A stretch of 37,640 nucleotides of DNA from a virus, in the IMG/VR virus record IMGVR_UViG_3300021256_000065; one strand, given 5' to 3'. Under the pieces are notes generated by a model. The model worked only from the letters and a program-made list of their open reading frames with translations, was not told the origin of the DNA and ran no database searches. Shown here in pieces: positions 1 through 37,640 of this stretch. Positions within the stretch are counted from its first letter, which is position 1. The number at the start of each line of letters is the position of its first letter. The position numbers were made by a program, and so were the translations under genes.

Positions 1-1
1 A

Positions 2-241
2 AGACGCAACGGCAGTGAGAGAAAACCCACCAAGACCCAGCAGGCAAATGAGGGTCTGAAAGAAGATATGTGGGCTTACGTTTCTGAGAATGGCGCAAAG
101 CGTGCCAATGAGGTCGCTGAACACTTCGCTATCAGCGGTCAGAAGGCTTCGGCTCTGCTGAACGCACTGGTCAAGGAAGGTCGCCTTGACAAGTTCACCG
201 AGAAGCGTGTGACCTACTTCAGGGTTGCTGAGGGGATATAA
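2..241 (+). CDS. C-terminal part of small winged-helix-like protein; paralog of 3530, 4479 and 18004 (partial at window edge)
   Basis: Open frame from the window start to TAA at 239-241. Translation contains KPTKTQ, as do the paralogs. Confidence 0.5.
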   Translation, partial: RRNGSERKPTKTQQANEGLKEDMWAYVSENGAKRANEVAEHFAISGQKASALLNALVKEGRLDKFTEKRVTYFRVAEGI

Positions 242-264
242 TCCCCTCACCGCTACCCTCAAGC

Positions 265-302
265 GTGCCGAATCGTGATTGAAATAAATCCGTAGATTGA
301 GG
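265..302. repeat. 38-nt conserved element, copy 1 (second copy at 4855-4892)
   Basis: GTGCCGAATCGTGATTGAAATAAATCCGTAGATTGAGG is repeated with 1 mismatch. It is flanked by the inverted repeat CCTCAA...TTGAGG. Confidence 0.6.
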
Positions 303-356
303 ACGCTTGGGGGGCGCGCCCGGGCATTCGTTAAAAAAATAACTTTTAAAAAAATG

Positions 357-385
357 TTTGACATTCCAATAGAAAAGGATTATAA
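357..385 (+). promoter_or_regulatory. sigma-70 consensus promoter (TTGACA-17-TATAAT)
   Basis: TTGACA at 357-362 and TATAAT at 380-385. An A/T-rich UP-like tract lies upstream. Confidence 0.6.
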
Positions 386-415
386 TGTAATCATAAAAGG
401 AAAGGAGATACAAAG

Positions 416-718
416 ATGTTCAAAGAAATTAATGGAAAAATTACAGTTACTGCTGTTTGCCCAATGTGCGGAGATGTTAAATTTTTTAACCTTCCTGCGG
501 ACGGATTCAAAGCTTGGCAGGGCGGTGAGCTTATTCAGCGAGCATTGCCTGACCTTGATGCTAATGACCGTGAGCGCCTTATCTCTGGCACCTGCCCCAC
601 CTGTTGGGACAAAATGTTCAGTTTTCCCGATGATGAGGAAGATGATGAACTTTTTGACGACTGCGATTATGAAATGGGTTTTGACCCTTACATGGGGTGC
701 TTTTCAGATGACTGCTGA
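416..718 (+). CDS. small zinc-ribbon protein (CPMCGD...CPTCW), acidic C-terminus
   Basis: ORF with RBS AAAGGAAAGGAG upstream. Ends with TGA. Confidence 0.6.
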   Translation: MFKEINGKITVTAVCPMCGDVKFFNLPADGFKAWQGGELIQRALPDLDANDRERLISGTCPTCWDKMFSFPDDEEDDELFDDCDYEMGFDPYMGCFSDDC

Positions 719-771
719 GGTCATCTGACCCGCCCGGGCGCCAAATTTTTTAAAAAGTTTTAAAAGAGGTA

Positions 772-800
772 TTGACAATCCAAAAGGAAAATGCTATATT
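772..800 (+). promoter_or_regulatory. sigma-70-like promoter driving an untranslated transcript
   Basis: TTGACA at 772-777, a 17-nt spacer and TATATT at 795-800. There is no ORF before the next promoter. Confidence 0.45.
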
Positions 801-806
801 GTTATT

Positions 807-895
807 GTCAAGGGGAGACGCCCAAAGGTGGAGTCTTCGAGAGAGAATAACTAGAGCGCGTAAAGCGTAGCAGGAAAACCTCGATTTTTAAAAAA
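807..895 (+). ncRNA. candidate small non-coding transcript
   Basis: Promoter with no RBS or ORF. A GC-rich segment is followed by CCTCGATTTTT. Confidence 0.25.
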
Positions 896-910
896 TTTTT
901 TAAAAACCTC

Positions 911-939
911 TTGACATTTAAACTTAATCTGTTATAATA
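911..939 (+). promoter_or_regulatory. sigma-70 consensus promoter
   Basis: TTGACA at 911-916 and TATAAT at 934-939. Confidence 0.6.
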
Positions 940-969
940 AAGTTATCAAATGAAAGAGAGGTATTTTAA

Positions 970-1194
970 ATGAATGAAGTTATTGAATTTTGTGGATATA
1001 CTTTAACTGATGATGAGGCTGAAGCTTGCATGGCTCTTTTGCGAGATATTTGGAAAAGAAAAAGACAAGAAAAGCTGATTCAAAAAGCTAAAACATCTAT
1101 TTCTTTTGAAATCTCTAATGCTATTAGTGAGATAGGATTAGAAGAAACTAAAAGAATTGTTAGAGAATTAAATCGTGAATTAAGAGAAAAGTAA
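970..1194 (+). CDS. hypothetical protein (74 aa)
   Basis: ORF with RBS AAAGAGAGG. Ends with TAA. Confidence 0.55.
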   Translation: MNEVIEFCGYTLTDDEAEACMALLRDIWKRKRQEKLIQKAKTSISFEISNAISEIGLEETKRIVRELNRELREK

Positions 1195-1198
1195 ATTT

Positions 1199-1224
1199 AA
1201 GGGGCACAGGCCCCTTTTCTCTTT
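1199..1224 (+). terminator. rho-independent terminator
   Basis: GGGGCACAGGCCCC hairpin followed by a T-run. Confidence 0.55.
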
Positions 1225-1278
1225 AACTCGCCCGGGCGCCCGTTAACAATTCTGTAACAAAATTAATAAATTGTTAAA

Positions 1279-1307
1279 TTGACAAAATAAAAAAGATTTA
1301 TTATAAT
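1279..1307 (+). promoter_or_regulatory. sigma-70 consensus promoter
   Basis: TTGACA at 1279-1284 and TATAAT at 1302-1307. Confidence 0.55.
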
Positions 1308-1333
1308 TGTTACAGAAAGAGAGGTAAAAAGCT

Positions 1334-1498
1334 ATGAAGAACACTTGGAAAATGGAAACATCTAAGGATTTTACCGCATGGGATTTAAATTGCCGAAATG
1401 TAGTCCCCCACAAAAAGCATCACAATGAACTTGAAAAAAAATTAAAAAGAAAAAATCGTAGAAAAGTAAAAATGACGCTTGACATCCTTTCAAGATGA
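1334..1498 (+). CDS. small basic protein (54 aa)
   Basis: ATG follows RBS AGAAAGAGAGG. The ORF is shorter than the 60-aa track cutoff. Confidence 0.35.
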   Translation: MKNTWKMETSKDFTAWDLNCRNVVPHKKHHNELEKKLKRKNRRKVKMTLDILSR

Positions 1499-1507
1499 TG
1501 CTATAAT
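1479..1507 (+). promoter_or_regulatory. sigma-70 consensus promoter
   Basis: TTGACA, a 17-nt spacer and TATAAT. Confidence 0.55.
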
Positions 1508-1537
1508 ACAATTACAAAAAGAAAGGGGAATAAAAAA

Positions 1538-1975
1538 ATGACAATTTGGTTTGACATGGATGGAACAATCGCTAATCTTTATGGAGTTCAGAACTGGCTT
1601 GACTATCTGATGGCAAGCGACCCCACCCCCTACGCAATCGCTAAACCGCTTCTGAGATTGAACGCACTGGCAAGAGTTCTAAATAATCTTCAGCGCAAGG
1701 GTTACAAAGTCGGAGTCATCAGCTGGCTTGCTAAAAACAGCACCGCCGATTATGACGAAGCGGTCACCAAAGCAAAAATTGATTGGTTGACTAAACATCT
1801 TACAAGTGTTGCTTTCGATGAAATCAACATCGTAAAATATGGAACTCCAAAACACCTGTTCGCCACCTGCGAAGCCGACATTCTTTTCGATGATGAGGAA
1901 AAGAACCGCAACGAATGGACAGGAAAAGCGTTCGATGTGAACAACATTCTTGAGGTACTGAAAGGGCTGGATTAA
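1538..1975 (+). CDS. HAD-superfamily 5'(3')-deoxyribonucleotidase-like hydrolase
   Basis: N-terminal FDMDGTIA matches the HAD motif I (DxDGT). The protein is 145 aa and ends with TAA. Confidence 0.55.
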   Translation: MTIWFDMDGTIANLYGVQNWLDYLMASDPTPYAIAKPLLRLNALARVLNNLQRKGYKVGVISWLAKNSTADYDEAVTKAKIDWLTKHLTSVAFDEINIVKYGTPKHLFATCEADILFDDEEKNRNEWTGKAFDVNNILEVLKGLD

Positions 1976-1993
1976 TCCAGCCCCAATTTTTTT
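1964..1993 (+). terminator. rho-independent terminator
   Basis: GGGCTGGATTAATCCAGCCC hairpin followed by a T-run. Confidence 0.55.
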
Positions 1994-2026
1994 GGCCCGG
2001 GCGCCCATTTTTTTTACTAAACCCCT

Positions 2027-2055
2027 TGACAAATCAAAGAATATCAATTATAATT
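2027..2055 (+). promoter_or_regulatory. sigma-70 consensus promoter
   Basis: TTGACA at 2027-2032 and TATAAT at 2050-2055. Confidence 0.6.
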
Positions 2056-2082
2056 GATTTATCAAAAGAAAGGAGCAAAAAA

Positions 2083-2454
2083 ATGAAAACCGCAAAATTA
2101 TCTCTCTTAATATTATTTTTCTTTTTTGCTATTGTTGTTATTTCATCCCCTGCAACTGCTGCCAAAAACGATTTGAAAATCATTAAAACTCTTTGCAAAA
2201 ATAAACCATTTAAAGTGGTTTCCCACAAAGATTACAAGAAAATAGCTCACAGGAAAAATAAGCCTTACATAATAGTTATAAAAATCGTTTCCCGCTCAAA
2301 AGGAAATTATGGTTTTACAAAAGAGGGATATTACATTTCCTATAACAAAAGAGTCAAAGTAGGAAAAAAAGTTACTAGTTACCTTATTTATAATCCAAAA
2401 AACAATAGTCATGATGATGTGCTATGGGTTGTAGATAATGGAAAATATAAATAA
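2083..2454 (+). CDS. small secreted protein with N-terminal signal peptide
   Basis: ATG after RBS AAAGGAGC. Hydrophobic N-terminus LSLLILFFFAIVVISSPATAA. Confidence 0.55.
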   Translation: MKTAKLSLLILFFFFAIVVISSPATAAKNDLKIIKTLCKNKPFKVVSHKDYKKIAHRKNKPYIIVIKIVSRSKGNYGFTKEGYYISYNKRVKVGKKVTSYLIYNPKNNSHDDVLWVVDNGKYK

Positions 2455-2462
2455 AAAACATG

Positions 2463-2492
2463 TTGACTTTTTTCTTAATCAATGATATAATC
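2463..2492 (+). promoter_or_regulatory. sigma-70-like promoter
   Basis: TTGACT, a spacer and TATAAT. Confidence 0.5.
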
Positions 2493-2515
2493 TAATCAAG
2501 AAAGGAGAGATGAAC

Positions 2516-2851
2516 ATGACAAACAAAGATAAGCTGATTGAAAAAATCATGAGAGAGTGTGAACAGGAAGGCGAGCCTGTCACAAGAGAAGAAGCTGAAG
2601 AGATGGCAGAGATGGAAATCAAAGCTAATGGCATCAAGCGGTACGAACAGTCCGACAAACCGCGGAAGACCGCTAAAAAGGAGCGGAAGGTGGACACCAC
2701 AAAGAAACGCCTGCTGATGGATTGCAAGGTGCTTCTTGAAGGTCTTGGTGCTGAGGTTCTCAATGTGAAAACTGAGACCGAAGTCACTTTCAACTTTGAG
2801 GGTGAAGAGTATAGCCTGAAACTGGTCAAGCATCGCCCCAAGAAGGAATAA
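2516..2851 (+). CDS. hypothetical protein; paralog of 4997-5389
   Basis: Shared KPRK..K.ERK...Y.L.L.K.RP.K architecture. RBS AAAGGAGAG. Confidence 0.55.
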   Translation: MTNKDKLIEKIMRECEQEGEPVTREEAEEMAEMEIKANGIKRYEQSDKPRKTAKKERKVDTTKKRLLMDCKVLLEGLGAEVLNVKTETEVTFNFEGEEYSLKLVKHRPKKE

Positions 2852-2867
2852 AAAGGAGGTGCAAAAA

Positions 2868-2957
2868 ATGATTATTATTAAATGGAATAGAAATTATATT
2901 ATGGAATGGCTATGGTTTAAATTTGTCCCAAAAGATTATTGTGATGGAGCAAAATAA
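2868..2957 (+). CDS. tiny ORF (29 aa)
   Basis: Strong RBS AAAAGGAGG 8 nt upstream of ATG. Confidence 0.3.
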   Translation: MIIIKWNRNYIMEWLWFKFVPKDYCDGAK

Positions 2958-2967
2958 TTTTGCTCCA

Positions 2968-3155
2968 TCTTCCAGCGGGGCGCGAGCCTTCGGTTCGCGC
3001 CGAAATTTCCATTGTACCACACCCCGCACTTTTTGTCAAGCAAAATCTGCAAAAAAACTACACAAAATTATATCCCAAAATTAGTGCAACATTCCGATGT
3101 TGACTTTCTAAAAAACTTATATTATAATATGTTTACAAGGTAAGGGAAGGGCAAC
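2968..3155. repeat. 190-bp direct repeat unit A, copy 1
   Basis: Direct repeat of about 85 percent identity with 4045-4232. Each copy holds a GC hairpin, a TTGACT-17-TATAAT promoter and a conserved transcript start, with no ORF. Confidence 0.7.
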
Positions 3156-3243
3156 ACAATCGAGTAGGATGGTCGGCAGAGCCTAGCGCCTTCTGATTAT
3201 TTGAATAGACAGATAGCCACTTCAAAAAAAATAAAAAAACTTG

Positions 3244-3272
3244 TTGACAAATAAAAAATCTTATGTTATAAT
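3244..3272 (+). promoter_or_regulatory. sigma-70 consensus promoter; inverted repeat CTTATGT / ACATAAG flanks the -10
   Basis: TTGACA at 3244-3249 and TATAAT at 3267-3272. Confidence 0.6.
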
Positions 3273-3277
3273 AAGTA

Positions 3278-3440
3278 CATAAGATAAAGAAAGGATTGAT
3301 ACAGCTGATGAGACTTAGGATGTAAGCGTTGGGGCGCAAACGCTATGACATAAAAGAGGCGCAGGGGTAGATACGCGGACGCGGACAGAGTGAGAAAGGC
3401 GGTGGAATTGGCCACCCACCGCTCCCCGAAAAGTTTTTAA
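3278..3440 (+). ncRNA. candidate small RNA (no plausible ORF)
   Basis: Lies between a consensus promoter and the hairpin GCGGTGG..CCACCGC plus CCCCGAAAAGTTTTT. The only ATG gives a 5-aa ORF. Confidence 0.35.
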
Positions 3441-3449
3441 AAAAAAGAC

Positions 3450-3478
3450 TTGACAACTAAATGAGGAACTGTTATAAT
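3450..3478 (+). promoter_or_regulatory. sigma-70 consensus promoter
   Basis: TTGACA at 3450-3455 and TATAAT at 3473-3478. Confidence 0.6.
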
Positions 3479-3529
3479 AAGCACATAAGAAAACAAAACA
3501 CCACTTAATCAAGAAAGGAAGTATCTACC

Positions 3530-3889
3530 ATGACGAAGAGAGAAATGTTCACCAAAATCCGCACTGCTGTTGCTAACGATGCTGAGATGGTCGCCTTCAT
3601 TGACCACGAAATCGAGTTGCTGAACCGCAAGTCCGCAACCCCGAAGAAGCCCACCAAGACGCAGGTGGAAAATGATGGTTTCAAGGCCGAAATCCTTGCG
3701 GCTCTTGCAGAGATGGACTCTCCTGTGACCATCAAGGAACTGTGCGGTGCTTGTGAGGCTCTCGCAGGTCTTTCCAATCAGCGTGTGACTCACATGCTGA
3801 CTGACCTCCGCAAGGATAGCAAGGTTGTTCGCACCTACGTTAAGAAGGTTGCCTACTTTGCCCTTGGCTCTGAGGAAGAGGGGGAGTAA
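3530..3889 (+). CDS. small protein, winged-helix-like paralog family
   Basis: ORF with RBS AAGAAAGGAAG. Similar to 4479, 18004 and 2-241. Confidence 0.6.
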   Translation: MTKREMFTKIRTAVANDAEMVAFIDHEIELLNRKSATPKKPTKTQVENDGFKAEILAALAEMDSPVTIKELCGACEALAGLSNQRVTHMLTDLRKDSKVVRTYVKKVAYFALGSEEEGE

Positions 3890-3903
3890 TCCCCCAACCC
3901 TTT

Positions 3904-3976
3904 GAGGGTGTAGCTCAGTTGGTAGAGCATTAGACTTTTAATCTAAGTGCCGAGGGTTCAATTCCCTCCACCCTCA
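3904..3976 (+). tRNA. tRNA-Lys (anticodon TTT)
   Basis: Cloverleaf GAGGGTG/CACCCTC. Anticodon loop CTTTTAA, T-loop TTCAATT. Confidence 0.8.
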
Positions 3977-4010
3977 TTTTACTATCTTATTTTGTTCCTC
4001 CTTTCTTTGA

Positions 4011-4045
4011 AAAGACACCATCTTTTTAGATGGTGTCTTTTTCAT
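4011..4045 (+). terminator. rho-independent terminator, probably bidirectional
   Basis: 12-bp stem AAAGACACCATC/GATGGTGTCTTT flanked by T and A runs. Confidence 0.6.
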
Positions 4046-4232
4046 TTGGCGCCCCGCGGCCGACCGGTCGCGGGGCGAAACTTCCATTATATCATACTCT
4101 GGGCTTTTTGTCAAGTGAAAATCTGCACAAACATCTCACCGCAAAATTCCCAAAATTAGTGCAATATTCCGACATTGACTTTTTCAAAAAAATTTATTAT
4201 AATATATTTACAAGGTAAGGGAAGTCAACCGC
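4045..4232. repeat. 190-bp direct repeat unit A, copy 2
   Basis: See copy 1. Promoter TTGACT at 4175-4180 and TATAAT at 4198-4203. Confidence 0.7.
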
Positions 4233-4262
4233 TAAAAAAACTTAAAAAGTTAAAAAAAGTTC

Positions 4263-4291
4263 TTGACAAAACAAAAGCCTTGTGCTATAAT
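4263..4291 (+). promoter_or_regulatory. sigma-70 consensus promoter driving a short untranslated transcript
   Basis: TTGACA at 4263-4268 and TATAAT at 4286-4291. Confidence 0.55.
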
Positions 4292-4295
4292 AATC

Positions 4296-4378
4296 TTGTT
4301 GGGTGGTAGAAGCAACATAAAATAAAAGATACCCGTGGAGTTGATGGTACGATAGTCTCCGAAAAAAAACCATCAAAA
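4296..4378 (+). ncRNA. candidate small RNA
   Basis: No RBS or ORF between this promoter and the next. Ends with CTCCGAAAAAAAACC. Confidence 0.25.
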
Positions 4379-4392
4379 AATTAAAAAATCTA

Positions 4393-4421
4393 TTGACAAA
4401 TCAAAAATCTTATGTTAAAAT
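4393..4421 (+). promoter_or_regulatory. sigma-70 promoter with inverted repeat around the -10
   Basis: TTGACA, a 17-nt spacer and TAAAAT. CTTATGT...ACATAAG surrounds the -10. Confidence 0.55.
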
Positions 4422-4478
4422 AAGTACATAAGATAAAACAAAAACAAATCAATCAATCAAAAGAAAGAGGTGTTTATT

Positions 4479-4820
4479 ATGACAAAGAAAGAAATGTTCT
4501 CCAAAATCCGTACTGCTGTTGCTGATAACGCTGAAATGGTTGCTTTCATCGACCATGAGATTGAACTGCTGGAGAAGAAGTCCAGTTCCCCGAAAAAGCC
4601 GACCAAGACTCAGCTTGAGAATGACGGCTTCAAGGCGGAGATTGTCGCCTACCTCACGGATGCTGATGCTCCGAAGAACATCAAGGAACTTCAGGCCGAG
4701 GTCGCTTCTCTTAGCGGTCTGTCCAATCAGCGTATCACTCACATGCTGACAGACCTTGTCAAGGCGGAAACCCTTGTCAAGGAGTACGTGAAGAAAACTC
4801 CGTACTACTCTGTTGCCTGA
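4479..4820 (+). CDS. small protein, winged-helix-like paralog family
   Basis: RBS AGAGG 9 nt upstream. About 60 percent identical at the N-terminus to the 3530 product. Confidence 0.6.
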   Translation: MTKKEMFSKIRTAVADNAEMVAFIDHEIELLEKKSSSPKKPTKTQLENDGFKAEIVAYLTDADAPKNIKELQAEVASLSGLSNQRITHMLTDLVKAETLVKEYVKKTPYYSVA

Positions 4821-4854
4821 TGTGTGGGGCGAAAGCCCCCACACGCTCCAAAAT

Positions 4855-4892
4855 GTGCCGAATCGAGATTGAAATAAATCCGTAGATTGAGG
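4855..4892. repeat. 38-nt conserved element, copy 2
   Basis: See 265-302. Confidence 0.6.
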
Positions 4893-4936
4893 GTATTTTG
4901 GGGCGGGCCCGGGCCCCAAAAAATTTCAAAAAAGGG

Positions 4937-4965
4937 GTTGACAGATAAAAATAACTATGTTATAA
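4937..4965 (+). promoter_or_regulatory. sigma-70 consensus promoter
   Basis: TTGACA at 4937-4942 and TATAAT at 4960-4965. Confidence 0.6.
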
Positions 4966-4996
4966 TTTAACCATCAAGAGAAAGGAAGTACAAAAC

Positions 4997-5389
4997 ATGA
5001 CCTACAATTTGAATGGTAAGAACATCCGTATCCCCGATACTGAAATCACCAAAAGCATGAAACTGTTAAATATTTCTCAAGATGAAGCCGTTCAGATGTG
5101 GCTTGAAGATGAAGGCTATCTTGAAAATGAAGTGGTTGAGGAACTGACCGCAAAAGCCAAGGAAAACAAGGTCAACCATGAAGCAAAAGCCAACAAACCC
5201 CGCAAATCTGTTAAAAGAGAGCGGAAACCTGATGAAGAAAAGGAAAATCTTATCGAAATCCTCGCAAATTGTCTGAAAAATGCGGGATTTGACACAGAAA
5301 TCACCAATAAAAGCAAGATTATTCAGTTTAATGTGGGTGAAAACCACTACAAACTTGATTTAATCAAGCAAAGACCGCCAAAAAAGTGA
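4997..5389 (+). CDS. hypothetical protein; paralog of 2516-2851
   Basis: ORF with RBS AGAAAGGAAG. Confidence 0.55.
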   Translation: MTYNLNGKNIRIPDTEITKSMKLLNISQDEAVQMWLEDEGYLENEVVEELTAKAKENKVNHEAKANKPRKSVKRERKPDEEKENLIEILANCLKNAGFDTEITNKSKIIQFNVGENHYKLDLIKQRPPKK

Positions 5390-5391
5390 AA

Positions 5392-5418
5392 AAAGGGACT
5401 AAAAAGTCCCTTTTTTTC
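5392..5418 (+). terminator. rho-independent terminator
   Basis: AAGGGACT/AGTCCCTT hairpin followed by a T-run. Confidence 0.6.
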
Positions 5419-5486
5419 GCACAATTTGCCCGGGCGCCCGACAAAATGCACAATTTTAAAGCCGCATTTTTGTGTAATTTGCTATG

Positions 5487-5515
5487 TTGACTTTTTTATT
5501 TCTCTCTGCTATAAT
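5487..5515 (+). promoter_or_regulatory. sigma-70-like promoter
   Basis: TTGACT, a 17-nt spacer and TATAAT. Confidence 0.55.
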
Positions 5516-5547
5516 TGCATTATCAAATGAAAGAGAGGAAACCTAAA

Positions 5548-6261
5548 ATGAGCAATTATGTACTGATTATTGACACTGAAACCGCAAATTCTGTTGAACA
5601 GCCTATTCCCTATGATTTTGGATGGGCGGTTGTTGATACTATTACTGGAGAAATCATGGAAACCGCCTCTTATATGTGTGCGGAAATCTTCCTTGACAAA
5701 GAACTGATGTCACAAGCTTATTTTGCTGAAAAAATCCCGATGTATTGGGAAGAAATCAAACAAGGCAAACGTAAAATCACAAATCTTCTTACAATCCGTA
5801 AGGCACTCTGGAATTGTCTGAAAACTTATGATATTTCAGACATCGGCGCATACAATATGGGATTTGACAAGCGTGCTTGCAACAATGATATACGTTATGT
5901 GACAGCTTCCTTCCTGCGGTGGTTTTTCCCCTACAATGTTAGATTTTTCTGTATTTGGCACATGGCTTGCACAAGTTTTCTGAATACTTCAGATTATGTA
6001 AATTTTGCGACAACTCATGGTTTTGTGTCTGAAGCAGGAAATATTCAGACTTCTGCTGAATGCGCTTACCGCTATCTGAAAAATGACCCCTCTTTTGTGG
6101 AAAGTCACACAGGTCTGGAAGATGTGAGAATTGAAGCTGAAATCTTCATGAACTGTCTGAAAACAGGAGATGAAAACATGAAAGACTCAATTTACACCGC
6201 ATGTTGGAGAAATGTTCAGAAAATTGCTAAACAGATGATGCTTGAGGAAGTGTTCGCTTGA
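5548..6261 (+). CDS. DEDDh-family 3'-5' exonuclease (DnaQ/RNase T-like)
   Basis: LIIDTETAN (exo motif I) and HTGLEDVRIEAEIF (motif III, H...D). RBS AAAGAGAGG. Confidence 0.55.
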   Translation: MSNYVLIIDTETANSVEQPIPYDFGWAVVDTITGEIMETASYMCAEIFLDKELMSQAYFAEKIPMYWEEIKQGKRKITNLLTIRKALWNCLKTYDISDIGAYNMGFDKRACNNDIRYVTASFLRWFFPYNVRFFCIWHMACTSFLNTSDYVNFATTHGFVSEAGNIQTSAECAYRYLKNDPSFVESHTGLEDVRIEAEIFMNCLKTGDENMKDSIYTACWRNVQKIAKQMMLEEVFA

Positions 6262-6324
6262 ACACTTCCCCCAATTGTCTGAAAATTCGCGGGGCCCGGG
6301 CGCAAAAATTTTTTTCAAAACCGC

Positions 6325-6353
6325 TTGACAAAAAAGACCTTATTTGATATAAT
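6325..6353 (+). promoter_or_regulatory. sigma-70 consensus promoter
   Basis: TTGACA at 6325-6330 and TATAAT at 6348-6353. Confidence 0.6.
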
Positions 6354-6382
6354 TACATCATCAAGAGAAAGGAGATAAACAA

Positions 6383-6526
6383 ATGTACTTAGTAATTGCT
6401 GAAAACAAAACTGTAAGAACTTGTGACTCCTACAAAAAAGCCTATTGCACCATGGTTTGGCTTCGTTCTATCGCTAACCGCAAAGATGTTATCATTGTCA
6501 AAGATGGTAAAGTGTTAAGGGGGTAG
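6383..6526 (+). CDS. small protein (47 aa) ending in TAG; TAA lies 4 codons downstream
   Basis: RBS AGAGAAAGGAG. If TAG is read through, the protein gains 3 residues before TAA. Confidence 0.35.
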   Translation: MYLVIAENKTVRTCDSYKKAYCTMVWLRSIANRKDVIIVKDGKVLRG

Positions 6527-6530
6527 AAAA

Positions 6531-6728
6531 ATGGATAATGTCGTTCTTGAAATGTTGAGAGAATTGGCGGAGACTTCCGCAGAAGCCTACAAGAAAAATG
6601 CAAAAGCATTTTTTGATGATTACAAAAATTATGCGGATGCTTCTGATATCGCCTACATTTTTTCAAAGGCATTCCGTGATATGTTTTGGAACCTTGAAAA
6701 TGACATTAGAAAAGAAAGGAAATATTAA
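6531..6728 (+). CDS. hypothetical protein (65 aa)
   Basis: ORF with RBS AGGGGG. Confidence 0.45.
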   Translation: MDNVVLEMLRELAETSAEAYKKNAKAFFDDYKNYADASDIAYIFSKAFRDMFWNLENDIRKERKY

Positions 6729-6729
6729 A

Positions 6730-6918
6730 ATGTGGGAAGAAAATGCAAAATACGTTGAACAGGTTTATGGTTGTTATGTAGATTGGGAAGAAAGGTTTTA
6801 TGAATGTCCTGACTGTGGGGAGCCTGTCTATGAATGTGACTGGTCAAACGATGAATTGTGCGATTTCCTTTGCCCTATTTGTGAATTTAGAGAAGAAGAA
6901 GGAGAGGAAGATTTCTAA
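6730..6918 (+). CDS. small zinc-ribbon protein (CPDCG...CPIC)
   Basis: ATG after AAAGGAAATATTAAA. ORF ends TAA. Confidence 0.5.
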   Translation: MWEENAKYVEQVYGCYVDWEERFYECPDCGEPVYECDWSNDELCDFLCPICEFREEEGEEDF

Positions 6919-7073
6919 TGAATTGGGAAGAAAAAATTAAAGAAGGAATGAAACTTATTAAAGAAGGATGTTCAGAACAAACAGAATGGCGGAAATGCTA
7001 TGATTGCTCATTTAACACTTTCTGTGAACTTATGGAAGAAAATAATTATGAAGTTCCTAGTGAAGAATTTTAA
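6918..7073 (+). CDS. small Cys-containing protein (51 aa)
   Basis: ATG overlaps the upstream TAA (TAATG). Followed by a terminator. Confidence 0.4.
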   Translation: MNWEEKIKEGMKLIKEGCSEQTEWRKCYDCSFNTFCELMEENNYEVPSEEF

Positions 7074-7074
7074 A

Positions 7075-7100
7075 ATAAGGCGGAAACGCCTTATTTTTTA
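7075..7100 (+). terminator. rho-independent terminator
   Basis: TAAGGCGGAAACGCCTTA hairpin followed by a T-run. Confidence 0.6.
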
Positions 7101-7139
7101 TAATCATAATTAGATTAATCTAATTAAAATTAGTTAGGA

Positions 7140-7330
7140 AAATGCCGGGCCGCGGGCACTCGTGCCCAGGCCCGTTTCCCCCTCACGCGTACCATATGGA
7201 CTTTTTTTCTGGAACCTTGGCCTATATGGACCCGTCGCGTGGATTCCCGAAATGCGAACCCCGCATATGCATCTCCCTGCTGGAGCCCTACGCGTAACGC
7301 TGGTCATATGGCCGCGTTTCGTGGATCCTT
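7140..7330. other. GC-rich island with repeated CATATGG and ACGCGT motifs; function unknown
   Basis: About 60 percent GC in a genome of about 33 percent GC. Four (C/T)ATATGG-like repeats and two MluI-like palindromes. No credible ORF. Confidence 0.4.
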
Positions 7331-7334
7331 ACCT

Positions 7335-7362
7335 TGAAATCTTAAAAAATTTTTGTTATAAT
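7335..7362 (+). promoter_or_regulatory. promoter: TTGAAA plus extended -10 (TGtTATAAT), first of two tandem copies
   Basis: CTTGAAATCTTAAAAAATTTTTGTTATAAT. Confidence 0.5.
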
Positions 7363-7394
7363 ATTAAAAAAAGGCTTTGGGAATCCGCGCCCAC

Positions 7395-7423
7395 TTGAAA
7401 ACCTAAAAAATTTTTGTTATAAT
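7395..7423 (+). promoter_or_regulatory. promoter, second tandem copy
   Basis: CTTGAAAACCTAAAAAATTTTTGTTATAAT. Confidence 0.5.
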
Positions 7424-7457
7424 ATAATTACAATAAAAAACAAAAGGAGAAATACAT

Positions 7458-7892
7458 ATGGATCTATATGAAGCACTTAAAAATGGCATCAGCGCTGAAG
7501 AGCTAATTAAAACCTTTAATAATGATATGGAAGAAGCAAAGAAGCGGCTTGAACAAGAGAAAAAGAAAGAAAAGACTGAAGCTCGCAAAAAGAACAGAAC
7601 TAAATTTGCATCCGCCATCTCAGACTATTTGGCAGGTTGTCTTGACGAATCTTGCTACGCGTTACCGACGATTGCAGAGTTGGAAGAACTGCTTAAAGGA
7701 TTTGAAGAAGAAATGCAGGGGTCTATGGGTCTAATTGACGAACTGTCAAAAACTCTTGAAAATAATAATAAAAAGGAACCTGTTGGAGTAGAAATTAAAA
7801 CTTATTCAACAGATCCTAAGAACACATATAAGCGCAAAACTAATTATGATATTGATACCCAAATTCTTAATGCTTTTATTAAGGGGCTTTAA
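7458..7892 (+). CDS. hypothetical coiled-coil protein (144 aa)
   Basis: ORF with RBS AAAGGAGAAA. Confidence 0.55.
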   Translation: MDLYEALKNGISAEELIKTFNNDMEEAKKRLEQEKKKEKTEARKKNRTKFASAISDYLAGCLDESCYALPTIAELEELLKGFEEEMQGSMGLIDELSKTLENNNKKEPVGVEIKTYSTDPKNTYKRKTNYDIDTQILNAFIKGL

Positions 7893-7903
7893 TATTTTAA
7901 TTA

Positions 7904-7937
7904 CCAGATCTGGATTTTTATCCAGATCTTTTTTTTG
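7904..7937 (+). terminator. rho-independent terminator
   Basis: CCAGATCTGGA/TCCAGATCT hairpin followed by T8. Confidence 0.6.
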
Positions 7938-7989
7938 TTTACGGTCGCTTTTCAAAAGCATCTAATGTAATAGGATCTCTGATACGCGT

Positions 7990-8330
7990 TCCACCACCAC
8001 TGCCTATTTTTATCTATTTTTACTTATTTATTTCTATCTATATCTATTCAATCTATCTATTTATACTTATTTTGTCTATCTAGCCTTTATTTATACCTAT
8101 TTAATTTATTCATGTTTATTTATATTCATTTATACCCATTCTTGCTATTTTCTAACCTATTCCCATTTTAACTTATCTCTGCCTATTTATCCATTTCCGC
8201 CATTCATACTTATTTATATCTATCCCTAACTCTATTCTATCCTTCTTATCATTTATACCCATCTCTATTTGTCATTTAATCTATTCAGCTTATCTTACCC
8301 ATCTCATCCATCACCACTTTACTCATTTCT
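7990..8330. repeat. low-complexity, G-depleted plus strand with degenerate CTATTTAT, TCTATC and TTATAC repeats over about 340 bp
   Basis: The plus strand has almost no G. Short pyrimidine-rich motifs recur. Confidence 0.6.
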
Positions 8331-8589
8331 ACGTATCTCCCGCCGTCAATTCCTTAAACTTCTCCAGCGCTTTCCTGCTATTAAATATATTAAAATCTTC
8401 TCTAAACCACTCCAAACTATCATAGCTTAAACAAATTTTCTCCCCTATATCACTAATTAAAATCAACATAAATCCATCATTCAAAAATATTACCCTATCA
8501 ATAGCAAAGGGTTGATTATCTATCATTCCCAACTTATTACCTAATTTCTTTGCTTGTATATACTGCATGTTCATTCGCTCACAACTCAC
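8329..8589 (-). CDS. hypothetical protein (86 aa); terminal TAG, then 1 codon, then TGA
   Basis: ORF on the minus strand. Confidence 0.4.
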   Translation of the reverse strand: MSCERMNMQYIQAKKLGNKLGMIDNQPFAIDRVIFLNDGFMLILISDIGEKICLSYDSLEWFREDFNIFNSRKALEKFKELTAGDT

Positions 8590-8639
8590 GAAGCTTCGCT
8601 TCGTTCGTTAGTTCGCTCATTCACACCTCCTTACATTAT

Positions 8640-8775
8640 TATTACCATATATTATAATATTATATAACATTATTATATTATATATCATCACATTATTACA
8701 TTATTTTTATTATATTATACTACATTATTATATTACATATCTATATAATTATATCACTTATTATTTTTCTCACGA
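8640..8775. repeat. G-free A/T/C low-complexity ATTATTA-type repeats (possible DNA unwinding element)
   Basis: About 135 bp made only of A, T and C, with ATTATA and TTATTA reiterations. Confidence 0.5.
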
Positions 8776-9198
8776 AATTTTAAAATGAATTTTTATTTTG
8801 TTCCTCGCGGGACGGTGAAGCCTTCCTTTTTTAAAATCATTTTCCCCTAGTTTCCTTGTATCCTTTATTAAAAACGCGGCAATTTTATTACTCTACCCCA
8901 TCACCACATCATACCTCCCCCTTATTTTTAATGATTGTTAATAGTACTGCGATTTTCGTCTAATTTTTCACTTCGATTTTCGTTTTCCCCTCTGACCCTC
9001 ACTAACCGCAGAGTCCTTGCATTTGGTCTGGCGAAGCCAGACCAAATAAAACCTTTTATTATTTTCCCAATTTTTAATTATGCGACTAAAATTAGCAACT
9101 TTGGTAAAAATATATATAATATATATATCTTTACCAATCTTATTAAAACCTGTCGTTTAATTAAATTTTGGAAACTTTATCATATGCAAATTTTCAAA

Positions 9199-9966
9199 TC
9201 AATTAAAAAATCCATTCAATTCTACATCCATCCCTAAACACTTAAAATATGACCCTGCCCTATTTGTAATAAAAGCATCATTCTGTTCTAGTAATCTCTT
9301 TACATCTCTAATTTGTTTATAACTTAATCCAGTCATTTTCGCTAAATCCGCATATGTAAAAGGTTGATTTTCCTCACATATTCTAACAGCTTCCCATACT
9401 TGCATCAATTGCGGAATCTTATTAAAATTCTTATGATTTTCATCTGCAATTCTTTGGCATTCTCTCATCATATTAATAGAAATAGAATGTTGATTTTCTA
9501 ATTTAGCTCGCAAATATAAAATAATAAAATCTTCATCTTCATGAAATACAATAAATTCTCTTTCAACCAAAGACTCTATTACTTCATTTAAAGTTTCAAT
9601 ATTCTTTTTAGTAGGCTTAATTCCTACATATTTCAATAAATCTTCGCGGCGGCCCCTATAAACTCCCTGGGACGAGGCCGCAAGAGTAAGAAATACGAAA
9701 AACTCATACGCTTCAAAACTTAAACTTTCAATCGAAATTGGAATATCATTAACTTCATTATATATAGTTAATGCACGAGTATCTTCAAAAATTTGATAAT
9801 ATTTTTGACCATCCTTTTCACATCTAATAATATCAACATTATATTTCTTTTTTAATGAAGCTATGGTTCGTTTAAAATTAGTTTTTAAACTACTTTCTGA
9901 ACAACCAAATAATTCACAAATTTCTTTTGCTGTCATTAATTCTCTTATATCCATAAAATTTTTCAT
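9199..9966 (-). CDS. DNA-binding protein with N- and C-terminal HTH segments; candidate replication initiator or regulator
   Basis: ORF ending TGA. The ATG at 9966 gives MKNFMDIRELMTAKEICELFG, an HTH-like segment. The C-terminus has TYADLAKMTGLSYKQIRDVKRL. The inverted repeat GTCGTAAGATACGAC lies upstream. Confidence 0.45.
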   Translation of the reverse strand: MKNFMDIRELMTAKEICELFGCSESSLKTNFKRTIASLKKKYNVDIIRCEKDGQKYYQIFEDTRALTIYNEVNDIPISIESLSFEAYEFFVFLTLAASSQGVYRGRREDLLKYVGIKPTKKNIETLNEVIESLVEREFIVFHEDEDFIILYLRAKLENQHSISINMMRECQRIADENHKNFNKIPQLMQVWEAVRICEENQPFTYADLAKMTGLSYKQIRDVKRLLEQNDAFITNRAGSYFKCLGMDVELNGFFN

Positions 9967-10068
9967 TATTATAATTTTGTCGTATCTTACGACAACTCCT
10001 TTCAAATAATATAAAAATTATTTAAAATGAATTATCTAAAATCGACCAATTTCATGCGGCGACCTCCG

Positions 10069-10437
10069 TTATAATACCCGCTTGAACGGGTCCTCCGCCT
10101 TTTTCATATCAATAATTTTAGGTTCTCTAAAAGTTCCATTTTCAATATCAGGAGTATAACCAGCTGCCTCTCTAATGTAAGAAATACAATTTCTCAGAAC
10201 ATTTATCGTCTTTTCCATATCCCCAATAGAAAAAAGGCAAATTTTATCTAACAAAAATAATCCTGTAGCGCCCCGCTATGTTAATACCTCTCCTGCCATC
10301 TTTGCAGTTTGATTTATAGTTTCTATATTAATTAGCGGAATTCCCTAATCATCAGTTTTAACATAAAATAATAATACATCACCCGCTTTTGGATCCAATT
10401 TTTGAATACTTGATAAAATCTAATTTTGATCAGTCAT
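10069..10437 (-). CDS. hypothetical protein with 3 in-frame TAG codons
   Basis: ATG at 10437-10435 overlaps the upstream TGA (ATGA coupling). The frame runs without TAA or TGA to TAA at 10069. Confidence 0.45.
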
Positions 10438-10630
10438 TATAGATTTCATCTTCTCCGAAGTTTCCTTCTTCATCATCGACCACTGCTCCTTCATTTAAAG
10501 TTTCATCATTAACCCAATTTTCCTTAATCATATTTTCAAACCTATTTACCGCATCATTCGCCGCAGATTTTAATGCCTTTCTATAACCAGGAAATTTCCT
10601 TACCATTTTTCGTCTTGCCGCTCTATTCAT
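10430..10630 (-). CDS. hypothetical protein (66 aa)
   Basis: RBS AAGAGGATGATTTGAA before the ATG. Confidence 0.45.
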   Translation of the reverse strand: MNRAARRKMVRKFPGYRKALKSAANDAVNRFENMIKENWVNDETLNEGAVVDDEEGNFGEDEIYND

Positions 10631-10815
10631 TTCAAATCATCCTCTTGTTGAATTTTATTCAATATATTTACATATTTTCGCATAATATTAAAAATATGTT
10701 CATGCTCCTACTTCATATCATTAAAATCTTCTTCCATTTGATCAATATGTTTAACAATAAACATTAACATAATATTATCAAAAATAATAAGAAATAAGAC
10801 GCAATATATCATCAT
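10627..10815 (-). CDS. possible small membrane protein with 1 in-frame TAG
   Basis: RBS GGGGGAAG before ATGATG. Ends with TGA overlapping the downstream ATG. Confidence 0.25.
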
Positions 10816-11044
10816 TCTTTTTCTTCCCCCTTCTCCTTTTCCTATTGTTTAATTTCTTCAAATTTTCCATCCACAATAGTAATGGATTCCTTAAAATACT
10901 AAGATGCAGGATCCAGTTGGCGGGGAGCCCCTTTCCTCCATATCATAGTACACATTCCTTGTTCATCTATTCCAACAACGTCCCGCTTCGTACAAAAATT
11001 TTGATTATAATACGGGCAGTTTTTTACTTTACAATTTACAATCA

Positions 11045-11290
11045 TCATTTTTCGTTTTCTAATCTAATCCTTCTCTTGGCTTCAATAACCTTATCAATTA
11101 GTACCCCAAAAACCTGCTCCCCATTATCATCGGTGAATGCGGCGACGCCGATAGCAGACTCAATTTGACCAGCGAGTTTTTGTGCAGCTTCCTCCGTCTT
11201 TTCGCCTTCAGGGAACACCGCCGCAAATAACTGCTTTTCTAACATTGTTTTAATGTATTTTTGTTCCATTCTTTTGTTTGTTTCTGCCAT
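11045..11290 (-). CDS. hypothetical protein (81 aa)
   Basis: Strong RBS AAAGGAGAAAAACA before the ATG. Confidence 0.5.
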   Translation of the reverse strand: MAETNKRMEQKYIKTMLEKQLFAAVFPEGEKTEEAAQKLAGQIESAIGVAAFTDDNGEQVFGVLIDKVIEAKRRIRLENEK

Positions 11291-11459
11291 TGTTTTTCTC
11301 CTTTATTTCATTTTCTTATCTATATTATATAATATTTTTTTCATTTTTTCAACCTTTTATACCACTTTCCTTTTTCTTCTTTTGATTTTTATAAGTTTTT
11401 TTGATATAATAATATCATAAGAAAATAACTTATTACATTTTAACAAAAGAGGAAAAGCC

Positions 11460-11966
11460 ATGTGGACATTAAATCAAATCACCAAAATGTGCATTGAATA
11501 TTGCGGAAAAGCAGGTGTAAAGTTCAATTCACCTGTGGTTATTAATGGTAGGCTAACCCGCACTCTTGGAAGATGTTTCTATACTCGTATCGGCAATGTT
11601 TGGAATCCCGCAAAAATTGAAATTTCAAAACAATTACTTGAAACTTCCACAGATGAGTCCATTGAAGCTGTTATTGCTCATGAGTGCGCTCACTATGTAA
11701 CTTGTGCTCTCACACACGAAAACCATGGTCATGATTCCACATTTCGTTTCTATTGTGAAAAAATTGGAACAAATAATAGTATGACTCATTACGATGATCT
11801 TGAGCGAACAAAGCCTAACGAAGAAATTTATAAATACACTCTCTATTGCTCTAAATGCGGTAAGTTTGTTGGCGGTAGGTCTCGTGCCTGCCGCATCACC
11901 AAGGAACCTTGGAATTTTTATACAAAATGTTGTGAAGCTGAAGTTAAAGTTATTAAAAACTGGTAA
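11460..11966 (+). CDS. SprT-like zinc metalloprotease domain protein
   Basis: HExxH motif IAHECAHY. An N-terminal segment typical of the SprT family. C-terminal Cys pairs. Confidence 0.55.
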   Translation: MWTLNQITKMCIEYCGKAGVKFNSPVVINGRLTRTLGRCFYTRIGNVWNPAKIEISKQLLETSTDESIEAVIAHECAHYVTCALTHENHGHDSTFRFYCEKIGTNNSMTHYDDLERTKPNEEIYKYTLYCSKCGKFVGGRSRACRITKEPWNFYTKCCEAEVKVIKNW

Positions 11967-11971
11967 TAAAA

Positions 11972-12274
11972 ATGAATTGTAAAGAATGTGAACATTATCA
12001 AAATCAAACTTGCATATGGAACTATGATTATTTAGATACAGATTATGCATATGATTGTTGTGATTTTATTCATAAAAAGGAAAATTATCACTTAAAAATA
12101 TACATTTTTAAGGACAAAAAATATAAAAAGGAGAAAAAAATGACTGGAGATGAATTAATTGGTTTCATTATTGCGAACCATTTAGAAGATTATGAATTTA
12201 TAAGATATAATTATGGGGATAGGCATGATATTTATCCAGAAATAGATGAAGATAATCATCAGGTATTAATTTAA
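11972..12274 (+). CDS. Cys-rich small protein, possibly two fused small ORFs
   Basis: ORF. An internal RBS AAAAAGGAGAAAAAAA precedes the ATG at about 12140. Confidence 0.35.
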   Translation: MNCKECEHYQNQTCIWNYDYLDTDYAYDCCDFIHKKENYHLKIYIFKDKKYKKEKKMTGDELIGFIIANHLEDYEFIRYNYGDRHDIYPEIDEDNHQVLI

Positions 12275-12354
12275 TTTATTGATTTTTTTAAAAAATTATT
12301 GTATAATATATACATAAGATAAAAAGGGTATGCACAAAAGAAAAGAGGTCTGTT

Positions 12355-12654
12355 ATGAAAAGATATTCAACTGTTGAAGCGGCTGTTGAACTTGTAGTTA
12401 AAAATCTTGAAGCAAACCGAAAAGTCTGTGATACTGATTCTATTAGGGCAAAAGTTTACGCTTGGTATGAAAATACTGATGTAACAGACTCTGAAATTCT
12501 TGCGGCGTGTGTTCTTGAAGGAAAAGATTGGTCAGTAAAAACTTCTTATCAGGAGATGCTTGACCTCAAAGAGTGGTGGTTCCCGCACATCTCTTGTAAT
12601 GACATTGCTATCTGGGAAATTGAAGAGGCACAGCGGGATGCCTTTTGGTATTAA
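12355..12654 (+). CDS. hypothetical protein (99 aa)
   Basis: ORF with RBS AAGAGG. Confidence 0.5.
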   Translation: MKRYSTVEAAVELVVKNLEANRKVCDTDSIRAKVYAWYENTDVTDSEILAACVLEGKDWSVKTSYQEMLDLKEWWFPHISCNDIAIWEIEEAQRDAFWY

Positions 12655-12657
12655 AAA

Positions 12658-12873
12658 ATGAATGAAAAACAAATAGTTAATGAAGAAGTAAAAGAACCAA
12701 TGATAAGTATCACGGTTAAACAGTATGCAGAATACATTATGTCTATGCAGAAATTAATTGATATTGCATTAGTGGCAAATCAGACTGCATCAAACGGAGA
12801 TACAGCTGTTAAAATGATACAATCTATTCGTGCGATATGCGCGCAATCATTTAGTAAAGAGGATGATAAATAA
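12658..12873 (+). CDS. hypothetical protein (71 aa)
   Basis: ORF immediately after the upstream stop. Confidence 0.45.
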   Translation: MNEKQIVNEEVKEPMISITVKQYAEYIMSMQKLIDIALVANQTASNGDTAVKMIQSIRAICAQSFSKEDDK

Positions 12874-13551
12874 ATGACAAGAGAAGAGATCATAAGCGGT
12901 TTGCAGATGACAATGGATTTGATACAGTTTGACCCAGGCACAGGTAATGTGCGTCCCATTTATGAACTTAACGACCTCGACAAAACAACTTACGTAGCAT
13001 GTAAGGCAGCAATCAAAGCACTCAAGGCGCAGATGGATAGAGATACCATTAGCAGACAGGATGCGATAGATGCTGTTGAAAAAAGTAGGCGTTTAAATCA
13101 TCACCAAGATGGAAAAGAAGCTTGCGCACATGAATATGAACATAGACATTTCTTGAAAATATTAAGAGATTTACCGCCCGCACAGCCAGAACTGCCAGAA
13201 TCCGAAGAATTGGACTTCGTACAACCTCATAAAAAGATCGGTGTGCAGTTGGAAATTGCACAGCCCGAACAGAAAACAGGGAAGTGGATTTTATGCAGTG
13301 AGAGGCTGCCGGAAAAATGTGGATGGTATATATGTACCTTAAAAGACTATCGTGTAAATGCTTATTATTGGAACAATAAAGGCGAGTGGGTAGATAACGG
13401 TAAAAAACATTTTTTTGAACTGTATAACATTAGTAGTCGATATACTGGAAAAGAGATCACCGCAGAACAAGAAGGGTCGGTATATTGGACAGATTGGGTC
13501 ATCGCATGGATGCCGTTGCCAGAACCATACACAGAAAGGCAGGAGAAATGA
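12874..13551 (+). CDS. DUF551-like phage protein
   Basis: WILCSERLPE...AWMPLPEPY signature. Tandem paralog of the next gene. Confidence 0.5.
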   Translation: MTREEIISGLQMTMDLIQFDPGTGNVRPIYELNDLDKTTYVACKAAIKALKAQMDRDTISRQDAIDAVEKSRRLNHHQDGKEACAHEYEHRHFLKILRDLPPAQPELPESEELDFVQPHKKIGVQLEIAQPEQKTGKWILCSERLPEKCGWYICTLKDYRVNAYYWNNKGEWVDNGKKHFFELYNISSRYTGKEITAEQEGSVYWTDWVIAWMPLPEPYTERQEK

Positions 13552-14009
13552 CAGCAAAAGAAGCAATTGAGACTTTAAAAGCAAATTACCCAGATGACTG
13601 CTATAAGCAGCTTAGGGAAGCTGTTGACAAGGCAATAAAGGTCCTGGAAGTGCAGAATATTCCCGACACAAATGTCGGCAACAACAATGACACTATCTAT
13701 AGGCAGGATGCGATTAATGTAGTAAAAAGGCTTATGGGAGATTATGAACTCAGCAGAACAGTACAAACAGGTCTACATATATTGCCATCTGCACAGCCAG
13801 AACAGCGATGGATTCCGTGTAGTGAGCGGTTGCCGGAGGTAGAAGAACTGGTTTTGGTCACCGATGACAGCGGTGGGATAAAGACAGTGGATGTGGACTG
13901 GTGCGGTCAGTATGAGGACTCCAATGAACGTTTTTGGTATTACACCCAGAACGCTGTGGCATGGATGCCGCTGCCTAAACCGTATCATGAGGGTGAACAA
14001 AATGATTGA
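13548..14009 (+). CDS. DUF551-like phage protein (paralog)
   Basis: ATG overlaps the upstream TGA. WIPCSERLPE...AWMPLPKPY. Confidence 0.5.
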   Translation: MTAKEAIETLKANYPDDCYKQLREAVDKAIKVLEVQNIPDTNVGNNNDTIYRQDAINVVKRLMGDYELSRTVQTGLHILPSAQPEQRWIPCSERLPEVEELVLVTDDSGGIKTVDVDWCGQYEDSNERFWYYTQNAVAWMPLPKPYHEGEQND

Positions 14010-14259
14010 ACTAATCAAGATACTCCTGCCCTACATCCTGGGCGTGGTTTGTACAGCTATCATGTTCCGACCTATGAAGAACTGGCAGGAAGGCTATAAT
14101 GCCGCAAAACAGTTCTATGGTGATATGGAATCGGGCTTTGACCGAGGCTGGGAGACTGCAAAGAAGGTTTTTAAAGACTATGAAAAAGGCTTCGGCGATG
14201 GGTTTGAGGCAGGATGGATAACAGCGGAGGAACAAAAGAAACAAGATGAGCAAACTTGA
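14002..14259 (+). CDS. small membrane-anchored protein
   Basis: RBS GAGGGTGAACAAA. TM segment ILLPYILGVVCTAIMF. Confidence 0.45.
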   Translation: MIELIKILLPYILGVVCTAIMFRPMKNWQEGYNAAKQFYGDMESGFDRGWETAKKVFKDYEKGFGDGFEAGWITAEEQKKQDEQT

Positions 14260-14413
14260 CGACACAATTACAGATGTAGCTTATGTTCTTAACATCGTAG
14301 ATATGGCTTACATTCTTGATGCTCTTATGGCATACAGAAACATCATTCAAGCAGGGAACTGCAATGATTGTAAAGTGCAAAAAGAATGTGAGGTAAAACC
14401 AAAGTTGGGATAG
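14246..14413 (+). CDS. small protein ending in TAG; TAG read-through would extend it 19 codons to TGA
   Basis: ATG overlaps the upstream gene. Confidence 0.3.
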   Translation: MSKLDDTITDVAYVLNIVDMAYILDALMAYRNIIQAGNCNDCKVQKECEVKPKLG

Positions 14414-14537
14414 TTAGTTAGATACAACTGTCCATTTTACCATGGAGATGAATAGAATGAGACTAATTGATGCTACGTAGCATGATGCAATGTGGTGGTA
14501 AGAAGAAAGGTTGCGCTAAAGCGCAACTTTCTCCTAT

Positions 14538-14759
14538 TTGGAGGAAAATATGCAAAAAGAAGATGTTGTATGGCATGAAGAAGATGAGTCTATTGTAATG
14601 GAAGATGCGGATGGATGGAAATTAATTTGTATTATGAATCATTTTAAAGGCAAATTTCATTATGAAATTAAAACACCTGATAATTATTATCTTGATTATA
14701 CGAGCAATGATATATATGAAACGATTGAAAGATTAAATCAAGAGAAAAGAACCTACTAA
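14538..14759 (+). CDS. hypothetical protein (73 aa)
   Basis: ORF with RBS GGAGGAAAATATG. Confidence 0.5.
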   Translation: MEENMQKEDVVWHEEDESIVMEDADGWKLICIMNHFKGKFHYEIKTPDNYYLDYTSNDIYETIERLNQEKRTY

Positions 14760-14793
14760 ATATAAATTAATAATAAAAAGGAGAATAATAGTA

Positions 14794-15021
14794 TTGACTT
14801 ACTCTATTGATGAAATTTGGCCAGTTAGCACTAAAATTATCCCAGATGGCGGAATTGGTATAGATTGGTCTGGCCCCATTGGCTGGGGTCAATTAACCAT
14901 CTATTGGGGAAAAGATAACAAATTACATGCGGAAACTGAAACTTTATGCTCTAATAATAACAAAATCTTTCTCAAGAAGATATTAAATTTACTTGCTGAT
15001 GAAATAATTGTTGATGAATAA
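14794..15021 (+). CDS. hypothetical protein (75 aa), probable TTG start
   Basis: RBS AAAAAGGAGAA 9 nt upstream of TTG. Confidence 0.4.
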   Translation: MTYSIDEIWPVSTKIIPDGGIGIDWSGPIGWGQLTIYWGKDNKLHAETETLCSNNNKIFLKKILNLLADEIIVDE

Positions 15022-15050
15022 AGCTGCGGATCCGCAGCTTTATTTTTTTA
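15022..15050 (+). terminator. rho-independent terminator
   Basis: AGCTGCGG/CCGCAGCT hairpin followed by a T-run. Confidence 0.6.
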
Positions 15051-15103
15051 AAAAATTATTATATAATATATACATAAGATAAAGAAAAGGAAAGGTGATA
15101 AGT

Positions 15104-15994
15104 ATGGAAAAAATCTTTGTAGCTGATTCTTATAAGGATATGGAGATTATTGGTGAGCCTTTTAAAAATGAAAAAGGACGCCTCTATGTAAAAGTCAAAG
15201 GCGTTTGCCCGCGTTGTGGCGGTTCTGGTCACTATTCTTATAATCAAATGGACGGGACCCGTTGCTACGGATGTATGGGATCTGGCATTTCTATCCAGAA
15301 AGTCCGTGCTTACACTGAAAAAGAATACACTCGTATGCAGGCGGCAAATGAGCGTGCCCGCGCAAAGAAAGAAGCAGAAAAAGAAGCTAAAGCTCGTGAC
15401 CTTGTTGAAAATGCCACTAAGTATAAGCATGAAGTTGCTTTGAAACTTGGCTTTGGTGAGAATGAAAAAGCTTATCTTGTTTATGGTGATGACACTTTTG
15501 CTATTAAAGACCAGCTGAAGAAACTGGGAGCAAGATTTGATCCCACTCTTAAATGGTTCTTTGCTGAAGAAGTTGCGCTGCCCGAAGGTTATAAGCTCTG
15601 CGAGATGAGTTTCGACGAGCTTTATAACTACAATATCAACACTAAATGGGCAGAGTTTAAGGAAGATGCTAAGGCTATTGTCTCCCGCCGCATTAATGAA
15701 CTCAAAGGCCCCTCTACTTCGGAATATTATCCTGGAGCAGAGAAGGAGCGGATTCGCAATATTACTGCAAAAGTAGCCAGCATCCGCGGTTTTGAGGGTA
15801 TGTATGGATATACTTCTGTATATACTTTTACCTCTGGTAATTATGTTTTTGTGTGGATGACCGCAAAATGTGATCTTGATCTTACTGCAGGAGAAACTGT
15901 TGACCTTACTGGAACTATCAAAAAATTTGATGAGTATATGGGAATTAAACAGACTCATCTTACTAGATGCGTTGTCAAGAAGATTGAAGAATAA
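15104..15994 (+). CDS. hypothetical protein with N-terminal CxxC-x16-CxxC zinc ribbon (297 aa)
   Basis: ORF with RBS AAAGGAAAGG. An extended -10 promoter with the conserved leader lies upstream. Confidence 0.55.
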   Translation: MEKIFVADSYKDMEIIGEPFKNEKGRLYVKVKGVCPRCGGSGHYSYNQMDGTRCYGCMGSGISIQKVRAYTEKEYTRMQAANERARAKKEAEKEAKARDLVENATKYKHEVALKLGFGENEKAYLVYGDDTFAIKDQLKKLGARFDPTLKWFFAEEVALPEGYKLCEMSFDELYNYNINTKWAEFKEDAKAIVSRRINELKGPSTSEYYPGAEKERIRNITAKVASIRGFEGMYGYTSVYTFTSGNYVFVWMTAKCDLDLTAGETVDLTGTIKKFDEYMGIKQTHLTRCVVKKIEE

Positions 15995-16096
15995 TATAAA
16001 TAATCAATGAAGGCATATTAAAAATCCTTCATTGATTATTATTAAAAAATATATTATAATATATATATAATAAAAAAGAGGAAGGAAATCACCATT

Positions 16097-16786
16097 ATGG
16101 TATTCAATCATGAGCTAGTAAATGAAATTTTAGATGCAATTTTTCCTCTTCCAGATGAATTTGGAGTTGAATTGTCTGAAGATTATGATCCTGAACCATC
16201 TTTTCTTTCTTCTCTTGAGGCGGCAGTCCACGATATAGATGAAGATGCATCAATCTTATTTGGAATGTCAAAATTAGTTATTACTTCGTCCAATCTTGAA
16301 AATGTAGTTATAAAAATTCCATTTAATGGATTTTATGATGAATACAAAGAGTGGAATGATTTTAGGTGGGCTCCAGGATCTGATCCTTCAGACTATTGTC
16401 TTGCGGAATATGAAAAATATCGTAGATTAAAAACATATAGACTGGATTGTTTTGTTGCTAAAATTTTTCATTATAAAACTATATCTGGTGTTCACGTTTT
16501 CATTCAAGAGAAAGTCACCCCTAAATGTGATTTATGCTTTAAGTATAAAGCATCTGCTAAATCGCAAAATCTTGCAAAAAAATGGTATAAAGAAAGAAAA
16601 TTTGATATTGATCCCGAATGGATTGCAAATTGTCTTGACAAGTACGGCAAATCAAAAGTAGAAAGATTTTTATATTATTGTGCAAATATTGATTTAGACA
16701 TTTTAGAAGATGCTCATAACGGTAACTTTGGATATAGAAATAATGAGACTCCAGTAATTTTGGATTATTCAAATTTTTTAGACTGA
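16097..16786 (+). CDS. hypothetical protein (229 aa)
   Basis: ORF with RBS AAGAGGAAGGAAA. Confidence 0.55.
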   Translation: MVFNHELVNEILDAIFPLPDEFGVELSEDYDPEPSFLSSLEAAVHDIDEDASILFGMSKLVITSSNLENVVIKIPFNGFYDEYKEWNDFRWAPGSDPSDYCLAEYEKYRRLKTYRLDCFVAKIFHYKTISGVHVFIQEKVTPKCDLCFKYKASAKSQNLAKKWYKERKFDIDPEWIANCLDKYGKSKVERFLYYCANIDLDILEDAHNGNFGYRNNETPVILDYSNFLD

Positions 16787-16801
16787 TAGAAAGGAGAAAA
16801 T

Positions 16802-17341
16802 ATGAGCAGAAGTCCATTCTTTTTTGTAGAAAGACCAGACTGGCGAACCAAAAAATATGAACTTCAGCATCCTTGGGTCTGGAACTTCGAGCATACTGAG
16901 CGGGTGCCCGCAGCACTTTTTCCTTATAATGGTTGTCATGATCTGTTTTCTATTGTGGAAAATAAAGATGTTGGAGATTTTCCCAGAATGAGAGGCATTC
17001 ATACGGGACTTCCCGCAGATGTTTGCGAAGAAATTGCGGAAGAGTATAAAAAATGCTCTTATGATACTGAATGGGGTAATGAATCTCATCACGTTGAACC
17101 AAATGCCTGTTGGTTCACATATGCTGATATGTATATCTATTGTATGGAGCATCCCGAAGTGGTTGACTATGATGCCATGGATGAAGCATTCTACAATGGA
17201 GAAGAGCCTCAAAAGAAAATTATGAAACCAACTCCAGTAAAAACTCTTATGGATCGAGTTAATGCATTTCTTGAAGTTAGTGACGATTTAGGCTGGGAAA
17301 ATGATTACAGCCAAATTCGTATCGTTTATTGGATTGAATAA
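16802..17341 (+). CDS. hypothetical protein (179 aa)
   Basis: ORF with RBS AAAGGAGAAAA. Confidence 0.55.
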   Translation: MSRSPFFFVERPDWRTKKYELQHPWVWNFEHTERVPAALFPYNGCHDLFSIVENKDVGDFPRMRGIHTGLPADVCEEIAEEYKKCSYDTEWGNESHHVEPNACWFTYADMYIYCMEHPEVVDYDAMDEAFYNGEEPQKKIMKPTPVKTLMDRVNAFLEVSDDLGWENDYSQIRIVYWIE

Positions 17342-17369
17342 ACATATAAATCTTCTTTTGATTTTTAAT

Positions 17370-17401
17370 AAAAATTTTGTTATAATATATACATAAGATA
17401 A
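17370..17401 (+). promoter_or_regulatory. extended -10 promoter (TGtTATAAT) with conserved leader ATATACATAAGATAAAG
   Basis: One of at least 12 copies of this promoter and leader module. Confidence 0.5.
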
Positions 17402-17412
17402 AGAAAGGAGAA

Positions 17413-17667
17413 ATGAATATGACAGACATATGGTATTATGAATATCAAGTAAAAACCTGGAATGAGATTGACCACAAAGAAGAAATCTTTTCTGGTGTGG
17501 TTCCTGCTGAATCTATTGTTGAAGCAGTAAAGAGATTGGATGATTACTATGGAACTGATATCATGGAAATTCAGATGTTGAAACCTATTTTTGAAGGTAC
17601 TGTATTTGAATTTCAGTGTGTAATGGAAGATCCAGAATTTGATTATGTCATTAATAAAAAAGCATAA
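17413..17667 (+). CDS. hypothetical protein (84 aa)
   Basis: ORF with RBS AAAGGAGAAATGAAT. Confidence 0.5.
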   Translation: MNMTDIWYYEYQVKTWNEIDHKEEIFSGVVPAESIVEAVKRLDDYYGTDIMEIQMLKPIFEGTVFEFQCVMEDPEFDYVINKKA

Positions 17668-17680
17668 GGAGGCGGCAATA

Positions 17681-17893
17681 ATGAAATTCCCAGAGTTATT
17701 CTTCTACGCGGAAGCCGAAGGTTTACTTCCAACTCGAGCTGGCAAAATTAATGCAGTTATCAATGACATTAAAAATTATCCTGGTTCTGAAATTGAATTT
17801 TCAGAGTTTGAAAGTATTCTTAATCATTATGGATTAAGATATGAAGATTTAACAGATAGGGAAATCCGCCATATCAATGCTAGTATCCGTTGA
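17681..17893 (+). CDS. hypothetical protein (70 aa)
   Basis: RBS AAGGAGG before the ATG. Confidence 0.45.
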   Translation: MKFPELFFYAEAEGLLPTRAGKINAVINDIKNYPGSEIEFSEFESILNHYGLRYEDLTDREIRHINASIR

Positions 17894-18003
17894 AAATGGC
17901 AACAAAGAGACCGCCGCTTGAAAATCTTAAAAATTTTTGATATAATAAATATGTAAGATAAAGAAAGAACAAATTGAAAAAAGAGAAAAAAGGAGAATTT
18001 ACT

Positions 18004-18408
18004 ATGGAAAACACCACAAAGAAAACTAAGGCTATGTATTTTGCAGAACTTCGCGAGATGGTTGCAGGCTTGGTCGATAGAGAGGATCAGGATGAGCTTC
18101 TTGAGTTTATTGACAAGCAGATCGAGGCTATCGAAAAGCGGAAGGTAGCTGCCGCAAATAGAGCGGAAAAGAAGAAAGCTGAGTCCGATGCTTTGACTGA
18201 TGCTATTCTGGCACAGATCGGAGAAGAACTCATTACTGTGGATGAGATTGTTGTGGCTCTTGATGATGAAGAGGTTACTCGCAACAAGGTCACCGCTCGT
18301 CTTGGTAAGCTGGTAAAGGCTGGCGTTATCACCAAGGAAACCGTAAAGGTTGATGGTAACAAGAGAATGGCCTATAGGCTTGCCGCAGCCGCTGATGATG
18401 AAGAGTAA
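18004..18408 (+). CDS. small protein, winged-helix-like paralog family (4th member)
   Basis: RBS AAAAGGAGAA. FIDKQIEAIEKRK parallels FIDHEIELLNRK in the paralogs. Confidence 0.5.
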   Translation: MENTTKKTKAMYFAELREMVAGLVDREDQDELLEFIDKQIEAIEKRKVAAANRAEKKKAESDALTDAILAQIGEELITVDEIVVALDDEEVTRNKVTARLGKLVKAGVITKETVKVDGNKRMAYRLAAAADDEE

Positions 18409-18485
18409 TTCATCAAAAGTGGTATAATAAAAATAAGGGAAGATAAAACTATCTTCCCTTTTTATTTTGGCATAGGAGGATAAAC

Positions 18486-19271
18486 ATGTTTTGTTTAGAT
18501 TATTATCCTTCTCAAAAGTATCTATAGGACGCGGATGAATTTAAAATTAAATATCGTCCATCTGATCGTACATTAGAAGATTTCTTAAATAAATATATTA
18601 ACAAATCTATCGTGATAGATGTATCAGATTCTTTTGAGTAGGTTGATGCACAGTTATTAAAAGGATTATCTGATAAATATCAAAATGTTAAGATTATTTT
18701 TAATTTTAATAAAAAAGATTATTTATCAAGAGCCGAAAAATATAACATTCCACATTTTTTTATCAATCCAATTACTTCAATAGATCAACTGTGGGGATTG
18801 ATAAAATATAATCCAACTGATATGTATATATGTAGTGAATTAGGTTTTTCATTAGATAAAATTAGTAGGCTGTTACATGAAAATAACATTAAAGTTAGGG
18901 TTTTTCCAAATGTTTGTCAATCAACTTTTTTTTCAGAAATTCCTAGTATAAAAACATTTTTTATTAGACCAGAAGATATTCCCGTATATAGTTAGTATGT
19001 AGATGTTTTTGAATTAGTCACAAATGAAAAAACTCAACGAATTTTATTTAAGATTTATAAACAAAATAAATGGATTGGACAATTAAAAGATATTATTCCT
19101 ACTTTTAAAGATTAGCTTGATAATAAATATTTATTAAAAAATTTTGGAGAACTTAGAAGTAAATGCGGCAAGCGGTGTATGTACACCTTTGGCGGCTGTA
19201 ATATATGCGATAGATTCATAGAAATTGTAAATCTTATTGAAGAAAGTAAAAATGCGTCAGAAAATCAGGAT
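18486..19271 (+). CDS. hypothetical protein with 4 in-frame TAG codons and a C-terminal CGKRC...GGCNIC motif
   Basis: RBS AGGAGG. A single frame of about 260 codons interrupted only by TAG. Ends TGA. Confidence 0.45.
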
Positions 19272-19328
19272 TGATTTTTTTGAAAATTTTTGATATAATA
19301 TGTATATAAAATAAAGAGGAGAAATAAT

Positions 19329-19646
19329 ATGGCTGCAAAAGGAAGTATTTTGAAACAAGAGGTTATGGATAAAATCCTTGCTGCATTCCCTGGAAGTTTT
19401 CTTTATAATGATGGAAAAGAAGTTCGTATTAACGGGCTTGAAAATGGAGTTCCTATTCAAATTAAGGTGACTTTAACAGCTGCTAAAGTTGCGGTTGAAG
19501 GTGGCGATGACACGGCATTACCTGGAGAAAAGGCTGCGGCAACCGCAGATGTAGAGTCTGTAAGAACGAATGAAAAAATTCCTCAGGAGCCAACCGCAGA
19601 AGAAAAAGAGCGATTGACCATGTTGTTAAATAAACTAGGACTATAA
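19329..19646 (+). CDS. hypothetical protein (105 aa)
   Basis: ORF with RBS AAGAGGAGAAA. Confidence 0.5.
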   Translation: MAAKGSILKQEVMDKILAAFPGSFLYNDGKEVRINGLENGVPIQIKVTLTAAKVAVEGGDDTALPGEKAAATADVESVRTNEKIPQEPTAEEKERLTMLLNKLGL

Positions 19647-19656
19647 GGAGAATAAT

Positions 19657-19956
19657 ATGGGAGTAGGAGTGCATCTTTATCAAATGACTTGTTGGGAATC
19701 AGTTGGTCGTTGGCATGTAAATGATGTAAAAAATCTTGGCGGCCGCTCCGCCAAATGGTATACTCCTATGCGTATTCTTAACATTTCTATTGAAGAGTAT
19801 ATTAATCTTTTGTTAAATACTTTTCATGCACAGGGAGTGTATTATTATGCTCCCACAGATTATTTAGCTTTTTATTTTACAAAAGAAAAAGATGCTAAAG
19901 CATTTTGTTCGTATGTTAATAAGATCGCGCGACACAACAACTATTGTTGTGCATAA
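19657..19956 (+). CDS. hypothetical protein (99 aa)
   Basis: ORF with RBS AAGGAGAATAAT. Confidence 0.5.
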   Translation: MGVGVHLYQMTCWESVGRWHVNDVKNLGGRSAKWYTPMRILNISIEEYINLLLNTFHAQGVYYYAPTDYLAFYFTKEKDAKAFCSYVNKIARHNNYCCA

Positions 19957-20131
19957 GTATATACTTTGGAAGTTGAGTGGCGTGCCTCCCCAGTCATGAA
20001 TGGAGTTGAGGACCGGAAGGTGCAATCAGAGTTGAGGCGCTCAATACACTCTGTTTAAAAATACCGAACAAAAGGCTAAAGTAGGGTCTATCAAACCAGG
20101 GCCTTATATAAATCTGTTAGGATAGACATAA

Positions 20132-20202
20132 AGGGCATTAGCTCAGTGGGAGAGCGCGCGTCTTATAAACGCGTGAGGGTAGTTCAATTCTACCATGCCC
20201 TA
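20132..20202 (+). tRNA. tRNA-Ile (anticodon TAT)
   Basis: Cloverleaf AGGGCAT/ATGCCCT. Anticodon loop CTTATAA. Confidence 0.7.
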
Positions 20203-20294
20203 TTATCTGGTTTAAAGAATTTCTTTTTGATTTTTTTAAAAAAATATTATATAATATTTATATGATAAAGATAGAAAAAGAAAGGAAATTGCAT

Positions 20295-21209
20295 ATGACA
20301 GAGATTATGATTGATGCACTTGATCTTGATGAAGATATGGAATTTGATCAAGAGAATGAAACAATTATAGAACAGCCTGATGCGGTTGTTACAAGTCCTG
20401 TAAAAATGTATTTACGAGAAATCGGCAAATATAATCTTCTGTCAAGAGAAGAAGAAATAGAACTAGCGGAAGCCGCCCTTAAAGGCGATAAGGAAGCGAA
20501 AGAAGCCCTTATCAATCACAATTTACGTTTGGTGGTTTCTGTTGCTAAACGCTATATGGGGCGAGGACTTACTCTTCTTGACCTGATTCAGGAAGGAAAT
20601 GTAGGTTTAATTAAGGCAGTTGATAAGTATGATGTGTCTAAGGGTTTTAAATTCTCTACATATGCTACCTATTGGATTAAGCAGGCAATTTCTCGTGCAG
20701 TAATGGATCAGACTAGAAATATTCGTATTCCTGCCCATATCATTGAGATGATGAGTAATATTAAAAAGACTGAACGTGAATTTCAGCAGATTCATGGGCG
20801 TGAGCCTAAAGAAGCTGAAGTTGCGGCTGCTCTTGATATTGAAGTTAAAAAAGTTAAGGAAGTATATGCCTGGATGAAGGATACTACTTCTCTTGATATT
20901 ATAGTCGGCGATGATGAAGATATTACGGTTGGCTCTTTTATTGAAGATGAGTCTGCAGTTCCTGCTTTTGCGGCAATCGAAGAAAATGATCGCACTATCG
21001 CGATTAAAAATATCCTTGATACTTTGAATGATCGTGAAAAAATGGTTATTGTACGGCGGTTTGGTATTGGTCTTGATAGAGCCGAAACTCTTGATGAGAT
21101 TGGTAAGGAACTTGGACTTAGCAGAGAGCGCATTCGTCAGATTGAAGCAGCTGCGCTTAGAAAGTTGCGGAATCCTCGTCGTGCTAATCTGCTTAAAGAA
21201 TTTTTCTAA
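20295..21209 (+). CDS. RNA polymerase sigma-70 family factor (RpoD-like regions 1.2 to 4)
   Basis: YLREIG (1.2). [18 protein letters not shown] and [12 protein letters not shown] (region 2). A region-4 [30 protein letters not shown]. Confidence 0.85.
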
Positions 21210-21301
21210 AATTTTTTTGGGCAGGGTTGTTTAAAAAAATCTACATAATTTTTAATAAAAATAGACTTCCAGGGAAGCTTATTGATTTTCTTATAAAATT
21301 T

Positions 21302-21335
21302 TGATATAATATATATGTAAGATAAAGAGAGAAGA
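21302..21335 (+). promoter_or_regulatory. extended -10 promoter (TGaTATAAT) plus ATGTAAGATAAAG leader, upstream of the tRNA cluster
   Basis: TTTTGATATAATATATATGTAAGATAAAGAG. Confidence 0.45.
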
Positions 21336-21436
21336 AAATAATAGTTCCTTGAAGAAGTCAGAAATTCCTTATGGAGGTTGAGCCAAGCGCCACTCTCTGT
21401 AAGGAAGATTAGAAAATTGATTTTATAAAAAATTTT

Positions 21437-21460
21437 TGATATAATATATATGGAAAATTA
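21437..21460 (+). promoter_or_regulatory. extended -10 promoter (TGaTATAAT)
   Basis: TTTTTGATATAAT. Confidence 0.4.
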
Positions 21461-21639
21461 ATAAAGACAGCAATACTGCAAAATTTCAATTATTCTAGTA
21501 TAAAAATAAATTTAATTGGGTTAAATGAAAATCGTCTTTAAAAAAGACTCCAGAAAGAGCTAAAGTTTATAGTTGTTCTAATTTGGTAAGCTGCCCTGCC
21601 ATGGGAATAGTAGAAAAGGAACTTGCTGTCTTGTAATAA

Positions 21640-21713
21640 TGCCAGATAGTTCAGTCGGTTAGAACGCGTGGCTGTTAACCACGATGTCGGGGGTTCAAGT
21701 CCCTCTCTGGCAG
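21640..21713 (+). tRNA. tRNA-Asn (anticodon GTT)
   Basis: TGCCAGA/TCTGGCA acceptor. Loop CTGTTAA. Confidence 0.75.
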
Positions 21714-21916
21714 TTCTCTCAGAAACGTCTGTATTAGTACGAAGGGGCGATAGAGTGTGCGCACTAGTAGGCGAGGCAGAAGACTGAGTAGGTACACGTG
21801 TGCGGGTTTTGGTGTATATTCCTTTGCAGTGCATCAAGGTTTCCCCGAAATTAAACCAAAATCCTCATGTGTTGGCGCATGTGGGGCTTGAGGTCTGACG
21901 CCAATCAGATCTTATT

Positions 21917-21995
21917 ACTTCGATGGTGGAATGGTAGACACGCTGGTCTTAGGAGCCAGTCCTTTGGGGTGAGGGTTCGAGTCCCTCTCGAAGTA
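21917..21995 (+). tRNA. tRNA-Leu (anticodon TAG), class II
   Basis: Loop CTTAGGA. Long variable arm. T-loop TTCGAGT. Confidence 0.7.
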
Positions 21996-22163
21996 CGTAG
22001 TGAGAGTTCTAAGTCACTTTAAAGAAAGAACAGCGTCGTGTTTTTATAATTTTTAATGCTCGGCTGAATATGTGAAGTAAAAAAATTAAAGAGAGGAAAG
22101 ACTCTTGTTAGATGTTCTTTAGTTGCAACCCTCTCGCTTCCCTAATGCGCATATGGGAAGATT

Positions 22164-22230
22164 TGGAACGAAGTTTTTCAGGTAAAAACACTCGGCAGAG
22201 AGACTGTGGGTTCAAATCCTATCGTTCCAT
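22164..22230 (+). pseudogene. degenerate tRNA-like element with truncated anticodon arm
   Basis: Acceptor TGGAACG/CGTTCCA and canonical GGTTCAAATCC T-loop. Only about 15 nt lie between the D and T arms. Confidence 0.3.
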
Positions 22231-22521
22231 TTTGTCAAAGTCCTTCATGGAGGGCAGACCTAAATTGATATTAATCATGCTTGATAAAGACCGTATTTCA
22301 GCAAAACACCCTTTTCTGAACATAGGAATATTGATAAGGATCGGCTAATAACTGACGGAGTAGATTTAGCAAGTGAGGGAATTTTGTAACTCCAAATATT
22401 AAACTAAAAACCTCATTACGGTCTTGCTTTAATTGAAAATTTTAAAAAAATATATTATAATATATATAGAAAGTTAAAAAGGAGTTGATTTTATGAAAGG
22501 TGATAAACCTCTTAAATATTA

Positions 22522-22594
22522 GCGCCATTAGCTCAGATGGAAGAGCACTTGACTTTTAATCAAGAAATCTCGGGTTCGAGTCCCGAATGGCGCA
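22522..22594 (+). tRNA. tRNA-Lys (anticodon TTT)
   Basis: GCGCCAT/ATGGCGC acceptor. Loop CTTTTAA. Confidence 0.8.
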
Positions 22595-22752
22595 TTTAGT
22601 GTGATCTATCCCTCGATACCACTATCCAAAAAGTGTAAAGCGTAATGGTAGGGAGTCGTCAAAACAGGATTTTAATATTTTTCTGAAGGCAGAGACGAAT
22701 TAAATCTAAACAGGCAGAGAAAAATATATCTTTTATAATAATTTAATAAAGG

Positions 22753-22941
22753 ATGGTGAAAATTATGATATATATTGTTCATTATTTTGATGATAAACAT
22801 AAGCAGCACATGACCTTTGTTAAAACTTATAAAGATGTTGAATTTATAAGAGATCGTTTTGGAAATATCACGGTCGAAACATTAAAAGTAAAAGAGTATC
22901 CATACATAGAATATAAAATGGCAATGGCGATTGAGCAATAG
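22753..22941 (+). CDS. small hypothetical protein (62 aa) inside the tRNA array
   Basis: RBS AAAGGATGG before the ATG. Confidence 0.4.
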   Translation: MVKIMIYIVHYFDDKHKQHMTFVKTYKDVEFIRDRFGNITVETLKVKEYPYIEYKMAMAIEQ

Positions 22942-23090
22942 TGTACATAAAACTCAAAGAGTCCACCACACTGCGGCGGTCGGTAGAGAGAGACCATAGC
23001 AGACTACCTTATGGAAGTCATGATCCGTGAATTTAGGCTATATAAACGTCTGGGGAGCCTACGAAATGGACAAAGCCATTTTTAATTTAA

Positions 23091-23174
23091 GGGTCGGTGG
23101 CAACAGCGGCGACTGCACCTGACTGTAAATCAGGCACACCGGAGACACCGAAGGTTCGAGTCCTTCCCGGCCCA
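23091..23174 (+). tRNA. tRNA-Tyr (anticodon GTA), class II
   Basis: Stem CCTGA/TCAGG with loop CTGTAAA. Long variable arm. Confidence 0.7.
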
Positions 23175-23179
23175 CTTAG

Positions 23180-23253
23180 GCGGCAATAGTGGAGTGGTTT
23201 AACACAGCGGTCTCTAAAACCGCGGATCCTGGGTTCGAATCCCAGTTGCCGTA
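23180..23253 (+). tRNA. amber suppressor tRNA (anticodon CTA, reads UAG)
   Basis: Canonical 74-nt cloverleaf. Acceptor GCGGCAA/TTGCCGT with G1-U72. D-loop AGTGGTTTA. Anticodon stem GCGGT/ACCGC with 7-nt loop CTCTAAA, anticodon at 23214-23216. T-arm CTGGG-TTCGAAT-CCCAG. Discriminator A. Confidence 0.85.
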
Positions 23254-23257
23254 TTAT

Positions 23258-23331
23258 CGCGGGGTAGAGCAGTTCGGTAGCTCGTCAGATTCATATTCTG
23301 AAGGTCGTGGGTTCAAATCCCACCCGCCGCA
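23258..23331 (+). tRNA. tRNA-Met or Ile2 (anticodon CAT)
   Basis: Begins CGCGGGG like an initiator tRNA. Loop TTCATAT. The acceptor 3' strand CCGCCGC needs one bulged nucleotide. Confidence 0.6.
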
Positions 23332-23669
23332 ATTCAAAGCACATATATCCGCGCAGATATATGTTTTGTGCTGAGAAGTTTGTTTTCTACTTTTGTTCTT
23401 AAAATCAAAGAGAGTGACTTTAGGTATTCAAGAAGAATATCTCCGTGCTTCTGGAGACAGCGGTCGTCAATGAGTTCATGTCCTTAATGAGCGATTCCCC
23501 TTCGAGGCGCAAAAAAGTAGAGGGGTTACGAGTCTACTAGCTACTATACTCGTGAGTAGCAAATATGCGGGGGCCACGATACCGTGTGGTGTAAAATCGG
23601 TAGCATACTGAATAATCAATTCAGAGATCTAAAGTAGCGTATTAGCACGGTGGGCGTGTAGCCGCATTT

Positions 23670-23740
23670 GCCTCTATCCGCTAATGGTAGGCGAAGTGAC
23701 CTGTAATCACTCAATCCCCGTTCGAATCGGGGTGGAGGCT
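23670..23740 (+). tRNA. tRNA-Thr (anticodon TGT)
   Basis: GCCTCTA/TGGAGGC acceptor. Loop CCTGTAA, with an unusual C33. Confidence 0.6.
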
Positions 23741-23762
23741 TAAAATCACTTACAGCAAAAAT

Positions 23763-23835
23763 TGTTCAGTAGTCAAAAGGTTAAGACATTAATTTTTAAG
23801 ATTAAGTAATGCTGGTTCGATTCCAGCCTGAGTTG
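23763..23835 (+). tRNA. tRNA-like gene with anticodon TTA (ochre-suppressor-like); functionality doubtful
   Basis: Canonical T-arm GCTGG-TTCGATT-CCAGC. Anticodon stem TTAAT/ATTAA with loop TTTTAAG. Acceptor has a 1-72 U-U mismatch. TAA clearly terminates genes in this window. Confidence 0.35.
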
Positions 23836-23849
23836 AGTGATTTGTTTTT

Positions 23850-23932
23850 GCGGGCGTGGCGTAATAGGTAGGCGCTAAGGTCTTAAAAACCTTTGGATCT
23901 AGTCCGTACGGGTTCAAGTCCCGTCGCCCGTA
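23850..23932 (+). tRNA. tRNA-Leu (anticodon TAA), class II
   Basis: Loop CTTAAAA. Long variable arm. GCGGGCG acceptor. Confidence 0.7.
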
Positions 23933-24108
23933 TTAATAATATATTTGGATGGTTTGGAATCCATCGCCGCACTTTATTATTGGTTGAGTATAAGTGCGAC
24001 ATAACCCAACCAAAGGGCAAATATATATTATATATTAAAAGTTTTGCAAAACTTATTAGAATTGCCCAATAGCAAATTATTAATGGAAGATGGGCATTAA
24101 TTACAATT

Positions 24109-24181
24109 TGATAGGTAGCTCAATTGGTAGAGCGGCGGCGCGTTAAGCCGTGTGTTGGAGATTCGAGTTCTCCCCTATCAA
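24109..24181 (+). tRNA. tRNA with GTT-type anticodon loop GCGTTAA (Asn-like, non-canonical C33)
   Basis: TGATAGG/CCTATCA acceptor. D-arm GCTC-AATTGGTA-GAGC. T-arm GGAGA-TTCGAGT-TCTCC. Confidence 0.5.
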
Positions 24182-24187
24182 CTATAT

Positions 24188-24272
24188 GGTGTAGTACCTC
24201 AGTGGGGAGGAGGCGCGGTCCTGAAAACCGTCGCTCCGAGAGGGGCTGAAGGTTCGAATCCTTCCTGCACCG
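24188..24272 (+). tRNA. tRNA-Ser (anticodon TGA), class II
   Basis: Anticodon arm GCGGT-CCTGAAA-ACCGT resembles the bacterial Ser(UGA) arm. Long variable arm. Confidence 0.6.
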
Positions 24273-24277
24273 CTATT

Positions 24278-24365
24278 GGATGGGTGGCAGAGTTGGTTGA
24301 ATGCGGCACCCTGCTAAGGTGTTAGTCACTTCGGTGGCTCGCGAGTTCGAATCTCGCCTCATCCG
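24278..24365 (+). tRNA. tRNA-Ser (anticodon GCT), class II
   Basis: Loop CTGCTAA. Long variable arm. T-arm GCGAG-TTCGAAT-CTCGC. Confidence 0.65.
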
Positions 24366-24402
24366 CATTTATAATAAAATATAATAGAAAAGGAATATTA
24401 AT

Positions 24403-24942
24403 ATGCAGGATATAAGATTAAAAATTTCCCCGCCTTGGGTAACTTATATTAATAAAATCTAGGCTCTTTTTGATGGAGATTCGCAGATTGATTGTAGTGT
24501 AAATTATAGTAGCAAAAAACCAGAAGTTGTACTTACTTGTAATAATGGTGATAAGGTTAATGCCTTAATGCAAATTCTTCCTAGGGAGGTTCCATTTGGA
24601 AATGTAACTCTTAATGTTGTAATTAATGGAGTTCCAAGCAATAGAGCATTTGTAAATAAAAAGGAGTTGTTTGAAGTTGTTTTTGAAAAGAATCCTGTAT
24701 TTGCATATGCGGTTGCCCCTGCTGAAGAAGGTGTCTTTTGGTTTGATATTGTTTATGTTGTCTTTAAAAATTGTGTTGTGCAATTCTTTAATGATAATTT
24801 AAATGATTGTCATGGTATAATTAGCACTCTTTATCAAAATATTGCGGAAGATATTTTAACAGGTGAAGCTGTTAATGGTGTATATTTTAATACAGATATT
24901 GAACAAGGTAAACTTGGTAAACCTCTTGGAGAGTGGCCATAA
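24403..24942 (+). CDS. hypothetical protein with 1 in-frame TAG, inside the tRNA array
   Basis: RBS AAAAGGAAT before the ATG. The frame is continuous with the ORF at 24568-24942 through the TAG at about 24460. Confidence 0.4.
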
Positions 24943-24961
24943 TTAAGATTTGTTTAATAAT

Positions 24962-25077
24962 AGTGCGGTGGCGGAACAGGTAAACGCATCGAAGGAGCGA
25001 GATGGTTAGGAACATATTATTGCGTGGAAAACCTCATGTAAAAACCATCATGTAAGGTGCAAATCCTTACCCGCACA
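24962..25077 (+). tRNA. tRNA-like structured RNA, paralog 1, with an insert of about 60 nt between the D and T arms
   Basis: Acceptor, D-arm GG-containing loop and T-arm TAAGG-TGCAAAT-CCTTA are shared with 25510-25615. Compensatory acceptor changes (C4-G69 versus U4-A69) support the fold. Confidence 0.45.
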
Positions 25078-25304
25078 ATTAAGGAGTGGTCTGGCAATAC
25101 CTCTATTATCATAGTGCAGATATGCATAAGTAATAACTTCAGATGAGTTATTACAAAAAGGCAGACCTTAGTATACAAAGACTCCAATATGAATATACGA
25201 AAACTCTGATTGGAAGTCAGTCACGGTTGATATATCGTGCAATGAAAACTGGTTTGCTAATGAGCATTAAAGTGCGGTCGAAGGCCAAGACTGCCGCCAG
25301 TCAT

Positions 25305-25394
25305 CGGAACGTAGCTCAATGGTAGAGCTTTGACGGTAAACAACAAGGGGTTCGTCACCTACTTGTGATGCACGTTCGAATCGTGCCGTTCCAA
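25305..25394 (+). tRNA. tRNA-like gene with C1xA72 mismatch and about 18 extra nt; anticodon unresolved
   Basis: Perfect D-arm GCTC-AATGGTA-GAGC and T-arm GCACG-TTCGAAT-CGTGC. Internal stem ACAAG/CTTGT with a 14-nt loop. Confidence 0.4.
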
Positions 25395-25509
25395 CGGCTG
25401 CCGAGAGCAAACGATCCGCTTGCAGGGAAGTTACCATAGAGTAGAGCTTCAGAAGAGTGCGGGATGAGCGGTTGGTGGAAACCTGAACCACCATTATAGA
25501 ATTTAGCAT

Positions 25510-25615
25510 TATGTGGTGGCGGAATAGGTAGACGCAGTGAGCGCCAAGCGGACATTGATTGTAGGGTAAGACCTGAGAGTCTTTGTCATGTAAGGTGCAA
25601 ATCCTTACCCACATA
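25510..25615 (+). tRNA. tRNA-like structured RNA, paralog 2
   Basis: See 24962-25077. Confidence 0.45.
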
Positions 25616-25674
25616 ATAAGCTGTATGGCTTACCATAGGGGGTCATAGCTCAGTTGGGAGAGCGCATCCCTTGC

Positions 25675-26152
25675 TTGAAAAACTTATATTTTTAAAATAT
25701 TATGGAAACTAAACAACTTGGAAATTTAACTTAGTTACAATGTATTACTCGTTTTTATGAATTAGGATATTCAGTATCAATACCTTATGGAGATAGTGAA
25801 AAATATGATATGATACTTGATATTAATGGAAAATTATATAAACTTCAAGCAAAACATGCTAAAGAATTTTATACAGAAGATAATCAATTATCATATATAA
25901 AGATAAAAACTTCTTGGCAATCTGGATATACTAAACAAAGTCAATATCATACAAATAAGTATTCTAAAAATGAAATTGATTTTTTTGTTACATACTTTCA
26001 AGGTAAAAATTATTTAATTCCAGTAGAAGAATGCTCAACTGAAAAAATATTAAGAATTTTACCTCCAAAAAATGGACAAATAAAAGGAATATCTTTTTTA
26101 GAAAACTATATTGATGAGGAGGTTATTAAAAAATTATAAGTATTATCAGGTA
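25675..26152 (+). mobile_element. intervening sequence in tRNA-Ala carrying a nuclease ORF (intron or homing-element candidate)
   Basis: Lies between the two tRNA halves and contains the ORF 25702/25810-26139. Confidence 0.5.
25702..26139 (+). CDS. PD-(D/E)XK / Hjc-like nuclease (homing-endonuclease candidate); the longer form needs TAG read-through
   Basis: ELGYSVSIPYGDSEKYDMILDINGKLYKLQAK fits an E...D...(D/E)xK nuclease core. The ATG at 25702 is in frame with the 25810 ORF through one TAG. Confidence 0.4.
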
Positions 26153-26330
26153 AAGGATGAGGTCGAGAGTTCGATTCTCTCTGGCTCCACCATTGCGGCA
26201 TCTGGAACTATGTATTTAGTTTTAACCACGCCAAAAGCAAGAAGGATTGGATTCGCGAATACAGATGAGACTTCTTGTAAAGACCCTCTGGCTTGATAGT
26301 TACTTCGAGAAGTATAGGAACTATCAATAG

Positions 26331-26406
26331 ACTCGATTAACTCAGCTGGGAGAGTGCGACTCTTACAAAGTCGAAGTCGTTGGTTCGAGTCCAACATCGA
26401 GTACCA
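26331..26406 (+). tRNA. tRNA-Val (anticodon TAC), CCA encoded
   Basis: ACTCGAT/ATCGAGT acceptor. Loop CTTACAA. T-arm GTTGG-TTCGAGT-CCAAC. Confidence 0.75.
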
Positions 26407-26530
26407 TCTGCGGGGCCGGCGTATAAATGGTCCCACCACCTGACTCGTAGTGAACACGGAACGCTGAAAGGTCTTGGGGAACTCCAGGGTAAGATACTCT
26501 GCAAGGGGAGGTTGTGCTCCCTACTTTTAA

Positions 26531-26602
26531 CGGGGCGTAGCGTAGCGGTTACGCGCTAGTTTTGGGAACTAGATTAGGCAGGTCCGACTCCTGTCGCCCC
26601 GA
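26531..26602 (+). tRNA. tRNA-Pro (anticodon TGG)
   Basis: C1-G72 and A73. Anticodon arm CTAGT-TTTGGGA-ACTAG. Confidence 0.65.
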
Positions 26603-26952
26603 TTGTATTTCAAAACCTGACGTTTAGCTTATTATAAAAATAAGTTTCGTACTATTAATAACAGAGATAGGAATTAAATAAACGTAAACCCATTGTAGCC
26701 CCCGACACGGAAACAATAAGAATAGAAGTTATTTGAAATGATATATAATAACTCTCGAAAAAAGTAGGTTAGCAATACTGAAAATTTTCTTGGATACAGA
26801 TAGGGAAATCGCAATGAAATGTCCAATAGTTGAAGGTCTATTGGAAGAACACTATAGTGTTTTAAAGTTTAGGTGTTCACGATATAACTTTTGGTAGGGT
26901 GATATAATGGATGGTTGGCCCCTAAATCTTTTAAAGCAAAGGAGTGTTTTTT

Positions 26953-27525
26953 ATGAAAAAAATAATATTATGTACTGCTTTTTCCTTATTTTTACTTAAC
27001 ACTGATGCGGTTGCCGCTACAAAAAAAGTCACCGCAAATTTAAATGTAAGAAAATAGCCAAATACAGAGTCTGAAATAGTTGGGTTATTACCAAAAGGGA
27101 AGATAATTAAAACTAAAAAGACTGAAAATTAGAATTGGGATAAAATTAAATATGAAGATGAAACTTGCTATGTTTGTAATACTTATTTAGAAAAAGTAAG
27201 TAAAGAATAGCTAGAAAAGATAGAAGAACTTTTATCCTTACGAGAAATTTCTTTAGAAGATTTTAGATATAGAGGTGTTATTAATTGGAGTGGATGGAAT
27301 TGGACATATTACTTAATGAGTCAATTCCCTGGATCAACTTCAACACCAGTAGAGGGAAGGTATGTTAATGATGAAGGTTTTGTTTGTGATAGTTAGGGAT
27401 ATATAATTTTAGCTTCAGTTGACTTATCTCCCTACACAATAGTAGATACACCATTTGGTTATCAAGGTAAGGTATATGATACTGGATGCCCATATGGAAC
27501 ACTTGATGTTTACGTTAATTGGTAA
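26953..27525 (+). CDS. secreted cell-wall-binding hydrolase-like protein (signal peptide, SH3b, 3D domain) with 4 in-frame TAG
   Basis: Signal peptide MKKIILCTAFSLFLLNTDAVAA. LNVR.xP...W.KIKY (SH3_3-like). GYIILASVD...GKVYDTGCPYGTLDVYV (3D-domain-like). Only TAG interrupts the frame. Ends TAA. Confidence 0.55.
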
Positions 27526-27574
27526 TTATTTGAAAAAATAAAAAAATTTTATTATAATATATATATAAAGAAAA

Positions 27575-27868
27575 GATGCTTACAGCAAATAAATATAATA
27601 CAAAAAAAACATTAACCTGGAAAAATTTTTTTAGTATACGCATCTTGAAAATAGGGGATTAATACAACAGTAGTATATGCGGCTTTGACCCGTAGTACCC
27701 AGGGGCAGCACCTGGATCCCCTGTTTCCTGTAGACACATACAGCAAAATATTATAAATTTTTAGGAAAATTTAGCAGAGAATATTAAGTGTCTAGTTTAA
27801 TCAGTTTCTTTACTCCCTTTCTTTTGATTTTGGGGCTAGACGTAATATGTCTAGCCCTATATTTTTTT
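27575..27868 (+). ncRNA. candidate non-coding RNA of about 290 nt between an A/T promoter and a strong terminator
   Basis: -10 TATAAT at about 27554. No ORF over 33 aa. GC-rich core CCCAGGGGCAGCACCTGGATCCCCTG. Terminator GGGCTAGAC/GTCTAGCCC plus T7 at 27833-27868. Confidence 0.3.
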
Positions 27869-27881
27869 GGAGAAAAATAAA

Positions 27882-28181
27882 ATGAGCAGATCTTATAAAA
27901 AAGCTCCTTATTATGGAGATAAAAAAAATAAAGAAACTAAAAGAATAGCAAATAAAGCTGTTAGAAATTATCTTAAAAATTTTGAACATGAATTGCCTAA
28001 AAGAGATTTTAGAAAAGTTTTTTGTTCTTGGGATATATGTGATTACGGTTGGCTGCAGCCTTGGGAAGAATATTGGAAAAATTGTTTAAGAAATTACAAA
28101 AGACATCCTGAATGGTATAAGCATCCGCCGAATAAAAAAGAAGAATATAGAAACTGGTATAAAACTTATAAAATGAAGTGA
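27882..28181 (+). CDS. small highly basic Lys/Tyr/Trp-rich protein (99 aa)
   Basis: RBS GGAGAAAAATAAA before the ATG. Ends TGA. No TAG. Confidence 0.5.
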   Translation: MSRSYKKAPYYGDKKNKETKRIANKAVRNYLKNFEHELPKRDFRKVFCSWDICDYGWLQPWEEYWKNCLRNYKRHPEWYKHPPNKKEEYRNWYKTYKMK

Positions 28182-28199
28182 TAAAAGGAGATAAAGGAT

Positions 28200-29711
28200 A
28201 TGAATACTTTTCTTAATCAGATGAAGAAAGATAATAATATTGATTATACAGAGAATGGCGGCGTGACCCATAAGTCTACGGAGTCTAAGGTTCTTGACAT
28301 GTTTGCGGTCGGCGGTGCATATAGAAACCGTTCTGATGAAGATGTTATTCTTCTCTTCAAAAACGCATTTGAAGAAGACCGCCTTCTGGCTATGAAATGC
28401 CTGTTTTATCTTCGCGATGTGCGCGGAGGACAGGGAGAAAGACGCTTCTTTAGAGTTGCCTTTCGCTGGCTTTGTGACGAATATCCTGAAGTTGCAAAGA
28501 AGAACCTTGACAATGTTAGTGAGTATGGTCGCTGGGATGATTTGATTTATGTTACGGAAGGTACTAGATGTCAAACCGCCGCATTCAATATCATCAGACA
28601 TCAGCTTGCTCTTGATACTCAGTGCAAAACGCCCTCCCTGCTTGCAAAGTGGCTTCCTTCTCAGAATGCTTCCAATGCAGAGACCAAGAGATTGGGACAT
28701 GTTTTGGCAAATTTCTTAGGGATGACCAGCCGCGAATATCGTAAGACCCTTTCTGTTCTTCGTGAACGCATTAATGTGCTTGAGCGTCTTATGAGCACTG
28801 GTAGATGGGATGAAATCGAATTTGATAAAATTCCTTCTAGAGCAGGTATTATTTATCGTAATGCCTTTGCTCGCCGCGATATTCTTGCCAAAAAGTATGA
28901 AGCTTTTGCCAAGAGTAAAGATACTAAGGTAAATGCAGATGCACTGTATCCGCACGATATTGCTCACAGAGCTTTTGAGATGCGTTATCATACTAACCTT
29001 GAAGATCCCACTCGTCTTATGCTTCAGAAGTATTGGGATAATCTCAAAGACTTCTATAACGGCAGAGAAGAGAATGGTATTGCAGTCGTTGATGTGTCTG
29101 GCTCCATGTCTGGAACTCCAATGGAAGCTGCAGTTTCTATGGGGGCTTACATCGCAGATAAAGCACATGGGCCTTTTGCGAATCACTTTATTACTTTTTC
29201 TTCCTCTCCTGAATTGGTAAGGTTTGAAGGAGTTGATATTGTTGATAAGTTTCGTCGTTGTGTTGGGGCAAACTGGGGTATGAATACCAACTTGCAGGCG
29301 GTATTTGATATGCTTCTGCATACTGCAATGAGAAAGAATGTAAAGGCTGAAGATATGCCGACTCGAATTTACATTTTTTCTGATATGGAGTTTGATCAGT
29401 GTGTGTCTTTTGATTGTACCCCTAAGCTTCACAGATGGGAAGGTTACCGTACTGTCAACTCTGTTGATGAGGTAAATTCCGATCTTGAGAAGATTAAAAA
29501 GGAATGGGCACGGTATGGATACAAAATGCCTCAGGTCATCTTTTGGAATCTCGATGCCCGTCAGAATCATATTCCAGCTATTGGAGAAGGGTTCAGTTAC
29601 GTGAGTGGTTTTTCGCCTTCTATGATTGACTGCATCTTGAGCGGCAAGGATGGCTGGGATTTGATGCTTGAAAAGCTCATGTCCAAACGTTATGCGGCAG
29701 TTGTTGCATAA
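28200..29711 (+). CDS. vWA-domain protein, DUF2828-like (503 aa)
   Basis: MIDAS-like VVDVSGSMSG. N-terminal TENGG...YLRDVRGGQGERRFFR, as in DUF2828. No internal TAG. GC content above that of its neighbours. Confidence 0.5.
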   Translation: MNTFLNQMKKDNNIDYTENGGVTHKSTESKVLDMFAVGGAYRNRSDEDVILLFKNAFEEDRLLAMKCLFYLRDVRGGQGERRFFRVAFRWLCDEYPEVAKKNLDNVSEYGRWDDLIYVTEGTRCQTAAFNIIRHQLALDTQCKTPSLLAKWLPSQNASNAETKRLGHVLANFLGMTSREYRKTLSVLRERINVLERLMSTGRWDEIEFDKIPSRAGIIYRNAFARRDILAKKYEAFAKSKDTKVNADALYPHDIAHRAFEMRYHTNLEDPTRLMLQKYWDNLKDFYNGREENGIAVVDVSGSMSGTPMEAAVSMGAYIADKAHGPFANHFITFSSSPELVRFEGVDIVDKFRRCVGANWGMNTNLQAVFDMLLHTAMRKNVKAEDMPTRIYIFSDMEFDQCVSFDCTPKLHRWEGYRTVNSVDEVNSDLEKIKKEWARYGYKMPQVIFWNLDARQNHIPAIGEGFSYVSGFSPSMIDCILSGKDGWDLMLEKLMSKRYAAVVA

Positions 29712-29721
29712 TTTTATATAT

Positions 29722-29757
29722 GAAGGATATGCAAAAATTGCATATCCTTCTTTTTTT
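29722..29757 (+). terminator. rho-independent terminator
   Basis: 12-bp stem GAAGGATATGCA/TGCATATCCTTC followed by T8. Confidence 0.7.
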
Positions 29758-29981
29758 GTGTGTAGAAAATGGATAAATGGATTTTTAAGGTCTACTTCAA
29801 TAAATCTCCAAAACTGTTCGGCGCGCAGACACTCGTATTTCAGAATTCAAAACGGCCTTTGGATTTTTTATTTTTACATTTTCATATTTAGCATTTTGGC
29901 CAAAAATAGATAACTACCATTATTAATTTTTAATATAAGATATAGGAATGAATATGCTAATCAAAAGGAGGGACTATAATT

Positions 29982-30461
29982 ATGATAGCATTACTTTAGC
30001 ACTATTCTTTATCTGATATATTAATCTTCTTGATTTTTCTTGCTCTAGGTATTAAAAGTTTAATTTCTTTTTTTGACTGGGTTTATGGATATATAAAAAG
30101 AGCTTTTAATATAGAATACTCTAAAAAGAGTGAAAAATAGCAAATTGAGTAGCGGTTACAGCAAGGTAGCGAAACCATAGCAATTTTAACCGCAAATCAA
30201 TAGGCAACTGATAAAGTTCTTTTAGATTTATCCGCAAAAATTGATATGTTAATTGATTCAGATAAAGATGCAATAAAGTCTTATATAACAAAAGAACATC
30301 ATCATTTCTGTTATTAGGTTGGATAGATAGACGACTTTAGTTTGGATTGTCTTGAAAAACGTTATCAACATTATACAGATGAAGGCGGAAATTCATTTAT
30401 TGAACACTTTATGTGTGATTTAAGAGCTTTGCCTAAATAGGGTTCTTTTAATGGCAACTAA
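29982..30461 (+). CDS. small membrane protein (holin-like candidate) with about 7 in-frame TAG
   Basis: RBS AAAAGGAGGG. N-terminal TM ILIFLIFLALGIKSLISFF. Frame closed only by TAA at 30459-30461. Confidence 0.35.
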
Positions 30462-30491
30462 TAACAATGGAGAAAAAAGGAGAATTAAAAA

Positions 30492-32369
30492 ATGGCATTG
30501 ATGTTAAACACTTTATATCCACCTATTATGATGGATGTAATCCCTGGTTTTATAAGAACATCAACATGTAGAATATATTTTTCTATATCCGATTATAATT
30601 CTGCCAAAGACATAGCAAATGTTCAAGTTGCATTAACAAATGTAAAAACTAACACTTCTGCATTGAATACTGATTTGTACCCCGCAGAAATTAAATTAAC
30701 TGAATTACTTTATGATGACCAAAAGTAGGACGATTATTGTTATTATATAACAATAAGTCCTGCTGATTTAGCGGGCGGGGAATTTTTATTAAATCAATAT
30801 TATAAAATTCAATTACGCTTTACATCAAAAGATGCAGATAGTGTTAGTTTAACTGGAGTTCAACAAATTGCTACTTGGTTAAATAATAATCTTATGTTCT
30901 TTTCTTAGTGGTCACGTGCGGGAATCATTAGAGGGATTTCAAGACCAACGCTTTATATTGATTATTTAGATGATGAGGATGAAGAAGAGGAAGAAGAAAG
31001 TGAAAATATTTCATTATCCGCCCCATTATCAAAAATTACTGGTAGATTAACTTTTGCAGATGAAGGCGAATTAGACTATTTAGCTTCTTATAATGTTAAA
31101 GTTTATTTAAGTAAGCAAGATAATAAATTAATTTTTGATAGTGGTATTCAACATCCAATAGAAGAAAATGAGATTGATTGTAACTTATTATGTGATTTAT
31201 AGGATTAGCGGCTGTATATGATAAAAATTAGTTATACTACAAACTATGCTTATAGTAAATAGGAAAACTATATAATACAAGTGCGAGTCGAGAGCCAAGA
31301 CTTAAATCCATTCAATCTAACAATCACTCCAACAAGAAATGAAGAGGATGGTTATATAAATCTTCATATTACGATGGATAAAACTAAAGATTTTTCTGAT
31401 AAACAATTATTAATTAGAAGAATATCTTCAAAAGATAATTTCTTAATATGGGAAAATTTATATGCTATAGATTAGAGCTTTTCCACATTTGATTGGCAAG
31501 ACTTATCTGTAGAAAGCGGGATTTGGTATAAATATGCGTTATATGTAGTAGATTTAAATAAAACTATTTTATATAACCCTATAGAAACAGATCCAATATT
31601 GTGCATTTTTGAAGATATATTTTTAGTAAGTGATAATATTCAATTAAGATTACAATTTAATCCTTCCATAACAAGTTTTAAATATAATACAACTGAATCT
31701 CAACAAGTTACTTTAGGAGGAAAATTTCCTTATATTAGAAGAAATGGAAATAATTATTATAGAACCTTTTCTATTGGCGGTCTTATTAGTTCTTTAATGG
31801 ATGAAACTGATTGGTATGATTCTTATATTCATCCGCCGCATCCAATATAGGGAGAAGAAGAACAGGAAGAAGAAGAAATCACTTTACCACATATCAGATT
31901 TACTTCTAAATAGGATAAATATAAAGATTCTTATGATTTATATCAACAATATGAATCAGATAAAAATATTTCTAATTATCTTAATCCAATATATGAAAGA
32001 TTCTTTAGAGAAACTGTATATGATTTCTTTTATAAAAATAGTGTAAAATTATTTAAATCTCCAACAGAAGGTAATATATTAGTTAAATTAACCAATATTA
32101 ATTTTGAGCCTCAAGCTCAATTAGGACGCGTATTATATTCATTTACCGCAACCACAGTTTAGATAGATGAACCAACTTTTGAAAATTATAAAAAATATAA
32201 AATCTTTCCTGATGATATATTTGAATATGTTACTGAATCTCCTGCTTTAGAGATCGAATTTGGTACAGCCACAATGGTGCTGGTTATAAATGCAAATGGT
32301 GCAAGTCAAAATGGAAATCAGAATTGGGCATTGCATTTAGAGCCTTATCCTATTAAAGGAGGAGGTTAA
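30492..32369 (+). CDS. large virion structural protein (tail or baseplate-like, about 625 aa) with about 9 in-frame TAG
   Basis: RBS AAAAAGGAGAA. The ORF fragments 30492, 31281 and 31599 share one frame and are separated only by TAG. Ends TAA at 32367-32369. Confidence 0.55.
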
Positions 32370-32371
32370 TA

Positions 32372-34396
32372 ATGCAAACATATCCATATTTAAATGATTT
32401 AGCTTTTTTAAGAGAACTTGATCTATCAAAAGTAAAAGAACAATTTGTGAGAATTAACGTTTTGTCTTTTAAAGATGAAAAACCAATAGAACAAATTGAA
32501 GGAGATGTGGTAAGCGGCAATATTACAATAGATGGAAATTCAGCGATGCGGCGAACCGCAAATTTATCTATTGTGGTAAAAAAAGATGAATATTCTAATA
32601 GAGATATTAGAAAAATTTTAACTATAAATAAAAAAGTATAGTTATTAATAGGATTTACTAATACAACTAATAAATATGAACAATATCCAATTTTATGGTT
32701 CCCGCAAGGAATTTATGTAATTATTACTCCTAATATTATTTATAATAATAATGGTATCAATATTTCATTGACATTACATGATAAAATGGCCTTGCTAAAT
32801 GGGGAATGCGGCGGAACTCTACCTGCATCTATTACATTTACTGAAATAGAAGATGTTGATGAGAATGGCGAAAGACAAATTTCTAATCCTACTATATATC
32901 AAATTGTACAAGAATTAGTTAATCATTTTGGCGGATAGCAGCTTGGAAAAATAATTATTGAACTTGATAAAAAAATAAAAAAGGTAATGCGGTGGACAGG
33001 TTCAACGCCGCTTTACCTATATCAAGAAGCACTTCCAGACGGTACAATGTATAGTAGTTTTAGTACAAATGAAAATTAGTTAAGAAGGCAAGGAGAAGGG
33101 ACAATTCAAGAATTTTAGTACGGATAGGATATAGGTTACGTTTTGACTGATTTTATCTATCCACAATAGCTAACTAATAACCCTGGAGAGACCATTGTAA
33201 GTGTCTTAGACAAAATTAAGAATTGGCTTGGAAATTACGAATATTTTTATGATATTAATGGTAATTTCAGATTCCAAGAGATAAAGAATTATTTGAATAA
33301 AACATATGCAACATTTTTAATTAATGAAATAAATTCAAATAATTACTTAACTAATTATGCAAATGGAAAATCTGTTTATACTTTTGAAGATTCTGATATT
33401 ATTCAATCATATTCAAATTCCCCGCAATATCAACAAATAAAAAATGATTTTGTTGTTTGGGGTAAAAGAACTACAACAGAAGGAAAATAGATTCCTATTC
33501 GTTATCATTTAGCTATTGATAAAAAGCCTGCAGTCGGGAATTAGTATAAAGTATTTTTCTATACTGATCCCGATGATAACATTTTAAAAGCTAAAAGACC
33601 TTTAGAATTTGCTACAAGAAATTAGTTTCCAGAAACCGGAGATGTATGTCAATATTATTATGCGGCAGACACTGGTTTTATATATAAATGGGACGCGAGT
33701 GTACAAAATTATGCCACAACCCCATATATAATTGAAACAATAGAAGCAAAAGATTATAGGACTTAGCTCTATATGTCTGGTGTTGCTAGTTAGCCGTTTG
33801 GTTTAGATAGTAATTATTATTACACAGAATTAAAAAATGAATGGCCTAAACTATATGATATGCGGCAAGGAAAATTCTTTGATGAAATACTAGATCAGCC
33901 TAGTAACATGGATTTCTTTTTAGATTTTATAGATACTTCTACCGCTATTTCAGAATTTAGCATAGAAAATATTGGTAGACGTACCCTTACAATATCAAAT
34001 GATGCAATAAATTGTATTTTTTAGCCTGATAACCCTGATATAGTTATTATTGAAGCAAACAGCGAAGGCGCGGATGATCTTCGAGAATAGTGTTAGCATA
34101 GACGACAAGAATATTCTCAAGTAACATCAGACATTTATTCACAGCTAGTTACTGGCGGAGTTTTAAGATCTGCTTATGAAGAAATAAGAACAGAACTCTA
34201 TCAATATACTGATTATAATGAACAAGTTACATTAACTACTTTACCAATTTATTATCTTGAACCTAATGTACGGATAACAATTAAAAATTAGTAGAGCGGA
34301 ATTGATGGAGATTACATGATAAAAACAATTTCATTACCATTAGATGTTAATGGAATGATGAATTTATCTTGTACAAAAGCACTTGAAAGAATTTAA
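32372..34396 (+). CDS. large virion structural protein (about 675 aa) with more than 12 in-frame TAG, including a tandem TAG TAG
   Basis: RBS AAAGGAGGAGG. Fragments 32372 and 33293 are in frame. Ends TAA near 34394. Confidence 0.5.
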
Positions 34397-34399
34397 CAA

Positions 34400-34446
34400 A
34401 AAAAAATAATGGCGATGATATTTTTATATCATCGCCATTTTTTTAT
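34400..34446. terminator. bidirectional rho-independent terminator between convergent genes
   Basis: 13-bp stem AATGGCGATGATA/TATCATCGCCATT with A-run and T-run flanks. Confidence 0.65.
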
Positions 34447-36470
34447 GGTTTTAATCGGATAATATATCCAACTTTATAGTTAGGCCACGAAAGTGGACCA
34501 ATCCATTTTACAAAGTGAGCACCTTCACCTTTTTCTTTGCAGAAGGCATGTCCAGAATCAAATGACAAACCATTACCAAAGTAAATACATGTATGATTGA
34601 TAGTTACAAAAGTAAGAATGTCACCAGGGCAAAGTTTTCCTTCATTCATAAGCTGCTTAGGAGTTTTATTACCTACTTTAATTAAGTCTGCATACTTGCG
34701 GAGATCAGCCTACGCGTGACTATTTAACCAGCGGATGCCGCCTCCTTTTTGCCCATACCAGCTACATGCGGATGCGGGAAGTCCAGACTATTTCATTGCA
34801 AAACCAACGCCGCCCATGCAATTTGTATATAGTTTATTAGCTTTTCTTGTTTTCCAGAATGTACTTTCACTTACATGTCCACTGTTGTAATATCTCCAGT
34901 CCTTACCAGCTTTTATGTCGTCTACTAACCATTGATTTAACCGAGCACATGCCGCAAGTAATTTTTGCACTCTATTTAATTTTGGTTTATATACAACTGT
35001 TTTTGGATTTTTTAAATCATAAACTCTAAATCCCCAATTTTGATTAGCCTTGTTTTTAGCATTACTTAAGTATTGATAAGCACCAAGTTGATATTGAGAT
35101 TCAGACCATCTTCTACGAACAACATATCTATCTATTGGTGTTGCGGCGGGAGTCATTGTTACGGGCGCTTGGACTGGTGCCGCAACCGCTTTCACCTATG
35201 GATAAATTTGATTACCATTCTAATCATATGCTTTTAACCCTTTAGCTTTTGCTCTTGCTATTGCGTTAGCTTTAATTTCATAAGCATTATCCTGATTAAT
35301 ATATTTTCCATTTTTATAGTCTTGTGCAACTCTATACCAGACAGTTTTTGGCTGCGGGACTGGTGCCATCGCCCCCGCTTCTACATCTAATTTTGCTAAA
35401 TTATTTTCTTTTATAATACGAAGTACCTTCTCTTCATAATTAGGATCAGTGCAATATCCCTATGGATTGCTAGCTGTCCCAGTTCCAATTCTAATTGCAT
35501 GAATAACCGCCCCAGGATCTGTCATACCTTTGACGCGATTATATTTATAACCTTTATTATTTTTTACATGTAAAAGAAACATCTAATAATCTTCAATACA
35601 GTTTTTATAGTCTTTATAAACTCTAAAATTATCAGGCTTATGAATTAATTTACCATTAACATATTCAGGAGTTATCTTAGAAAAAACAGTGCCATCCCAA
35701 ACTGTATAATTAGACCAGCTGCCATTGATTAAATCAGCTTTCATTCCAAGAAGATTATTTCGTTTTGTTAATTCAATAGCATCAGATCCCAATCCATAAC
35801 CATTCTAGAGGCAGCACTGTGCGGCGACCACTGATGGTAAAATTTTTGTTTGTTTATAAAGATCTACACAAATTTTAGATACTTTATTAATAAAATCTTC
35901 TTTGCTTTGAGGAATACCAGAAGCTGCGGTTGTTGACGGTGTTGTACCTGCGTTTCCGCCCTTCACCCTCTCAAGAAATTCATTCCAAGTCCAAGATGTT
36001 TTATATTTATTATTATGAACATATGGAGCTGGGCAGACTTTATTTACAATATCATAATGTCTTAATACATGGTCTATTGGGATTTTTAAGTCCTTCATTA
36101 ATTTTTGGACAAGCCATACTGCGGCTTCTTGTGTTTCTTTTGTAAAATACCAATATGGATCACTTGCTAGTCCTTTGTTACCATCACAGTGACAACATAA
36201 TTCAATGCTAATTGTATTAGCATTTCTTGCGTATGGATGCTTTTGAGCATATATGCCAGCAGTACCAACTGCCCACACAATTGCATCATGGGAGCATCTT
36301 TGGAAAATTGTTCCATCCCAATAAATTGTATAGTGGGCACCAGTACCATTTTTTGATAATTCATAATTTTGACCATCTACTCCTAAATAGTGAATGGCTA
36401 TATATTCATGTGTATTTCCAAATTTTGGCACATATACTTCTGAAATTTTATTTACTATTTTATATGCCAT
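34443..36470 (-). CDS. multidomain endolysin: N-acetylmuramoyl-L-alanine amidase (Amidase_2/PGRP), linker, NlpC/P60 or CHAP-like peptidase; 3 in-frame TAG
   Basis: RBS GGAGAAAAAAT before the ATG at 36470. HYLGVDGQ...AHYTIYWDGTIFQ...NANTISIELC are amidase_2 motifs. C-terminal GDILTF...HTCIYFGNG...DSGHA. Four ORF fragments share one frame, split by TAG at 35805, 35583 and 34788. Ends TAA at 34443. Confidence 0.65.
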
Positions 36471-36484
36471 ATTTTTTCTCCAAT

Positions 36485-36504
36485 GGGCGGGGCAAACCCC
36501 GCCT
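36485..36504 (-). other. GC hairpin between esterase and endolysin genes (attenuator or stability element)
   Basis: GGGCGGGG-CAAA-CCCCGCC. No U-run. Confidence 0.3.
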
Positions 36505-36568
36505 AAAAGGACCATCCTGAAGGACGGTCCTGGTTATTAATTGTCTAAATGAATTTTTAAGATATTTA

Positions 36569-37640
36569 TTAATTTGTTTTCGAATAATATAGATTATTGT
36601 ATTTTGGGTCATACATGGTAGGTTCTTTTCCTGTAGTGACATAATAAGCAGCATTAATTCCTGCGTATTCACCCATTTCATTATAGCCAGTTTGATAAAA
36701 ATGAAATAAGTCTTTCATTAGACCCCTACTTTTAAAACTAGCCAATGTCGTTGTAACCATCACAATATCTTTATTTTCTTTAGCAAGTTCTGTTTGTTTT
36801 TCGATTACACGGCTATAATCTGTGCCTGTGCCATTATATTCTCCGATTCTGCAAAGAAAACATTTTTCAACACCAACAGCTTTTAATGCAGTAAACATTG
36901 TTTCAAAACTGGTTATATATGCTTCATCATCAGTAATTGTTGATGTATCTCCTTCGTGCTCACCTTGGCACCAAACTAAAAAGATATGTCGAATTGTATA
37001 CCCTCTCGATACAGCAAAATTTTTAGCAGAATTAAGTCTGCTAATAGCATCGTTTAAATATGGTGTATTCGGTTGCCATTCATTAATTCCAGAACCGCCT
37101 TTTGAAGCAGATACGGCAAGTACAGGAATATTACCATTGTTAGAATAATAAGCATTAACAAAGGCTGTGACCATCGAACCAGTTTTTAAATTACCATCAT
37201 CTATTCCATTACTGTTATTTTCTTTTACCCCAAAAGGTTCAATAATGGTGTCCATATATAAAGGGGCAGATATTGCTTTATATTCAAGTCCTGCATTAGG
37301 TAAAATAACGGGTGCGCTATCAGGCCATTGCTAATTTGTTATACCTCGTCCTGCCATATTTGATTGACCTGCAAACAAACATAAGTCAAAAACATTTGTT
37401 AATTTTATATTCGATATATCGCTGGTCAATGCTGCGCTGTGTTCACTTGGGTCGATGTTACTATTGTTGGTTTTTCTAATTTGAAAATAAAATGCGGTAC
37501 CCTTCTTAATATATACATCCGAAACCCAACCCTCAATACTAATTAAATCGGTTTTAGCAACTGGTGCTTCCGTGGAGGTAACTTTCATAACCGATAACTC
37601 ATATCCACTGTTAGCAGATAGATGCAAATCATAATCAACA
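36569..37640 (-). CDS. SGNH/SASA-family carbohydrate esterase (sialate-O-acetylesterase-like) with N-terminal beta-rich domain; at least 1 in-frame TAG; 5' end beyond the window
   Basis: GQSNMAGRG motif, then TAG at 37331-37333, then the in-frame continuation QWPDSAPV...LVWCQGEHEGD. TAA at 36569-36571. The frame stays open to the window edge. Confidence 0.55.

What the first reader, a model, noticed from the sequence alone, without database searches (positions are those of the whole stretch)
25639..26192. tRNA-Ala(TGC) interrupted in its anticodon loop by a 478-bp element encoding a PD-(D/E)XK nuclease
The two halves of a tRNA-Ala lie 478 bp apart. The acceptor stem pairs across the gap, including the G3-U70 identity pair, and the anticodon stem (CATCC/GGATG) pairs too. 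The insertion holds an ORF with an Hjc or I-Ssp6803I-like E...D...ExK nuclease motif. Its extended N-terminus would need read-through of one TAG. This looks like a tRNA intron with a homing endonuclease. There is little non-ORF sequence left for a full group I ribozyme core, so the splicing mechanism is open. Intron-containing tRNA inside a phage tRNA array, with a recoded endonuclease, is unusual.
Basis: partly seen in the sequence, partly recalled or inferred. Interest (0 to 1): 0.75.

Follow-up and report, generated by a model that had tools for sequence, protein, structure and literature searches.

The report
Ribozyme-free endonuclease insert splitting phage tRNA-Ala
A phage tRNA-Ala gene is cut in its anticodon loop by a 478-base mobile element that encodes a homing endonuclease but has no self-splicing ribozyme, so either the tRNA is repaired by an unknown protein-based splicing route in bacteria or it is sacrificed to a selfish gene.

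Summary
Window 25639-26192 is a tRNA-Ala(UGC) gene (G3-U70, A73, encoded CCA) split between nucleotides 36 and 37 by a 478-nt insert (25675-26152). The insert is almost entirely one ORF (25702-26139), a full-length I-Ssp6803I-family PD-(D/E)XK homing endonuclease (PF11645). Its one TAG is ordinary for this TAG-recoded phage.

It is not a group I, group II or archaeal bulge-helix-bulge intron. There are no Rfam hits, only 27 + 13 non-coding nt, no synonymous-site constraint in the ORF, the 5' exon ends in C and the intron ends in A.

It belongs to a widespread family. I parsed 36 split phage tRNA genes (Ala-UGC, Val-UAC, Gly-GCC), all cut at 36/37. All share a covariation-supported rod, in which the last three intron bases pair with the anticodon and the intron ends pair with each other. 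Introns are 88-98% identical between unrelated phage backbones, so the element homes actively.

Splicing itself is unproven. My best guess (about 0.45) is protein-dependent excision at two helix-embedded sites followed by ligation. The main rival (about 0.35) is an unspliced selfish cassette. I found no prior description in the library searched.

The parts
25639..25674 (+). 5' exon of tRNA-Ala(UGC), nucleotides 1-36: acceptor 5' strand, D arm, anticodon stem 5' strand CATCC, loop CUUGC including the anticodon UGC
   Evidence: Sequence. ARAGORN -i call at 25639-26192. The spliced sequence is called tRNA-Ala(tgc). In 36 loci the anticodon in the 5' exon co-varies with the tRNA body (Ala/Val/Gly).
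25675..26152 (+). 478-nt insertion (putative intron) between tRNA positions 36 and 37. It is AT-rich (about 27% GC against about 48% for the neighbouring tRNA region).
   Evidence: The loop CUUGC|AA is restored to CUUGCAA, the same as in intact phage tRNA-Ala genes in L126 and L128.
26153..26192 (+). 3' exon of tRNA-Ala, nucleotides 37-76: A37 A38, anticodon stem 3' strand GGATG, variable loop, T arm, acceptor 3' strand with U70, A73, encoded CCA
   Evidence: The cloverleaf is 98.9% paired across 26 split tRNA-Ala genes, and G3-U70 is present in 26/26.
25702..26139 (+). Homing endonuclease ORF: 145 codons plus TAA, I-Ssp6803I family (PF11645), residues D36, Q49, K51, H52
   Evidence: Pfam E 3.7e-23 over the full length. 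PDB 2OST E 1.6e-6. 473 homologues. Conserved residues from alignment A1.
25732..25734 (+). In-frame TAG (codon 11). It aligns with the nearly invariant E11 of the family and with Q12 of I-Ssp6803I. It is presumably read as a sense codon through the phage's tRNA(CUA).
   Evidence: The same TAG is present in the 97%-identical L164 copy, and other family members carry TAGs at other codons. TAG-rich late genes.
25671..25681 (+). Rod helix 1, 5' strand: U33, U34, G35, C36, then intron bases i1-i7 (UUGAAAA). The 5' splice site (25674|25675) lies inside this helix.
   Evidence: 33 sequences, 90.6% paired against 26-48% when the partner is slid; 14 of 17 pairs show double changes. RNAalifold finds the same helix. 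It is present in the MFE fold of the whole precursor.
26143..26153 (+). Rod helix 1, 3' strand: intron bases -10..-1 (UUAUCAGGUA) plus A37. The last three intron bases GUA pair with anticodon UGC. The 3' splice site (26152|26153) lies inside the helix, 3 bp from the 5' site.
   Evidence: Covariation across anticodons: GUA with UGC/UAC, GGC with GCC (L161), CAU with GUG (L131 HNH insert).
25682..25688 (+). Helix 2, 5' strand (ACUUAUA)
   Evidence: Pairs with 26135-26141. Compensatory changes in relatives, e.g. CUUACAAGG/CCUUGUAAG in L002; CTTA becomes CTCA/CTCG where the stop codon is TGA.
26135..26141 (+). Helix 2, 3' strand (UAUAAGU). It contains the ORF stop codon TAA (26137-26139), which lies 13 nt before the 3' junction, as in nearly all relatives.
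23180..23253 (+). Suppressor-type tRNA(CUA) in the same array, needed to translate the TAG codon of the endonuclease and the TAG-rich late genes
   Evidence: ARAGORN and Rfam tRNA. TAG-containing long ORFs.

Best explanation
**What it is (shown).** A mobile homing-endonuclease cassette sits exactly between nucleotides 36 and 37 of a phage tRNA-Ala(UGC) gene. It consists of an I-Ssp6803I-type PD-(D/E)XK endonuclease gene plus 27 nt upstream and 13 nt downstream. It has no ribozyme core.

**Structure of the transcript (shown by covariation).** The precursor keeps the tRNA cloverleaf, but the anticodon arm continues as a long rod.
- U33 pairs with A37.
- The anticodon pairs with the last three intron bases.
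- Intron bases 1-7 pair with bases -4 to -10.
- A second helix includes the ORF's stop codon.
- The ORF forms the terminal loop.

**How it most likely works (inferred).**
- The endonuclease is translated only when the phage's own tRNA(CUA) reads its TAG.
- It cuts intact tRNA-Ala genes of co-infecting phages in the anticodon region.
- Repair then copies the cassette in. This is homing, with co-conversion of the anticodon stem.
- The tRNA is restored at the RNA level by a protein-dependent route. A structure-specific endonuclease cuts both strands of the rod, after C36 and before A37. The two cuts lie 3 bp apart and leave 3-nt 3' tails.
- An RNA ligase then reseals the anticodon loop, as in T4-type anticodon-loop repair.
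- The identity of the nuclease is not known. It could be a host enzyme, a phage enzyme or the intron's own PD-(D/E)XK protein.
For: **Anatomy.**

**No ribozyme.**
- No group I/II hit at E<=10 in 25200-26700, nor at E<=0.5 in 12 related loci.
- Only about 40 non-coding nt.
- No window of raised synonymous conservation in the ORF.
- Flanks outside the tRNA are unrelated between loci.

**Same junction in 36 genes of three tRNA types.** Each restores the normal 7-nt loop.

**Rod.**
- 90.6% paired against 26-48% for slid controls; 14/17 pairs have double changes.
- Independent RNAalifold prediction, 17/28 pairs compensatory.
- Present in the MFE fold, z = -3.2.
- Many pairs are G-U, so the structure is selected in the sense-strand RNA.
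- The last three intron bases follow the anticodon: GUA, GGC, and CAU in an unrelated HNH-encoding insert at 36/37 of tRNA-His in L131. This points to a constraint shared between endonuclease families.

**Homing.** Introns are 88-98% identical in unrelated backbones. The anticodon stems are identical while the other stems differ by compensatory changes.

**tRNA kept intact.**
- 26 split tRNA-Ala genes: 98.9% of stem cells paired, G3-U70 and A73 in all.
- The split gene is the only tRNA-Ala in the window's 17-tRNA array and in the 23-tRNA array of L168.
- Where an intact tRNA-Ala lies next to the cassette (L126), the outer exon parts are gone.

**RNA end-healing-type genes near one split gene.** L169 has an AAA_33 kinase + HD protein and a HAD_SAK_2 protein beside the array.
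Against: - There is no transcript evidence of any kind.
- No bacterial or phage protein is known to excise tRNA introns.
- No RNA ligase, RtcB, EndA-like or RNase III gene was found among the window's ORFs. Only 37.6 kb of a contig of about 134 kb was visible.
- The insertions are evolutionarily recent, so intact exons need not mean selection after insertion.
- The cassette and its rod also occur outside complete tRNAs (L126, L160) or without the rod beside intact tRNAs (L128, L149). So the rod has a role for the cassette itself.
- A 3-nt stagger does not fit RNase III, which leaves 2 nt.
Confidence: 0.45

Rival explanations
1. Unspliced selfish cassette. The endonuclease gene has driven itself into a dispensable phage tRNA gene and destroys it; no mature tRNA-Ala is made. 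The rod serves the cassette. Possible roles are a processing site (for example for a double-strand RNase), a stabilising tRNA-like scaffold, or a translational control element for the endonuclease mRNA. Exons look perfect only because each insertion is recent.
For: - The intron is 88-98% identical in unrelated backbones, so the insertions are recent.
- Exon and intron divergence are weakly correlated (rho 0.17).
- The cassette with its rod persists without a complete tRNA in L126 and L160, and L155 has a mismatched anticodon stem.
- No splicing enzymes were found in the window.
- Free-standing relatives sit beside intact tRNA-Ala in L128 and L149.
Against: - 36 of about 45 family loci are precise 36/37 insertions in otherwise perfect tRNAs with all identity elements.
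- The intron end has been adapted to three or four different anticodons while the exons stayed intact.
- The split gene is the sole tRNA-Ala in large phage tRNA sets.
- The free-standing copies show that the gene does not need a tRNA scaffold.
- A drive that nulls its own conserved target should erode its supply of targets.
Confidence: 0.35
2. Self-splicing after all. It would be a cryptic, highly reduced group I-like or a novel small ribozyme built from the about 40 non-coding nt together with the coding sequence or with a trans-acting RNA.
For: - The closest relative, I-Ssp6803I, lives in a true group I tRNA intron.
- 36/37 is a known group I insertion site in bacterial tRNAs (PMC13011429).
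- A conserved unpaired A (i8) and a CA/A loop lie between helices 1 and 2.
Against: - No Rfam group I/II hit in the window or in 12 relatives.
- The 5' exon ends in C and the intron ends in A (or G or C in some relatives), so there is no omega-G.
- HEG-bearing bacterial tRNA group I introns are all longer than 500 nt, and ORF-less ones are 184 nt or longer (PMC13011429). This one has 40 non-coding nt.
- No synonymous constraint inside the ORF.
- No conserved flanking RNA.
Confidence: 0.06
3. Artefact or chance: a chimeric assembly, or two unrelated tRNA fragments that happen to flank an ORF.
For: Standard tRNA finders do not call the gene.
Against: - The same architecture occurs in 36 independent contigs from many samples and assemblers.
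- Exact base-for-base restoration of the loop.
- Compensatory pairing across the gap.
Confidence: 0.01

Closest known systems
Group I intron of Synechocystis tRNA-fMet encoding I-Ssp6803I (PF11645; PDB 2OST)
   Same: - The endonuclease family is the same.
- The host gene is a tRNA, interrupted in the anticodon loop.
- The target is presumably the pseudo-palindromic anticodon stem-loop DNA.
   Different: - That intron is a self-splicing group I ribozyme, placed at 33/34 according to PMC13011429.
- Here there is no ribozyme, the site is 36/37, the host is a phage tRNA array, and the ORF uses a recoded TAG.
Archaeal bulge-helix-bulge introns carrying homing endonuclease genes (rRNA/tRNA introns cut by EndA and joined by RtcB)
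   Same: - The intron is essentially an endonuclease ORF plus short ends that pair to bring the two splice sites together.
- Splicing would be protein-dependent.
- The anticodon pairs with the intron.
   Different: - There are no 3-nt bulges separated by 4 bp. Both sites lie in a continuous helix, 3 bp apart.
- The host is bacterial: a sigma-70 gene, a peptidoglycan lysin, and Firmicutes MAG bins.
- The endonuclease is PD-(D/E)XK, not LAGLIDADG.
'Enigmatic' introns in Lak megaphage tRNAs (Devoto et al., bioRxiv 10.1101/356790)
   Same: - Phage tRNA genes in stop-codon-recoded gut phages carry anticodon-loop insertions with no Rfam class and no known splicing mechanism.
   Different: - Those are reported without an endonuclease gene, and some contain a tRNA-like sequence.
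- They are reported from Lak megaphages with Prevotella hosts.
- No conserved junction structure was reported for them.
Free-standing phage homing endonuclease genes next to their targets (for example T4 segB in the tRNA cluster; from my own knowledge)
   Same: - A selfish endonuclease is associated with phage tRNA clusters.
- L128 and L149 in this family are arranged this way, beside intact tRNA-Ala.
   Different: - In the window the gene sits inside its target gene rather than beside it.
rRNA intervening sequences excised by RNase III without religation (from my own knowledge)
   Same: - An insert in a structural RNA gene has ends that form a long helix suited to a double-strand RNase.
   Different: - A cut anticodon loop, unlike fragmented 23S rRNA, cannot function without ligation.
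- The predicted stagger is 3 nt, not 2.

Membership tests
Group I intron | Conserved catalytic core (P3-P9) detectable by covariance models | tested here: not met
   No hit at E<=10 in 25200-26700. No hit at E<=0.5 in 12 related loci.
Group I intron | 5' exon ends in U (U-G pair in P1) and intron ends in G (omega-G) | tested here: not met
   The 5' exon ends in C36 in all Ala/Val/Gly genes. The last intron base is A in most, G in 2 and C in 1.
Group I intron | Enough structured RNA for a ribozyme (at least about 180 nt outside, or constrained within, any ORF) | tested here: not met
   The non-coding part is 22-33 nt + 13 nt. No peak of synonymous conservation in the ORF. Known bacterial tRNA group I introns are 184-894 nt (PMC13011429).
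Group II intron | Six-domain ribozyme with domain V; reverse-transcriptase ORF | tested here: not met
   No Rfam hit. The ORF is a PD-(D/E)XK nuclease.
Archaeal/eukaryal BHB tRNA intron | Two 3-nt bulges holding the splice sites, separated by a 4-bp helix | tested here: not met
   Both junctions lie in a continuous, covarying helix. By manual inspection of the junction sequences listed, the alternative BHB register fails in relatives (e.g. L156).
Archaeal/eukaryal BHB tRNA intron | Host or virus encodes an EndA-type splicing endonuclease | tested here: inconclusive
   None among the window's ORFs. Host markers are bacterial. The rest of the phage genome and the host genome were not available.
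I-Ssp6803I family homing endonuclease (PF11645) | Full-length profile match and the catalytic D...QxK of the PD-(D/E)XK fold | tested here: met
   PF11645 E 3.7e-23, residues 1-136 of 145. 2OST E 1.6e-6. D36, Q49 and K51 are invariant in 38 sequences.
I-Ssp6803I family homing endonuclease (PF11645) | Site-specific double-strand DNA cleavage of the intron-less allele | not testable with these tools
   Needs the enzyme and a target DNA.
Mobile homing element | Element far more conserved than its flanks, presence/absence polymorphism, co-conversion of adjacent exon | tested here: met
   Intron 88-98% identical with unrelated flanks. Intact tRNA-Ala alleles in L126/L128/L149. Window and L164 share the anticodon stem, but their D, T and acceptor stems differ by compensatory changes.
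Functional tRNA-Ala | Cloverleaf, G3-U70, A73, U33, conserved D/T-loop bases after removal of the insert | tested here: met
   ARAGORN calls the spliced sequence tRNA-Ala(tgc). 98.9% paired and G3-U70 in 26/26.
Functional tRNA-Ala | A spliced, mature tRNA exists in vivo | not testable with these tools
   No transcript data. The exact spliced junction is absent from IMG/VR contigs, which holds DNA only.
TAG-recoded phage (code 15-like) | Long late-gene ORFs appear only if TAG is read as sense; the phage encodes tRNA(CUA) | tested here: met
   ORFs 30489-32366, 32357-34393 and 34446-36533 carry 9, 16 and 7 TAGs. tRNA(cta) at 23180-23253.

The most novel reading that the evidence does not exclude
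[quoted passage not shown] This would be the first protein-dependent tRNA splicing in the bacterial world. The substrate is not a bulge-helix-bulge. It is a continuous helix in which the anticodon pairs with the intron's last three bases, cut on both strands 3 bp apart. The cutting enzyme might be the intron's own PD-(D/E)XK enzyme acting on an RNA mimic of its DNA target, with resealing by an RNA-repair ligase. The same rule at 36/37 for an unrelated HNH-encoding insert in tRNA-His (L131) suggests a general pathway.
Probability: 0.4. Interest if true: 0.9.

Novelty: new variant of a known kind. Interest (0 to 1): 0.78.

Why it matters
Every tRNA intron known in bacteria is a self-splicing group I or, rarely, group II ribozyme. 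A 2014 review (PMC3984707) noted that all phage introns then known were in protein-coding genes. The only later report I found of introns in phage tRNAs calls them enigmatic (10.1101/356790).

This work defines a large, sequence-diverse family with an exact junction rule and a covariation-supported precursor structure, but no ribozyme. That turns a vague puzzle into a testable question: is there protein-based tRNA splicing in bacteria or phages, and which nuclease and ligase carry it out?

If the answer is no, the family is still of interest. It would be a clear case of a gene-drive-like endonuclease that spreads by destroying phage tRNA genes.

It also matters for annotation. Standard tRNA finders miss these genes or assign the wrong anticodon. 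ARAGORN in intron mode calls this gene a 'tRNA-Stop(tta)', which could be misread as a suppressor in recoded phages.

Tried and rejected
1. **DNA pattern GAGCGNNNNNCTTGCTTGA against IMG/VR.** The hits were almost all chance matches. The scan was wasted.
2. **blastn of 25200-26700 against GenBank phages.** No match.
3. **Exact spliced junction GCGCATCCCTTGCAAGGATGAGGTC in IMG/VR.** No intron-less twin of this allele was found.
4. **ARAGORN's register (anticodon UUA, 5' exon ending in U, intron ending in G).** It is tempting because it fits group I rules. I rejected it because the anticodon in the 5' exon tracks the tRNA body (Ala/Val/Gly), and splicing at 36/37 reproduces the loops of intact genes.
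5. **Bulge-helix-bulge registers at 37/38 and 36/37, checked by hand.** An alternative 4-bp helix (C32-G35 with -6..-3) works in the window but fails in L156 and others.
6. **RNase III as the splicing nuclease.** Its 2-nt stagger would give a 6- or 8-nt loop.
7. **RNase P/Z excision by analogy with a nested tRNA.** Helix 1 is 7 bp long, like an acceptor stem. However, there is no T-arm mimic, and the cut after the 'discriminator' would be 2 nt off.
8. **Hidden ribozyme in the ORF.** Synonymous-site identity is flat at 0.45-0.69 along the ORF.
9. **Promoter-like TTGAAA-17-TATTAT at 25675-25703.** I judged it coincidental. TTGA is part of a covarying helix, and the -10 hexamer overlaps the ATG.
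10. **Exon integrity as proof of selection.** This argument is weakened because the insertions are recent.
11. **HEG-less derivatives of the intron in the loci held.** None found.
12. **I-Ssp6803I's DNA cleavage pattern.** My recollection of a 3-nt 3' overhang is unverified, because the paper (PMC1864971) is not held.
Full report
**1. The observation**

The sequence at 25639-26192 reads as follows.
- 5' half: GGGGTCA TA GCTC AGTTGGGA GAGC G CATCC CTTGC.
- 478 AT-rich bases.
- 3' half: AA GGATG AGGTC GAGAG TTCGATT CTCTC TGGCTCC A CCA.

Acceptor, D, anticodon and T stems all pair. G3 faces T70, A73 is present and CCA is encoded.

ARAGORN in default mode and the Rfam tRNA model do not report the gene. 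ARAGORN with long introns allowed reports a tRNA at exactly 25639-26192 with a 478-nt intron. RNAfold of the whole 554-nt precursor gives a cloverleaf whose anticodon arm is extended into a long helix. The energy is -111.4 kcal/mol and z = -3.2 against shuffles.

**2. Where exactly the gene is split**

Several cut points would leave a 7-nt loop. ARAGORN picks one that gives anticodon UUA ('tRNA-Stop'). That register is wrong, for two reasons.
- In 36 related split genes, the triplet in the 5' exon follows the identity of the tRNA body. Bodies with G3-U70 carry TGC, tRNA-Val-like bodies carry TAC, and a tRNA-Gly body carries GCC.
- Joining base 36 to base 37 gives CUUGCAA and CUUACAA. These are the loops of the intact tRNA-Ala genes in L126 and L128 and of the intact tRNA-Val in the window.

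All 36 joined sequences are called as tRNAs of the expected type (and follow-up).

The insert is therefore 25675-26152, between C36 and A37.

**3. The ORF**

ORF 25702-26139 translates to 145 residues with one TAG at codon 11.
- It matches Pfam PF11645 (PDDEXK_5) over its full length, E 3.7e-23.
- It matches PHROG 5018.
- It matches PDB 2OST, the I-Ssp6803I homing endonuclease, E 1.6e-6.
- A search of the large protein collection returned 473 relatives, mostly above 60% identity.
- In an alignment of 38 of them, D36, Q49, K51 and H52 are invariant and E11 is nearly so.

The motif is therefore E...D...QxK, as in I-Ssp6803I, not ExK. The window's TAG sits at the E11 column, which is Q in I-Ssp6803I.

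The TAG is not a special read-through.
- With TAG read as sense, the late region gives ORFs of 626, 679 and 696 codons containing 9, 16 and 7 TAGs.
- A tRNA(CUA) lies in the same array.
- Other family members carry TAGs at other codons.

As Borges et al. proposed for another recoded phage (10.1101/2021.08.26.457843), an in-frame stop codon could delay endonuclease synthesis until the suppressor tRNA is made. For this element that is inference.

**4. What the insert is not**

*Not group I or group II.*
- Rfam gives no hit at E<=10 in 25200-26700, nor at E<=0.5 in 12 related loci.
- Only 22-33 nt precede the ORF, and 13 nt follow it in nearly every copy.
- Synonymous-site identity along the ORF is flat at 0.45-0.69 in 9-codon windows. 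No RNA core is hidden in the coding sequence.
- Sequences outside the tRNA are unrelated between loci. No flanking ribozyme is shared.
- The 5' exon ends in C and the intron ends in A, against the U and G of group I introns.
- For comparison, bacterial tRNA group I introns measure 184-894 nt, and all those carrying an endonuclease gene exceed 500 nt (PMC13011429).

*Not a bulge-helix-bulge intron.* Both junctions lie in a continuous helix (section 5).

*Not an archaeal virus.* The host markers are bacterial.
- A sigma-70 gene lies inside the tRNA array.
- The lysin combines Amidase_2 and Glucosaminidase domains.
- Related contigs are binned with Ruminococcus, Acutalibacteraceae and Eubacteriales.

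**5. A conserved precursor structure**

I took 33 distinct junction sequences: bases 27-36 plus the first 8 intron bases, and the last 11 intron bases plus bases 37-43.

One continuous helix is supported.
- The anticodon stem is followed by a C32 x A38 mismatch.
- Then come the pairs U33-A37, 34 with -1, 35 with -2, 36 with -3, and i1-i7 with -4 to -10.
- 90.6% of cells are paired, against 26-48% when the partner is slid by 1-3 columns.
- 14 of 17 pairs show changes on both sides.

This structure was derived from these same sequences, which inflates such counts. However, RNAalifold run on longer mini-precursors finds the same helices independently. It also finds a second helix, i9-i17 with the last ORF codons including the stop codon. 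In total, 17 of 28 predicted pairs are compensatory.

Where the stop codon is TGA instead of TAA, the partner strand reads CTCA or CTCG instead of CTTA.

Many pairs are G-U, so the selection acts on the sense-strand RNA.

The last three intron bases follow the anticodon.
- GUA with UGC and UAC.
- GGC with GCC (L161).
- CAU with GUG, in an unrelated 433-nt insert encoding an HNH endonuclease. That insert splits tRNA-His at 36/37 in the same phage as L131.

The two junctions therefore lie on opposite strands of one helix, 3 bp apart. Cutting at both would leave 3-nt 3' tails.

**6. A mobile family**

Scans with the protein alignment found relatives in several collections.
- IMG/VR: 3 contigs.
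- Metagenomes: 35 loci.
- Species-representative genomes: 4 loci.
- Contig look-ups: L126-L128, L168 and L169.

Of about 45 loci, 36 are precise 36/37 splits: 26 Ala, 9 Val and 1 Gly.

Evidence for recent horizontal spread:
- Introns are 88-98% identical between loci whose flanks are unrelated.
- Intron and exon divergence are only weakly correlated (rho 0.17 among Ala genes).
- Window and L164 share a 97.9%-identical intron and the same anticodon stem. Their D, T and acceptor stems differ by compensatory changes. This is the signature of homing with co-conversion.
- L129 and L146 have nearly identical exons but introns only 75% identical, which points to separate invasions.

Other arrangements exist.
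- L128 and L149: the gene is free-standing next to an intact tRNA-Ala.
- L126: the cassette with its rod and a mimic of the anticodon stem, but no other tRNA parts, 67 nt after an intact tRNA-Ala.
- L160: the cassette with its own rod, followed by a whole tRNA-Val, lies inside a tRNA-Phe gene.
- L155: the anticodon stem is mismatched.

**7. Is the tRNA restored?**

*For restoration.*
- The 26 split tRNA-Ala genes keep 98.9% of stem positions paired. G3-U70 and A73 are present in every one.
- The split gene is the only tRNA-Ala in the window's array and in the 23-tRNA array of L168.
- The intron end has been adapted to several anticodons while the exons stayed intact.
- The same junction rule holds for two unrelated endonuclease families.
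- The free-standing copies show that the gene does not need a tRNA around it.
- One phage (L169) has a kinase-HD protein and a 'Swiss Army Knife' RNA-repair HAD protein beside the array.

*Against restoration.*
- The insertions are recent, so intact exons may simply not have had time to decay.
- The rod is kept where no tRNA can be made (L126, L160), so it serves the cassette itself.
- No ligase or candidate nuclease is encoded in the 37.6-kb window.
- No such pathway is known in bacteria.
- There are no transcript data.

I put about 0.45 on protein-dependent splicing, 0.35 on an unspliced selfish cassette and 0.06 on a cryptic ribozyme. The remainder is unassigned.

**8. Mechanism proposed, with status**

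| Step | Status |
| --- | --- |
| Anatomy of exons, insert and ORF | shown |
| Endonuclease family | shown |
| TAG recoding | shown |
| Rod structure | shown |
| Horizontal mobility | shown |
| Endonuclease cuts the anticodon region of intact tRNA genes and the cassette is copied in | inferred |
| Precursor is processed at its ends like a tRNA | inferred |
| A structure-specific nuclease cuts after C36 and before A37 | inferred |
| A ligase closes the loop | inferred |

I-Ssp6803I is a tetramer that reads a pseudo-palindromic target covering the anticodon stem-loop (PMC3384342). From memory, and unverified here, it leaves 3-nt 3' overhangs. If the phage enzyme does the same around position 35, its DNA cut sites would coincide with the two RNA junctions. 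From 27 to 36, the rod reproduces the DNA target almost base for base. This makes the intron's own enzyme a candidate RNA nuclease. That is speculation.

**9. Comparison with what is known**

- The nearest relative is the I-Ssp6803I group I intron of cyanobacterial tRNA-fMet. It has the same enzyme family and the same kind of host gene, but it has a ribozyme.
- The nearest analogue in design is the archaeal BHB intron carrying an endonuclease gene. There, however, the substrate motif and the domain of life differ.
- The nearest reports in phages are the 'enigmatic' tRNA introns of Lak phages (10.1101/356790) and stand-alone PDDEXK_5 genes counted in Jug phages (10.1101/2025.08.10.669567).
- A 2014 review stated that all phage introns then known lay in protein-coding genes (PMC3984707).
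- Seven full-text searches found no description of this family. The held library is incomplete, so this is not proof of novelty.

**10. Verdict**

The feature is real and was correctly spotted. It is a member of a large, previously unremarked family of ribozyme-free, endonuclease-carrying insertions at position 36/37 of phage tRNA genes. I class it as a new variant of a known kind, the endonuclease-bearing tRNA intron. If protein-dependent splicing is shown, it would be categorically new for bacteria and their viruses.

Noticed in passing
L131 176-683: In the same phage array as a PDDEXK_5-split tRNA-Ala, a tRNA-His(GUG) gene is split at 36/37 by a 433-nt insert encoding an HNH endonuclease with several in-frame TAGs. 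Its last three bases, CAU, pair with the anticodon. This is the same junction rule with an unrelated endonuclease family.
   Followed up: partly
window 25305-25395: A tRNA-like gene (Rfam tRNA 42 bits) with a normal acceptor, D and T arm. It has a C1 x A72 mismatch and 36 nt where the 17-nt anticodon arm should be (stem TGACG/CGTCA with a 17-nt loop). ARAGORN cannot assign an anticodon.
   Followed up: partly
window 25508-25612: An uncalled element of about 105 nt with a tRNA-Leu-like D arm (GTGGCGGAATAGGTAGACGC), a T arm (TAAGG TGCAAAT CCTTA) and a pairing acceptor. It is about 15-18 nt too long for a class II tRNA and has no clear anticodon loop.
   Followed up: partly
window 25396-25507, 26193-26330, 26407-26530: GC-rich (about 48%) non-coding spacers between tRNAs in an otherwise 30-35% GC genome. 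They have no Rfam match. They could be processing elements such as the HDV-like theta ribozymes reported next to tRNAs in recoded gut phages (PMC10879173). Not tested.
   Followed up: no
window 23762-23836: A second suppressor-type tRNA, anticodon UUA (would read TAA), lies in the same array as tRNA(CUA). Recoding TAA does not obviously lengthen real genes, so its role is unclear.
   Followed up: no
window 20262-21206: A full-length sigma-70 family gene (regions 1.2, 2, 3, 4) sits inside the tRNA array, between tRNA-Ile and tRNA-Asn.
   Followed up: partly
L168 7179-7342: A tRNA whose anticodon loop holds an insert of about 88 nt with no ORF. The insert has its own 7-bp terminal stem (GGTTGAA/TTCAGCC), a T-arm-like ATGAG TTCAAAT CTCAT and ACCA. 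This is a tRNA-like unit nested in a tRNA, as reported for Lak phages. Excision by RNase P and RNase Z followed by ligation would be conceivable.
   Followed up: partly
L160 473-1107: A tRNA-Phe(GAA) gene appears split after its complete anticodon loop by 558 nt. The insert consists of the PDDEXK_5 cassette with its own rod (ATTTCTTATCA / TGATAAGAAAT) followed directly by a complete tRNA-Val(UAC). The CCA end of that tRNA-Val abuts base 39 of the tRNA-Phe 3' half.
   Followed up: partly
L147 1995-2136; L148 282-424; L151 2710-2830; L168 2779-2864: Further tRNA genes in these arrays carry ORF-less insertions of 13-70 nt in the anticodon loop (ARAGORN intron mode). The 13-nt hairpin in L168 pairs in the same register as the large introns (35 with -2, 36 with -3, i1 with -4). 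The others do not clearly follow the rule.
   Followed up: partly
L169 7926-8870 and 14130-14633: Next to a split tRNA-Ala lie a 314-aa P-loop kinase (AAA_33) + HD phosphohydrolase protein and a HAD_SAK_2 ('Swiss Army Knife RNA repair') protein. These are RNA end-healing-type genes. An intein/LAGLIDADG-interrupted gene lies at 5913-7856.
   Followed up: partly
L127 2933-3438; L129 132-245; L127 2473-2557: A ROOL RNA (218 bits) lies about 1 kb downstream of a split tRNA-Ala. Weak YrlA (Y RNA-like) matches below the gathering score occur in two related tRNA arrays.
   Followed up: no
window 25639-26192: With introns allowed, ARAGORN labels this and most family members 'tRNA-Stop(tta)'. In surveys of recoded phages this could be miscounted as an ochre suppressor.
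   Followed up: yes
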